Positions 1 to 64,000 of a stretch of DNA of 64,000 bases are shown piece by piece. Both the position numbers and the translations under genes were made by a program. This DNA is from an uncultured Acidobacteriota bacterium (GTDB lineage: Bacteria; Acidobacteriota; Vicinamibacteria; Vicinamibacterales; UBA8438). The stretch is taken from assembly GCA_913043225.1 (NCBI GenBank), contig CAJWLU010000014.1, positions 1 to 64,000 of the forward strand, given 5' to 3'. Each line of letters opens with the position of its first letter. The first letter of the stretch is position 1. The notes under the pieces are model-generated. The model was given only the letters and a program-made list of their open reading frames with translations, made no database searches and was not told the origin of the DNA.

Positions 1-307
1 CAATGTCGTAAATCAGCCCGAGTTCATAGATATTGACCGGGATCTCCGGGTCATACACCGTCGACAAGGCTTCAATCAGCTTCGGTTTCAGCTCGAGGGT
101 CTTGAGCGGGTCGACGTCGATCGGGTCGTGGGTCTCGGCCGGCGGGGGGGCCACCGGCTGTGGCGGGGGCGGCATCATGGGACGAGGCGGCGCGACCGGG
201 GGCGGCGTCATCTCCACCGAATCCGGAGCGGCCGCGTCGGCGGTGCCGGTGTCCGATCTGGGGTCGTCCTTGGGATCAGCCGAATCGTTGAGGTTGAAGA
301 TTCCCAC
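1..307 (-). CDS. sufT: SufT/DUF59 (MIP18-family) Fe-S assembly protein, runs off the window edge; Pro-rich N-terminal extension
   Basis: Not in the ORF track. Manual translation from GTG at 307 gives ...LIEALSTVYDPEIPVNIYELGLIYDI, the DUF59 signature. Starts 3 nt after the sufU stop. Confidence 0.85.
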   Translation of the reverse strand, partial: MGIFNLNDSADPKDDPRSDTGTADAAAPDSVEMTPPPVAPPRPMMPPPPQPVAPPPAETHDPIDVDPLKTLELKPKLIEALSTVYDPEIPVNIYELGLIYDI

Positions 308-310
308 AGT

Positions 311-757
311 TCACTCCGTCGACACGATGTCGTGATTGTCATCCACCGCAGCCCGAAGGGTGTGCCATGCCAGGATGGCGCACTTCACGCGGGCCGGATA
401 GTCGCGAACACCGGCAAACACCGCCAGCTTGCCGAGCGACGGGTCGACCAGCGCATTCTGATCAGTGACAAGCTGACGGAACCGCTCGAACATCGCCCGC
501 GCTTCGTCCAGACTCTTCCCTTTGACCCCCTCGGTCATGAGTGAGGCGGAGGCCTTCGAAATGGCGCAGCCAGACCCTTCGAATCGGACGTCAGTCAGCA
601 CGCCGTCCTCGACCTTGACCGCGATCGAGATCTTGTCGCCGCAGAGCGGGTTGTGGCCGTCGGCCTTGAGATCGGCGCCCTCGAGCGGCCCGAAGTTACG
701 CGGACTCCGGTTGTGGTCCAGAATCACTTCCTGATAGAGGTCGCGGAGGTCGCTCAT
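311..757 (-). CDS. sufU: SufU (SUF-system NifU-family sulfur-transfer protein)
   Basis: [25 protein letters not shown] and RVKCA motifs; ATGA overlap with sufS. Confidence 0.95.
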
Positions 758-2013
758 CCGAAGACCTCTCGCACCTTGGTCAGCGCCCCAACCAGCCGGT
801 CGATATCATCGGCGTTGTTGTACATCGCCAGAGAAGCGCGGGCGGTCGCGGGCACCCCGAATCGGTCCATCACGGGCTGGGTGCAGTGGTGCCCTGTGCG
901 AATCGCCACACCCTCAGTATCGACGATAGTGCCAATGTCGTGAGCGTGCACGCCGTCGAGCACGAACGATAGGATACTGGCCTTCTGCGGCGCCGTCCCG
1001 ATCAGGCGCAGACCGGGCACCGCAGTCAGGGCGTTGGTCGCATACTCGAGCAATCGTCGCTCATGCGCCACGATCGGTTCGAACCCGATGCTCGTCATAA
1101 AGTCGACAGCGGCGCCTAAACCGATGGCCCCTGCGATGTGAGGCGTACCCGCCTCGAACTTGTGGGGCACCTCGTTATAGGTGGTCTTGTCGAAGGTGAC
1201 GGAACTGATCATGTCGCCGCCTCCCTGGTAGGGCGGCATCGCATCGAGGAGGGTCCGCCGACCGTAGAGCGCGCCGATCCCGGTGGGACCGTAGAGCTTG
1301 TGTCCCGTCACCACATAGAAGTCGCAGCCCAGCGCCCGCACGTCCACTTTCATGTGATAGGCAGCCTGCGACCCGTCGACCAGCACCGGGACGTTCCGCG
1401 CATGGGCCCGTTCGACCACCTCGCGCACCGGATTCACAGTCCCCAGCGAGTTGGACATGTGCACGATCGACACGAGCTTCGTCCGCGGGCCGAGTAGGAC
1501 ATCCAGCTCATCGAGATCCAGTTCGCCCTGGTCGCTGATCGGCACCACCTTGAGCGTTGCACCCTTCTCCTCACAGAGCAGCTGCCACGGCACGATGTTC
1601 GAGTGATGCTCCATGGTCGAGATGACCACTTCGTCCCCCGCGCCCAAGGTGCTCCGGCCGAAGGTCTGGGCCACCAGGTTGATCCCTTCGGTAGCGTTGC
1701 GGGTGAAGACAATCTCGGACGGATCGGAAGCGTGGAGGAAGCGGGCCACCTTAGCGCGCGCGCCTTCGTAGGCGTCGGTGGCGACCTGGCTGAGCTGGTA
1801 CACGCCTCGGTGAATGTTCGCGTTCTCAGCCGCGTAGTAGCGCGACAGCCTGTCCAGCACGACCCGGGGTTTCTGGGTCGTGGCCGCGTTGTCGAGATAG
1901 ACCAGCGGCCGGTCGCCGACCATCGAGGTCAGGATCGGAAACTGCTCGCGGATCCGCGTTTCGTCCAGGACGTGAGCCGAATCCTCCGATTCGGTCCGTG
2001 CCACCCCGGTCAT
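754..2013 (-). CDS. sufS: Cysteine desulfurase SufS
   Basis: [21 protein letters not shown] (PLP lysine) and RTGHHCTQP (group II catalytic Cys). Confidence 0.97.
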
Positions 2014-2018
2014 GCCCC

Positions 2019-3335
2019 TTAGCTCCCCACCGGCAGCCGTTCCAGCAACAGCGCGTCAAGCTGCTCGCGGATGGCACCCACCTTGATGTGTCCGAGCAAA
2101 TCTGCGGCGAAGGCGTGGACCAGCAGCTGCCGGGCCTGCTCCTCAGAAAGCGCCCGCGAGCGCAGATAGAACAGCGCCTCGTCGTCCAGCTGACCCACGG
2201 TGGCGCCGTGAGTGCACTTGACGTCGTCGGCGAAGATCTCCAACTGCGGCTTGGTCGTGACCTGGGCGCCCTCGGACAAGAGCAATGCCTTGTTCGACTG
2301 CTTCGCGTCGGTCTTCTGGGCATCCAGCCGCACGATGATCTTCCCGTTGAACACCGCCCGACTCTGACCGTCAAGGATGCCCTTGTAGAGCTCATGGCTA
2401 TCGCAGTGCGGCGTGGCGTGGTCGATAGTGGTCTGGTTGTCGACCAGCTGTCGTCCGGTGCCAAGATACAGCCCATTGAGCGTGCACTCGCCCCCTTCGC
2501 CGCCCAAGATTACCCGCGCCTCGTTCCGGACGATTGCGCCGCCGAGCGTGATGGCGTGCGACGAGAAGTTGCTCGCGCGTCCGAGGGTAGCCACCAGCTG
2601 GCCCACGTGGTAGCCGGCATCGGCCTCGCGCGCTACCACGTAGTGGTCCACGACGGCGTGATCCGCCACCCACATCTCACTCACGGCATTACTCAGGTAG
2701 GCGCCCTCGCCCGTGCCGGCATGGCTTTCGACCAGACACACCTGGCTGTTCGCGCCCGCGCTCACCACCACTCGCGGCTGACTCAGGACGGGTGCCGTGT
2801 CCGGACTCGTCACAAACAACAGGTGAATCGGTGTCTCCACCACGACCCCGTCGTCGACCTCGACGACCGCGCCATCACCCAAAAACGCCGTATTCAGTGC
2901 GGTAAACGCCTGCCCTGCGGCGCCGGCAAGCTGGCCCACCCGGCCGGCGACCGCGCCGGCCTGACCGGCGAGCATCTCGGCAAGTCCGGCGACCCGGACA
3001 CCATCGGGCAGGCCGGTCGTCGACGACAGGTCTGGCGCCAGCCGCCCATTCACGAACACGAGCTCTGCGCCGCCCAGTTGGGGGAGCTGGAGCCGGTCGA
3101 GTGACTCCCGGCTCAGCGACGAGGCGCCCTCTGGAGCCACGAACGGAATCTTGGTGATCGGCGCCACATTGGTGAAGCGCCACTCCTCGAGCCGGGTGGT
3201 CGGGAAGCCAAGCTGCTCGAACGACTGGAACGCGTCGCGGCGCATGTCGGCCAGCGGTGCCGGCAACGGCACGGCGCTGGACCAGGCGGCGAACTGCCCG
3301 GCATAATCGGGCGCCGCGGTAACTACCTGACTCAT
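2019..3335 (-). CDS. sufD: Fe-S cluster assembly protein SufD
   Basis: [29 protein letters not shown] and LFYLRSR. Confidence 0.96.
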
Positions 3336-3372
3336 CTTCTGACTGCTACTTTCTGACGAAAGAACCCTGCGG

Positions 3373-4128
3373 CTATACGACCGCCGGCGCGGACTCGATC
3401 CACCCGTAGCCCTTCTCCTCGAGCTCGAGCGCCAGCTCCTTGCCGCCGGACTTGACGATCCGGCCGCCGGACAGCACGTGCACGAAGTCGGGCACGATGT
3501 AGTGGAGCAGGCGCTGGTAGTGGGTAACCACCACCATCGAACGCTCCGGGCTGCGCATGGCGTTCACACCGTTGGCGACGATCTTCAGCGCGTCGATATC
3601 GAGTCCCGAATCGGTCTCGTCGAGAATCGCGAGCGAGGGTTCTAGCACGGCCAGCTGGAAGATCTCGTTCCGCTTCTTCTCGCCTCCGGAGAATCCCTCG
3701 TTCACCGGCCGGTTCAACAGCGTGTCATCCATCTCTAGTAGCTGCATCCGCTCCCGGATCAGCGTCATGAAGTCCATCGCGTCGAGCTCCGGCTCGCCGC
3801 GGTGCTTGCGCACCTCATTGAGCGCCGCCTTGAGGAGATAGGCGTTGTTCACGCCCGGAATCTCGACCGGATACTGGAACGCTAAAAAGACCCCCTCGCG
3901 GGCCCGCTCTTCCGGTTCGAGTTCCAGTAGGTCCTGCTCCTTGAAGGTGGCGCTGCCGCCCGTGACCTCGAGCCCGTCGCGCCCCGCTAGCACCCCGGCC
4001 AGCGTGCTTTTTCCTGACCCGTTGGGTCCCATGATGGCGTGCACCTCGCCCGGGTTCACCTTCAGGTCGATCCCCTTGAGAATCTCCCGCTGCCCGGCCG
4101 AGGCCTGCAGATTGCTTACTTCGAGCAT
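3373..4128 (-). CDS. sufC: Fe-S cluster assembly ATPase SufC
   Basis: Walker A GPNGSGKST, FLAFQYPVEIPGV, GFSGGEKKRNE and LDETDSGLDIDAL. ATG at 4128 preferred over GTG at 4140. Confidence 0.97.
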   Translation of the reverse strand: MLEVSNLQASAGQREILKGIDLKVNPGEVHAIMGPNGSGKSTLAGVLAGRDGLEVTGGSATFKEQDLLELEPEERAREGVFLAFQYPVEIPGVNNAYLLKAALNEVRKHRGEPELDAMDFMTLIRERMQLLEMDDTLLNRPVNEGFSGGEKKRNEIFQLAVLEPSLAILDETDSGLDIDALKIVANGVNAMRSPERSMVVVTHYQRLLHYIVPDFVHVLSGGRIVKSGGKELALELEEKGYGWIESAPAVV

Positions 4129-4173
4129 TTTGTCTCTCACTACCCAGGAATGTACGGAAGACGACGATGGTAC

Positions 4174-5616
4174 CTAGCCGACGCTGCCCTCGAGGCTGAT
4201 GCTCAAAAGCTTCTGCGCCTCGACCGCGAACTCCATCGGCAACTCGCGGAACACCTCCTTGCAGAACCCGTTGACGATCAGGTTCACGGCGTCCTCAGTC
4301 GAGAGTCCGCGCTGCCGACAGTAGAAGATTTGGTCTTCACCAATCTTCGAAGTGGAGGCCTCGTGCTCGACCTGCGAGGAAGTGTTCTTCACCTCAAGAT
4401 AGGGAAAGGTGTGCGCCCCGCAGCGGTCGCCGATCAACAGGGAGTCGCACTGGGAGAAGTTGCGGGCGCTGGTCGCTCCCTTGCCGATCCGCACCAACCC
4501 TCGATAGGTGTTCTGGCCCAGTCCGGCCGAAATGCCCTTGGAGATGATCGTGCTCCTGGTGTTCTTGCCTAGGTGCACCATCTTCGTCCCGGTATCGGCC
4601 TGCTGACGGTTGTTGGTCACGGCGACCGAGTAGAACTCGCCGACCGAGTTGTCACCCTGGAGGATGCAGCTCGGGTACTTCCAAGTGATTGCGGATCCGG
4701 TCTCCACCTGGGTCCAGGTGATCTTGGCGTTGTCGAACGCCGTGCCCCGCTTGGTGACGAAGTTGTAGATACCGCCCTTCCCTTCGGCGTCACCCGGATA
4801 CCAGTTCTGGACCGTCGAGTACTTGATGGTGGCGCCCTCGAGCGCGACGAGCTCCACGACGGCGGCGTGTAGCTGGTTCTCGTCCCGCTGCGGCGCGGTA
4901 CATCCCTCGAGGTAGCTGACCTCGGCGCCCTCGTCGGCCACCAGCAGGGTCCGTTCGAACTGCCCGGTGTTGGCAGCGTTGATCCGGAAGTAGGTCGACA
5001 GCTCCATCGGGCACTTCACCCCCTTGGGGATGTAGGCAAACGAACCGTCGGAGAAGACCGCGGAGTTCAGCGCCGCGAAGAAGTTGTCGCTGTGCGGCAC
5101 CACCGTGCCGAGATACTTCCGGACGAGCTCGGGATGGTCGCGGACCGCCTCGGAGAACGAGCAGAAGATGATGCCCAGGTTCGCCAGCGTGCCCTTGAAC
5201 GTGGTGGCGACCGACACACTGTCGAAGACCGCGTCGACGGCCACTCCCGACAGCCGCTTCTGCTCATCGAGTGAGATGCCGAGTTTGTCGAACGTCGCCC
5301 GGATTTCAGGGTCGACGTCGTCGAGGCTCTCCAGCTGCTTTTTCTGCTTCGGTGCCGAGTAATAGCTGATGTCCTGGTAATCAACCTTGTTGTAGTGGAC
5401 GTTGTGCCACTCCGGCTCGCTCATCTTCGACCAGACACGGAACGCGTTCAGCCGCCACTCAAGCAACCATTCAGGCTCCTGCTTAATGGCCGAGATCCGG
5501 CGGATGACGTCCTCGCTGAGCCCCTTCGGGATGGTCTCCTGCTCGACGTCAGTGACGAATCCGTACTTGTACTCTTGCTTGGCGAGCTCTTCAACGGTCT
5601 GGGTCGCAGTGCTCAT
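4174..5616 (-). CDS. sufB: Fe-S cluster assembly protein SufB
   Basis: [30 protein letters not shown] and [12 protein letters not shown] at 5616 preferred. Confidence 0.97.
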
Positions 5617-5731
5617 AACGTTCCCTGCAGCCACGGGGACGCCCGTCTCCTGACGGGTCCCGCAACGTGTCTTCGGTGATGGCCAGTAGGTGGCAGGCCG
5701 TGTGACGAGGGCGTCAACCCGCCCCGGATTT

Positions 5732-5756
5732 ATTCCCGACCGAAACGGTCGTATAT
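5732..5756. promoter_or_regulatory. Putative Rrf2-family (IscR type-1-like) operator upstream of sufB
   Basis: ATTCCCGACCGAAACGGTCGTATAT is a 25-bp dyad. On the minus strand it reads ATA-N3-GAC-N7-GTC-N3-AAT, the geometry of the IscR type-1 site. Confidence 0.6.
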
Positions 5757-5815
5757 AAGCGTATCACGCTGTGGGATCTAGAGAAAGCCCTCGGGAACTC
5801 CTCGACGATGGTGGC

Positions 5816-7519
5816 TCAGCCCGTGCCGGCCGACCGGCTGCCGGCACTCAGCACCAGCCCCACGACGATCACGACCACCGCGCCGATGACGTTGTACCAG
5901 ATGAAGGAAATCTCGGTCGTGGCCTCGACCAGCGCCACGACCGCCATGCCCGATAGCAGCCCCCAGAACGCCCCCGTGCCGGTGGCTCGCCGGAAGATGA
6001 TGGCCAGCCCGAACACCCCGAGCAGCGATCCGTAGAAATACGAACCGACCTGGTTCACCACCTCGATGAGCGAGCCCAAATTCGCCGCATACAGGGCAAA
6101 CACCGTGGCGAAGATACCCCAGAACGCAGTGGAGAGCTTGGACATCACCAAATAGTGGCGATCGGTGGCTCCGGGCCGAAGATGCCGACGGTAGAGGTCG
6201 ATGACCGTGGCGGCCGACAGCGCGTTCAACTCCGCCGCGATACTCGACATAGCGGCGGCGAAGATGGCAGCGATCAGCAGGCCGACCAGCCCGATCGGCA
6301 GCTGGGTGGTAATGAAGGTCGGAAACACGTAGTTAACATCGTTGTAGTCGTCGTCGCCCAGGTCGGGCACGGCGACCGCCGCAACGGCTTCGGCCCGGGC
6401 TCGAACCTCAAGCAGCCGATCCTGGCTAGCGACGTAGGCGTCTCGGGCCGCCGCCGTCGCTGACACATCGCCTGACCGACGAGCCAAGATCATCCCACTT
6501 GCCGCATTCCGGCGAGCCGCAAAGGCCTCCCCGAACTCTTCCTCTATCCGGGCATACGCCCCGGCATGGCTCCCGGCCCTGATGGCGTCTTCGTGGGCTC
6601 GGTTGAAGAGGGTGGGCGGCTGGTTGAACAGATAGAAGACGAAGACCAACACCCCGGTGAGCAGAATCAGCGCCTGGAGCGGAATCTTCCAGAAGGCGCT
6701 CATCAGCAGGGAGCGCCGGCCAGCATCGACGGACTTCGCCGTCAGATAGCGTTGCACCTGGCTCTGGTCGCACCCGAAGTAGCCCAGCATCAGGAACAGC
6801 CCACCGAACAGACCCGACCAGAAGGTGTAGGTCTCGTTCGGATCCAGGCTGAAGTCGATCGTGGTCAGTCGACCGCTCGCTCCAGCCACTCGCAGGGCGT
6901 CGCCGAGGCCGACCTCGTCCGGCAAGCCGAGTAACAACATGACCACAGCGGCGAAGACACCACCCACGATGACGAACATCTGCTTCACGTCGGCCCAGGT
7001 GACGGCCTGCACCCCGCCGAACATCGTGTACACGGTCGTCGGCACACCGATGGCTATCGCCGTGATGACGAGGTTCCACCCCAGCACGATCGACAGCACC
7101 ACTGCTGGAGCGGAAATGACCACGCCGACCGCCAGCCCGCGGGACACGAGGAACAGGATGCTGGCCAGCGCTCGGGTCTTGGCGTCGAACCGACGCTCCA
7201 GATACTCGTAGGCGGTGATTACCCCGGCTCTGTAAAGGAACGGGACGAGGGTAACCGACAGAATCACCATCGCTAGCGGCAGCCCGAAGTAGAACTGGAC
7301 GAACCGCATCCCGTCGTCGTAGCCCTGGCCAGTCGTGCCCACCAGCGTGATGGCGCTCATCTGGGTAGCCATCACCGACAGCCCGACCGCCCACCAGGGC
7401 AGCGAACGCCCGGCCAGGAAGTAGCCCTCCACCGCGTCGGTGTTCTTGGAACGACGGATGCCGTCGACGATGACCCAGGCCAAATACCCGGCGATGATCA
7501 GCCAGTCGAGAGGATGCAT
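5816..7519 (-). CDS. Sodium:solute symporter (SSS family)
   Basis: [20 protein letters not shown] and AAAMSS motifs; many TM segments. Confidence 0.93.
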
Positions 7520-7533
7520 GACAGACGGGCAGG

Positions 7534-7689
7534 TCAGGGGCCGGTAAAATAGCTCGCGAAGAACCAGAGCGCCATCAACGTCGCCACCTCGACCAACAAC
7601 ACCGCCACGTAGGTCCGTCCGAGCGGGTGGTCGCCGCGGGTATCGAAGAAACGGGGCGCTTCGGCCGGGTCTGGAGAAGGCTTGGGCAT
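7534..7689 (-). CDS. Small single-TM protein (51 aa) directly upstream of the symporter
   Basis: [57 protein letters not shown] -10-like box upstream; stop 14 nt before the SSS start. Confidence 0.65.
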
Positions 7690-7773
7690 GCGACTGATCC
7701 CGCAGTATAGCGCCGGGGAGTCGCCGGCCTTGACGACAATCCGGAGGACATATCCGTGCGCCCCGGATCGGGG

Positions 7774-7802
7774 TTGCACCTCCTCAGGTGCGCCGATAGA
7801 AT
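7774..7802 (+). promoter_or_regulatory. sigma70-type promoter of the cox operon
   Basis: TTGCAC-N17-TAGAAT. Confidence 0.55.
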
Positions 7803-7917
7803 TGCGCGGGCGCCAGGGGGCTTGTGAATATAGGCACTTACTAGACGCCGCCGTCCGACGGTGGCGCGTCGCGGGTGTCGACCGTCGTTTCCGGGAAGTC
7901 AAGAAAGGAGTCACGAG

Positions 7918-9690
7918 TTGGAGAACGTGACGACCGCCGAACAGGTATCGCACGCCGAGCACGGGCACGACGAGCATCACGAGCTGAGTTTTCTTCAGTC
8001 CTACGTTTTCTCGTTGGACCACAAGGTGATCGGCATCCAGTACGCCATCACCGCCATGCTCTTCCTGCTACTGGGCTTCACCCTGATGATGATCATGCGG
8101 TGGCAGCTGGCGTTCCCCTACACGCCGATCCCCGTGATCGGCGGGCTGTTGGGCCAGAACAACGCGCAGTTCATCGCACCGGAGTTCTACAACAGCCTGG
8201 GCGCCATGCACGGCACCATCATGGTGTTCCTGGGCGTCGTGCCCCTCGCCGTGGGCGGATTCGGGAACTACGTGCTCCCGCTGCAGATCGGCGCGCCCGA
8301 CATGGCGTTCCCGCGGCTGAACATGGCCAGCTACTGGACGTTCTTCTGTGGCGGCGTCGTGATGTTCGCCAGCTTTTTCGTCCCGGGTGGCGCAGCCAAC
8401 TCCGGGTGGACGTCGTACGCGCCGCTCTCGGTCATCGCCACCGAGGGACAGACCTGGTGGCTGGTGGGGATGATCTTCCTCATCACGTCGTCGCTCCTGG
8501 GCTCGGTCAACTTCATCGTCACGACTCTGCAACTGCGGGCCCCGGGACTCAGCTTCATGCGCCTGCCGTTTTTCGTCTGGGCGCAGCTCGTGACATCGTT
8601 CCTGCTGCTGCTCGCCTTTCCGCCCCTCGAGGCTGCCGGTGTGATGCAGCTCATGGACCGGGTCGCCGACACCAGCTTCTTCATGCCGGCCGGACTGGTC
8701 ACCGGTGACGGCCCGCTCGAGATCAGTGGCGGCGGCAGCCCGCTACTGTGGCAGCACCTGTTCTGGTTCTTAGCCCACCCGGAGGTCTACGTCCTGATCC
8801 TCCCGGCCATGGGCATCGTTGCCGAGGTGCTTGCCAACAACACCCGTAAGCCACTCTGGGGCTACCGGGTGCTGGTGGCCTCGGTCATCTTCCTCGGCTT
8901 CATGTCGTTCATCGTCTGGGCCCACCACATGTTCATGACCGGGATGGGCACGACGATGAGCTCGTTCTTCCAGACCACCACGATGATCATCTCGGTGCCA
9001 TCGGTGGTCATTCTGTCGGCGCTGCTGATCTCTCTCTACGGCGGCTCGATACGCTATCCAGTCCCGATGCTGTTCGCCTTGGCCTTCCTGCCGATGTTCG
9101 CCATCGGCGGGCTGACCGGACTGCCGCTGGGGCTGACCGCGCCAGACCTCCATTTCCACGACACCTACTACGTCATCGGACACTTCCACTACGTGGTGGC
9201 GCCAGGCACGATCTTCGCGCTGTTCGCCGGGATCTATTACTGGTACCCGAAGGCGACCGGGCGGGTAATGAGCGAGCTGCTCGGCAAGATCCACTTCTGG
9301 GGCTCGTTTATCGCGATCCAGTTCGTGTTCACACCAATGTTCATCACCGGCCTGGCCGGTATGAACCGCCGTCTCTATGACGGCGGCCTGGAGTATGCGC
9401 ACCTCCAGGAGGTCGTGGGCTGGAACGCGACAATGTCCTACGGCGCGTGGACGCTTGGGTTCTTCCAGATCTTCTTCATCTTCAACTTCTTCTGGAGCAT
9501 CCGGAACGGCAAGAAGGTGGATGACAACCCGTGGAAGGCGACCACGCTCGAGTGGCAGGCTCCGTCACCACCGCCGCATGGCAACTTCACCTCACCGCCC
9601 GAGGTACACCGCGGCCCTTACGAGTACAGCGTGCCTGGTGCCGACAAGGACTTCACGATGCAGGGCGAGGCCGACCCCGCAAAGGCGTAA
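7918..9690 (+). CDS. coxA: Heme-copper oxidase subunit I, A family
   Basis: DHKVIG, MHGTIM, DMAFPRLN, HPEVY, WAHHM, HDTYYVIGHFHYV and GMNRR. TTG start after an AAGGAG SD. Confidence 0.95.
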   Translation: MENVTTAEQVSHAEHGHDEHHELSFLQSYVFSLDHKVIGIQYAITAMLFLLLGFTLMMIMRWQLAFPYTPIPVIGGLLGQNNAQFIAPEFYNSLGAMHGTIMVFLGVVPLAVGGFGNYVLPLQIGAPDMAFPRLNMASYWTFFCGGVVMFASFFVPGGAANSGWTSYAPLSVIATEGQTWWLVGMIFLITSSLLGSVNFIVTTLQLRAPGLSFMRLPFFVWAQLVTSFLLLLAFPPLEAAGVMQLMDRVADTSFFMPAGLVTGDGPLEISGGGSPLLWQHLFWFLAHPEVYVLILPAMGIVAEVLANNTRKPLWGYRVLVASVIFLGFMSFIVWAHHMFMTGMGTTMSSFFQTTTMIISVPSVVILSALLISLYGGSIRYPVPMLFALAFLPMFAIGGLTGLPLGLTAPDLHFHDTYYVIGHFHYVVAPGTIFALFAGIYYWYPKATGRVMSELLGKIHFWGSFIAIQFVFTPMFITGLAGMNRRLYDGGLEYAHLQEVVGWNATMSYGAWTLGFFQIFFIFNFFWSIRNGKKVDDNPWKATTLEWQAPSPPPHGNFTSPPEVHRGPYEYSVPGADKDFTMQGEADPAKA

Positions 9691-9709
9691 CCCGAAGGTG
9701 TGATCCGTC

Positions 9710-10300
9710 ATGGAAATTCCGTATACCGTCGCTGAACGGCCAGACACTGGCGTCAACAACGTCAAGCTCGGCATCTGGCTGTTCCTCGCCTCAGAGGTCA
9801 TGCTGTTCGGTGGCTTGTTCTCGACCTACGTCATCCTCCGCCTGGGCGGGACTGACTGGCCGTTGGGTTCGGACATCCTGAGCGTGCCGATCGGCACCTT
9901 CAACACCGCTGTCCTGATTGGGTCGAGTGTGACCATGGTCATGGCGCACGCTTCTCTCAAGATGAACCAGTTTGACCAGTTCAAGAAATACATGGGCCTC
10001 ACCGTTCTCCTGGCCCTGGTTTTCCTCACGGTGAAAAGCTACGAGTATTTCGACAAGATCTCGCACGGCGACCTGCCGAGCGCGTCGACCTTCCTGGCGA
10101 TCTACTGGACGATGACCGCGCTGCACGGGCTGCACATCATCGGCGGCGTTGTGGTGAACGGCTACTTCTGGGGCCCTGGTAGCAAGATGTTCCACTCTAG
10201 GCCCGAGATGTTCGCCAACCGGGTCGAGGCGGCGGGCCTCTATTGGCACTTCGTCGACCTCGTCTGGATTTTCCTGTTCCCGGTGCTCTATCTACTGTAG
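9710..10300 (+). CDS. coxC: Cytochrome c oxidase subunit III (short form)
   Basis: WLFLASEVMLF, HGLHII and YWHFVDLVWIFLFP. Confidence 0.95.
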   Translation: MEIPYTVAERPDTGVNNVKLGIWLFLASEVMLFGGLFSTYVILRLGGTDWPLGSDILSVPIGTFNTAVLIGSSVTMVMAHASLKMNQFDQFKKYMGLTVLLALVFLTVKSYEYFDKISHGDLPSASTFLAIYWTMTALHGLHIIGGVVVNGYFWGPGSKMFHSRPEMFANRVEAAGLYWHFVDLVWIFLFPVLYLL

Positions 10301-10355
10301 CAACCGACAGCCCCAGGACAGGCATCAGGAAACAGAAGAAAGTAGGTAGGTAGTC

Positions 10356-10703
10356 ATGAGCGGAAGCCACGACGATACCCAGCATCACATCAGCGCCTAC
10401 AGGAAGGTGGCCGGGGCCCTGGCGGTCCTGACGGTGGTCACGGTGCTGGCGTCGTATATCGAGGTCGGGGTCGCGCTGGGCATCGTGCTCGCGTTGATCA
10501 TCGCCACCACCAAGGGCTCGCTAGTCGCCAGTGTGTTCATGCATCTCAAGGACGAGAAGAGCCTGTGGCTCACCGGCACCCTGATCCTGACGGTGGTGTT
10601 CTGGTTCGTGCTGATGCTAATTCCGATCATGGGTCGGATGGACAACGTCGGCACCTACAAGCCACTGCCAAATGCCAACGCCGTGGCCCACGAGGCGCAT
10701 TGA
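10356..10703 (+). CDS. coxD: Cytochrome c oxidase subunit IV family protein
   Basis: KGSLVASVFMHLK motif, three TM helices, position after subunit III. Confidence 0.88.
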   Translation: MSGSHDDTQHHISAYRKVAGALAVLTVVTVLASYIEVGVALGIVLALIIATTKGSLVASVFMHLKDEKSLWLTGTLILTVVFWFVLMLIPIMGRMDNVGTYKPLPNANAVAHEAH

Positions 10704-10715
10704 TCGAGCGACACG

Positions 10716-10922
10716 ATGTCGTTGCGCAGCTTCCACCTATTCTTCATAGTCGCCTCGATCGCCATCTCACTGATGATGGGGGTCTGGGGTGGGATCACCT
10801 ACGGGTCGATTCGGGGCTCGGTGTGGCATCTGGTCACAGCCCTCGGGTCAGTGACCACCGCGGGGCTACTGGCGCTTTACTTGAGCAAGTTCATCAAGAA
10901 AACGAAGGAACTCGGCTACTGA
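10716..10922 (+). CDS. Small two-TM membrane protein in the cox operon
   Basis: MSLRSFHLFFI..., two hydrophobic segments, tight operon spacing. Confidence 0.7.
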   Translation: MSLRSFHLFFIVASIAISLMMGVWGGITYGSIRGSVWHLVTALGSVTTAGLLALYLSKFIKKTKELGY

Positions 10923-10936
10923 GGAACGAGGGCCTC

Positions 10937-11218
10937 ATGCAGATATTGCCGCTACGTCTCGCCTGGACCGTCGCCCTAGCGGGTCTGCTCAACATCGCCC
11001 TTCCTCGCACAAGTGAAGCGTGCGCGATCTGCTTTGGCGACCCGAACTCGCCGATGGCGATCGGCACCAGCTGGGGAATTCTGTTGTTACTGTGCGTCAC
11101 TGTCGGCATGCTGGGCGCCTTCGCCTACTTCTTCCTTTACCTGGTCCGGCGTTCACGGATGGCGCTTGGAGAGCAGTCGGAGATGACTCGCTCGACCCAG
11201 GCACCTCGGAGTGTGTAG
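10937..11218 (+). CDS. Small exported/membrane protein with CxxC just after the signal peptide
   Basis: MQILPLRLAW...SEA-CAICFGDPNS followed by one TM helix; ends 3 nt before coxB. Confidence 0.7.
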   Translation: MQILPLRLAWTVALAGLLNIALPRTSEACAICFGDPNSPMAIGTSWGILLLLCVTVGMLGAFAYFFLYLVRRSRMALGEQSEMTRSTQAPRSV

Positions 11219-11221
11219 AAG

Positions 11222-11968
11222 ATGCAGGAACTACTAGGACTTCCGGTGCAGGCGTCGGCCCACGCGGCCGAGATCGACCAGATGATCGTCATCTTGCACT
11301 GGCTGATGCTGGCGCTTTTCGTCGGTTGGGGCATCTTCTTCGTCTACACCCTCATCCGATTCCGCGCCTCGGCCAACCCTAAGGCGGACTACCAAGGCGT
11401 CAAGAGCCACGTGTCGACCTACCTCGAGGTGGCCGTGGCCCTAGTCGAGGCGGTCATCCTTGTGGCGTTCGCAATTCCAGCCTGGACCACCCGGGTCAAC
11501 GCGTTCCCACCCGAGGACGGCGCGACGGTCGTACACCTGATCGCCAAGCAGTTCGCCTGGCACTCGGTCTACGCCGGTCCGGACGGCCGGTTCGGACGTC
11601 GTGATGCCAGCCTGATCACGCCGGCCAATGAGATCGGCCTCGACCGCAGCGACCCAAACGGCGCCGACGACATCTACACCATCAACCAACTAAATCTCCC
11701 GGTTGACACCCCGGTGATCGTCTATCTCTCGAGCATGGACGTCATCCACAGCTTCGCCATCAACTCGATGCGGGTGAAGCAGGACGCCATCCCCGGCATC
11801 GAGACCCCCGTCTGGTTCGAACCCACCATGGAGGGGGACTTCCAGATCAACTGCTCACAGCTCTGCGGGCTGGGCCACTACCGGATGCGTGGCGCGGTCA
11901 CCGTGATGAACGCAGGGAACTTCCAGAACTTCCTAGACGAAGAAACCGCCAGACTGGCCGCCGACTAG
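11222..11968 (+). CDS. coxB: Cytochrome c oxidase subunit II (CuA)
   Basis: Two TM helices, DVIHSF, KQDAIPG and CSQLCGLGHYRM. Confidence 0.94.
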   Translation: MQELLGLPVQASAHAAEIDQMIVILHWLMLALFVGWGIFFVYTLIRFRASANPKADYQGVKSHVSTYLEVAVALVEAVILVAFAIPAWTTRVNAFPPEDGATVVHLIAKQFAWHSVYAGPDGRFGRRDASLITPANEIGLDRSDPNGADDIYTINQLNLPVDTPVIVYLSSMDVIHSFAINSMRVKQDAIPGIETPVWFEPTMEGDFQINCSQLCGLGHYRMRGAVTVMNAGNFQNFLDEETARLAAD

Positions 11969-11983
11969 GCCAGCCGGTTGCGT

Positions 11984-12304
11984 CTAGCGCGTAATCTGGA
12001 ACTCGGCGCGGGCCTCGGTGACGAGCGCTTCGAGCGCTTCGGCCGCCGAGGCCATGTCCGTGATGCTGGTCTGCACGATCGGCCCCAGCCGCGCCTGATA
12101 GCTGGCGACGTCTTCACCCGCATCGGCGGCCGCGGACAACAGGTTCAGCAACTCGACGTTGGCGGTCTGGAATCGCTCGTGGGCCCGCTCGCCCACCGGC
12201 CCGCCGGCCTCGGCCGGCGCCGCACCATCCCCCTCGAAAGCGACGCCACACGCAAGAGTCGCCAGACACAGCGCGGCACCGAGGCCACGCCCCAGCGTCG
12301 TCAT
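11984..12304 (-). CDS. Hypothetical lipoprotein-like helical protein
   Basis: Signal peptide with TLAC; ATGA overlap with the DsbA-like gene. Confidence 0.55.
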   Translation of the reverse strand: MTTLGRGLGAALCLATLACGVAFEGDGAAPAEAGGPVGERAHERFQTANVELLNLLSAAADAGEDVASYQARLGPIVQTSITDMASAAEALEALVTEARAEFQITR

Positions 12305-13326
12305 CGAGACGACCGCTCCAGTTCTTCGTCGATAATCTGCTGGAAGAGTGCAATGGGTGCCGCGCCGAGGACGGCGCGGCCGTTGATGAAGACGGTCGGA
12401 GTCGATGACACACCGTAGTCCTGGCCGGCCCGCAGATCCGCGTTGACATCACCCGCGAACTGCCCGCTGTCGAGGCACGTGTCGAAAGCGGCCTGGTCGA
12501 CGCCCAGCTCACCCGCATAGCGTTTGATGTCTTCGACCTCCAAGGCATCCTGACTTTCAAACATCCGGTCGTGGAGCTCCCAGAACTTCCCTTGAAGATT
12601 CGCGCACAAGCCAGCCTCGGCTGCCTTGAACGCTTGCGGATGGTTCGGCAACGGATAATCCTTGAACACCACCCTGACCTCGTCTCCATAGATCTCCTTC
12701 AGCTGATCGATCGTGCCGGTCAGCTGCTCGCAAAACGGACACTGGAAGTCGGAGAACTCGACGATCTGGACCAACGCGCTGGCGGGGCCAAACGAGGGAT
12801 CCCCATCGGATACCGCGATCTCGGTGCGAGGCGGCTCCAGGTCGAGGGAGATGTCGTCGGCGTTTTCCCTGAGCTCTGCCATCAACTCGTGGAGCGCCTG
12901 GGTCGGTTGCTGCTGCTCGAGGAAGGCTCGGATCTCCGGCTTCATCTGCTCGAGGGTTCGGCCGCCGAATGCGTTCTGATTCTGCCCATAGAGCAACGCG
13001 ATCTCCTCGTCGGTGACCGGCGGCGTGCGTGACGGCAGCTCCTGCGCCAGCAGTTCGTCTCTGGACAGCCCGCGCGCGATCGCTTCGCGCTCGATCAGGA
13101 TCTCGCCAACCACGATATCCAGCACCCGGCGACGGGTATCGTAGAGATCCTGCAGCATCCGCATCCGGTTCGAAGCGTCGTTGGAACGCCAGGCGTCATC
13201 GACGTCGGTCATCGTGACTTCAATGTCGCCGACCCGGCCCACGACAATCTCATCCCGCTGAGCCTGCGCCTGGAGGGGGGCAAACAGGAGCACGAAACCG
13301 GCGAGCAGGAAGAACCGCTGCAGCAT
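12301..13326 (-). CDS. DsbA/thioredoxin-fold protein with a SurA-like helical N-terminal region
   Basis: EFSDFQCPFC, KDYPL and GVSSTPTVFING; signal peptide. Confidence 0.9.
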   Translation of the reverse strand: MLQRFFLLAGFVLLFAPLQAQAQRDEIVVGRVGDIEVTMTDVDDAWRSNDASNRMRMLQDLYDTRRRVLDIVVGEILIEREAIARGLSRDELLAQELPSRTPPVTDEEIALLYGQNQNAFGGRTLEQMKPEIRAFLEQQQPTQALHELMAELRENADDISLDLEPPRTEIAVSDGDPSFGPASALVQIVEFSDFQCPFCEQLTGTIDQLKEIYGDEVRVVFKDYPLPNHPQAFKAAEAGLCANLQGKFWELHDRMFESQDALEVEDIKRYAGELGVDQAAFDTCLDSGQFAGDVNADLRAGQDYGVSSTPTVFINGRAVLGAAPIALFQQIIDEELERSSR

Positions 13327-13413
13327 CACATACACCTTTCTTGTGGAAACACCCGAACGATCACTTTAGCATGCGGCGGGGCGGGCCTCAGCGGCTGGCG
13401 CGTCCGCCAAATC

Positions 13414-15048
13414 ATGTCGACCCACCGTGTCCGCACCAGGCTACCGCGCGGCAGCACGACCGCACCGCTTGACGTCCTAACCGATCCCAACGACGTCGCG
13501 CCGTTCCTTGAGGATGCCGCTCACTACCCGGGCGGTCGCACGCCGGCCGTCATCCGCCCACGGAACGAAGCGGAACTCGCCGCCACACTTGCGCGGGCAG
13601 ACGCGATCTTGCCGGTCGGCGCCCAATCGTCGCTGACCGGCGGCGCGACACCACGCGGAGAAACGGTGGTAAGCCTGGCGCGGCTGGTCGACCTTGAAAT
13701 TCAATCGCCGGCCAGGCTGCGCGCCGGACCGGGCGTGACGCTGACCGCGATCCGGGAATCGCTCAAGGGACGAGGCTGCAGCTATCCGCCGGTGCCGACC
13801 TACGAAGGTGCCACCGTGGGCGGCATCGTCTCGACTGACGCCGCCGGAGCCGCCACCTTCAAGTACGGCACCACGCGGCGCTGGGTGCGCGCCTTAACCA
13901 TCATGCTGGCGTCGGGCGAAGTACTGGAGCTCGAACGTGACGCTGTCACGGCGCGGAACGGGGTGTTCGAGGTCCTGACCGAACGGGGACCGGTGGAACT
14001 GCGGGTACCCGGCTACCGGATGCCGCCTGTGCCGAAACACTCGGCCGGGTATCATGCCGAGCCGGACCTCGACCTTATCGACCTGTTTATCGGCGCCGAA
14101 GGGACGCTCGGGATCGTGACCTCAGTCACCCTCGACCTGTTGCCGGCTGCGCCACCAGTGGCACTAGTTCTCATCGGCGTCCCGAGCGAGCCACAGGCAG
14201 TCGCCCTGGCGGAAACGCTGCGGCGGCGGTCCGAAGCCACGCGCCGCGACGGCGACGTCCGTGGGCTCGACATCGTCGCGATCGAGCACATGGATCGGCG
14301 CTGTCTGGAACTCGTCCGCGAGGACGGCGCCGACCGCCGCTTGAAGGTGACGGTCTCGCCCGAGGTGGAGGTCATGCTGCTGGCCCAGCTCGAACTGCGG
14401 GAAGAGCTCCCCGCCGCACAGCTGCACGAGGAAGTGGCACAGTCGCTGTGTGGCTCGGCGCCCGACACCCCGATCACACGACTATGTCAATTGCTCGACG
14501 ACGAACACCTCCTAGACACAACTGAGCTGGTAAGCCCCACCGACACCGCGCGGCTCGCCGACCTACTGCGCTTTCGCGAGGCGGTGCCTGAAGCGGTGAA
14601 CCGCCGCGTAGGCCACGCCCAGCGGACCGTGCATCCCACGATCGAGAAAACGGCCGCCGACATGATCGTGCCATTCGCGCGTCTCTCCGAGAGCGTGGCG
14701 CTCTTTCGCGATGCGTTTCGATCCCGCGGGCTTGATCACGCGATCTGGGGACACATCTCGGACGCCAACCTGCACCCGAATCTGCTGCCCCACTCCGCCG
14801 AGGACATCCTCCTGGCGCGCGACGCGATCCTGGAGTGCGGGCGCGCCGTGGTAGCCATGGGCGGCAGCCCACTCGCCGAACATGGCGTGGGCCGGAATCC
14901 GACCAAGCAGCAGCTGTTAACGCTGCTGCACGGGGAGGAGGGGATTGCCGAGATGCGCGCCGTCAAGCAGGTTCTCGATCCGGACTGGAAGCTGGCCCCG
15001 GGCGTGCTCTTCGGGAGGACGGCGCAAACGGAGAGGGGTAAGGGATGA
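13414..15048 (+). CDS. FAD-binding oxidoreductase (GlcD/D-lactate dehydrogenase-like)
   Basis: GAQSSLTGGA, GAEGTLGIVT, GHISDANLH and AEHGVG. Confidence 0.9.
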   Translation: MSTHRVRTRLPRGSTTAPLDVLTDPNDVAPFLEDAAHYPGGRTPAVIRPRNEAELAATLARADAILPVGAQSSLTGGATPRGETVVSLARLVDLEIQSPARLRAGPGVTLTAIRESLKGRGCSYPPVPTYEGATVGGIVSTDAAGAATFKYGTTRRWVRALTIMLASGEVLELERDAVTARNGVFEVLTERGPVELRVPGYRMPPVPKHSAGYHAEPDLDLIDLFIGAEGTLGIVTSVTLDLLPAAPPVALVLIGVPSEPQAVALAETLRRRSEATRRDGDVRGLDIVAIEHMDRRCLELVREDGADRRLKVTVSPEVEVMLLAQLELREELPAAQLHEEVAQSLCGSAPDTPITRLCQLLDDEHLLDTTELVSPTDTARLADLLRFREAVPEAVNRRVGHAQRTVHPTIEKTAADMIVPFARLSESVALFRDAFRSRGLDHAIWGHISDANLHPNLLPHSAEDILLARDAILECGRAVVAMGGSPLAEHGVGRNPTKQQLLTLLHGEEGIAEMRAVKQVLDPDWKLAPGVLFGRTAQTERGKG

Positions 15049-15458
15049 ACGCGAGGTTTCTGGCACACTGGTTGACCACGGCAGCAGCCCTCGGGGTCAC
15101 GGCCTGGTTGTTGCCCGGCGTCGAGGTCACCTCGCTTGCCGCGCTCGCGGTCGCCGCCCTGGTGCTTGGTCTGGTCAACGCCTTCGTCCGTCCTGCCCTT
15201 TTACTCCTGACCCTGCCGTTCACTGTGTTGAGCCTCGGACTGTTCTACTTCGTGGTCAACGGCCTAGCGTTCGGCTTGGCCGCCGCCATCGTGCCGGGGT
15301 TCGGCGTGACGTCGTTCTTCTCTGCGATACTCGGAGCATTCATGGTCGGACTGGTGTCCTGGTTCATCGGTATCTTCGCCCCTCCCAGGCGAGGGGACAG
15401 CCGCGAAACGATGGTGGTTGGTGTTCGCCGAACAGGTGACAGACGGTGGCGCCGATGA
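15045..15458 (+). CDS. YvlD/DUF360 four-TM membrane protein
   Basis: LGLVNAFVRP...LTLPFTVLSLGLF.FVVN signature. Confidence 0.88.
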   Translation: MNARFLAHWLTTAAALGVTAWLLPGVEVTSLAALAVAALVLGLVNAFVRPALLLLTLPFTVLSLGLFYFVVNGLAFGLAAAIVPGFGVTSFFSAILGAFMVGLVSWFIGIFAPPRRGDSRETMVVGVRRTGDRRWRR

Positions 15459-16003
15459 GCCGACGCAGGTGGTGGGCGCTGACTCTGGCCTTCGTGGCGC
15501 TGGCCGCCAGCCCAGCCGCGGGGCAGGGGGAACGACTGGAACTGGGAGGCGGCATCGCATTTCTCTCGAGCGACCGTCTCACCGACGGCTACGCGGGCGG
15601 CTGGTTCGTCGACGGGGGCTGGCGTCTCGCGCCAAGCCTCACCGCCGTCGTGGTCGGCGGCCGACACCGGGTCACCCAGGATGTGGGGTTCTTCGACACC
15701 GAGGTAACGTTCGACACCGTGCTGGTCGGAGCCAGATACCGCTTTGTGGTGGGGAGCCTGAGACCGTTTGTGCAACTCCTGGCCGGCCGCGGACGAGTGG
15801 CGGTGGCGGCCCGCGCCACAAGCCCGATCGCCACGGAGGGTGACGATGACGCCACCCAAGTCACCTTGCAGCTCGGGGGAGGACTGGAGACGCCGCTGAG
15901 CGAGTCGCTGCGGCTCCGGGTCGGGGTCAACTATCGGCGGGTCGAGGCGGACACGGCGCTGAATCAGATCGTCATCTCCAGCGGCGTCACCCTCGGGTTC
16001 TAG
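15455..16003 (+). CDS. Outer-membrane beta-barrel protein
   Basis: Signal peptide, alternating beta-strands (GARYRF, RPFVQ, LGGGLE) and C-terminal Phe. Confidence 0.75.
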   Translation: MSRRRWWALTLAFVALAASPAAGQGERLELGGGIAFLSSDRLTDGYAGGWFVDGGWRLAPSLTAVVVGGRHRVTQDVGFFDTEVTFDTVLVGARYRFVVGSLRPFVQLLAGRGRVAVAARATSPIATEGDDDATQVTLQLGGGLETPLSESLRLRVGVNYRRVEADTALNQIVISSGVTLGF

Positions 16004-16094
16004 TGCTCCCCTACGCCGCCCCGCCAGGCGCGCCGTGCGCGCCCGTTAAGCTCATTGTTCAGCAACCTGCCAGCCCCACCCAGTCAGCCGATGC

Positions 16095-17342
16095 TCAGAG
16101 CCGTCCTAGCAGATCGGTTAGTTTCCGCAGACGATACGCGCCGTCGGCTGGGTTGTGGTAACCGACAGCGCGCTCGGCGCTGGTCAGCGGCGCTTCGTCC
16201 TTCATCGGCTCGAATTGATGGCCCTCGTGCCACTCGTTGAAGGACGTGATGTGGACCAGAAAGAACCCTCGGTCAACATTGCCCAGGAAGGGATGCGTCT
16301 GGAGCATGAGGTTCGTCTGGAGGGTCTCTTCGATCCGCGTCTCGGCCAACCGTGCCGCCATTTCGCGCCCTTCGGACCGCGTCCAGTCGATCGGTTCGGA
16401 CAGCGCTGGCAGGAAGGGCGGCGTCACGTAGCAGGGGTCCTCCACTACCCGGCGTGCCAGGTAGTCCTGACCGGGATTGAGGGGAAAAGCGAACAGGACG
16501 CCGACTCGCGTGGACACCAGCGCATGGTCGAGCCACTCCTGCGGCGAATCCGCTGGATCGTAAACAGAGATGCCGTCCATACCCTGGGCTGCCGCGCGCT
16601 CGGCCTTTGATGTGTTCGACAGGAGGGTGAAATGGTCGAAGTCGTGCGCCACGACAGTGCGGAGCCGCTCAACCTGCCGTCTCCACTCGCTATCGAGCAC
16701 GAAGTCAGCCACTGGCTCGAGCTCACCGCGACAGTTCTCGACCTGCTGCGGCGGAGCCGTGCGGAACAACTTGAAGACGGGCCCCTGGGTCCGGTCCGCT
16801 CGCTCGTTGAAGTAGAAGCAGTCCCAGCGTCGCCGCTCGCCGAACTCGCGAAGTAGATAGAGGACGTCCTCGGGCATCCGCGTCGCCCGGTCGAGACTAT
16901 AGGGCTCAAGGTGAAAGGTTACCTTGATGTCGTGGTCAGCCATCACGTCCATGACCAACGGGACAGCGCGGTCGGAGAAGCTTCCCTGTCCCCACCAGCT
17001 GATGTTGATCACACCCACGCCCGAGTCGGCGATCCAGCGCGCGTGCTGCTCGACGACAGCGCGGGACCGCGAGTCGTAGGCGCCGAGGAGCGGCATGGTA
17101 TTCGAGGCCAGGTCGACGGGCGGGACACGATGCCACATCGTCCAGTGGCGAAACGGGTCGGCGGCGTACCACGGGTAGTAATCGAAGACGAAGTGCCGGC
17201 GAAGATCGGTGTAGCGAGTGCGCAACAGGTCACCAAAGCTGCGCCACGGGAACGCGTCCTGGGCTCCGGCTCCGGAAGCACCCAGCGCGCCGGCGCCGGC
17301 GGCCGCACAGACAGAGAAGAACGCCCGGCGAGTCAGGGACAT
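16095..17342 (-). CDS. Tat-exported glycoside hydrolase family 99-like protein
   Basis: TRRAFF Tat motif, YYPWY, ISWWG, FHLEPY and ITSFNEWHEG. Confidence 0.8.
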   Translation of the reverse strand: MSLTRRAFFSVCAAAGAGALGASGAGAQDAFPWRSFGDLLRTRYTDLRRHFVFDYYPWYAADPFRHWTMWHRVPPVDLASNTMPLLGAYDSRSRAVVEQHARWIADSGVGVINISWWGQGSFSDRAVPLVMDVMADHDIKVTFHLEPYSLDRATRMPEDVLYLLREFGERRRWDCFYFNERADRTQGPVFKLFRTAPPQQVENCRGELEPVADFVLDSEWRRQVERLRTVVAHDFDHFTLLSNTSKAERAAAQGMDGISVYDPADSPQEWLDHALVSTRVGVLFAFPLNPGQDYLARRVVEDPCYVTPPFLPALSEPIDWTRSEGREMAARLAETRIEETLQTNLMLQTHPFLGNVDRGFFLVHITSFNEWHEGHQFEPMKDEAPLTSAERAVGYHNPADGAYRLRKLTDLLGRL

Positions 17343-17354
17343 CGGTGAGGGGGA

Positions 17355-17954
17355 CTATTGTTCCACGCAGTAGAGGCGGGCCGGCTGGTCGCAAGGTCGA
17401 ATGCCTGCCGCAGACCAACCGGGACCGATCTGATCAAACGCCCCGACCTGCCCCGTACCAACCAGCGACTGCCAGTCGCCGCAACTCGCGCCAGACGCGG
17501 CCGGGACACCGCCCGTGTCGGTGCCAGTCCAAACCTGGTCGACCGAAGCCGGCTGCACACCCCGTTCATCGACGATGATCGGGTTATTGATGGTGCCGTC
17601 AGCGAAGTCGTCCCAGTGATCGGCCACCCGTACGCCGGAAGTCATAACAAAGGGGGTCGGACCACGAGAGAAGGTAGCGCTCGGCGAGAGCCCCCCCCCA
17701 CTGAGCCAGGCTCGGAAGCTGCCCGGCAGGCGAGCGGCGGTCGCCAACGACGCACAGAGCGCATCAGCCGACGCCACCCCGCCAAAATCACCCGACACGG
17801 TCTGACTCGTCACGAAGATCACCCTACCGTCCGCCGGCGACACCGCCGTCGGCACATTCGGACTGTCCCCGCACCCGACGACCACAAGGGCTGCAACCAG
17901 GACGTGCAGTCGCGCGGCGCAGCTACAAATCCACGTTTCGTAACCGCAAAGCAT
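17355..17954 (-). CDS. DUF1554-like lipoprotein (start uncertain)
   Basis: VVVGC lipobox, [27 protein letters not shown] and RLYCVEQ. Confidence 0.75.
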
Positions 17955-20520
17955 TCGAGATCACCGACAACGAGCTCAGCGTCATCGCGACGCTGGCCCA
18001 GATTGGACTGATCAACAGGCCGAGCACCGGATACAACACGCCCGCGGCCACGGGGACACCGACCGCGTTGTAGACGAAGGCCAGGAACAGATTCTGACGG
18101 ATATTTCGCATCGTCGTGCGACTCAGACGCCGGGCCTGCACGATCGATTGCAGGTCGCCGCGCACCAGGGTGATGCCCGCACTCTCGATGGCGACATCGG
18201 TTCCGGTCCCCATGGCGATACCCACGGCCGCCTCGGCCAGAGCCGGGGCATCGTTGATCCCGTCTCCGGCCATGGCCACCACCGCCCCCTCGGCTTGCCG
18301 TTCCGCCACAATCCGCCGCTTGTCGGCGGGTAGGACCTCCGCCACGACCTCATCTATCCCGAGCCGCCCGGCCACGGCATCGGCCGTCGTCTGATTGTCC
18401 CCGGTGACCATTAGCAGCCGCAGCCCCTCGGCCCGGAGCTCCGCGATCGCGGACGCGGTCGTTGACTTGATCGGGTCGGCAATCGCCAGCAGACCGGCCA
18501 GCGCGCCGTCCACCGCGACGAAGACGATCGTCTCCCCCTCGCGCCGCCTAGCATCGGCGGCTTCGGCCAGCGGGCGGGTCGAGATGCCATAGGCGTCGAG
18601 CAGTTCTGGGGTTCCCAGAAGCACCTGACGACCATCCACCCGTCCGGTCACTCCACGACCGACGTGCGTCTCAAACGCTTCGCTCGGCGGCACCCGAAGC
18701 TGACGCTCGGCGGCCGCGGCGCCGACGGCCGACGCCAGCGGATGCTCGCTCCCGCGCTCGAGACCAGCAGCCAGCGAAAGCAACGTCCCCTCGTCGGTAC
18801 CCTCGGCGGGCACCACCACGGCGACAACGGGCCGGCCTTCGGTAAGTGTCCCGGTCTTATCGACGACTACAGTGTCGACCCGTTCGAGCAGTTCGAGGGC
18901 CTCGGCGTCCTTGATCAGCACCCCGACGCCGGCCCCTCGGCCCGTCCCCACCATGACGGCCATGGGAGTCGCCAGCCCCAAGGCGCACGGGCAGGCGATG
19001 ATCAGCACCGCCACTGCGCTCACCAAGGCCAGCGCCAGACTGGGCTCCGGCCCCCAGAGCGCCCAGCCGATGAAGGCCAGTATGGCCACCGAGACCACGG
19101 CCGGAACGAAATACTGGGCCAGGCGGTCGGCCTGCCGCTGTATCGGCGCCCGACTCCGCTGGGCCTCGGACACCATCGTGACGATCTGCGCCAGCAGGGT
19201 GTCGGCGCCGACCCGTTCGGCCTGCATGACAAGCGTACCGGTGCCGTTCAAAGTGCCGCCGACGAGTCGGTCACCAGAGGTCTTCTCCGCCGGCACCGGC
19301 TCGCCGGTCACCATCGATTCGTCAACGGCGCTGCGGCCCACGACCACGGTCCCGTCGACCGGCACCCGCTCGCCGGGACGGATACGTATAAGGTCGCCAA
19401 CCCGCACGTCGCTCAGAGGAACATCCTCCTCGGCATCGCCCACAACGCGGCGAGCCAGGGCCGGCGCCAGGCCTACGAGCGCCCGTAGGGCCGCGCCGGT
19501 ACGGCTGCGCACACGTAGCTCGAGCAGCTGCCCCAGGAGCACGAGCACGATAATCATCACTGAGGTATCGAAGTAGGGCTCTACCCTGGCACCCATGCGG
19601 AACCCGCCCGGGAACCAACCAGGGACGAGCGTGGCCGCGACGCTATACAGATACGCGGCGCCTACCCCGATCGCGATCAAGGTGAACATATTGGGGCTGC
19701 GATTCACGATCGACGCCCAGCCCCGCTCGAAGAAGGGGCGTCCCGCCCAGACCACGACCGGGGTCGCGCAGGCCAGCTGAATCCAGTTCGAAAGGGATCG
19801 CCCGACCAACGCGGTTACCTGCCCCCCCACAACCATCTCGGCCATCGCTAAAGCGAAGACCGGCAGGGCCAACGCGGCGCCGATCCAAAACCGGCGCGTC
19901 ATGTCGTCGAGCTCGGGATTAGACGGCTCTTCGGGTGACACCGTCCTAAACTCAAGCGCCATGCCGCATTCGGGACAGCTCCCGAGAGTCGACTGAACCA
20001 CTTTGGGGTGCATCGGGCAGATGTACTCGACGGTAGGCAGGGCCACGGTGACTTCCGCCTCGAGCGCCATGCCACAGATTGGACAGGCGCCCGGCTCGGA
20101 CTCGCGTACCTCCGGGTCCATCGGGCACGTAAAGACCGCGCCCCGAGGGGGTGGCGCGGCGGGGCCGGCATCTTCCGGATGGAGGTAGCGGTTTGGGTCG
20201 GCCTGGAACCTGGTCAGACAGCCTTCGCAGCAGAAGAAGTACGTCTGGCCCTCATGCTCGCAATTGAAAGAATCCGGCGCCGGGTCGACCTTCATTCCGC
20301 ACACGGGATCCACCGCTAGCAGTGGATTGTCGGCCGAGGGTGTAGGCGCCGACGAATCTTCCCGCTCGAGAAACTGGTCCGGGTCTGCGACAAACGCTGT
20401 GCAACATCCGCCACAGCAGAAGTAGTAGGTCGCGCCGGCGTGCTCATGCTGGTGACGGGCGGTATCCGGGTCTACTCGCATACCGCAGACCGGATCACGC
20501 GTGTCAGCTGCCTTGGTCAT
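17923..20520 (-). CDS. copA: Copper-translocating P1B-type ATPase with two YHS and two CPM[DH]P metal-binding domains
   Basis: DPVCGM...YFCC twice, [31 protein letters not shown] and MTLSS. Confidence 0.95.
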
Positions 20521-20654
20521 CGAGTGCACGCTCGTTGGGTTCCATCAGGATCGACGCCCGCTCGCTTTACGACAATCCCTGGGTTCATTCATCATAGTCG
20601 TTCGATCGCATGCGCCCTCGCCGACGACCCGCACCGATTCACCATCCAGATCAC

Positions 20655-21389
20655 ATGAACAGACGACACGTCTTTCTCCTCTCGCTTGCTCTGATCTCGT
20701 TCGCCTCAACCCCAGCGGCGGCCCAGAACCCGGCCGAAGACAGCCTCTGGGCCGGCAGCGCCGAGGTCTCGGCGGTAGCAACGTCCGGTAACTCCGACAC
20801 CCGGACCTTCGGCCTGGGCGGAGAGCTCACCTACGACCCCAGCGGCTGGAGCTGGCGGGCCCGGGCAGCCTACGTGGAGACCTCTGCCGACGACCTGCTG
20901 CGTGCTCGCTCGTTCAACGGCCTCGCCGAAGCCTCCCGAAACCTGAAGGACCAACTTGAGGTGTATGGGCGAGGCGGATACCTCCGAGATCTGTTTGCCG
21001 GGATCGAACGACGCGTAACCACCGAAGGAGGGCTGGCCTGGGAAGCCATAGCCGGAGCACCGCACTCGCTGCAGATACTGGTCGGCGGCGGCGTGACCCG
21101 CGAGATTCGCCTGGTAGGAGAAGACCTGACGATCGGGACAGCCAATGCCACCGGCCGCTATGTCTTAACCCTCTCCAACACCAGCAAGATCACCGAAGAG
21201 GCGTCGTTCGTCGGCGATCTGAACACCGGCGAGAACTGGCGCATCGCGAACGAGGTGGCGGCCACCGCCACGCTCACCCGCCTGTTCTCACTCAAGGTGT
21301 CCCACAAGCTCAGCTACCTGAATGCTCCGGTACCAGGCTTCAAAAGCACGGACACCATCAGCTCGGCCGCGTTGGTGGCCACGTTCTAG
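20655..21389 (+). CDS. DUF481/YdiY-like outer-membrane protein
   Basis: Signal peptide, TSGNSDT, DLFAGIERR and C-terminal Phe. Confidence 0.8.
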   Translation: MNRRHVFLLSLALISFASTPAAAQNPAEDSLWAGSAEVSAVATSGNSDTRTFGLGGELTYDPSGWSWRARAAYVETSADDLLRARSFNGLAEASRNLKDQLEVYGRGGYLRDLFAGIERRVTTEGGLAWEAIAGAPHSLQILVGGGVTREIRLVGEDLTIGTANATGRYVLTLSNTSKITEEASFVGDLNTGENWRIANEVAATATLTRLFSLKVSHKLSYLNAPVPGFKSTDTISSAALVATF

Positions 21390-21395
21390 TCCCCT

Positions 21396-23342
21396 TCAGT
21401 CCAGCTGGGACCCGAGCCAGGCCTCGCGGAACCGCATATGGCTGGAGGTTAGGGTCCGACCGATCTCCTCGAACGCGACCAACCGGAGGCCGGGATGCTC
21501 CTCCGGCGTGACGCGCGCGGTAAGGAGCTCCCCCGCGCGAGCGAACGTCAGCGTCACTGAGCGACCAGGTAGCAACCGGTCACGCGTCTCGCTCCAACGA
21601 CCGGCCGACGAGACCTCCCGGCCGTCGATCGACACGATCACGTCGTCCCGGTCGAGCCCGGCGAGATGGAGCGGCGAGCCAAAAGGCATCGGGCGAGTCA
21701 CCCTCGCGCCGCCCCGCTCGAATCGGAGCGAGGGATCCCCGAGCCAGGCCTGGTCGAGGGCGGTCGGCACCACCGCCACGCCGGCCCGCTCCAACAGCGG
21801 CACGTAGTCGATCACCTCGCGTCCCTCGACGTAGCGGTCGAAGTACTCGTCGGCGAACGACGCGTCGGTCAACTCCTCCAGCGCCGCGCGCGCATCAGCC
21901 ATCGTGTAAGGCCGGTCCACAGCACCCGGCGTCGAGCCTCCTGGCAGTCCGAACTGGCGCCACAGCAGCCGCATGTAGTCGTCCAGCGTCAGGCTGGGCA
22001 CACCGGCCGCGTCGGCGCTCCGAACCCGGAGCAAGAGGTCGAGCCCCAAGCCGAGCGTCTCGCCCCAAGTGTAGTAGGAGATGAAGAGGTTGTCCCAGTT
22101 CGTGGGATCGATCGCACTGGCGGCGTCGGTAAACGGCGCGAGCCGGCTCATCTCGACGGCGGAACGGAACCGCCGGCCCGGCCCCAATCGCACGGTCTCG
22201 ATGGCGCGGCTGAACCTGCCAAGAGTGGCGGGCAGCGACGCCAAACCTGCCCGCTGCAGCGTGAGCGTGCCGTAGTAGTTCGTGTACCCCTCCGCCAACC
22301 AGAGCTCGCCAGAAGCGTTAACGTTCTCGAAGTCGAATGGCTCGAGGGACTGAGGCCGGATCCGCTCGACGTTCCAGACGTGAAAGAACTCGTGTGAGAC
22401 CGACCCGAGCAGCGCTCGGCCCTGGGTACGCAACGATGCCGGCGCGCTGATCACCGTGCTGTTGCGATGCTCCATCGCGTCCCCGGCGGCGGTCGGCAGG
22501 TAATCGGCAATGAAGGTGTAGCGACCGGTCTCGAAACGTGGGAACTCTCCGAAGACCGCCACCATCTCACGGACAATCCGTTCGACGTCGGCCGCATAGC
22601 GGTCGACATCGGCGTCGCTGCCTCCGTGGTGCACCGCCACCCGGAAATCGGGCCGGTAGGTCGAATCTGACGGATCGGTCACCTCGAAGGTCCGGTCGAC
22701 AAACGCGCTGAACTCCGCCGGGCTGTCCAGCAAGTAGCCAACGTTGGGGGCGATAAACCTGAGCTGGTCATCGGTCGGGAACAGCTGCGTCGCCACTCGC
22801 CACGGCTCCCCAGCCGGAGGCACGAAACGCACCTCGATGGGGCCGGTCTCGAGACCGGCCGGCCACACCAGGCTCGCCGGCATGTTGAGGTGGGCATGCG
22901 TCGGGTCGACGGCGAGATAAGTCCCGTCCACCCGATCGCCGAAAATGCGGTAGTAGAAGACCACCGAACCATCGTGATCGGCGATGTCCCACCGGGTCGG
23001 TGTGGTCCGGATCGCCTCGAGCGGCTCGCCGGCGGCGGTACGTGCCTCGACCATGAAGATGTTCTTAGCAAAGTCGTGGCGCGCGTACCGGCCGGGTGAG
23101 GCACTGCTCATCCGCAGACTGAGAGGATCCGCGCCGAGACCGTCGACCTCGAGTTCGACCGCCATCCACCGATGAGCCGGTTCAGGCACACTCACCGTGT
23201 AGCGCACCCTGGCGTCGGTGCTCCCGGCGGTCGACTGGCCACCAGTCGGGACGCTGAGTCTCAGCGCAATAACCGCGAGCACCAGAGCCGCGGCGCCGAG
23301 TCGCCAACCGCGCGCCCGGCGCCAGGCACTGGACCTGATCAT
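21396..23342 (-). CDS. M61 family aminopeptidase with C-terminal PDZ domain
   Basis: SPGRY, MEHRNS, HEFFHVWNVERIRP, LWLAEGYT and a PDZ-like AGLDRDDVIVSIDG. Confidence 0.92.
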   Translation of the reverse strand: MIRSSAWRRARGWRLGAAALVLAVIALRLSVPTGGQSTAGSTDARVRYTVSVPEPAHRWMAVELEVDGLGADPLSLRMSSASPGRYARHDFAKNIFMVEARTAAGEPLEAIRTTPTRWDIADHDGSVVFYYRIFGDRVDGTYLAVDPTHAHLNMPASLVWPAGLETGPIEVRFVPPAGEPWRVATQLFPTDDQLRFIAPNVGYLLDSPAEFSAFVDRTFEVTDPSDSTYRPDFRVAVHHGGSDADVDRYAADVERIVREMVAVFGEFPRFETGRYTFIADYLPTAAGDAMEHRNSTVISAPASLRTQGRALLGSVSHEFFHVWNVERIRPQSLEPFDFENVNASGELWLAEGYTNYYGTLTLQRAGLASLPATLGRFSRAIETVRLGPGRRFRSAVEMSRLAPFTDAASAIDPTNWDNLFISYYTWGETLGLGLDLLLRVRSADAAGVPSLTLDDYMRLLWRQFGLPGGSTPGAVDRPYTMADARAALEELTDASFADEYFDRYVEGREVIDYVPLLERAGVAVVPTALDQAWLGDPSLRFERGGARVTRPMPFGSPLHLAGLDRDDVIVSIDGREVSSAGRWSETRDRLLPGRSVTLTFARAGELLTARVTPEEHPGLRLVAFEEIGRTLTSSHMRFREAWLGSQLD

Positions 23343-23980
23343 GGAGCGGTCTCGAGCGCGTCCCAGACCTGTCGGATAAACTCGTCTTCGGGCACCGCAC
23401 CGAGCACCTCGACGCGGTCGTTGATAACGGTCTTCGGCACACCGGTGACCCGGTACTGCTGAACGAGCTCCGGATACTCAACCGCCGAGATAGTGGACGC
23501 GGTGATCTGGGGGTGCGCGAGCGCGAGACGCTGGGCAAGGCTGACCGCCTTGGGGCAATGGGGTCAGGTGGGGGTGGCGAAGACCTGAATGTCGACCGGG
23601 TCATTCAACCCAGAGAGCCGTTCGCGCGTCTCCTCCGAGAGACCGGGGTCTCCGTCCGCCACCAGCAGCACGGCCTCGACCAGCGAGATCAGCTCGTGCC
23701 CCTCCGGAACACCGTAGAACCGGATCCCGGTGTCCTCCGCCCCGACCACCGCGATCGCTGGCGCCCGGCGGATGCCGGCCCGTTCGGTGACCTCGGTGTC
23801 GAGCAACAGGTTGTACTCCTCGACCGTGATCTGGTCAGAAAAGGCCGCCACCCGCTCGACGATCTGTCGCGCGGGCAGGCAGGTGTCGCAGCCAAAGGTC
23901 TGGGTGAAGAACTGGAGAGTAACCGGCGCGGCGAGCGCTTCGAGCGACGCCTCAAGATCGACGGGACCACGAATGTCCAT
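23339..23980 (-). CDS. Protein-disulfide oxidoreductase (PDO/AhpF N-terminal-like, two thioredoxin folds), probable selenoprotein with Sec at TGA 23564-23566
   Basis: First site CDTC. Reading through TGA gives FATPT-U-PHC-PKAV...YRVTGVPKTVIND...ETAP (213 aa), ending in an ATGA overlap with the M61 gene. Confidence 0.88.
23536..23552 (-). promoter_or_regulatory. Putative bacterial SECIS hairpin
   Basis: CAAGGC-GGUCA-GCCUUG, a perfect 6-bp stem beginning 11 nt after the UGA. Confidence 0.7.
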
Positions 23981-24018
23981 CCGCCGATTATCGCACTGGT
24001 TCTCGGACGAGAACCGCG

Positions 24019-24465
24019 CTACTTGAAGAGATCGTCGAATGCCTGGCGCGCGCTGCTGGTACCGGTGGGGGCGACGCGGGCCGAGTGGGTCTGGCGCTCA
24101 ACCGTCACCCGCGGCTCGAAGTAATCGCAGTCGTTCCGAACATCCTTGGGCGCCACGCGGGCCTTGATCGGTTGCTGGCACTCGAACCGGCTGCCTGAAT
24201 CGAACGAGGCGCAAAGCGCGCAAACATACAGATCGCTGCCGCACGCCGAACAGCGGCTCTCTGGACCGATCGCCAGGTTCAGGGTCTGGCCACACCGAGC
24301 GCAGCGTACCACGTCGTGGAAACCAGGCATGTTGGGCGTCCGGTGCTCACGGTTGATGACGCTGCGTGGCTTGCCGTCGCCCTTCGGCTTGTTCGGCCTA
24401 TCCCGCGTGGTGCGTTCCCGGTCGTCGTCCCGGTAGCCGCGTTGCCGGTATTTGCGTTCGCTCAT
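24019..24465 (-). CDS. Hypothetical Cys-rich (zinc-ribbon-like) protein
   Basis: CARC, CSAC and CALC plus two further Cys; basic N-terminus; ends FDDLFK. Confidence 0.75.
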   Translation of the reverse strand: MSERKYRQRGYRDDDRERTTRDRPNKPKGDGKPRSVINREHRTPNMPGFHDVVRCARCGQTLNLAIGPESRCSACGSDLYVCALCASFDSGSRFECQQPIKARVAPKDVRNDCDYFEPRVTVERQTHSARVAPTGTSSARQAFDDLFK

Positions 24466-24671
24466 GATCTAATGGCGAAATTTCCGAGGCCCTGGCCTCG
24501 TCTGCACGAGCCCGAAGACAATTTGGGCGTGAAACCGGTCTGATTATACGCACGGACCGGCAGGTTCCGCTGGCCGCCGGCGCTAGAACCTGGTTCTAGT
24601 TGAACGCGCCTCCACCGGCACGCGAGGTCCAGGTCGAACTGGCAACCGACTGCTAGAGTACCAACTCACAA

Positions 24672-24937
24672 CAGATCCGAGCCATCATCACCGGCATCGG
24701 CTCGGTCATCGCGTAGCTGATGGGGATGGGTGCGGTGTGCGGGGCAGTAAAGACCATGTACAGCGCGCTGGCCACACGCACGCGGGAGAACGACGACCCT
24801 CCGGGCCCTGGGCCTTCCACACAAGCTCGGTTGTCTTCTCGGTACTGACCGACTCGGCGCTGCTGGTACAGGGCACCACCTGCACCCTGGTCATGGGCCT
24901 GGTCGGCGGCCTGTCCCAGCTATCCGCCCCGCCCGGA
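24672..24937 (+). pseudogene. Degraded remnant of an FtsX/MacB-type ABC permease C-terminus
   Basis: IGSVIA*LMGMGAVCGAVKTMYSALATRTRE / TLRALG / FHTSSVVFSVLTDSALL...MGLVGGL / PAIRPAR, with a stop at 24714 and several frameshifts. Confidence 0.7.
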
Positions 24938-25016
24938 TACGAATCTTCACGGCTCTCTGCGAGTTATAGCCCCTGCTTCTGTGATGCGCCCCCCAGGGGG
25001 TCGGGCGAAACCCTCT

Positions 25017-27377
25017 CTAGAAGAGGAGGTTGAGCATCACGCGCGCGGTTCGGGGCAGCGACGGGTGGAAGTGCACGTCTTCGATGCCGCCCACCGGCTC
25101 GCCGGGCAAACGCGACTCGTAGAGGTAGTCGATGTCGGAGACGTCGCTGTCGAGCAAGTTGAAGCCTTCCACGGTGATAGTGGCCCGCTCGTTGAGATTG
25201 AAACCGATCTCACCGTTCCAGATCGTGGTGGCAGCCGACTTCACCGACGCATCTTCGATGAGCGGTCTGGGACCAAAGTGCCGTAGCCGGAGACTTCCGT
25301 GCACACGGCGGTTCGGCGCCACCGTGATAGCGCCGGCGATGACCCGATCCAGGGCGCCCGGAATGAAGTCGCCCGCGGGGTCTTCATCCGCGAACCGGGC
25401 GCGAGAGAACGACAGGTCGAGCTCGCCGGTCAGCCAGGACGCGAATCGCACGTAGTTGGTCCACTCGACGCCAAGACGTCGACTCGGCCGGCTGGCCTCG
25501 CTGATGCCGGCGTCGCCGACAAATAGCAGTTCGGAATCGAACGAGAGATACCAGAGCGCCACCGTGGACTGCACGCCAGGCAACCGGACAGTCCGCAGAC
25601 CGATCTCCGCGCCGTTGGCCGGCACCAGCGGATCCTCGCGATCGACCGGATCCCCGCTCACGGGGTCGACCTGCACAGTGGCGACACGGGGGTCGTTGCT
25701 GTGGAAACCGCGCCCGTAGTTCAGATAGAGCTCGGTCCCCTCCCACGGCCCGAGAACGGCGGTTATCTTCGGGCTCACGAGAGCCGCAGTTCCGTCGCCT
25801 GAGTTGAGCGAGTTCTGTGCTGTGACGTCGTAGCGATATACGTCACTGCGCAATCCCAGGGTCGTCCGGAACACGCGCGTCCATTCGATTTCACTCTGAG
25901 CGAAGAGCCCGGCCGTCGTCTGGGTCACCTCGTCATTACGAATAGCATTGGTGCGTCGGCGTGCCACCGTGTTGTAGAGCCCGACCGTGTCGACCACATC
26001 GTTGCGCACCGACACACCGATGGCATTCTCGACCGGGCGGTCGAACACGCGGCCCAGCCGCCGATGCACCATCTTCGCGCCCGAGCTCAGGCGACGACCT
26101 TCCTGTTCGACCTGGTCGCCATTGATCGGGTCTTCGAGGAAGTAGGTGAAGTTCTGGAACAAGTTGAGACCGCCGGTGAGGGCGTACGCCGTGAAGCGGG
26201 TCGACTGATTGGCACCCGAACGGAGCCAGTCGAACGTACCGGAGTAGCGATAGGCGCTGCCGGCATCCGTGTTGTCGATGCCCCCGAAGCGGCCAATGAG
26301 CCCCTGCTCGATCGCCCGGCGCGGAATCTGGTCCGTGGCGTTCCAGTCTCCGCGATACCCCATCCCGGTAATAGAGAAGCCGTTCTGCCGGTCACCCTGG
26401 CTGTAGCGGATGATGCCATTAGCCTTCTCCATGTTGTCCGGGCGCTCCCAGGGCCCGTCGTTCTGCGTGAGCTCCAGCGCCACCAGGAGATTCCCCGGCC
26501 CAACCTCGGGCGAGACGGCGCCCAGCACACGGCCCCAGCCCTGACCGCCGCCGCTGATGCTGAAGATCGGCCGATCCAAGCTGTTCACGTAATTGATGTT
26601 GGCCGAGCCGGCGGCGGAGAAATCGCCGTGTTCGGCAAAGTACGGTCCCTTCGTGTACTGCACGCCGCTGACCAGCTCCGGGATCAACGCGTTAACGTCA
26701 GTGTAGCCGTGGGCGTGAGCGCCAGACGACTCATTCAGCGGTACCCCGGCCAGGGTCGTCGCGAAGTCGGAGCCGTGGTCTAGGTTGAAGCCTCGGAGGT
26801 AGTACTGGTTGGCCTTCCCTTCGCCGCTGTGCTGGCTCACCACGAACCCGGGCACGGCTTCGAGCACCTCTCCGGGCCGCATAATCGGGCGCGCCTCGAG
26901 CTGGGCCGAGGTGATCGCCCCTACACTGGCCGAGGTGGCAATCCCGACCAGGTTCTCCCTCGGATTCTCCAGGTCGGCGATATTCCGGAACGTTCGGGCA
27001 CCCGTGACCACCACGTCGGCCGTGATGCTTAGTGCGAGCCGGGCGTCGACCGTGAGGGTCTGACCCGCGGCCATCTGAACGTCTTCGCGGAACGTCGAAA
27101 AATTGACCAGGCGGACCACCACTGTGGCAGCACCGGCCGAGACTCCCTCGACCCGGTAGACGCCGACGTCGTCGGTCACGGCCGAGAACGAGCCGTCGTC
27201 AGTTTCCACCCCGACCGTCGCGCCGGGGAGCACGCCCCCTGTATCGTCTGTCACCGTCCCGGTGAGGGTTCCCGCTCCCTGGCCAGCGACCGATGCCACC
27301 CAACCGAACACACAGCACGCAACCAAAACGCTCCAACGCAAGACGCTGCCCTCCAGTTCAGTGGGCGCACCACGCAC
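25017..27377 (-). CDS. TonB-dependent receptor with carboxypeptidase-regulatory-like N-terminal domain
   Basis: GTVTDDTGGVLPGATV, VVVTG, plug motif HSGEGKANQYYLRGFNLDHG and C-terminal Phe. Confidence 0.92.
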   Translation of the reverse strand: MRGAPTELEGSVLRWSVLVACCVFGWVASVAGQGAGTLTGTVTDDTGGVLPGATVGVETDDGSFSAVTDDVGVYRVEGVSAGAATVVVRLVNFSTFREDVQMAAGQTLTVDARLALSITADVVVTGARTFRNIADLENPRENLVGIATSASVGAITSAQLEARPIMRPGEVLEAVPGFVVSQHSGEGKANQYYLRGFNLDHGSDFATTLAGVPLNESSGAHAHGYTDVNALIPELVSGVQYTKGPYFAEHGDFSAAGSANINYVNSLDRPIFSISGGGQGWGRVLGAVSPEVGPGNLLVALELTQNDGPWERPDNMEKANGIIRYSQGDRQNGFSITGMGYRGDWNATDQIPRRAIEQGLIGRFGGIDNTDAGSAYRYSGTFDWLRSGANQSTRFTAYALTGGLNLFQNFTYFLEDPINGDQVEQEGRRLSSGAKMVHRRLGRVFDRPVENAIGVSVRNDVVDTVGLYNTVARRRTNAIRNDEVTQTTAGLFAQSEIEWTRVFRTTLGLRSDVYRYDVTAQNSLNSGDGTAALVSPKITAVLGPWEGTELYLNYGRGFHSNDPRVATVQVDPVSGDPVDREDPLVPANGAEIGLRTVRLPGVQSTVALWYLSFDSELLFVGDAGISEASRPSRRLGVEWTNYVRFASWLTGELDLSFSRARFADEDPAGDFIPGALDRVIAGAITVAPNRRVHGSLRLRHFGPRPLIEDASVKSAATTIWNGEIGFNLNERATITVEGFNLLDSDVSDIDYLYESRLPGEPVGGIEDVHFHPSLPRTARVMLNLLF

Positions 27378-27642
27378 CCAACCCTACTAGTGTCCGACAG
27401 CTTCAATGTTTCGGAGCCTTAAGAGTTCCTGAAGACTACGTCCCAGCCGGACAGCCTCTCCGGGTCGCCGAATCAGCCGCATCTTTCGACTGCCGGTCAT
27501 CTAGAGAAACTTGTCTGGAAAAGACGCGTTGACCTCATGCAGGAACTGCGTGTTGCGGTTGCGTCCAGCTGTCCGGTCACGTACGCTCAGGGGGTTATCT
27601 AGCTTGCCACCGCCGGGCTCGCCCCGGAGCGAGGCCTCTGCC

Positions 27643-30348
27643 ATGCCTGCCCGACTCATCTTCTTACTTGGCGTCCTTTTCGTGTTCATGGTCGTGCCGT
27701 CGGCCGTGAACCTGCTCACCGAGTGGTTCTGGTTCGGTGAAGTCGGCTACACAGCCGTCTTCATCCGCACCCTGACGGCACGCGCCACCCTGGGCGCCCT
27801 GGTGCTACTAGCAACCTTCGCACTCGTGGCGTTCAACCTGCGCACGGCGCTGGGTCAGGTCACTCGGCCCTACATGCTCTTTCCAGGCGGCGGCGACATC
27901 CAGCCGATCGTGCTCAATCAGCGCCAGCTCCAGCTGATGGGCACTGGCGTGGCCGGACTCGTGGCGGTGTTTCTGGGTCTGTTCGCCTCCAACGAGTGGC
28001 TGACCTGGCTGCAGTTCCAGCAACAGGTGCCCTTCGGGCAGACCGACCCCTTGTTCGGACACGACGTCGCGTTCTACGTGTTCACCCTGCCGTTCCTAGA
28101 TCTGCTGCGCTATCTGGCCATGGCGGCCCTCATCCTCTCGACCATCGGGTCGGGAGCCGCCTACGTGGTGTCCGGTGCTCTGGCGTTAGACCCGGCGCGG
28201 GGCCTAATCGTGGCCGAGCCCGCCCGCAAGCACCTCGGCCTCCTGCTCGCGGTGTTCTTCGTCCTACTGGCCTGCGGCGCGTATCTGGATGTCCCCCGGC
28301 TGCTAACGACACCGGGCGGGGTCGTGCACGGCGCGTCGTATGTAGACGCCGTCATGCGAGTGCCGATCCATTGGGTGTTGATGGGCGTTGCCTTGCTCGG
28401 GGCCGGTCTCTCGACCATAAGCGCCTTCACGGCCCGCAACACGCCGGCGATGGCCGCCGTGGGTCTCTACGCCCTGGTGACGGTGGCGGGCAATCTGGGC
28501 TCGGTCGCGCTCCAGCGTCTGGTGGTGACCCCCGACGAGCAGCAGCGGGAAGCCCCTTACATCGCCCACACCATCGCGGCCACGCGACAGGCATTCGGAC
28601 TGGAAGCGGTCGAGGAGCGCGAACTCTCAGGCGACGAGATCCTGACGCTCGCCGATATCGAGAACAACACGGACACCATCAACAACGTCCGGCTCTGGGA
28701 CCATGAGCCGCTGCTCGACACATTCGGCCAGATTCAGGAGATCCGGACCTACTACGACTTCGCGTCGGTCGACAACGACCGGTATCTGATCGATGGCGAG
28801 TATCGCCAGATCATGCTGTCGAGCCGGGAGCTCAACTCAGACAGCCTGCCCAACCGATCCTGGGTTAACGAACGCTTGCAATACACCCACGGATTCGGCG
28901 TCGCGATGGGCCCGGTCAACCAGGTGACCCAGGAGGGGCTGCCAGTACTGTTCATCCAGGATCTACCACCTACCTCGTCGGTGGACCTCCAAGTCGACCA
29001 GCCCAGTATCTACTTCGGCGAGCTGTCGAACGACTACGTCATCGTCAACACCAACACCGACGAGTTCCACTACCCGGAGGGCGAAGATAACGTCTCAACC
29101 CGCTACGACGGAAACGGCGGGGTGCCACTGTCAGGACTCATCCGGCGGATGCTCTACGCCGTGCAGTTCCAGGCCTACGAGATCCTGGTGAGTGGTCAAC
29201 TCAGCGGCGAGAGCCGCATCATCTACCACCGGAACATCCTCGACCGCGTGACCACAGTCGCGCCGTTCCTGCGCTACGACAGCGATCCGTATCTGGTGAT
29301 CTCCGAGGGGCGCCTCGTCTGGATGGTCGACGCCTACACCGTGAGCGACCGCTATCCCTACGCCCAGCCGACGGCAACCGGGGTCAACTACATCCGCAAC
29401 GCGGTGAAGATCGTTATCGACGCCTACGACGGCACCATGACGTTCTACCTGGCTGACGCGGAAGACCCGGTAGCCCGGACACTGCAAGCTATTTTTCCGG
29501 AACTGCTGCGGCCGCTCGACGACATGTCGGAGGACCTGCGGCGGCACATCCGCTATCCGGAAGGGCTGTTTACGCTCCAGACCGAGATCTACTCGACCTT
29601 CCACATGACCAACCCGGCGGTCTTCTACAACCGTGAAGACCAGTGGGAAGTACCGGTCATCGACGGCGAGGAGATGGAGCCGTACTACACGATCATGCGG
29701 CTGCCCGGAGAACCGCGGGCCGAGTTCATCCAGATGCTCCCATTCACGCCGCGGGGGCGGAACAACATGGCCGCATGGATGGCGGCCCGCAGCGACGGTG
29801 ACCAGTACGGCAAGATCCTGGTCTTCCAGTTCCCGAAGCAGAAGCTGGTGTTCGGACCCAGCCAGGTCGTGGCCCGCATCAACCAGGACCAGGAGATCTC
29901 GCCGCAGATCACCCTCTGGAACCAGCAGGGCTCGGAGGTCATCCAGGGCACGCTCCTAGTCGTGCCGATCGAGGGAGCGCTCCTCTACATCCGACCACTG
30001 TATCTGCGAGCGTCGGGCGGGCGGATCCCGGAGTTGCGGCGCGTCATCGTCGCCTACCAGAACCAGATCGTGATGGAAGAGACGCTCGACCAGGCGCTGG
30101 GGCAGCTGTTCCGCTCAGGGGCACCGGCCGCGCCACCGTTGGCGCCCGAGGCAATTCTCGCCAACCAGGAGACAGTGATCCCGGCGCCCGATCTTCCAGC
30201 AACGTCGGATGACGATCCGCTGGTGAGCCAAGCCAGCGTCCACTATCAGCGCGCGCTGGCAGCGCAGCGCAACGGCGACTGGTCGCTTTATGGTGAAGAA
30301 ATCGAGCGACTGGGCGAAATCTTGGAGCAGCTGAGCTCGGGGCCGTAA
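27643..30348 (+). CDS. UPF0182 family membrane protein
   Basis: EWFWFGEVGY, DPLFGHDVAFYVFTLP, NVRLWD, YTHGFG and NYIRNAVK. Confidence 0.93.
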   Translation: MPARLIFLLGVLFVFMVVPSAVNLLTEWFWFGEVGYTAVFIRTLTARATLGALVLLATFALVAFNLRTALGQVTRPYMLFPGGGDIQPIVLNQRQLQLMGTGVAGLVAVFLGLFASNEWLTWLQFQQQVPFGQTDPLFGHDVAFYVFTLPFLDLLRYLAMAALILSTIGSGAAYVVSGALALDPARGLIVAEPARKHLGLLLAVFFVLLACGAYLDVPRLLTTPGGVVHGASYVDAVMRVPIHWVLMGVALLGAGLSTISAFTARNTPAMAAVGLYALVTVAGNLGSVALQRLVVTPDEQQREAPYIAHTIAATRQAFGLEAVEERELSGDEILTLADIENNTDTINNVRLWDHEPLLDTFGQIQEIRTYYDFASVDNDRYLIDGEYRQIMLSSRELNSDSLPNRSWVNERLQYTHGFGVAMGPVNQVTQEGLPVLFIQDLPPTSSVDLQVDQPSIYFGELSNDYVIVNTNTDEFHYPEGEDNVSTRYDGNGGVPLSGLIRRMLYAVQFQAYEILVSGQLSGESRIIYHRNILDRVTTVAPFLRYDSDPYLVISEGRLVWMVDAYTVSDRYPYAQPTATGVNYIRNAVKIVIDAYDGTMTFYLADAEDPVARTLQAIFPELLRPLDDMSEDLRRHIRYPEGLFTLQTEIYSTFHMTNPAVFYNREDQWEVPVIDGEEMEPYYTIMRLPGEPRAEFIQMLPFTPRGRNNMAAWMAARSDGDQYGKILVFQFPKQKLVFGPSQVVARINQDQEISPQITLWNQQGSEVIQGTLLVVPIEGALLYIRPLYLRASGGRIPELRRVIVAYQNQIVMEETLDQALGQLFRSGAPAAPPLAPEAILANQETVIPAPDLPATSDDDPLVSQASVHYQRALAAQRNGDWSLYGEEIERLGEILEQLSSGP

Positions 30349-30391
30349 TCTCTTGGGCTTTGACGGAAGTGTGACTACGGGGGGACGAGCC

Positions 30392-31699
30392 ATGTGGCTT
30401 TCACGATTCTGGGTACTGCTGGGTATCGTTGGGGTAATGGCCGGCTGTGGCGGCGAGCCGGTGGCTCCGGAGCCGGTCGAGCCGACACCGGGCCTGACGG
30501 CATTCGTCGGAGCCCGGATCATCGACGGTACGGGTAACGCGGCCATCGAGAACGGCGTCCTCGTCGTGCGCGACGGACGCCTCGAAGCAGTCGGCTCGGC
30601 CGACACCACCGCGGTCCCGGCCGACGCGACTCAGGTGGATCTCGCGGGTCGCACCATCATGCCCGGCATGGTCAATGCCCACGGTCACGTCAACAACATC
30701 AGAGGCCTCGAGACAACAGACTTCAATGAAGAGCAAGTGCTCCACCAGCTCGGTCTCTACGCGCGCTACGGTGTCACCACCGTGTTTAGCCTCGGCGGCG
30801 ACAGCGAAGCCAGCGTGGCGGTTCGCGACCGCGACAACGAGAGCACGTCCCTGGATCACGCACGGCTCTTCGTCGCGGGCAACATCGTCACCGGCCCGAC
30901 GCCGGACGATGCGCGGCAACAGGTCAACGCGGTGGCCGACAGCGGCGCCGACGTGGTGAAGATCCGCGTCGATGACAACCTGGGCTCTGGCACCAAGATG
31001 ACGCCAGAGACCTACCAAGCGGTCATCGACACTTCTCACGAGCGGGGCCTCAAGCTGACCGCTCACATGTACTACCTAGAGGACGCCATCGGGCTGCTGG
31101 AAGCGGGCGCGGACCTACTGGCCCACAGCGTTCGGGACCAGGCGGTGAACGACGAGTTGATCACGCTCCTGCGCAATTCGGGCGTCTGCTACTGCCCGAC
31201 CCTGATGCGCGAGGTCTCGACCTTCGTGTATGAAAGCCGGCCGGAGTGGTTCGATGATCCGTTCTTTACCAGAGAAACCTCTGCCGACGTCATCGCAGCC
31301 CTCGACAGCGAGGAGTGGCGAGCGCGATCGAGCGCGCCCGGACCGCAGACCTACAAGGCGCAGCTCGAAGTAGCGAAAGAGAACGTCAAGGCCCTGTCGG
31401 ATGCGGGCATCCCGATCGCTATGGGCACCGACACCGGGCCAGCTGCGCGGTTCCAGGGCTACTTTGAGCATGGCGAGCTGGCGCTGATGGTGGAAGCCGG
31501 CCTGACGCCGATGCAGGCGATCGTCGCTTCGACCTACGACGCGGCCCGATGCCTGGAAGTGGACGCCGATCTCGGATCGCTCGAAGCGGGCAAGTGGGCC
31601 GACTTCATGGTGATGGGCGAGAACCCGCTCGATGACATCGCCCACACCACGACGCTCGAGGCGGTCTACGTCGCCGGCAACGCGGTACCGGGGGTATAA
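30392..31699 (+). CDS. Amidohydrolase-family lipoprotein
   Basis: MAGC lipobox, MPGMVNAHGH, MGTD and GSLEAGKWADF. Confidence 0.88.
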   Translation: MWLSRFWVLLGIVGVMAGCGGEPVAPEPVEPTPGLTAFVGARIIDGTGNAAIENGVLVVRDGRLEAVGSADTTAVPADATQVDLAGRTIMPGMVNAHGHVNNIRGLETTDFNEEQVLHQLGLYARYGVTTVFSLGGDSEASVAVRDRDNESTSLDHARLFVAGNIVTGPTPDDARQQVNAVADSGADVVKIRVDDNLGSGTKMTPETYQAVIDTSHERGLKLTAHMYYLEDAIGLLEAGADLLAHSVRDQAVNDELITLLRNSGVCYCPTLMREVSTFVYESRPEWFDDPFFTRETSADVIAALDSEEWRARSSAPGPQTYKAQLEVAKENVKALSDAGIPIAMGTDTGPAARFQGYFEHGELALMVEAGLTPMQAIVASTYDAARCLEVDADLGSLEAGKWADFMVMGENPLDDIAHTTTLEAVYVAGNAVPGV

Positions 31700-31820
31700 C
31701 GCGGACCGCCGGCGCATTGGTGCAATGGCTTGGGTTAATGCCCGCCAGGTAGCTCGGCTGCGTTCGCCGGCGACTGGCGGCTTCAGGAAGAGCAACTAGA
31801 TACTTGAGAGCGAGGACACA

Positions 31821-32780
31821 ATGACAGGCCGAATCATCCTTGGGTGCGTGGCAGGGTTGCTGCTGGCGATCGCGCCGGCCTCGGCACAGGAATGGGAGCC
31901 GCCGCGGCTCGCCAACGGGGTGCCCGACATCAATGGCATGTGGAACAACGTCGGGTCGTCCCACGTGCCGCTTGAGGTCCCAGACGATCTCGCAGGCAAG
32001 ACGCTCACCGAAGACGAGCGACTCGAGCTTTTCACAGCTCGGTCCGACCGCGCCAAGGCGGCGCAATGGGAAGGGCACGAGAACAGCCGGGGTGTCGGCG
32101 CCTACGCCAACTACTGGTTCGACTGGTATTGGAGAGAGCCGGTAGCCGGTGAAGCGCCAGCGCTCATCATCGATCCCCCCATCGGTAAGCGACCGGCATT
32201 CACCGAGCGAGCTCGAGACAGCGTGCAGTATTACCGGGACCATCTCCATGACCAGGCTGCGAACATGGAGGCGGGTGACCGGTGTCTCTCCCGCGGCGTG
32301 TTCGGCATGATGATGCCGACCGCGTACAACAACGGCAAACTGATCGTGCAGACCGAGGATCACATCCTCATCCACAGCGAGATGATCCATAACGCCCGGA
32401 TCATTCCGATCGACTCGGGTCCGCACGTCAGCGACAAGATCACCCAGTGGGAAGGCGACCCCCGCGGCTACTGGGAAGGCAACACGCTGGTGGTCGAGTC
32501 GACCAACTTCAAAGCGGTGGGCAACATGCGGGCACCCGGGTCACGGGCTCCGCAGCATACAGGCCGCCGGATGGTGGAGCGGTTCACATTCGTTGACGAC
32601 GAGACGCTGAACTACGAGCTGACCGTCGACGACCAAGAGACCTACACCGCCCCATGGACGGTGGCCTTCCCTTACAAGAAAGACGAGGCGTATCAGCAGT
32701 TCGAGTACGCCTGCCATGAAGGTAATTGGGCCGTGCCCAACTCACTGAGCGGCGCCCGGGCCGAAGAGCGCGCGCAGTAA
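31821..32780 (+). CDS. Secreted protein of unknown function (paralogue of 36794-37780)
   Basis: Signal peptide, GVPDINGMW, DRC, GYWEGNTLVVES, ERFT and FEYACHEGN. Confidence 0.8.
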   Translation: MTGRIILGCVAGLLLAIAPASAQEWEPPRLANGVPDINGMWNNVGSSHVPLEVPDDLAGKTLTEDERLELFTARSDRAKAAQWEGHENSRGVGAYANYWFDWYWREPVAGEAPALIIDPPIGKRPAFTERARDSVQYYRDHLHDQAANMEAGDRCLSRGVFGMMMPTAYNNGKLIVQTEDHILIHSEMIHNARIIPIDSGPHVSDKITQWEGDPRGYWEGNTLVVESTNFKAVGNMRAPGSRAPQHTGRRMVERFTFVDDETLNYELTVDDQETYTAPWTVAFPYKKDEAYQQFEYACHEGNWAVPNSLSGARAEERAQ

Positions 32781-34561
32781 TGAACATCGGCGCAGCCCAC
32801 CGGGGCCATCTCCCTCGCGCGGCCTCAGGGCTAACGCTGCTGACGCTGGGTCTCTGGGCCTCGGCCGCCGGAGCCCAGAACCTGGACTGGTCGAGCCAGA
32901 ACCTCAACCTCGACAACAACCGGTTCGCCGCGGTGGACGAGGTCGACCGCGGGAACGTGGACCGGCTCGTCGAATCCTGGTCGTACGAGGTCGGCCCCAC
33001 CGACAACATCAGCCAGACCACGCCCGTGGTCATCGACGGGATCATGTATCTGCACTCACGGTCGACGCTGTTCGCGCTCGACGCGACCACGGGTGAAGAG
33101 TTGTGGCAGGCCGTGCTCGACGCCGGTGACCCGGGCGGCAGCCCTGTGCGTGGACCGACATTCGCCGACGGCAATGTGTACGCCTATCGAGGCGCCGACC
33201 TCTATGCCATGAACGGGAGGACGGGTGAACCGGTCGAAACGTTTGGCGACGGAGGGGTCCTGCCAGTCGTCAGCGCGGCGCTCCAGGCGAAGTATCCAGA
33301 CGACTTCCCACCGAATCTGGACCCGGTCAGCATCGGCTATCGCATCACCACTCCGCCGGCGTATCACGACAGCACAATGTATGTAGCGGCGGCGCTGTCG
33401 GAGGGACACATCCCGGGCGGGTTGGTCATCGCCACCGACTCTGACACCGGCGCGGTGAAGTGGGTGTTTAACACCATCCCGCAGGGCCCACAGGACTCGG
33501 GGTGGGAGATTGCACGGGACACCTGGGGGGACGGGGCTCGCGCCGGCGGCGGCATCTGGACGCAACCGGCGGTCGACACCGACCTAGGACTCGTCTATGT
33601 CAACGCCGGGAACCCCTCACCGGACTACGATGGTTCGGCGCGGCATGGCATCAACCTCTTCACCAATGCCACCATCGCTCTGGATCTCGAGACCGGCGAG
33701 CTGCGGTGGTACTACCAGGCCGTACACCACGACCTGTGGGACTGGGACCACGTAACCGGCCCGGTCCTGTTCGACGTGCCGGATCCCGAGGGCGGCATCC
33801 TCAAGGGCGTGGCGGCGGCCGGCAAGAACTGCCTGTTCTACATGTGGGACCGGGAAACGGGCGAGCCGCTCCATCCGATGGTGGAAACCATCGTGCCGAC
33901 CGAGACCGACGTCCCCGGTGAGCAGGCCTGGCCCACGCAGCCGATACCCTACAACGCGGCCGGCGTGCCAATGACGCCGCTCTGCGCAACGTTCGTGGAT
34001 CTTGAAGATCCCGAGCAGATGGCCCGTTCGAGCCAGCTCTACTCTCCCTACTGGATCAGCAAGGAGGTCATCGTGCCTCACGGTGGGTCGAGCTTCGGGT
34101 CGCCATCGTTCAGCCCCAACACCGGCCTCGTGTATGTGACAGGGAAGAACGGCGCCATCGCCCTGGTGGTCAAGCCGGTGGGCGACTCGCTCGAACCTGG
34201 TCCGGACAGTCGGGGACACACAGACAGCTACGAGACGATCGACCGGATCATGGAAGGCTTCCCTCCGGAGGTGACCGTCTCGGCCTACGACCCGCTGACC
34301 GGGGAGCAGACCTGGCAAGCGATTCTGCCGGCCGAGACCGCCATCGGCGCCAGCGGCAACTTGGTCACGGCCGGCGACCTCGTGTTCCAGGGCGTAGAGG
34401 ACGGGGGCTTCTACGCCCTCGATGCCCGCACCGGTGACGAGCTGTTCGAGTACGAGGCGCCCCGACCGATCCGGTCGAGCCCGATGACCTATCAAGTCAA
34501 CGGTAAGCAGTATGTGACCGTGGTCGCCACCAACACCGTCATCACCCTAGCGCTGCCATAG
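32780..34561 (+). CDS. PQQ-dependent dehydrogenase family beta-propeller protein
   Basis: [33 protein letters not shown] and [13 protein letters not shown]. Confidence 0.9.
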
Positions 34562-34601
34562 CCGCTGCTCGTCGCCTCCGCGACCAGACAGGGAGGCCTC
34601 C

Positions 34602-34724
34602 TTGCTCAACGTCATTCCCAGCCGTGTCACCGCCCGGATGAACGGCGACTTCATCGTTTTCCTGATCGCCCTGCGGACCAATAAGCCCTGGAAGCTGCAC
34701 AAGTGGCTGCCGGTGGGCCGCGCC
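34602..34724 (+). pseudogene. N-terminal fragment of a DUF4188-like monooxygenase, in frame with the downstream peptidase
   Basis: [31 protein letters not shown] resembles the DUF4188 N-terminus as I recall it (FVVFLIGMRINKPW...W.P); GGGAGG SD upstream. Confidence 0.6.
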
Positions 34725-36017
34725 ATGCGAATTGCGACCCTCGTCATCACCCTCCTTCTCACGCTGCCAGTCAGCCGGGCAGCCGCTCAGCATTCCGAGA
34801 TCGACCGGGCGGTGGAGCGACTGGTGCCGCAAATCATCGAGCTTCGCCACCAGATCCACCAGAACCCCGAACTCGGCAACCGGGAAACCGAAACTGCGGC
34901 GCTCGTCGCGGCACATCTGCGAGAGCTTGGCTTCGACCACGTGCGCACCGGCGTCGCCCACACCGGCGTGGTGGCAATCCTGCGCGGAGGGAAACCAGGT
35001 CCGGTGATCGCGGTCCGGGCGGACATGGACGCGCTGCCGGTCACCGAAGAGACCGACCTACCGTTCCGTTCGACCAGGCGGACGACCTATCTGGGACAGG
35101 AGGTCGGCGTCATGCACGCGTGCGGGCACGACATCCACACCGCCGTGCAGCTCGGGGTGGCGTCGGTGCTCAAAGCGTTGCAACCGGATCTGCCCGGGAC
35201 CGTGATGTTCCTCTTCCAGCCAGCCGAGGAGGGCCCCCCACCCGGCGAAGAGGGCGGCGCAGCTCTGATGCTCGCCGAGGGGGTGTTCGACACACTCCGC
35301 CCAGAGGCGATTTTCGGGCTGCACGCCAGCGCGCACCTCAACGTTGGACGGGCGGCCTACACCCCGGGTGGCGCGCTCGCGGCCGTCGACCACTTCCGGA
35401 TCACCATCCGGGGTCAACAGGCCCACGGCGCCGCTCCCCATCTCAGCATCGACCCTGTGGTCATGGCCTCGCAGGCGGTCACAACACTGCAGACGATCCG
35501 ATCACGGAACTTGTCGCCACTGGCGCCCAGCGTTATCACGGTCGGCATGATCAGGGGCGGGACGCGGTTCAACATCATCCCGGGTGAGGTGGCGCTGGAA
35601 GGGACGGTCCGGACTTACGACCCGGCGGTCCAGGACACCGTCGAGCGGCGGATGCATGAGATTCTCGACGGCATCACTCGGGCCGGCGGGGGATCGTTCG
35701 AGCTCGACTACGATCGGATCACGCCCGTCACCATCAACGACCTGGAACTCACCGGGCGGTCGGTGGCCAGCCTGGTGGCGGCGCTCGGCGCCGATCAAGT
35801 GTCAGAGGCCGACCCCTGGATGGCCGGCGAGGACTTCTCGCTGTTCGCCAACGAGGTGCCTGGGTTCTTCTACATGCTGGGCACCCTTGCCCCCGGCACC
35901 ACCTCGGGCGACCATCACTCACCGACGTTCCGGGCTGATGACACGGCGCTCCCGGCCGGGATGCGCACGATGGCCTACACGCTGTGGGACTACCTAACCC
36001 GCGGCAGCGGGCGATAG
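34725..36017 (+). CDS. M20 family amidohydrolase/peptidase, secreted
   Basis: [32 protein letters not shown] and GEDFS. Confidence 0.93.
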
Positions 36018-36020
36018 TCG

Positions 36021-36797
36021 TCAGGAAACGAAGCGCGCGGTCGCCACCCCGACCCCTCGGACCTCCACCTCAACTTGTCCCGGACCATCGATCCGAACCA
36101 GCGCCACCGGTGCTCCGGGGATCACCACGCTTCCGGCGGCCAGAGCACATCCGTGACGACACAAGGCGTCCAGCAGCCAGGCAAGAGACCGGAGGGGGCC
36201 GCCCATAATCTCCGACGCCGGCGCCGCCTCGGCTTCCACTCCATCAACCCGCACCGACATACGCTCGTTGTTCAGCCCGAGTCCGTCGGGCGACATCGCC
36301 CGGGCACCAACCACGAGACCCGCGTGCATACCACCTGAACAGACTAGCTCCTGCGCCGACACAGCCCCGGCCCAGAAATGGAAGTGGTGCAGCTCGATCC
36401 CGACCCGCACCTCCTGAATCGCGCCTCGGAGCCGTGCGGTCGGTAGCCCCGTCCCTTCGAGGTCCTCGCCGATCGTCAGCACCAGTTCCGGCTCGACCGC
36501 GCAGGAAGCAAAGTCGGCGGCCGAGAGCGTGACGCCGTCGGGATGAAACCGGGAGCTGAAGATGGGCGCGAAGATTGGTTCCGTGAGACCCAGCTGATCT
36601 CGGACGGCTGGGCTAGTGCAGCCAACCTTGTAGCCAGCCGGCGTCTCGCCCCGGGCGGCGCGGAGCGCGCACACCCTGGACTGGACGCCGTAGGCGTCGG
36701 CAAGGGACAGCGCACCGAGGTCAGGCGGAGAGCCAGGCCAGTGCAGCTCATCGAACGCGTGGAGGAAGCCTGTGGCCAGCCGGTCGAGACGACTCAG
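36021..36797 (-). CDS. 2-keto-4-pentenoate hydratase/FAH-family protein (start uncertain, possibly CTG)
   Basis: DAYGVQ, GYKVGCTS, VEPEL and MGGPLRSLAWL. Similarity extends upstream of the annotated GTG at 36674. Confidence 0.8.
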   Translation of the reverse strand: MSRLDRLATGFLHAFDELHWPGSPPDLGALSLADAYGVQSRVCALRAARGETPAGYKVGCTSPAVRDQLGLTEPIFAPIFSSRFHPDGVTLSAADFASCAVEPELVLTIGEDLEGTGLPTARLRGAIQEVRVGIELHHFHFWAGAVSAQELVCSGGMHAGLVVGARAMSPDGLGLNNERMSVRVDGVEAEAAPASEIMGGPLRSLAWLLDALCRHGCALAAGSVVIPGAPVALVRIDGPGQVEVEVRGVGVATARFVS

Positions 36798-37780
36798 CGT
36801 CCGAGCTCTTCCATTCGCGCCCCGGCGAGCACGTTGATCATGGAGTAGTTCCGCTCGTGACAGGCAAACTCGTAGATCACACCCGAGGTCACGCCGCGGG
36901 ACAGGTGGTCAGTCGTCATTGGTGCCGACGCCGTCCAGGGCTGGTTGAAGACCTCCGGATCTTCCATCGTGAACGTGTAGTCGATGGACTGTGGGCCCAC
37001 CCGGGTGAACCGCTCGACCAGCTTCAGCGTCGACCGCGACTTGCGCCAAGGCGAACTCCAGTAAGCATCGGGCTTATCGACGAAGTTGACCGTTTCCACG
37101 ACCAGCGTGTCGTCCTCCCAGCGTCCGCGTGCTTCTCCGGTCCACTGGCCGATGCCGGTCAGCGGCCGATCGGAAATCGGGATGACGCGCAGCTCGTGGT
37201 ACATCTCGTGGAGCATCACCACTTCGCCCGGCGTCTGGAAGATCTGCAGGTTCATGTTGTAGGGCTGGAGCGGCACCATGTTCGGCAGCCCGTCGGTGAT
37301 GCACCGCTCGCCGGTATCCATGTCCGTCCAGCTGTGGAACGGCCCGACGCCGTAGCGTGCCACTTCCGTATCATAGGCCGCTCTGGCGGCGGGATCGACC
37401 CACGGAATCTGACCGTTGGCCGGCTCGATGATCAGCGACGTCCGGAGGGTGCCGGTGACCGCGGTGCCGGAGTCCAGCCAGACCTGGTTGTAGCCACCGA
37501 CGCTGCCGGGCGCTGCCTTGCCATCATTGGCAACCCGGGTCTCAATGGTCTGGCGCTCCATGGCCGACGCTTCCTCGGCGGTCAGCTCGGCCTTGTCGCC
37601 AAAACGCTCCGGCCGTTCGAGCGGTGTCAGGGTGGCCGAGGTCCAGACCCCCATCAGATCCGGCTCGCCCCACGGCGTCATCGGCGCCGTCCACTCGTTC
37701 CCAGACTGGGCCCAACCGAGCGAGGCCACGCCGATCGTCACGACACTCACGAGCACGAACACGCGGATGCGGTCACGCAT
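36794..37780 (-). CDS. Secreted protein of unknown function (paralogue of 31821-32780)
   Basis: TPWGEPDLMGVW, TPLERP, ERC, GRWEDDTLVVET and YEFACHERN. Confidence 0.8.
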   Translation of the reverse strand: MRDRIRVFVLVSVVTIGVASLGWAQSGNEWTAPMTPWGEPDLMGVWTSATLTPLERPERFGDKAELTAEEASAMERQTIETRVANDGKAAPGSVGGYNQVWLDSGTAVTGTLRTSLIIEPANGQIPWVDPAARAAYDTEVARYGVGPFHSWTDMDTGERCITDGLPNMVPLQPYNMNLQIFQTPGEVVMLHEMYHELRVIPISDRPLTGIGQWTGEARGRWEDDTLVVETVNFVDKPDAYWSSPWRKSRSTLKLVERFTRVGPQSIDYTFTMEDPEVFNQPWTASAPMTTDHLSRGVTSGVIYEFACHERNYSMINVLAGARMEELGR

Positions 37781-37827
37781 AGTCTGGTTCCCTTCAGTAG
37801 TGATTCGACCCGCACAGAATAGCAGGT

Positions 37828-38724
37828 CTACCCGTCGTTCGACGTGTCCCCAGGCGACTGACCAAGCTCCGCGATCAGCCCGACCAGCGCCGCCAGATCC
37901 CTCCGGCCCCAGTCGCGTCCAGCGAGGCCGTTGATGAGTTGCATGGTGACGGCCGCCGCCGGAGCTGCCGCGCCCTGCGCATGGGCTAGTCCAAGCGCCA
38001 GATGCATGTCCTTGTGGTAGAGCCGCGACTCGATGCCGGCCTCGAAGTCGCGGGCCGCCATCTTAGCGCCGAACGCGTCCAGGACCCGGCTGGACGCCAT
38101 CCCCGCCATCATGACCTGCCGGACCTGCTCGACATCGAGCCCACACTGGCTGGCGAGATTCAGCGCCTCGGCCGCGCCCTGGGCGTTGACCAAGAGCGCC
38201 AGCTGATGGCAGAGCTTGGTGGTCTGCCCGGCGCCATGGTCCCCCAGATGCATCACCGTCGGCCCCAGACTGGCAAACAGCGGGCGGGCTCGCTCGAGTG
38301 CCCCTGCCGGGCCGCCCACCATGATCGCCAGCGTGGCGTCCTGGGCCCCCTTCGGTCCGCCGGACACCGGCGCGTCGAGCATGTCGACCCCGATGTCGGC
38401 GAGCGACGAGGCGATCTCACGCGTCACTCCGGGATCGATGGTGCTCATGTCGATCACGAGGGAGCCCGAACGCAGACCGGCCCGCAGTCCGTCCTCACCG
38501 AGCACGACTCCCCGAACGTCCTCGGTACTCGTCACCATGGTGAACACCACGTCGGAGAGGGCTCCGAGCGCCGCCGGGGTCTCGACGCCGGTTGCCCCCT
38601 CGGCCACGAGCGGAGCCGCCGACTCGGCGCGCCGCGACCACACCGCCATTGCGTGACCACCGCGCATCAGGTTGAGCGCCATCGGGCGCCCCATCGTGCC
38701 GAGACCAATAAATCCCAGTTGCAT
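37828..38724 (-). CDS. NAD(P)-dependent beta-hydroxyacid dehydrogenase (3-hydroxyisobutyrate/tartronate-semialdehyde reductase family)
   Basis: GFIGLGTMG, DMST, LDAPVSGG and GAGQTTKLC. Confidence 0.92.
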   Translation of the reverse strand: MQLGFIGLGTMGRPMALNLMRGGHAMAVWSRRAESAAPLVAEGATGVETPAALGALSDVVFTMVTSTEDVRGVVLGEDGLRAGLRSGSLVIDMSTIDPGVTREIASSLADIGVDMLDAPVSGGPKGAQDATLAIMVGGPAGALERARPLFASLGPTVMHLGDHGAGQTTKLCHQLALLVNAQGAAEALNLASQCGLDVEQVRQVMMAGMASSRVLDAFGAKMAARDFEAGIESRLYHKDMHLALGLAHAQGAAAPAAAVTMQLINGLAGRDWGRRDLAALVGLIAELGQSPGDTSNDG

Positions 38725-38730
38725 GACGGC

Positions 38731-39303
38731 TCACCCGGCGTCCGGGAATCCGGGCGTGGCGCGAACCTCCGCAATCTGGGCTAGATGCCGCTGATGGTGC
38801 ATCGGAATATAGAGGAGCCACTGGTACGCGTCGAGCGCGCCATACATAACCCGATGATGCTTAAGGTGATGAGCCCGCAAAGGCGCGTCGGTGGTAACCG
38901 CGAACTCGAGCGACCGAGCGCGACACCGCCCGAACTCCTCTAGGGCCTCGGCCCTGTCGACTCTGCCGGTCGGCACCGCCTGACCTGGAGCATCCCGGCG
39001 CTCGCTTCGATCCTGCAGCGACTCGACGATAAGGGCGTCCTTCATCCCGACCCCGTCCGACCAGTTCTCTGACACGGTTTGACCGAGGGCCCGCTCGACC
39101 TGTCCCAGCAGGCTGATCTCGACACGCCCCAAATGCTCGACGATCAGGCGGATCGACCAGGCCTCGTCCGAAGGGCGATAGTCCCATTGGGCGTCGGTCA
39201 GCGGTTCCACCACCCCCAGCAAATCGTCGCGGGTCCGCTCGAAGAGCTCGACCACGAACGCACGCTCCTCAGAAGTGAGACGCGGATCGGACCGAGTGGT
39301 CAC
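38731..39303 (-). CDS. DinB-family protein
   Basis: WSIRLIVEHL and HHQRHLAQI; GTGA overlap with the upstream gene. Confidence 0.85.
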   Translation of the reverse strand: MTTRSDPRLTSEERAFVVELFERTRDDLLGVVEPLTDAQWDYRPSDEAWSIRLIVEHLGRVEISLLGQVERALGQTVSENWSDGVGMKDALIVESLQDRSERRDAPGQAVPTGRVDRAEALEEFGRCRARSLEFAVTTDAPLRAHHLKHHRVMYGALDAYQWLLYIPMHHQRHLAQIAEVRATPGFPDAG

Positions 39304-40223
39304 GCGGCACCGACTCCTCTCTTCTTCCAGTACCGGGCCAGCCCCAGCCAGCACTGGTCGAGCGGGGCCGCCTGGCCATAAAGCGCGGCGGCGGTGTCGG
39401 TCATGTGACGCTTTAGGTAGCTCAGCAGTCCGGTCACGAAACGCTCTGTCTGTTCTTCCGGACTTCCGCCCGACTCGGCGATACCGCGCGCGAGTTCGGC
39501 CATACCGTCGAGGTGTTCGACGAGACTGGCCAGGTGGGCGGCAGGTTCGCCGTGTGCCCCGAAGTGGGTGACGAAGAGCGTGTCGGCTTGCCAGCGCTCG
39601 ATATCCGCGATGCTGGCTTTCCAGGTCTCGATGTCGATGTCGGGCGGCGGGGTGGGCGGCATCGCGAACAGCTCGGAGCCAGTGCGAATGCCCGCGGTGT
39701 CACCGACAAACGCCACGCCACTGGCCCGGTCGAAGTAGCAGACGTGATGCGACGCATGTCCCGGCGTGTTGAGCACCTCGAGCTGGCGATCGCCAGCGGT
39801 CACGGTCTCACCGCCGGTCAGTGGATGCAGGTTCGCCTCGGGCACCGCCAAGAACTCGCCCCACAGTCGATCCATGTCATCGCCGTACAGCCGCGTAGCG
39901 CTGGTGATTAGCTTGGTGGGATCGGCCATGTGGGACGCGCCGCGCTCGTGCACATAAACCTGAATGTCCGGATTCTCCCGCAGTAAGTGCCCTGTGGCGC
40001 CAGCATGGTCGAGGTGGATGTGCGTCAACAGTACCGTCCGCACGTCCGCCACCTCGATGCCCTGTCCAGCAAGCGCACCTCTCAGCGTCTCGAGACAGGT
40101 GGTCGGACCGGGGTCAACAAGGGTCACCCCCGAGACGCTCTGGATGACTCCAGTGGCAATGACTCGCGGCGAGCCCAGGAACATCAGATCGGCGCACGTG
40201 ATACCGCGCGCAATGGTCTGCAT
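39300..40223 (-). CDS. Metallo-beta-lactamase-fold hydrolase
   Basis: THIHLDHAG, TPGHASHH, GDTAG and THFG. Confidence 0.92.
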   Translation of the reverse strand: MQTIARGITCADLMFLGSPRVIATGVIQSVSGVTLVDPGPTTCLETLRGALAGQGIEVADVRTVLLTHIHLDHAGATGHLLRENPDIQVYVHERGASHMADPTKLITSATRLYGDDMDRLWGEFLAVPEANLHPLTGGETVTAGDRQLEVLNTPGHASHHVCYFDRASGVAFVGDTAGIRTGSELFAMPPTPPPDIDIETWKASIADIERWQADTLFVTHFGAHGEPAAHLASLVEHLDGMAELARGIAESGGSPEEQTERFVTGLLSYLKRHMTDTAAALYGQAAPLDQCWLGLARYWKKRGVGAA

Positions 40224-40295
40224 AGCCGTGAAATCTTACTATGTGGCCTGCTTGACGGCGTCAGGGCCTCCATAGTCTGATGGACGAAGACAGGC

Positions 40296-40607
40296 ATGAC
40301 GCGCCAGCCGACCACTGACCATGGGGTCCTCGAGGAGACCCGGCTCAAGACCCGCAAGCCCACGCGCTTCAAGGTCATCCTACTCAACGACGACTACACC
40401 ACAATGGAGTTCGTCGTGCAGGTACTCGAGTCGATCTTCCACAAGACCCCGTCAGAGGCCTATCGGATCATGATGCAGGTACACACCGAGGGCCGTGGGA
40501 TCTGCGGTGCGTATAGCCATGAGGTGGCCGAGACCAAGGTCGCCACCACTAGTGACCTCGCGCGACGGGAGGGCTTCCCGTTGCAAGCGATGATCGAAGA
40601 GGAGTAG
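40296..40607 (+). CDS. clpS: ATP-dependent Clp protease adaptor ClpS
   Basis: VILLNDDYTTMEFVV, VHTEG, AETKV and FPL. Confidence 0.96.
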   Translation: MTRQPTTDHGVLEETRLKTRKPTRFKVILLNDDYTTMEFVVQVLESIFHKTPSEAYRIMMQVHTEGRGICGAYSHEVAETKVATTSDLARREGFPLQAMIEEE

Positions 40608-40617
40608 CGGCGCAACG

Positions 40618-43017
<2,400 letters not shown>

Positions 43018-43023
43018 AGCCGG

Positions 43024-43224
43024 CTAGTGTGCCGGGTCTTTCGAGTCGCCTTCCAGCGCCAGGACTAGGTCCCGGAGTAGGTTGATCTGCTGTTCGGCGG
43101 CGTGCAGGATGGCCCGGCGCTCCTGCACGCTCGGGATAGACCAGTCCTCACCTTCGAGCCGCACCCGCCCGTCAGGCTCAAAATCGACCAGCACCGCTTC
43201 CATCGTCTCGACATAGAGCTTCAT
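43024..43224 (-). CDS. Small hypothetical protein (66 aa)
   Basis: ATG after GGAGAAGG; co-oriented with the ACT gene. Confidence 0.6.
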   Translation of the reverse strand: MKLYVETMEAVLVDFEPDGRVRLEGEDWSIPSVQERRAILHAAEQQINLLRDLVLALEGDSKDPAH

Positions 43225-43247
43225 GGCTGCCTTCTCCGAGGACCGTG

Positions 43248-43631
43248 TCACATGCCAGCCGCGGCCGCGGCTCGCTGGGCGTCCTCAACCACCACGACGA
43301 GGGCGGCCATCTCCTGTTCGCTACCCGCGGTGGCAAACGCGTACTCGATGTTCACCCCAGCCTGGCTCAAGAGGCGTGCCGCCGCGCTGACCCCGCCCGG
43401 ACCATTAGACACGGTCACGTACAGGACCTCCCGCTCCTCGACGATATAGTCACGATTGCGGAGCAAGCCGGCGACGTGGACGGGATTGTCGGCTACCAAG
43501 AGCAACACGCCGGTGCCCTCAAGACTCATCCCAATGATGTTGGCGTTCTCTCGTGCCAGAGCCTGGCAGACGCGGTCGAGGGCGCCAAGCGTGTTCTCGA
43601 GACGAAGGGTCAGGGCGGTCCGGATCGCCAT
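43248..43631 (-). CDS. Tandem ACT-domain protein
   Basis: LENTLGAL...ANI and NGPGGV...AGVNIEYAF. Confidence 0.85.
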   Translation of the reverse strand: MAIRTALTLRLENTLGALDRVCQALARENANIIGMSLEGTGVLLLVADNPVHVAGLLRNRDYIVEEREVLYVTVSNGPGGVSAAARLLSQAGVNIEYAFATAGSEQEMAALVVVVEDAQRAAAAAGM

Positions 43632-43690
43632 CCCGCGGAGGATACAACACCCGACCGCTGCGCCCGGGAGCGAAGTAGTAACATGCGAGT

Positions 43691-46444
43691 ATGACTGTTG
43701 GGCGCGTGCGGGAGGCCGCGGCTCTCGTCGCATGTCTCCTGACCCTCGGGACGCCAGACGCGGCCGCGCAACCATTGGCGCCAGGCGCCTACGGACCGCT
43801 CGTCGACTTCCTGGAGGGGGCGGTGCTCGCCGGCGACCCGCAGGGCTACATGGCGCTGCTCAGCCCGGACGCCGACCTCGAGGCGGCGCGCACGTTCGCC
43901 GACACCAGCCTACCGCGCGGCGTCGACCGAGTCACCATCGTTCCGCGCTTCCAACTGCCGATCAAGGACGTCCCGATCGGTGAGGGGGTCACCCTCACGG
44001 CTGAGGTGTTCGCCGAATCTGGGAATCACGGACGACTTGAGACCTGGATGCTCGAGCTGAGGCGTCCGGACGTCGGCACCGACTGGGCCATCCGGAGCCA
44101 GGCCATCATCGATACGGTGGACAACCTCCGACACCTCCGCCTCGACCCCACCACGCAGTACGAGGCAGATAACGTCGTCGTGCTGGGCGAGGACCTCTCA
44201 CTGACCCTTTCGGGGACAGCGTTTGCGGCCGAAACCGACGAGGGCATGACCGGGCTGGTCTTGCTGGGTGACGGATTGATGAGCTTTGCGCCCCGACCCG
44301 AGGCCGAACAAGGCCAGGTGCGGATTTTCAGCGGGGACGACCGGCTCGAGACCGAGTTCGACGCCGTCTTCATCCGGGTCCACCCCGAGGTGTTCTCGTC
44401 CCAGGTGTCTACCAACAGCCTGATCGAGCAAACCGTCGACCCACGGGCACTCGAGAAGGCCACACGCGTCTTCGATGAGTTCATCGGGCTGTCGTTCACT
44501 TTAGACCTGTCCCACATCAGTGACCGCTTGTGGTCGGTCAGTCCCAGCGTCGGCGACTTTCTCGCCGAGATCAAGACACGGCGGCACGGCACGCTGACCT
44601 ATGCCCAGTCCGCCCAACAGCCCGAGGACATCTCGCTGTCAGTCCGCGACACCAATCGCATCGTCTCCCTGTATCCGTCGGCCCGGAAACGCGCTACCCA
44701 GACCCGGTACTTCTCCGACGACGATGCCGCATTGCTCGACATTCTGGATTTCGACATCACCGCTTCGTTCGAGCCGCTCGGTTTCTCCCAACAGAACTTC
44801 CGGGCGCGGCGGGAACTGGTCGGCTGTCGGATCGTCGGCACCGCCCGACTGGCAGTCAAGGTGAAGTCGCTGCCGATAGCCGCGTTCAGTCTGCGGCTCG
44901 CCGACGAACTTGCCGTCTCGTCGATCACGTCGAGTGAGTTCGGCCCGCTCCTGTTCTTCCGGCTGGCCGGACAGAACAACGTGGTGGTACACCTGCCGAC
45001 CGAGGCGCCAGGCGGCACCGAGTTCACCGTCACGGTGACCTACGCGGGCGATCTCCCCGCACAGCAGCTCGATGAGAACTGGTTGGCCAGCCAGTACTTT
45101 TTCTTCGAAGCCGAGGGGGTCTTTGGACTCGGCGAGCCCCGCTACGTCTACAGCAATCGGAGCTACTGGTATCCGCAGGGACGCTTCAGCGACTACGCGA
45201 CCGCCACAATGAACCTCTCGGTGCCAGCGGGCTGGGGCGTCGTCGCCAGCGGCGACCCGCTCCCCGACAATCCACCGGTGGCCGAAGGGGACGACACGGG
45301 GCCCCGGCAGTATTCGTTCGTGGCGTTGCAGCCGGCCCGGTATCTCTCAGCGCTCATTTCGCGCTTCGAAGAACACTCCACCCCGACCCGACAGATCCGG
45401 CTGCCGACAGCCCACGCCGACCGGCCGGAGAGCACCACCGGGGGCGTCTACTACGACACGTTGACCCTGAACACAGTGGGCAGCGCCCGCAGCATGCGGA
45501 CTGTCGACGACACTACCGAGCGGGCGGCCAAGATCGCCGCTTTTTATGCGGAACTGCTGGGCGACGTGCCGTACCCGTCGATGACCGTAGCGCTCACCGA
45601 CAACCGGCTGCCGGGCGGACATAGCCCCGCCTACTTCGCCATCATGAACCACGAGCTCCCTCGAAACCCGGGCATCATGGTCTCGTGGCAGACCGACCCT
45701 GTCAGCTTCAGCGGCTATCCGTCGTTCTTCCTGGCACACGAGATTGCCCATCAATGGTGGGGACAGGCGGTCGGCTGGAAGAACTACCACGAGCAATGGC
45801 TGAGTGAAGGGCTCGCGCAGTACTTCGCCGCGCTCCACGCCGAGCACGACGACGGAGCGGAGTCATTTAGCGACATCCTGCGTCAGATGCGTCGATGGGC
45901 ACTCCGGCACACCGACGAAGGCCCCATCTCGCTGGGCTACCGCCTCGGTCACCTTGACCGCGAGCCGCGGATCTTCCGAGCCCTCGTCTACAACAAGGGT
46001 GCGATGGTCCTGCACATGCTGCGCGGGTTGATCGGAGACGACGCCTTCTTTGAAGGCCTGCGCCGGTTCTACCACAACTGGCGCTTCCGGAAAGCAGGCA
46101 CCGACGCGCTGCAGGAGGCGTTCGAGACCGAGGCCGGCCGACCGCTCGGTCGCTTCTTCGAGCGGTGGATTCACGAGTCCGCGCTCCCCCACCTCGTGTT
46201 CAGGTCACAGACCGAGACCGGACCTGACGGTGAGGTGGTGGTGCTCCGATTCGAGCAGCAGACCGAGCGACTCTACGAGCTTCCCGTCACCGTCGAGCTG
46301 ACCTTTCGGAACGACGACGTGGAGTCGGTCGTCGTGCCCATCGTGGACACCGTGACTGAAATGCGGGTCCCCACCGACGGTCGGCGTCTCCGCCGGGTAC
46401 GGGTGGACCGGGACGAGCTAGCGCTGGCCAAGATCGATCGTTAA
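43691..46444 (+). CDS. M1-family (gluzincin) aminopeptidase-like secreted protein
   Basis: HEIAHQWWG, WLSEGLAQY and YNKGAMVLHMLR. Confidence 0.88.
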   Translation: MTVGRVREAAALVACLLTLGTPDAAAQPLAPGAYGPLVDFLEGAVLAGDPQGYMALLSPDADLEAARTFADTSLPRGVDRVTIVPRFQLPIKDVPIGEGVTLTAEVFAESGNHGRLETWMLELRRPDVGTDWAIRSQAIIDTVDNLRHLRLDPTTQYEADNVVVLGEDLSLTLSGTAFAAETDEGMTGLVLLGDGLMSFAPRPEAEQGQVRIFSGDDRLETEFDAVFIRVHPEVFSSQVSTNSLIEQTVDPRALEKATRVFDEFIGLSFTLDLSHISDRLWSVSPSVGDFLAEIKTRRHGTLTYAQSAQQPEDISLSVRDTNRIVSLYPSARKRATQTRYFSDDDAALLDILDFDITASFEPLGFSQQNFRARRELVGCRIVGTARLAVKVKSLPIAAFSLRLADELAVSSITSSEFGPLLFFRLAGQNNVVVHLPTEAPGGTEFTVTVTYAGDLPAQQLDENWLASQYFFFEAEGVFGLGEPRYVYSNRSYWYPQGRFSDYATATMNLSVPAGWGVVASGDPLPDNPPVAEGDDTGPRQYSFVALQPARYLSALISRFEEHSTPTRQIRLPTAHADRPESTTGGVYYDTLTLNTVGSARSMRTVDDTTERAAKIAAFYAELLGDVPYPSMTVALTDNRLPGGHSPAYFAIMNHELPRNPGIMVSWQTDPVSFSGYPSFFLAHEIAHQWWGQAVGWKNYHEQWLSEGLAQYFAALHAEHDDGAESFSDILRQMRRWALRHTDEGPISLGYRLGHLDREPRIFRALVYNKGAMVLHMLRGLIGDDAFFEGLRRFYHNWRFRKAGTDALQEAFETEAGRPLGRFFERWIHESALPHLVFRSQTETGPDGEVVVLRFEQQTERLYELPVTVELTFRNDDVESVVVPIVDTVTEMRVPTDGRRLRRVRVDRDELALAKIDR

Positions 46445-46550
46445 CAGTCGCAGGCGGACGAAGCTACAGGGCGAGCGGCCAAACCGACGGTTCCAGGTTT
46501 GGCGCAGCCAACATCGTGACCCGTTGGCGTTGGCCCACGGGTCGGGCTTG

Positions 46551-46970
46551 CTAGTGGAGGAAGATCTCCTCGACTCGGGGATCTTCCGGAGACGCGTCGA
46601 GCGCAAAGACCAGGGCAAACTGCCGGCTGTCGTACTCGTAGAAACGGGTCAAGCGCTCCCCCTGCCCGCTGTCGTCAAGTTCCTGACGCCCCACCTCGAC
46701 CCCACGACCGAACAGCGCGGCGATTTGGGAGGCCGTGTCGCCAACCCGAACCCCCTTCCCATCCCCGAAGAGCAACACCGGGAGGCTGACAGCCCCTGGG
46801 GGCACCGCCGCCGGAGGCGCCAGCGCCGGGGTCTCGGCAGTCGCCTGGTCGGTCGTGAACTCGCGGAACGTACGCACCAAGCCGGTTCCCACCCAGACCA
46901 CCGCCACCAGGAAGCCGGCTGCCGCGCCCCACTGCAAGAAGGATCCCGTTCGCCGGCGTAGGGTTGTCAT
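46551..46970 (-). CDS. Hypothetical membrane-anchored protein
   Basis: N-terminal TM helix; TAGAAT -10-like box upstream. Confidence 0.65.
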   Translation of the reverse strand: MTTLRRRTGSFLQWGAAAGFLVAVVWVGTGLVRTFREFTTDQATAETPALAPPAAVPPGAVSLPVLLFGDGKGVRVGDTASQIAALFGRGVEVGRQELDDSGQGERLTRFYEYDSRQFALVFALDASPEDPRVEEIFLH

Positions 46971-47139
46971 ATCGCTGTCCGTGGTCGGGGCATTCTACCT
47001 CCGGGAAGGCGGCTGCTACGCAACCGGCCGAGGGCGACATCTTGATATGATCGAGGCTGGTCTGAATCGTGGCGACGTCTAGCGGATCGGCAAGACTCGA
47101 CCCGAGAGGACCGCATCCCGATTCAACGCGGAGGCAATA

Positions 47140-48894
47140 GTGCGCTCGATCTCATTCACGACGCGGTGGCAACTCGTCACACTGGCATTGGCCGTCACGG
47201 CAGTGGCCGGTCCGCTGGCCGCCCAGATGCGTCTTCCAGAGCTCAGGTTCTCACCGCTCACCGAGACCGACGCCGTCCATGCCGGCAACACAGCCCGCGT
47301 CAGCCTGGATGTCACGCTGAACGCCGGATTCCACGTTAATTCGGACAGACCGCTCGACCCAACGCTGATCCCGACGGTGCTGACGCTCGAGCCTCCCGAG
47401 GGGATCTCCCTGGACGGCCTGGCTTTTCCAGAGCCAATCCTGGTGGGCGTGGCCGGCATCGAGGAACCCCTCGCAGTCTTCGAAGAGGAGTTCCGGATCG
47501 GCGTGAGTCTCGATCTGGCCGGCGATCTAGCCTCGGGCCTCTATGCCGTGCCCGGCAACCTCCGCTGGCAAGCGTGCAACGACACGATGTGTTTCGCGCC
47601 CAAGAACACCCCGGTGCAGTTCGAGCTCACGGTGGTGTCGTCGGACACGGCACTGGCCACCGTGCACGACAACTTTTTCGGCGGTCTGACGGAAGCCGAC
47701 CTAAGTGACGCGCCGTCACCGGCACCGGTGGCGGCCATGGTCGACAACGTCTCGGTCGTCGCCACCTTGGGCGAGTTCGAGGTGCTCGGGAGCACCGGCG
47801 GCTACCTCAACACCGAGGATTTCCTCGGGTTCATCGAAGCAGCCGAGTCTGGCGAAGGCAATCAGGGGTGGTTCGAGGGCCGCGGACCTTTAGCCATCCT
47901 GGCGCTCATCCTGGTGGGAGGTCTGGCGCTGAATTTGACACCCTGCGTACTGCCAATGATCCCGATCAACTTAGCCATCATCGGGGCCGGCACCCGCGCC
48001 GGGTCCCGCGTGCGCGGTTTCGCCCTCGGCGGGACCTACGGGCTGGCTATGGCGCTCGTCTACGGCATTCTCGGACTGGTGGTTATCCTGACCGCCGGCA
48101 CGTTCGGCACGATCAATTCCTCACCCTGGTTCAACGTCAGCATAGCGGCGCTGTTCGTAGTGCTGGGCCTGGCGATGTTCGACGTCCTGGCGATCGATTT
48201 CTCAAGCCTACAGTCGAAGCTCACGATGGGAGACAACGAGAACGGCTCGTTCATCGTGGCGTTCGGCATGGGGGCGGTCGCAGCGCTTCTGGCCGGCGCC
48301 TGCGTGGCCCCGGTCGTGATTCAGGTCATCGTGTTCTCGAGCAATCTCTATGGCACCGGCACCACCGTCGCGCTGTTGCTACCCTTCTTCCTCGGCATCG
48401 GCATGGCGTTGCCCTGGCCGATCGCCGGCGCCGGTCTCTCGTTGATGCCGAAGCCGGGACCGTGGATGGTACATGTCAAGCATGCCTTCGGCGTCTTCAT
48501 CCTCGGCACGGCCGTCTACTACGGGTACATCGGCTACGGGCTGTTCGCCCAGCGATGGGTCGATCCGACCGAGGTGGCTGACAGCGTGCAGGAACTGCTG
48601 GACGAGGGTTGGTACGCCTCACTCGCGCAAGGACTCGAGGTGGCCGAGGCCGAAGACAAGCTAGTGCTAGTGGATATGTGGGCAACCTGGTGCAAGAACT
48701 GCCTCACGATGGACCAGACCACGCTCAAGGCCCCCCCAGTCGAGGCTGGTCTCGAGGACTACGTCAAGGTCAAGTTCCAAGCCGAGGATCTTGACGCATC
48801 GCCCGCCCGTGAGGTCTTGCAGCACATGGAGGGCATCGGGCTGCCCACGTACGCCATCCTGCGCAAGCGGGCCGAGCCAGCGGCAGGCAACTGA
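47140..48894 (+). CDS. dsbD: Thiol:disulfide interchange protein DsbD (alpha, beta and gamma domains)
   Basis: QACNDTMCF, LTPCVLPMIP, ACVAP and WATWCKNC. Confidence 0.9.
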   Translation: MRSISFTTRWQLVTLALAVTAVAGPLAAQMRLPELRFSPLTETDAVHAGNTARVSLDVTLNAGFHVNSDRPLDPTLIPTVLTLEPPEGISLDGLAFPEPILVGVAGIEEPLAVFEEEFRIGVSLDLAGDLASGLYAVPGNLRWQACNDTMCFAPKNTPVQFELTVVSSDTALATVHDNFFGGLTEADLSDAPSPAPVAAMVDNVSVVATLGEFEVLGSTGGYLNTEDFLGFIEAAESGEGNQGWFEGRGPLAILALILVGGLALNLTPCVLPMIPINLAIIGAGTRAGSRVRGFALGGTYGLAMALVYGILGLVVILTAGTFGTINSSPWFNVSIAALFVVLGLAMFDVLAIDFSSLQSKLTMGDNENGSFIVAFGMGAVAALLAGACVAPVVIQVIVFSSNLYGTGTTVALLLPFFLGIGMALPWPIAGAGLSLMPKPGPWMVHVKHAFGVFILGTAVYYGYIGYGLFAQRWVDPTEVADSVQELLDEGWYASLAQGLEVAEAEDKLVLVDMWATWCKNCLTMDQTTLKAPPVEAGLEDYVKVKFQAEDLDASPAREVLQHMEGIGLPTYAILRKRAEPAAGN

Positions 48895-48901
48895 GGTGGG
48901 C

Positions 48902-49318
48902 GTGACGAGTCAGCCGTTCCCGCGACTGCTGGCGCCAGCCCTCGTGATGACCGCCGCAGGGCTGACGGGGTGCGCGGTCGAGCCGAACGACACCAATCTG
49001 AAGGATTCCTTTGTCGCCCAGATCGAAAGTGTGGGCGGTGTCAGCGGCATGACTAGGAACGGCGACACCCTGACTTTCAGCGGCCCTGATGGACAGGGGG
49101 ACACCGCCCAATGGCAAGTCCAGCTGGACGTCGTCGAGCTGGTCACTGAGGGGGAGCTGCGGGGCAACATCCGTTCCGTTTGGGTACGCGACGGCACACC
49201 GCTCGAAGCGCCAGTGGGATCGATGTCGTTCATGCCCGTCCCTTTCCTCGAAACGGGCATCGCGCAAGACTGCTATGCCATCTGGGACGAAGACACCCGA
49301 ACCTGGGGCTGGACCTAG
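48902..49318 (+). CDS. Hypothetical lipoprotein
   Basis: GTG after GAGGTG; LTGC lipobox. Confidence 0.7.
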   Translation: MTSQPFPRLLAPALVMTAAGLTGCAVEPNDTNLKDSFVAQIESVGGVSGMTRNGDTLTFSGPDGQGDTAQWQVQLDVVELVTEGELRGNIRSVWVRDGTPLEAPVGSMSFMPVPFLETGIAQDCYAIWDEDTRTWGWT

Positions 49319-49359
49319 GCATTCAGCCCGGATCAACCCCGGATTACCAGGCGGCGGTG

Positions 49360-50256
49360 TTAGGTACGTGGTACGCGGACGTTGAGCGCGTTCGGATGGA
49401 CGCGGGCCGTCAGGGTTGACTGGGCGGGCATCGGCTCACCATCCACGTGAAACGGCATAAGCGTATTCGAGCTCAGCGTCACGGAGGAGACCGAGCGGGT
49501 CTTCACCAGAGGATGCCTGTCGATCGACCCGGCAAGAAGCCGGGGCACGCTCCAGGCGATCCGTGGCAGACCCATTGGTCCTACCGTCACCACCTCCAGC
49601 CGTCCATCATCCAGCAGCGCGCCGGGCGCGATCAGCGCGCCGTTACCATACTGCCGCCCGTTGGCAATCTCGATAATCAGCGCCTCCTGTTCCTCAGTGG
49701 CGTCCTCGAACTCGAGCCGGTAGCGTTCCGCGCGATACGACAGCACCTTGGCCACGGTGGCTTGCATGTACGTCCGTAGTCCGCGACCAGACAAGTGGCT
49801 AAACAGCTCCGCCACCGAGGCCGCCAGCCCCACCCCGCCCACGTTGACAAAGTAGCGGCCACCGAGCTCCCCCGCATCAATCCGACGGTCGGCACCCTGG
49901 GCCGCGATCCGCATCGCGTCGCGTGGACGCAGGCTGATACCGAGCTCCCGGGCGAGACCATTTCCGGAACCGGCCGGGACGATGCCGAGCACCGTCGGCC
50001 GGTGGACCAGCGCCCCGGCCACTTCGTTGACAGTGCCGTCGCCGCCCCACGCTACGACGGGAGAATAGCCCCGGTCGGACAGATCGGCGGCGAGCTCCCG
50101 GGCATGCCCGCCACGCTCGGTGAACACAACGGTATGGACAAGCCCGGCCGCGTCACTCGCCCGCTGGGCCAACGCCCGCATGTCTGCACGCGACGAACGA
50201 CGCGACGAGGGCCCGGCGTTCGGGTTGATGACGACAGCGATCGGCGACGCGGACAT
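49360..50256 (-). CDS. Diacylglycerol/lipid kinase (YegS/DAGK family)
   Basis: INPNAG, GGDGTVNE, PAGSGNGLA, NGRQYG and VDGE. Confidence 0.93.
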   Translation of the reverse strand: MSASPIAVVINPNAGPSSRRSSRADMRALAQRASDAAGLVHTVVFTERGGHARELAADLSDRGYSPVVAWGGDGTVNEVAGALVHRPTVLGIVPAGSGNGLARELGISLRPRDAMRIAAQGADRRIDAGELGGRYFVNVGGVGLAASVAELFSHLSGRGLRTYMQATVAKVLSYRAERYRLEFEDATEEQEALIIEIANGRQYGNGALIAPGALLDDGRLEVVTVGPMGLPRIAWSVPRLLAGSIDRHPLVKTRSVSSVTLSSNTLMPFHVDGEPMPAQSTLTARVHPNALNVRVPRT

Positions 50257-50321
50257 CGCGGGGCTCTGGCGTGACGAATCCTCAGTAGGCCTGGATGCCA
50301 ATGCTATAATAATCGCCCAGG

Positions 50322-51563
50322 ATGGCACGTCGCTGGATGCGGGTCACGGTCGTGGTTGGGACCCTGACGGTGCTGTCTTTCCTCGCGCATCAGATCCGAC
50401 TCGCCGAACTAACCCTGGACGGCGAGCAGAACGTCGAACGGGCCTTCACCGACCTCAGCTGGACGCTCACCTTGACGCTGGCTGATCTACGTGCGGCCGG
50501 GCAGGCGTACGTAGCTGAAGGCCAGGACCGTCTCTACTGGACCTCCAAGGTCACCGAGCATCTTGCGACCGTGGCCGACAGCCTCGACAATCTTCGACGA
50601 CTAGCCATTAGTCCGACGTCGATCGAGGCGCTCGACGCGGTCAGCGCGACGATGGCCGAGCTCGAAACCATCGACCGCCGTGCGCGCGAGCATACTTCAC
50701 TCGACCAGCTGCTGCTCGCTTCCGACCTGCTCTTCACCGATGGACAGGAGCTGGCCGCACGGGCCGCGAGCCAGGTGGACCTGGCTCGGTCCGCCGAGCG
50801 GACGTTGAGGAACGAGACGGTGCGACAGACGCGGACCACGCAGACGCAGCTACTGCTCGGAGGCGTCGGTATCAGTGTCCTCGCGATGCTCCTGTTGGTG
50901 CCGGGCTTGCGACGAAGCGGCGCAGCCCCCTTCAGCGACGAAGCTCAGGAGGAGCCGTCGATCGAGACAAGCGGCGAGACCGCCCCACTGTCGAGCGAGG
51001 ACCGGCTGACGCTGGAGGACCTCGACCTTGGCGCTGCACAGGCCGACGAGACAGAGGCGCCGTCAGCGGCCAGCGCTGGCGCCATGCCGGACCTTCGGCT
51101 GGCGGCCGACCTGTGCACGGACCTAGGCCGACTGGCCGACCCTGGCGATCTGGCGGGTTTGCTGGCGCGCTCGGCCGATCTGATGAACGCGAGCGGTTTG
51201 ATCATCTGGGTGCGCGACCCACGTACCGCAACGCTACGACCGGCCCTCGGACACGGCTACCCAACGCGGACGCTCGCAGCCATGGGGGCCATCCCAGAAG
51301 ATGGCGACAACGCGACCGCCGCCGCCTACCGGGCGGGTCAGATGCAGGTCGTGGAAGGAAGCGAGGGCGGCAGCGGTGCCCTCGCGGCGCCACTGCTCGC
51401 GTCAGAACAGTGTGTCGGTGTGCTCTCAGCGGAGTTGCACGACGGCTGGGAGGCAAGCCCAGCCGTACAGGCGACGGTGGCCATTCTGGCCGCCCAGCTC
51501 ACCACGCTGGTGGCCCCAACCGCAGACAATGACGAAGTGTCGCCAGCCGAGGCTCACGGGTAG
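50322..51563 (+). CDS. Membrane sensor-like protein: TM, helical periplasmic domain, TM, acidic linker, GAF-like domain
   Basis: Two TM segments; C-terminal LAAPLL...VGVLSAE GAF-like strands; no kinase or cyclase domain. Confidence 0.7.
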   Translation: MARRWMRVTVVVGTLTVLSFLAHQIRLAELTLDGEQNVERAFTDLSWTLTLTLADLRAAGQAYVAEGQDRLYWTSKVTEHLATVADSLDNLRRLAISPTSIEALDAVSATMAELETIDRRAREHTSLDQLLLASDLLFTDGQELAARAASQVDLARSAERTLRNETVRQTRTTQTQLLLGGVGISVLAMLLLVPGLRRSGAAPFSDEAQEEPSIETSGETAPLSSEDRLTLEDLDLGAAQADETEAPSAASAGAMPDLRLAADLCTDLGRLADPGDLAGLLARSADLMNASGLIIWVRDPRTATLRPALGHGYPTRTLAAMGAIPEDGDNATAAAYRAGQMQVVEGSEGGSGALAAPLLASEQCVGVLSAELHDGWEASPAVQATVAILAAQLTTLVAPTADNDEVSPAEAHG

Positions 51564-51624
51564 AGAAACAGACTGCTCCAGCACGAGCCTGTAGAACGGC
51601 ATGGGGCGGGAACCCCACAGCCCC

Positions 51625-51847
51625 GCTGACGCACGCCGGCCGCGGCAGTCACCGAACCCTCCTGCACCTGAGTCACCAATAAACCGTCCTCAACGCCGAG
51701 GTAATCGGCTGAGTGCGAAGAGAGTTCCTGCACATTCACCCCAAGGCGCGGGCGACTGACACCAGCCACGTTTAAGTCGAACGTGTAGTCACGGTCCTCG
51801 TCCGGCACGAATCCACAGATCATTTCCGACAGCCGGTCAATTACCAA
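51625..51847 (-). pseudogene. Truncated PDZ-domain remnant
   Basis: RPRLGVNVQELS...YLGVEDGLLVTQVQEGSVTAAAGV; similarity is lost where GDVI would follow. Confidence 0.6.
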
Positions 51848-52012
51848 GCCGGCACCTGCGCTTCTTCAGATTCGAACTCGACCCAGTTGCAGAACGTCGG
51901 TGGCTGAACTCCACAGGGGACCCGGGCGTCACCGGGACAGGACGGTACGCGTGGCCGGTGGGTGAATTCGGCCTAAATCCAGGGCCGGACCAATCCGGTA
52001 CGCGTTTTGAAC

Positions 52013-52120
52013 TAAGGGGGGTGGTCGCGCGGAGTCAACGGGGTGCGTTAACTCAGGCAGGCGCTGGCATCGCCGCATCCCGTCTCGTGGGGCATAGGCG
52101 ACTCCGCGTGACCCCTCTTA
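52013..52120 (+). ncRNA. Unidentified structured RNA or miniature inverted-repeat element
   Basis: Nested stems 52013-19/52114-20, 52023-36/52100-13 and 52038-47/52074-83, each with one G-U pair on the + strand. Confidence 0.4.
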
Positions 52121-52201
52121 CCAGGTCTTCTTCGGACGCAGGAGACAATCCCGCCCCCCCGCTGGCGGAGACACTCCCCACCAGCCGGGTATACTGGGAG
52201 G

Positions 52202-52648
52202 ATGGAGCCGCTCAGTCTGCCGCTCGACTATACCGCCATCGAGCGGATCCTGCCTCACCGGTATCCCTTCTTGCTCGTTGACCGCATCACCGAATTCGAG
52301 GAGGACAAGCGGATCGTTGGGATCAAGAATGTCTCGCTCAACGAACAGTGCCTGGCTCGTCGCCCAGGCGAGCGGCCAGCGCTGCCGCCGACGATCCTCA
52401 CGGAGGCGGTGGCCCAAGTTGGGGCCATCCTGATCCTGGCCAAGCCGGAGAACCGCGAGAAGCTAATCTACATCGCCGGAATCGAGCGGGTCCGGTATCG
52501 GCGACCCGCCTACCCCGGCGACGTCGTCAACATCGAGGTCAACGTCAAACGACTCCGGCGCCGGATGGGCCAGCTCCATGGCACCGCGACTACGGGGGGT
52601 GAGGTGGTACTGGAAGGCCGGATGACGTTCGCCCTCGGCACCGCCTGA
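52202..52648 (+). CDS. fabZ: FabZ-like hotdog-fold protein
   Basis: LPHRYPFLLVDRI, KNVSLNE, EAVAQ and PGD; the catalytic His motif is not conserved. Confidence 0.8.
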   Translation: MEPLSLPLDYTAIERILPHRYPFLLVDRITEFEEDKRIVGIKNVSLNEQCLARRPGERPALPPTILTEAVAQVGAILILAKPENREKLIYIAGIERVRYRRPAYPGDVVNIEVNVKRLRRRMGQLHGTATTGGEVVLEGRMTFALGTA

Positions 52649-52803
52649 CTGCGAACTCAAACGGCCTTGGGTTCTATTAAGAGTGGCAGAATCTCAAATT
52701 GCGGACCTCGCTGAGGTGGCGCCCACTGCCGGCGAACCCCTCCAGCAAGAAGCGGGAAATCTACGCACACTCACTCGTGTTCACTCAATCTGGTGGAAGT
52801 TAA

Positions 52804-52983
52804 ATGGGACAAAACCCTGTGGGCCCGGAAGTGGACCAAGAGATGAGGGATCGGTTCATCGAGCGCCGGAGGCTCATAAAGCAAATAGAGGAGGACGCGG
52901 CTAGATGCCTCAAAGTGGACGTCAACAATCCTGAAGACCCGGTCTTCATAGATAAGGATGAAGATGAGGCGGGGCAGAGATAA
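52804..52983 (+). CDS. Small acidic hypothetical protein (59 aa) in a lower-GC patch
   Basis: MGQNPVGPEVDQEMRDRFIERRRLIKQIEEDAARCLKVDVNNPEDPVFIDKDEDEAGQR; below the ORF-track cutoff. Confidence 0.4.
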   Translation: MGQNPVGPEVDQEMRDRFIERRRLIKQIEEDAARCLKVDVNNPEDPVFIDKDEDEAGQR

Positions 52984-53191
52984 GATCTTCCTTCGGATAG
53001 GCTATTCGAGACCGGGAAAAAGCCAAATCAGTGTTTTGAGTTCGCACGAAGCACGACTCGTAGCGCACTCACTATTGCTCCAGGCTGAACGGGTCGACCG
53101 CCCCGAAACCCAGCCAGTCTAGAGGAGATCGTTCATCTCGTTGCTTTTCCAGCCTGCGTTGTCCGGAACGCCAGGTGATAGAATCTGACGA

Positions 53192-53866
53192 ATGGGTTCG
53201 AAGAAGAATCGGAATCGAGCGGCGCCAACTCCGGTCGCCGAGCCACCGTCGAACGGGGCCCCGTGGCCGCTGATCGCCGTGGTGGCTGTGGCGCTGGCCG
53301 GGGGCGGCATCTACATGGCCACTTCGTCCTCGGGTAGTGGGGACACTGACGGGGCCCAGACGGCGTCTGCACAAATGGCCACCGAGACCGCAGCGCCGGC
53401 CGCTCCGTCGAGCACGACCGCGGCGCCAGGCGCCGCCGCGCCGGCGGAAGCGGAGCCAACGACGACCGCGGCTCGCACGCCACTCCCCGACGACCTGCCG
53501 ATGCCTCCGTTACCGTATGTGCCTCGGGCTGCGGCTGGACCGCCGGAACTGATGCAGCAGGCCTACGTCTTCGCGGCCAAGAACCCGCACATCCTTGACT
53601 ATGTGCCTTGCTACTGCGGCTGTGGCCAGACGGACGGCCACATTGGCAACACCGACTGCTTCGTCGATCGACGGGCGCCGAACGGCGCCGTGGAGGCGTG
53701 GGACACCCACGGCATGACTTGAAGCCACTGCCTAGCTGTCGCGCGTGACGCGATGCAGATGAACGCCCTGGGCGCTTCCCCCTCCGATATCCAGCGAGCC
53801 GTCAAGACCAAGTACGCTTCCCAGTCGGCCTACGCCACCCCGACGCCTCCGGCGCCGGCTAACTAG
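53192..53866 (+). CDS. PCYCGC-motif family protein, probable selenoprotein with Sec at TGA 53720-53722
   Basis: PCYCGC...GH..NTDCF...WDTHGMT-U-SHC-LAVARDAMQMNALGASPSDIQRAVKTKY...TPTPPAPAN (224 aa). The read-through segment completes the family fold. Confidence 0.85.
53736..53758 (+). promoter_or_regulatory. Putative bacterial SECIS hairpin
   Basis: CUG-UCGCG-CGUGA-CGCGA-UG-CAG; the apical loop starts 21 nt after the UGA. Confidence 0.55.
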
Positions 53867-53943
53867 CGGGGCGCGCCCGTCTCGTCCGGCCGTGTGTACA
53901 CCCTCTGCCGCGCCGATCCCGCCGTAGCCCGCTATAATCGCGC

Positions 53944-55464
53944 GTGTCTCCGTCGCGCCCCCGACCCAAGGCGGCCGAGCTTGGCCGGCTGTTCGGTTCC
54001 GTCCGAGCCGGTGTCTATCTCGGTCCGCTGGAGGGTGGTGGTCCCCCAACTGGCGTAAACCCGCATCTGCAACTGATGTTCGGCTACGACCCGACGGCGT
54101 CTCCGCCGCCGGTGCACCCCTTTTCTGCCGATCGTTTTGTCGACCCGCAGGCGCGCGACGCCTTTTTCGCTGAGCTGACCCGCGACGGCGCTGTCGCCGA
54201 CTACCTGCTCCGATTGCGGCGAGCCGACGACACCACCGTCTGGGTCGAAGTTACCGCCACGCTGCATCCGGATCCAGACGGCGGTCCGGCGCAGATCGAC
54301 GCTATCCTGCGCGACGTCAGCGAACGACGGAAGCTCGAAGACCGAGGGCGCAACCTCAGCCAACAGTTCTTGCAGTCCGAGAAGATGGCTGCTCTCGGGC
54401 AAACCGTGTCTGGCGTGGCGCACGAACTCAACAATCCCCTCGCGACGATCCTTACCTGGGCCGAACGTCTCGCCAGCCGCAACGTCGATACCGGGACGCG
54501 CCACGGTCTCGAGACCATCCTGAGCGAAGCCGAACGAGCCGCCAAGATCGTCAGGAACTTGCTGACGTTCGCGCGGAAGCGCAACACAACCCGCGCGCTC
54601 GTTGATGTGAACGTCATCGTGCGAGACACCCTCGCGTTACGCGCTTACGAGCAGCGGGTCTCCAATGTCACGACGATCGATGCCCTAGCGGGTGGCTTGC
54701 CGCAGGTCTTCGCCGATCCGCATCAGGTCAAGCAAGTGTTGCTCAACCTGGTGATCAACGCCGAGCAGGCGATGCTTGCAGCGCACGGACGGGGCACGCT
54801 GGTGACCCGCACCTGGTACGACGACGAAGCCGAGATGGTGATGCTGGAGATCAGCGACGATGGCCCGGGCGTACCCAACGAGGCGCAGAGTAAGATCTTC
54901 GATCCCTTCTTCACCACCAAGGCAGTAGGCAAGGGCACTGGCCTCGGTCTCACGATGGCATATGCAATCGTCGAGGAACACGGTGGCCAGATCTGGCTGC
55001 GCTCCGGCGCAGAGGGCGCGTCGTTTTTCGTGTCTTTTCCGGCAGCGTCGGGCCACCACCGTCCTGCCGCGCCGCCGGTACCGCCGCCGCCCGCCACAGC
55101 CGGCTCGGCTGTGCTCGTGGTGGAGGACGAACCGGCCCTCGCGACCGCCGTGACCGACGCCCTTCGTGACGCCGGCTATCAGGTGGCGCACGCCGAAGAT
55201 GGCCAGGCGGGGCTCGAGCGTATCCGGCAGGACAGATTCGATCTGGTGATCTGCGACCTAAAGATGCCAAGGCTAGACGGACCAGCGTTCTTTCGGGTGC
55301 TCTCGAAGGAGCAGCCGGGGCTGGCTCGGCACGTAGTCTTCGTCACCGGCGACGTGGCCGGGACGGACGCGGAACGGTTCCTGACCGAAAGCGGGTGCCG
55401 TTGGCTTCCGAAACCGTTCCGTCTAACGGATCTGCTGCGCGTCACCGAGGACGTGCTGCGTTGA
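53944..55464 (+). CDS. Cytoplasmic hybrid sensor histidine kinase (PAS-HisKA-HATPase-REC)
   Basis: AHELNNPL, NLVINA, DDGPG, FDPFFTTK, GTGLGL and receiver VVEDE/CDLKMP. Confidence 0.93.
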   Translation: MSPSRPRPKAAELGRLFGSVRAGVYLGPLEGGGPPTGVNPHLQLMFGYDPTASPPPVHPFSADRFVDPQARDAFFAELTRDGAVADYLLRLRRADDTTVWVEVTATLHPDPDGGPAQIDAILRDVSERRKLEDRGRNLSQQFLQSEKMAALGQTVSGVAHELNNPLATILTWAERLASRNVDTGTRHGLETILSEAERAAKIVRNLLTFARKRNTTRALVDVNVIVRDTLALRAYEQRVSNVTTIDALAGGLPQVFADPHQVKQVLLNLVINAEQAMLAAHGRGTLVTRTWYDDEAEMVMLEISDDGPGVPNEAQSKIFDPFFTTKAVGKGTGLGLTMAYAIVEEHGGQIWLRSGAEGASFFVSFPAASGHHRPAAPPVPPPPATAGSAVLVVEDEPALATAVTDALRDAGYQVAHAEDGQAGLERIRQDRFDLVICDLKMPRLDGPAFFRVLSKEQPGLARHVVFVTGDVAGTDAERFLTESGCRWLPKPFRLTDLLRVTEDVLR

Positions 55465-55470
55465 CCGGAA

Positions 55471-56322
55471 CTAGCCCGCTACGGCCACCGCCTCGGCCGC
55501 CTGGCCGCGTCGCGGTGACAACCGGGCCTTAGCCATCTTTAGCACCCGCTTCGGCTGCTTCTTGAGTGTAGCCGCGGTCATCGCCGTCGCCACTTGCTCT
55601 GGCTTGAGGTCAGGGCCAAGGATTTTGCGGAGCCGCTGCACGGCACGCGCATGCAGCTGCGAAACACGAGACTCGTTGACGCCGATCTCCTGGCCGATTT
55701 GCTTCATGGTGACCTCGCCGTAGTAGTACAGCCCGATCACCTTCCGCTCGCGCCAGGGCAACGCCTTGATCGCGTCTCTGACCCGCGAGGCCACCTCTCC
55801 GCGCTCGCAGGCCTTGTCGGGCGTCGGCCTCTCAGGTGGCACCATGACCGGCGGCAGATTGACACCGCTGACCGCGTCGACGTTGGCCATCGGCGATGTC
55901 GACTCGATGGTATTGATACGGACGATCGTCCGACCCAGGCGTGCTTCATCTGAGCCCATATGTTCGGCCAGCTCAGCCAGCGAGGGCTCCGCGCCCATCT
56001 CATGTCGCAGCTTCTCGCGAGCTGCCTCCAACTCCCGCCGCACCCGCCGTATACCGCGCGGCCAGGCATCACGCCGTAGAGCATCGATCATCGCGCCCCG
56101 GACGCGACGTTCTGCAAAGGTTTCGAACTTGATGCCACGCGTTTCGTCGAATCGATGCGCCGCGTCGATAAGACCGATCATGCCATCCTGCACGAGGTCT
56201 CCCAGGTCAATCGAATGGGGCATCGACGCCGCCATGCGGCGCGCCAACGCTTCGACGAATGGCAGACTCGCGGCGATGCGATCTTGGTCCTTGTCGTCGA
56301 GCACTTGAGATTTAGTCGTCAC
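55471..56322 (-). CDS. FliA/WhiG-family RNA polymerase sigma factor (sigma28-like)
   Basis: DLVQDGMIGLIDA, KFETFA..RVRGAMIDALR and IGVNESRVSQLH. Confidence 0.92.
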   Translation of the reverse strand: MTTKSQVLDDKDQDRIAASLPFVEALARRMAASMPHSIDLGDLVQDGMIGLIDAAHRFDETRGIKFETFAERRVRGAMIDALRRDAWPRGIRRVRRELEAAREKLRHEMGAEPSLAELAEHMGSDEARLGRTIVRINTIESTSPMANVDAVSGVNLPPVMVPPERPTPDKACERGEVASRVRDAIKALPWRERKVIGLYYYGEVTMKQIGQEIGVNESRVSQLHARAVQRLRKILGPDLKPEQVATAMTAATLKKQPKRVLKMAKARLSPRRGQAAEAVAVAG

Positions 56323-56390
56323 GCTATGCCTCCGGCGTTAGTTCCGGCGCCATCGTAATGACGTCGCCGTGGGTGCGAACCCCCCGTTAT

Positions 56391-56406
56391 CGCAAGCGTG
56401 GTGCCA
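56391..56406 (-). promoter_or_regulatory. sigma54 (-24/-12) promoter upstream of the FliA/WhiG gene
   Basis: Minus strand reads TGGCACCACGCTTGCG (GG-N10-GC), about 70 nt upstream of the start codon. Confidence 0.85.
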
Positions 56407-56456
56407 GCCTGAACCCGGACTGGTCACAAACTGGAATTCTGCCAAGACATGCTTCG

Positions 56457-56500
56457 TAAGCTGTTTATTTTCATGTGTTTATTTAGTTAGTCTTATTTCA
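56457..56500. promoter_or_regulatory. AT-rich tract with an IHF-like site
   Basis: TAAGCTGTTTATT has one mismatch to TAAnnnnTTGATW and lies between the sigma54 promoter and the enhancer boxes. Confidence 0.5.
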
Positions 56501-56537
56501 GTTCACCAACTGCCATGGTAGAACTCCACTGCAGCAC

Positions 56538-56584
56538 GACAATATATTGACGATCTAAACCAGGCAGACCGCCATTTTTTTGAC
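56538..56584. promoter_or_regulatory. Two putative enhancer (UAS) boxes
   Basis: GACA-ATATAT-TGAC (56538-51) and GCCA-TTTTTT-TGAC (56571-84), 33 bp apart; a third copy lies at 57279-92. Confidence 0.65.
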
Positions 56585-56626
56585 AAAAAGGGCCGGTGGC
56601 GAAAGGGTGGGGTGAGGAGCCGCTGA

Positions 56627-56824
56627 CTAACGGTCCTGGCAGCGCTCGCGGATGTGCCGAGCGGCGCTGATCGCCTCGACCGCGCCGGACACGATCTGCT
56701 CAGCGCGGGCACGACTGACGCTGTCGGCCAGCTTGCCCTCAAGCAGCTCGGCGTTGGCGAGGATGATGCCGAGCTGATTGTTCAGCCGATGAAAAAGGGC
56801 GCCAATGTCGGGCGGCTGGTCCAT
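56627..56824 (-). CDS. Stand-alone HisKA-like (H-box) small protein, 65 aa
   Basis: LFHRLNNQLGIILANAELLE; no ATPase domain. Confidence 0.75.
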   Translation of the reverse strand: MDQPPDIGALFHRLNNQLGIILANAELLEGKLADSVSRARAEQIVSGAVEAISAARHIRERCQDR

Positions 56825-56899
56825 CTCTAGAGGATCCGGTCGCAAATGCGGAAACGGTACCTGGCTGCGCATGACCTCGATCCGCGGTTAGCGTGCGGC

Positions 56900-57106
56900 T
56901 TAGCGGTCGGTATGCGCCGACGTGAGCGGTGCCGACGCGCCGTCCGGCTCACGCCACAGCGTGTCGACAAAGATGCGGACCGAGCCCCCGGCGGTGCGGA
57001 CATATTCGACCTTCCCGCTGGCGATCCAGTTGTAGATCGTGCGGCGGCTAACGCCAACCAGGTCGCAGGCTTTCATGATCGAGATCGTTTTCCTATCGAC
57101 TATCAT
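56900..57106 (-). CDS. Small Xis/BldC-like helix-turn-helix protein, 68 aa
   Basis: ACDLVGVSRRTIYNWIASGKVEYVRTAGGSVRI. Confidence 0.85.
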   Translation of the reverse strand: MIVDRKTISIMKACDLVGVSRRTIYNWIASGKVEYVRTAGGSVRIFVDTLWREPDGASAPLTSAHTDR

Positions 57107-57278
57107 CTCTAGCGCTCGCATCCGGCCTGTCTCATCCCCCGCTCCACGGCATCTTCCGTGGCCCCGCTCAACTTCTCTCCGCAGGCTCAAAGGGTGGTAT
57201 CGGCACAGCGTCTCCACGTCATTAGTCCCTACGAAGAATCGGGTTAGGTACGCGCCTTGACGGGCTCAAGCCAGCGGT

Positions 57279-57292
57279 GTCAAAGTATTGGC
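57279..57292. promoter_or_regulatory. Third UAS-like box immediately upstream of the enhancer-binding protein gene
   Basis: GTCA-AAGTAT-TGGC, 12 nt before ATG 57305. Confidence 0.55.
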
Positions 57293-57304
57293 GGTTTCTT
57301 GTAA

Positions 57305-58690
57305 ATGACTGACAGAGAAACACATCTGCTTATCGTAGAGGACGAAGCTCCGCTGCGTCAGGCCACCGCCGAACGACTAGCGGAACATGGCTATTTGGTT
57401 GTGGAGGCAGAAAGCGGCGAGGTGGCCATCGAACAGCTAGCCAAATTCGCGTTCGATGTGGTGCTGACCGACCTGCGCCTCCCTGGCATCGACGGGACCG
57501 CCGTGCTTGAGGCGGCGCTTGAACGCTATCCGGAAATCGTGTGTATCGTGGTCACCGGCTTCGGCACAGTCAAGGACGCCGTCGACGCCATCAAGCGGGG
57601 CGCCGCGGAGTTCATCACCAAGCCCTTCCAATTCGATCAGCTTTTGCATGTACTGTCATCGGCCCTCGAGCAACGGCGGCTCCGCTCAGAGAACGCCTAC
57701 CTCCGCTCACAACTCGAGGAGCGCTATCGTTTTGACGGACTCGTGGGCCAGAGCGCACCGATGCGCGAGCTGTTCGAACTGCTAGAGACAGTAGCCGGCG
57801 CGTCGAGCACCGTGCTCATTACCGGGGAGACCGGCACCGGGAAAGAACTCGCGGCACGGGCTATTCACCATAACAGCGACCGGCGGGCCCACCGCTTCGT
57901 CGCGCTCAACTGCGGCGCCCTGCCAGAAACGTTGCTCGAAGCCGAACTGTTCGGACATATTCGCGGTGCCTATACCGGGGCGGTCAGCAATCGGGCGGGC
58001 CGTCTGGAAGCGGCCGACCGCGGCACAGTGTTCCTGGACGAAGTCGGCACCATGCCGCCCAGTCTTCAGGTCAAACTCCTGCGAGTACTGCAGGAGCGGG
58101 AGCTGGAACGTCTCGGAGACACTCGCACGATCCGCATCGATGTCCGGGTCATAGCCGCCACCAACGCGAATCTGGCGCAGATGGTCACCGACGGGCAGTT
58201 TCGTGAGGATTTGTTCTATCGGCTCAACGTCATTCCGGTCCGGCTGCCCTCTCTCCGAGAACGCCGGGACGACATTCCGCTGCTGGTGCAGCACTTCGTC
58301 GAGCGGCTTACCGGTCAGGACGGCGGGCGGCGGGACGTTCGGGTCACGCAGGAAGCGATGCGGCAGCTGATGGGCTTCAGCTGGCCGGGGAACATCCGAC
58401 AGCTCGAGAACGTGGTCGAACGCGCCCTGGCCCTCGGTCGGGACCGGACGCAGCTCGACGTCGCGGATCTCCCACCAGAGATCAGAGAGGGCCCCAGCGT
58501 GGGTCAGCCGCAGCCCGTCGAGATTCCGGAAGAAGGCGTGGACCTGCCGGGCCACATCGCCGCCCTGGAGCGAAGGTTCATCCAGCAGGCCCTCGCCGAG
58601 ACTGATGGGAACAAACAGCAGGCCGCCGAGCGCCTGGGACTCAAGCGCACCACGCTCGTAGAGAAGGTGAAACGGCTGCGGCCACAATAA
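57305..58690 (+). CDS. NtrC/AtoC-family sigma54-dependent response regulator (REC-AAA+-HTH)
   Basis: LTDLRLP, GETGTGKE, ELFGHIRGAYTGA, FLDEVG, FREDLFYRL, WPGNIRQL and a Fis-type HTH. Confidence 0.95.
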   Translation: MTDRETHLLIVEDEAPLRQATAERLAEHGYLVVEAESGEVAIEQLAKFAFDVVLTDLRLPGIDGTAVLEAALERYPEIVCIVVTGFGTVKDAVDAIKRGAAEFITKPFQFDQLLHVLSSALEQRRLRSENAYLRSQLEERYRFDGLVGQSAPMRELFELLETVAGASSTVLITGETGTGKELAARAIHHNSDRRAHRFVALNCGALPETLLEAELFGHIRGAYTGAVSNRAGRLEAADRGTVFLDEVGTMPPSLQVKLLRVLQERELERLGDTRTIRIDVRVIAATNANLAQMVTDGQFREDLFYRLNVIPVRLPSLRERRDDIPLLVQHFVERLTGQDGGRRDVRVTQEAMRQLMGFSWPGNIRQLENVVERALALGRDRTQLDVADLPPEIREGPSVGQPQPVEIPEEGVDLPGHIAALERRFIQQALAETDGNKQQAAERLGLKRTTLVEKVKRLRPQ

Positions 58691-58704
58691 ACCGGAGGAG
58701 GCCG

Positions 58705-59964
58705 CTAGGCGAACAGACGCAGCGGCTCGTAGTTACCCTTCAGAATTGCCGCGGAGTCCTTGTAGCCCAGCCACTGCTGGATCATGCTGGCGTAGACCCG
58801 CCGGAAGTCAGTCGTCATCTTCAAGTTGCCGTCATCCAGATCGGTGAGGCTGGGGTGCGCACCGTGGAGGCCACCCTCTACGCCGGACCCGATGACAAAC
58901 ATCGGCGTGGCAGTGCCGTGGTCCGTACCCAGGCTGGCGTTCTCTTCAACGCGCCGGCCGAACTCGGTGAACATCATGATGGCTACGTCGTCCACCCGAT
59001 TGAGCCGCTGCAGATCCTCGACGAACCCCCGAATCGCATCGGCCGTGTAAGCCAGCAGACGCGCATGTGGATCCGCCTGGTGGACGTGGGTGTCGAACGA
59101 GTTTCCGGCGTAACTGACGTAATAGAGACGGGTCGGCATCTCCGCCGCGATGAGCGCTGCCACGCGCCGGAGCTGCGGCGAGAGCCCGCCGATCCCATAG
59201 TCGACCGGGGTGCTGTAGGCTGCCGACGCCTCGCGCACGAAGGCTGAACTCTGCTCGGCGTTGCTGGCGGTGGCGGCAAGGAAGTCGAGAGTGGAATTAC
59301 TGCCCGTGTTCACGGCCATGTCGTCCAGCGCCGACTTCTCACCGTCCGAGCCCTCGCGTCGGAAGCTACGCGGGTCGTTAAACACCAACGGCTGGTGGTG
59401 GCGGGCTCGCACCGCCAGCGACTGCCGGGTGCCGATGTTCACGATCATGTTGCCCTGCGCGTCATGGTCGTACACGCCATCGGCCACACGGCCGAGCCAG
59501 CCCAGCGGCTCTCCGCCGTTCGGGACGCCGGTATGCCAGAAGCCCATGGACGAGAAGTGGGACAGGCTTGGATTGTCGTAGCCGCAGCCATGCACCACGC
59601 CCATCATGCCGTCCTTGTACAGGCGTTCGAACCCGACCATCGAGGGATGTAGGCCGTATCCGTCCTCGATCTTGATCGCCTCGTTCTCGCGGATACCTAG
59701 ATTTGGCCGCACCCGATAGTAGGTGTCGCTGCCATACGGCACGACCGTGTTGAGCCCGTCGTTACCACCAGACAGCTCAACCACCACGAGGATCCGCTCG
59801 GGATGCGCCTCCATGCTGCTACCGGTCAGCGCCTGGGCCGTCAGTGCCTCTGTGGTACGGCTCATCAGCACCGGGAGACCGGCAGTGACGCCAATCCCGT
59901 AGAGTCCGCGTCGCAGAAACTCGCGCCTGGAACAGGCGCACGAATCGGAAGGACGGATGATCAT
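58705..59964 (-). CDS. DUF1501 family Tat-exported protein
   Basis: SRREFL, LSGGNDGLN, SHF, FDTH and EFGRRVEEN...GTDHG. Confidence 0.92.
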   Translation of the reverse strand: MIIRPSDSCACSRREFLRRGLYGIGVTAGLPVLMSRTTEALTAQALTGSSMEAHPERILVVVELSGGNDGLNTVVPYGSDTYYRVRPNLGIRENEAIKIEDGYGLHPSMVGFERLYKDGMMGVVHGCGYDNPSLSHFSSMGFWHTGVPNGGEPLGWLGRVADGVYDHDAQGNMIVNIGTRQSLAVRARHHQPLVFNDPRSFRREGSDGEKSALDDMAVNTGSNSTLDFLAATASNAEQSSAFVREASAAYSTPVDYGIGGLSPQLRRVAALIAAEMPTRLYYVSYAGNSFDTHVHQADPHARLLAYTADAIRGFVEDLQRLNRVDDVAIMMFTEFGRRVEENASLGTDHGTATPMFVIGSGVEGGLHGAHPSLTDLDDGNLKMTTDFRRVYASMIQQWLGYKDSAAILKGNYEPLRLFA

Positions 59965-59981
59965 GAGAGTCTCCTTGACGG

Positions 59982-61784
59982 CTACGCCACTTGATACTCA
60001 GGCGTGCTCAGCACCAAATACAGCAACGACCGCAATGCACCTTCGACCTGCGGGCTCGGGGCAGGGAGCCGGTCCGCACCTAACTCGCTGCGCAACCGGT
60101 CCACCAGCACCTGACGGCCCGCTGGCGCCAGGGGCGCGCGAAGAAAACGACGCTGGTAGTAGTCGACGATCGACTCGACGGTCGTCGCACCAGCCTCGGT
60201 CACCATAGCCGCAAGGTCCAGGTCGGCCGGGTGCCGGGGCACGAGCTTCAGCCGGTCGTAGGCCATGATGTAGCCCATGTAACCGCCGTAGCGTGTGTTG
60301 TAGTCCTCGTCCCGGTCAGCAATCATGCTCGACTCCGCGTCGCCCTGCTGGGTCGCGGCGGTGATGTTCAGCCCCTGCTGGAGCCGACGCTCCACCTGCG
60401 CGTAGATACCCGGGGTGGCCCGGTCGGGCGCCCAGAATCCGTCGGTGTCTGGGAAGAGCACGTTGCGGAAGAGGTTGCCGCGCTCAAGCAGCAACGCGGG
60501 CGTGATCCAGGTGCGGCCCCCAGCCCAGCCTGCGACGTTCGGCGGATTGAACAGCGTCTGTCCCAAGCCGGCGGTCAATCGGTTGAAGTCCGGGATGGTC
60601 GGCAGTCTTTCGAGACCCAGTTTTCGGTAGGTAGAAACGACCAGTTGCACCGGACTCTTGACCTGGGTAGCGTTGGACGCTGGGCTGTAGAAATCTCGGG
60701 ATAGCAAGATCTGACGGAGCAGTGGCTGTAGCTCGTAGTTCGCCTCCCGGAGCGTGTCCCCCAGCGCCTCGCGGATCACGTCGTCCAGATCTTCCCGCAC
60801 CAGATAGCGATAGAGCTTGGCCGAGATGAACTCCGCCGTGACCGGGGTCTCGAGGACGATATCGATGATGTCCTCGCCGTTCAGGTTGTCTGTCCGACCC
60901 AGAAAGGTCTTCTCGCCATCGTCGTGGGTAGCGGCATCGAACTTAAACTCGATCGCGTCGTTCGTCCAGCCAGTGAACGCGCGTGACGCCTCCCGAATGT
61001 CCTGCTCGCTGTAGTTGCCCACGCCCATCGTGAACAGCTCGAGCAATTCGCGTCCGAAGTTCTCGTTCGGGTGCCCTTTGCGGTTCTCGCCGTTGTCCAG
61101 ATAGACCAGCATGGCGGGATCGGTGAGGATTCCGAGCAGCAAGTCACGAAAGTTCCCGGCAGCATTCGCCCGCAGCATCTCGTTCTGCTGATGCATCATG
61201 CGGGTATCGCGCACTTTCGTGTTGCCGGTGGCGAAGTGGCCATGCCAGAACAGCGTGAGCTTCTCCTCGAGCGGCCGGCGCGTGGTCAACATCCGCTCGC
61301 CGAACCAGATCGCCAGCCGCTGGGTCTCGATGGCGTTGGAGCGCAGCCCGTAGAAAAACTTGTTGACCACCGGCTGCAGCCGACGACTTTCACCCTCGGG
61401 GAGCACCGCCACGCCCATCGAAGAACCGCTTTCGCGAGCGATTCGCACCGCGTCGGCGCGGCTCTTGGGGAACGGATCCATCTCCGGATCCCAGATCGGA
61501 GAAGGGTCGAAAGCTGGGGTCAGGCTGTTGTCGACTGATTCGAAGTCGACCAACCAGGCCACCGCCGCCTTTGGGCTCATGGCTGCCAGGCGTTCAATCT
61601 CGTCTGGGGTCGCGCCGAATCCGGCGCGCTCGATGAGATGCGCCGCCTTGTCATAGTCCCACTCCGCGGCGGTGATGGGAGACAAGTCGTTGACCCAGTC
61701 CTCCGATCCAGCCCCCGCAGCCAGGACCCCAATGCCGGCCGCCACCGAAAGCACACACGCCGCGATCCAACCATTGATCTTCAT
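59982..61784 (-). CDS. DUF1800 family protein
   Basis: EKLTLFWHGHF, YLDN, NENFGRELLELFTMG, PPNVAGW and TPEYQ. Confidence 0.93.
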   Translation of the reverse strand: MKINGWIAACVLSVAAGIGVLAAGAGSEDWVNDLSPITAAEWDYDKAAHLIERAGFGATPDEIERLAAMSPKAAVAWLVDFESVDNSLTPAFDPSPIWDPEMDPFPKSRADAVRIARESGSSMGVAVLPEGESRRLQPVVNKFFYGLRSNAIETQRLAIWFGERMLTTRRPLEEKLTLFWHGHFATGNTKVRDTRMMHQQNEMLRANAAGNFRDLLLGILTDPAMLVYLDNGENRKGHPNENFGRELLELFTMGVGNYSEQDIREASRAFTGWTNDAIEFKFDAATHDDGEKTFLGRTDNLNGEDIIDIVLETPVTAEFISAKLYRYLVREDLDDVIREALGDTLREANYELQPLLRQILLSRDFYSPASNATQVKSPVQLVVSTYRKLGLERLPTIPDFNRLTAGLGQTLFNPPNVAGWAGGRTWITPALLLERGNLFRNVLFPDTDGFWAPDRATPGIYAQVERRLQQGLNITAATQQGDAESSMIADRDEDYNTRYGGYMGYIMAYDRLKLVPRHPADLDLAAMVTEAGATTVESIVDYYQRRFLRAPLAPAGRQVLVDRLRSELGADRLPAPSPQVEGALRSLLYLVLSTPEYQVA

Positions 61785-61879
61785 CGGTCGCTCTCCGAAA
61801 AACGGCCCCGTTCCAGGCTACGGATGATACGGCACGAGGGTCCAGGGCACCAGCGAGCGGTAGGACCGTACACGCCCAG

Positions 61880-62245
61880 CTACTCGGCGTCGCGATGGAC
61901 GGTGTCCGGCGAAAACGCGGGGAGACAGACGGCGACATACTCCGCCCCTTCAGGTTCCGGGCTACTGTATCGGATCCACTCACCCGGGACCGCCACGACG
62001 GCCTGGCCCTCGCGCACGTCGAGTGCGCCGTGTTCGTACTCGACCCGGAGCATCCCCCGGGTCACCACGGTGATCTCCTCGAACTCCGGCCGCTGACCCG
62101 GTTCAACCCAGCCGGGGGGCGACACCATGCGTGCCACACTGACCTCTCCGTGGCCGGTGTTGACCCGCCCGGCGTACTCCTCGATCCGTTTCGGCAGATT
62201 GCCGGCGGCCTCGATCACGCTAGGGCATTCAATCAACCGAGGCAT
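61880..62245 (-). CDS. Cupin-domain protein
   Basis: MPRLI...IEEYAGRVN, WVEPGQRPEFEE and CLPAFSP. Confidence 0.85.
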   Translation of the reverse strand: MPRLIECPSVIEAAGNLPKRIEEYAGRVNTGHGEVSVARMVSPPGWVEPGQRPEFEEITVVTRGMLRVEYEHGALDVREGQAVVAVPGEWIRYSSPEPEGAEYVAVCLPAFSPDTVHRDAE

Positions 62246-63372
62246 CACACCAGGACCGCAGAACCGGTCCGGCCGGGAGCATCCTCCTCGATCGTGGCCA
62301 TCCCGCTGCCATCGTCGCTCAGATCGAAGTGGTAGCGGATGATCGTACGGAGTTCGTCGAGCGAACTGGCCTGGTTGATCGCGACCCGCAGCTTTGACCC
62401 GTTGTGGACACCCTTGGTGTACCAGGAACCGAGGGCTCGCAGCTTGTTGATTACCCAGCGCTCGCGGGTAACAGCGGTGCGTGGTCGGCGTCCACGAGAA
62501 CTGGCACGTACGGCCGAGTGGCGGAAGCCCTCCGCCTCGTTGGTTCCCTCGCGAAGTAGGAGATCGATGTAGACCAGCAGGAACCGGCCCCGATCGTAGG
62601 CGGGAGCCGGACCGGTCCCCATTCCCGCCTCCAAGCGCTGGGCCTGCTCGAAGATCCAAGGGTTGCGGAGCGCGCCGCGGCCCACGAGGACCCCGGCCAC
62701 GGCGGTCTCGTCGAAACGCTCGACCAGATCCTCGGGCGAGACACAGTCGCCACTCCCAAAGACCGGAATCCCAACATCACGGGCCACGCGATCAATCAGG
62801 CCCCAGTCCGACTGGCCTGTATACGACTGCGCTGCGGTACGTCCGTGCACGGCCACCGCGGAGGCGCCGGCATCTTCCATCAGCCGGGCTACACGGGGCG
62901 CATTGACGTGGTCATCGTCCCAGCCCGCCCGCATCTTGACCGTGACCGGAATCTTCACCGCATCGGCCATGGCGCGCACCACGCCCGCGGCATGCTCGGG
63001 GGTCCGCATCAAGCTACAACCCGCGTGGTGCTTGGCAATCTTGGGCACCGGGCAGCCCATGTTCACGTCGACAATGTCGGCGCCTAGCTTCTCCACGATC
63101 TGCGCCGCCTGGGCCATCTTGTCCGGGTCGCCACCGAAGATCTGGATCGACACCGGCCGCTCTTCCTCAGTGAACTCGGCATACTCGAGGGTGCGATCGA
63201 TGCCGCGCACCAGGCCCTCGGAGCTAACCATTTCGGTGACCACTAGCCCACAGCCTCCCCGCCGCTTCACCAACCGGCGAAACGCGGTGTCAGTCATGCC
63301 CGCCATAGGCGCCAGAGCAAACGGCGAATCGAGCGTGATCGACCCGATCTTCGGCGCAGCCTTCCTGGTCAT
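62245..63372 (-). CDS. dusB: tRNA-dihydrouridine synthase (DusB-like)
   Basis: LAPMAG, NMGCP, VKMRAGW, VHGRT and GRGALRNPW. Confidence 0.9.
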   Translation of the reverse strand: MTRKAAPKIGSITLDSPFALAPMAGMTDTAFRRLVKRRGGCGLVVTEMVSSEGLVRGIDRTLEYAEFTEEERPVSIQIFGGDPDKMAQAAQIVEKLGADIVDVNMGCPVPKIAKHHAGCSLMRTPEHAAGVVRAMADAVKIPVTVKMRAGWDDDHVNAPRVARLMEDAGASAVAVHGRTAAQSYTGQSDWGLIDRVARDVGIPVFGSGDCVSPEDLVERFDETAVAGVLVGRGALRNPWIFEQAQRLEAGMGTGPAPAYDRGRFLLVYIDLLLREGTNEAEGFRHSAVRASSRGRRPRTAVTRERWVINKLRALGSWYTKGVHNGSKLRVAINQASSLDELRTIIRYHFDLSDDGSGMATIEEDAPGRTGSAVLV

Positions 63373-63375
63373 CTC

Positions 63376-63921
63376 TTAGTAAGCCTTAACGTCGGCAGCG
63401 TCGACCTCGACCGATACCGCCTGCCCGATCAGGTCGACCGACAGCACGAGGCGCGCATGCGTGCCTTTTCGTACCAGCCGCCCCACCACCCCCCGCAGCG
63501 GTCCGTGCACCACTTCGACCATCATCCCCTCACGAATGAGCGGGCAAGGGTCGTAAAGCAGATCTGTGTCCACCAGCCGCCGGATGCCGTTGATCTCGTG
63601 GGCCGCGATCGCCGCCGGCTCACCATCGAAGGACACGATGCTGACCACGCCCGTGCAGCGGAGGATGCCACGCCGATGCTCAGCGTCGAAACGTGCGAAG
63701 CAGTAGCCTGGGAACAGTGGCCACGCGATCTTCTTGCGCCGGTCCTTCCAGCGGCTCCACCGGGTGATGGTGGGCAGGAATACCTCAACCTGCTTGCGTT
63801 CCAGCTGATCGCGAACCACCTGTTCGTGGCGGGAGCGGGTCCAGATGGCATACCACGGATCATCGGTCCGCTCCTCGGTGGCAGCCAGACCTGCCGGCCC
63901 ATCGTGAGACGCCGTGTCCAT
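63376..63921 (-). CDS. UpxY/RfaH-type NusG-paralogue transcription antiterminator
   Basis: WYAIWTRSRHE, RWKDRRKKI..PLFPGYCF and KOW-like GPLRGVVG. Confidence 0.88.
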   Translation of the reverse strand: MDTASHDGPAGLAATEERTDDPWYAIWTRSRHEQVVRDQLERKQVEVFLPTITRWSRWKDRRKKIAWPLFPGYCFARFDAEHRRGILRCTGVVSIVSFDGEPAAIAAHEINGIRRLVDTDLLYDPCPLIREGMMVEVVHGPLRGVVGRLVRKGTHARLVLSVDLIGQAVSVEVDAADVKAY

Positions 63922-63931
63922 GCCGAACTGA

Positions 63932-64000
63932 CTAGTCGCCCCGACGGGCCGCAGCGCGCGACCTGATCTGGGCTTCGTAGATGCCCTGCAGGTCCTCGTC
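63932..64000 (-). CDS. C-terminal end of an unidentified CDS entering from beyond the window
   Basis: Open frame DEDLQGIYEAQIRSRAAARRGD* ending 10 nt before the upxY start. Confidence 0.45.
   Translation of the reverse strand, partial: DEDLQGIYEAQIRSRAAARRGD

Follow-up and report, generated by a model that had tools for sequence, protein, structure and literature searches.

A long-form CYCXC (PF13798) protein with an apparent in-frame selenocysteine codon in an uncultured Vicinamibacterales bacterium

Described relatives of the protein

In a review from 2026, the CYCXC family protein (OS_HP4; PF13798, UxxC) is listed in Table 1 as a predicted selenoprotein family and filed under 'predicted with high confidence' (PMC13188914), and the CYCXC/OS_HP4 family is also catalogued as a selenoprotein family in a table of PMC9312934. 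The 2026 catalogue row for OS_HP4 cites the 2007 paper on the Olavius symbiont (PMC13188914); the name OS_HP4 was absent from the accessible main text of that paper (PMC1976440), and a CYCXC row was not found in the accessible part of the BSepDB supplement. At NCBIfam, the family is represented by the equivalog model NF041379 (OS_HP4_CYCXC), which is named 'CYCXC family (seleno)protein' and has a cut-off of 90 bits. An experimentally characterised Sec-containing member of PF13798 was not found in the accessible parts of the CYCXC/OS_HP4 literature, and a search for literature on selenoproteins of Vicinamibacterales found nothing relevant. A further system for comparison is CcmH, a membrane-anchored three-helix thiol oxidoreductase (PMC3884852).

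The initial annotation of the gene described here had stated that no characterised Sec-containing member was known. This holds for experimental characterisation within the accessible literature, but the novelty that it implied does not, because the family has already been catalogued as containing selenoproteins. For the same reason, the finding is an annotation fix and not new biology, and no new selenoprotein family is established by it.

The gene and its in-frame TGA codon

The gene is located on the plus strand at 53192..53866 of the window, which is the whole stretch of 64,000 nucleotides that was analysed. Its frame starts with ATG at 53192 and comprises 176 codons up to a TGA at 53720..53722 (+), followed by 47 sense codons and the true stop codon TAG at 53864..53866 (+), exactly as initially described and with the same read-through text. 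When the TGA is read as Sec177, the first position of a UxxC motif, the full coding sequence encodes a long-form CYCXC/PCYCGC (PF13798) selenoprotein of 224 aa. In the alignment that had been proposed as a check, the read-through protein scores 94.5 bits against PF13798 (cut-off 25), compared to 56.5 bits for the protein stopped at the TGA, and the match ends at profile position 149 of 153 instead of 107. The domain is located at 53540..53848 (+), and no other PF13798 gene was found in the source genome. Full-length matches in relatives contain one in-frame TGA or none.

With this score, a CYCxC motif, and one Sec in UxxC, the protein falls within the PF13798/CYCXC definition. Against NF041379 it scores 66.7 bits at full length and 71.3 bits with its core, below the cut-off of 90. 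All seven short forms tested pass this model (96-116 bits), while the long form L142 fails; L148, from another acidobacterial family, reaches 104.5 bits and has a TGA at the same H-x3-UxxC place. The cut-off is missed because NF041379 describes the short form. The protein is therefore a long form within a predicted selenoprotein family that has already been catalogued.

An assembly error, with TGC or TGT in the reads, had been named as an outcome that would refute Sec at this codon. It was not borne out: at 53720-53722, no alternative letter was present among the contigs of four public runs (two DNA and two RNA libraries), and contigs of runs X3, X8, and X15 bridge the codon. Contigs from the RNA libraries span the TGA and other parts of the gene, which is no demonstration of transcription, and a search at the gene revealed neither a sigma-70 promoter nor a same-strand terminator. 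The public runs that match the region best are marine metagenomes, and the closest named relatives are MAGs of Vicinamibacterales (Acidobacteriota). The short intergenic region that follows the stop codon (53867-53943) is strain-variable: X8 and X14 carry 4 additional bases, and X3 carries an insertion of 28 bases.

Sec decoding and the distribution of Sec and Cys forms

The apparent stop codon TGA at 53720 almost certainly encodes selenocysteine. This is supported by the Sec machinery of the genome, by Cys at the aligned position in homologues, by a stem specific to Sec forms, and by selection past the TGA. All four genes that the initial annotation had advised looking for are present in the source genome: SelA (440 bits), SelB (314 bits), and SelD (292 bits) each score above the curated cut-off, and a tRNA-SeC(UCA) is called by ARAGORN and matches Rfam RF01852 with 69.9 bits at a gathering score of 47. 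A tRNA-Trp(CCA) was also found.

It is highly improbable that translation truly ends at the TGA or that the codon arose by nonsense mutation, leaving a 176-aa product or a pseudogene, or that it encodes Trp or Cys in a recoded genome. The databases do hold the shortened form, with 95 of the 120 closest matches and 22 of 150 among the matches listed ending right before the Sec codon, and the hairpin behind the TGA is insignificant when taken alone. On the other side, the TGA is conserved across seven genera and other families, selection continues past it, only TGA forms have an invariant stem, and ending at the TGA would delete two of the three long helices of the AlphaFold model. In addition, the UCA tRNA is called as tRNA-Sec by both ARAGORN and Rfam.

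An orthologue search in 101 genomes of the family gave a match in 97, one of which is an N-terminal fragment. Among the 96 full matches, an in-frame TGA is present in 36 (seven genera, including the source gene), and 60 (ten genera) are stop-free. In all 34 of these 60 that were read, TGC or TGT occupies the Sec position. The alternation of TGA and TGC that had been suggested as a check is thus present in related genomes, and the TGA falls on the first Cys of the CxxC of the family (H-x3-UxxC), in agreement with the initial assignment. Past the TGA, pN/pS is 0.27 (codons +1..+43), compared to 0.34 for the preceding 30 codons (40 pairs with the other unique Sec orthologues), which confirms the purifying selection expected for this segment.

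In the relatives, the Sec machinery was judged by a SelA search only. SelA was found in 98 of the 101 genomes. Of the 60 with a stop-free orthologue, 58 have it, and the other two are 86% and 60% complete. The Cys form is therefore not due to a loss of SelA, and the explanation that Cys forms arise when the Sec machinery is lost was rejected. Between Sec and Cys orthologues, the identity is about 45-50%. In a quick tree (73 rows, 116 columns), the two forms cluster and two changes are needed. An ancestral Sec form with one reversion to Cys would fit this tree, but no direction of change is claimed since the support of the key branches is 79-86.

Paralogous CYCXC genes occur as three near-identical Sec copies within 18 kb in genome G002 (L116; TGA at about 4937, 7743, and 13537), as one Sec copy in G083 (L115), and as one Cys copy in G035 (L117). 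Each of them is preceded by a gene for an exported protein of about 400 aa and lies near genes for RND-type transporters; according to a reading of the ORFs, this neighbourhood looks like a peptide-export cluster. The Sec paralogues retain the SECIS stem with A-U as outer pair. Two contigs titled Deltaproteobacteria (L045) and Gammaproteobacteria (L063) carry the gene at 93% and 78% identity, respectively, within the Vicinamibacterales group; these are probably mislabelled or mis-binned contigs rather than cases of transfer.

The window contains a second hidden selenoprotein gene at 23339-23980 on the minus strand with a TGA at 23564-23566. Its product is a protein disulfide oxidoreductase (TIGR02187; 236 bits, cut-off 185), which is a known selenoprotein family, and it has UxxC in the second thioredoxin domain and a SECIS-like hairpin.

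The SECIS hairpin

The initial annotation had proposed the stem-loop on the 3' side of the UGA as the element for Sec insertion. The hairpin UCGCG-CGUGA-CGCGA is present at 53739-53753, with a spacing of 21 nt between the UGA and the loop. Including a G-U pair next to the five Watson-Crick pairs, the bacterial SECIS upper stem-loop with its 5-nt loop covers 53738..53754 (+), and the stem is extendable to 53736-53758; GU occupies loop positions 2-3. The bSECIS model has a loop of 3-9 nt, a stem of 4-16 bp, a G in loop positions 1-2, a spacing of 16-37 nt, and an MFE of at most -7.5 kcal/mol (PMC13188914). The hairpin lies within these ranges, with a loop of 5 nt, a stem of 5-7 bp, G in the second position, a spacing of 21 nt, and -10.3 kcal/mol for 53730-53765.

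Compared to shuffled sequences, the hairpin alone is not above chance (z = -1.5 to +0.8 in four folds), and a simple SECIS-like rule is passed by 343 of 3239 TGA-ended open frames of at least 170 aa in the source genome, which is about 1 in 10. Hairpin stability was therefore rejected as evidence, and the significance of the hairpin comes from the comparison with relatives. Among 80 unique cores, all 45 Sec sequences retain the five Watson-Crick pairs, compared to 3 of 35 Cys sequences; these counts do not represent independent trials because the sequences are related. Even among Cys sequences with an identical six-residue peptide, the stem is intact in only 2 of 14. The outer pair of the Sec sequences is G-U in 40 and A-U in 5, and a two-sided change is absent. 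Codons +6 to +10 have zero synonymous variation in 41 Sec orthologues, with four of the five codons being 4- or 6-fold degenerate, whereas conserved 4- and 6-fold sites nearby do vary (entropy 0.28-1.74). The same stem was found in three TGA genes (L140, L142, L144) of two other families of the order. The proposal of a SECIS element thus stands with regard to the presence of the hairpin, its agreement with the model, and the retention of the stem in Sec forms, but not as a signal that is distinguishable from shuffles by itself. By analogy with established bacterial Sec decoding, SelB carrying Sec-tRNA would very probably bind this hairpin 21 nt past the UGA at 53720 and thereby direct the insertion of Sec177.

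Protein anatomy and neighbouring genes

The protein has a basic N-terminus followed by a single hydrophobic segment (residues 27-45; 53270..53326, +) with a Kyte-Doolittle 19-residue maximum of 1.9. A lipobox Cys is absent, the first Cys being residue 140. Judging from these features, the segment would be a signal anchor or a signal peptide, and the membrane anchoring assumed initially is probable in the form of an N-terminal anchor, with a predicted topology. An Ala/Thr/Pro-rich low-complexity linker seen in the sequence follows at 53327..53491 (+). The AlphaFold model (pLDDT 96) shows three long helices and a short beta-hairpin, the latter forming an insert in the PF13798 domain. When the domain is aligned to Cys-rich CcmH domains of acidobacteria, their CxCGC loop falls on the PCYCGC motif (residues 139-144; 53606..53623, +). 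An alignment of 114 family members shows no substitution at C140, C142, C144, H150, C156, or C180 and a conservation of at least 90% at H173 and U/C177.

A gene for a PAS-HisKA-HATPase-receiver hybrid kinase (53944..55464, +) is the conserved downstream neighbour. It comes next in 20 of 20 orthologue loci examined and in none of the three paralogue loci, and this linkage may be plain synteny. A DsbD-like thiol:disulfide interchange gene is located 4.3 kb upstream in the window (47140-48894, plus strand); its product might donate electrons to thiol proteins of the envelope. The neighbours at 19 distant loci are mixed and include DsbA/DsbB, redoxin, DUF4198, FTR1/Fur, XdhC/MobA, an AcrB/CusA-family transporter, and TPR proteins, as seen in short flanks with 92 of 124 ORFs scanned and with the unpublished genomes G148 and G124 left out. 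Genes of the ccm type were found neither beside the source gene nor in the scanned short flanks of these loci.

The conserved six Cys/Sec and two His residues are compatible with a different role of the same selenoprotein, namely that of an envelope binder of soft metals, acting as a chaperone, buffer, or sensor for Cu(I), Zn, or Fe with Sec as a ligand. This reading is tentative. Distant members adjoin genes for an AcrB/CusA-family transporter (L145), for FTR1 and Fur (L151), and for DUF4198 (L146, L147), and a PCYCGC lipoprotein gene that adjoins the gene for an Fe3+ binding protein (PMC13068155) also counts in its favour. No metal transport gene was seen adjoining the source gene, however, and the kinship with CcmH favours thiol chemistry. 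Among the similarity searches, a match to the copper protein CopZ (E 0.03), which could have spoken for metal binding, and matches to saposins were insignificant and were rejected.

Likeness to CcmH and possible function

In hhalign, the family matches 13 acidobacterial CcmH domains with a probability of 95.1 and an E-value of 3e-8; the reversed control gave 0.5, and 30 column shuffles reached 3.5 at most. Foldseek ranks CcmH (2HL7) first, and in a wide search it is the highest-ranking natural protein. No meaningful match came from searching the PDB by sequence, and the PF03918 (CcmH) profile did not match the protein, with only 2 of 114 family members at E 0.067 or worse. Profile and model comparison thus moderately support that the domain is a distant relative of the three-helix thiol module of CcmH. 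In the source genome, a gene at L121:1477-3420 on the minus strand (G000:C5) encodes a fusion of CcmF with a CcmH domain that is rich in Cys (CxCGxxxC...CxC) and not of the LRCxxC type.

The profile and fold likeness could also indicate an accessory function in cytochrome c maturation, in which the protein, as a second and free-standing CcmH, would reduce the CXXCH motifs of apocytochromes. CcmI-type proteins carry TPRs, and genes for TPR proteins flank the short-form members L157, L163, and L165. Nevertheless, such a function is improbable: the genome already has a CcmF-CcmH fusion, ccm genes are absent near the source gene and in the short flanks of the 19 distant loci, and Sec is positioned outside the canonical active-site loop.

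The best guess, drawn by analogy, is an extracytoplasmic redox relay, with metal handling as the main rival. Taken as a whole, the view of a CYCXC selenoprotein with Sec177 that functions as a membrane-held, CcmH-like extracytoplasmic thiol-disulfide relay is held with slightly better than even confidence. The single N-terminal segment and the flexible linker would probably tether the protein to the inner membrane, on its outer side. The U177-x-x-C180 pair, which opens helix 2, would cycle between the selenolate and the selenenylsulfide. The residues of CYCGC and the His and Cys residues may coordinate a structural metal, for example Zn, or engage in additional disulfides. A DsbD-type protein could supply the reducing equivalents. 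Some distant family members adjoin DsbA/DsbB or redoxin genes (L149, L147).

A more far-reaching and rather speculative reading is that PF13798 represents a branch of the CcmH fold that stands on its own and has gone unrecognised. The long form might then be a Sec-using, CcmH-like reductase or a redox sensor of the Vicinamibacterales envelope. Sec would occupy a novel catalytic site at the start of helix 2, and one genus group would have reverted to Cys while keeping the Sec machinery. If true, this would provide a first mechanism for PF13798 and a natural Sec/Cys pair for probing selenium outside the cytoplasm. Apart from this reading, the CcmH likeness together with the Sec/Cys pairs offers a testable start toward the function of PF13798. 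A systematic annotation error is corrected, in which gene callers shorten the protein and the long form remains under the cut-off of the NCBI flagging model. As a test system, natural Sec and Cys orthologues are available within one bacterial family that is rich in SelA (98/101) and shows an unusually clean SECIS footprint.

Comparison with known systems

The protein shares the Pfam domain, the CYCxC motif, and one Sec in UxxC with the CYCXC/OS_HP4 family (NF041379). It differs from the short forms described by this model in an insert of about 12 residues before the last His, which is the beta-hairpin of the model, and in having a long linker and a non-lipoprotein anchor. Cys-type PF13798 proteins such as the PCYCGC lipoproteins of Bacillales have the same domain and the same conserved set of Cys and His residues; in contrast to these, the protein described here lacks a lipobox, carries Sec at the position of their first CxxC cysteine, and is encoded by an mRNA with a SECIS element. 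With CcmH (PF03918; 2HL7), especially the Cys-rich acidobacterial type, it would have in common, judging from the profile and the model, the layout of helix 1, Cys loop, helix 2, and a helix 3 with G-x-S/T-x-x-x-I, and the periplasmic domain of CcmH is likewise membrane-tethered, as predicted for the PF13798 protein. The latter differs from CcmH in its extra His and Cys residues and its insert, in an N-terminal instead of a C-terminal anchor, in the position of Sec177 off the canonical CxxC loop, and in its neighbourhood, in which no ccm gene was seen.
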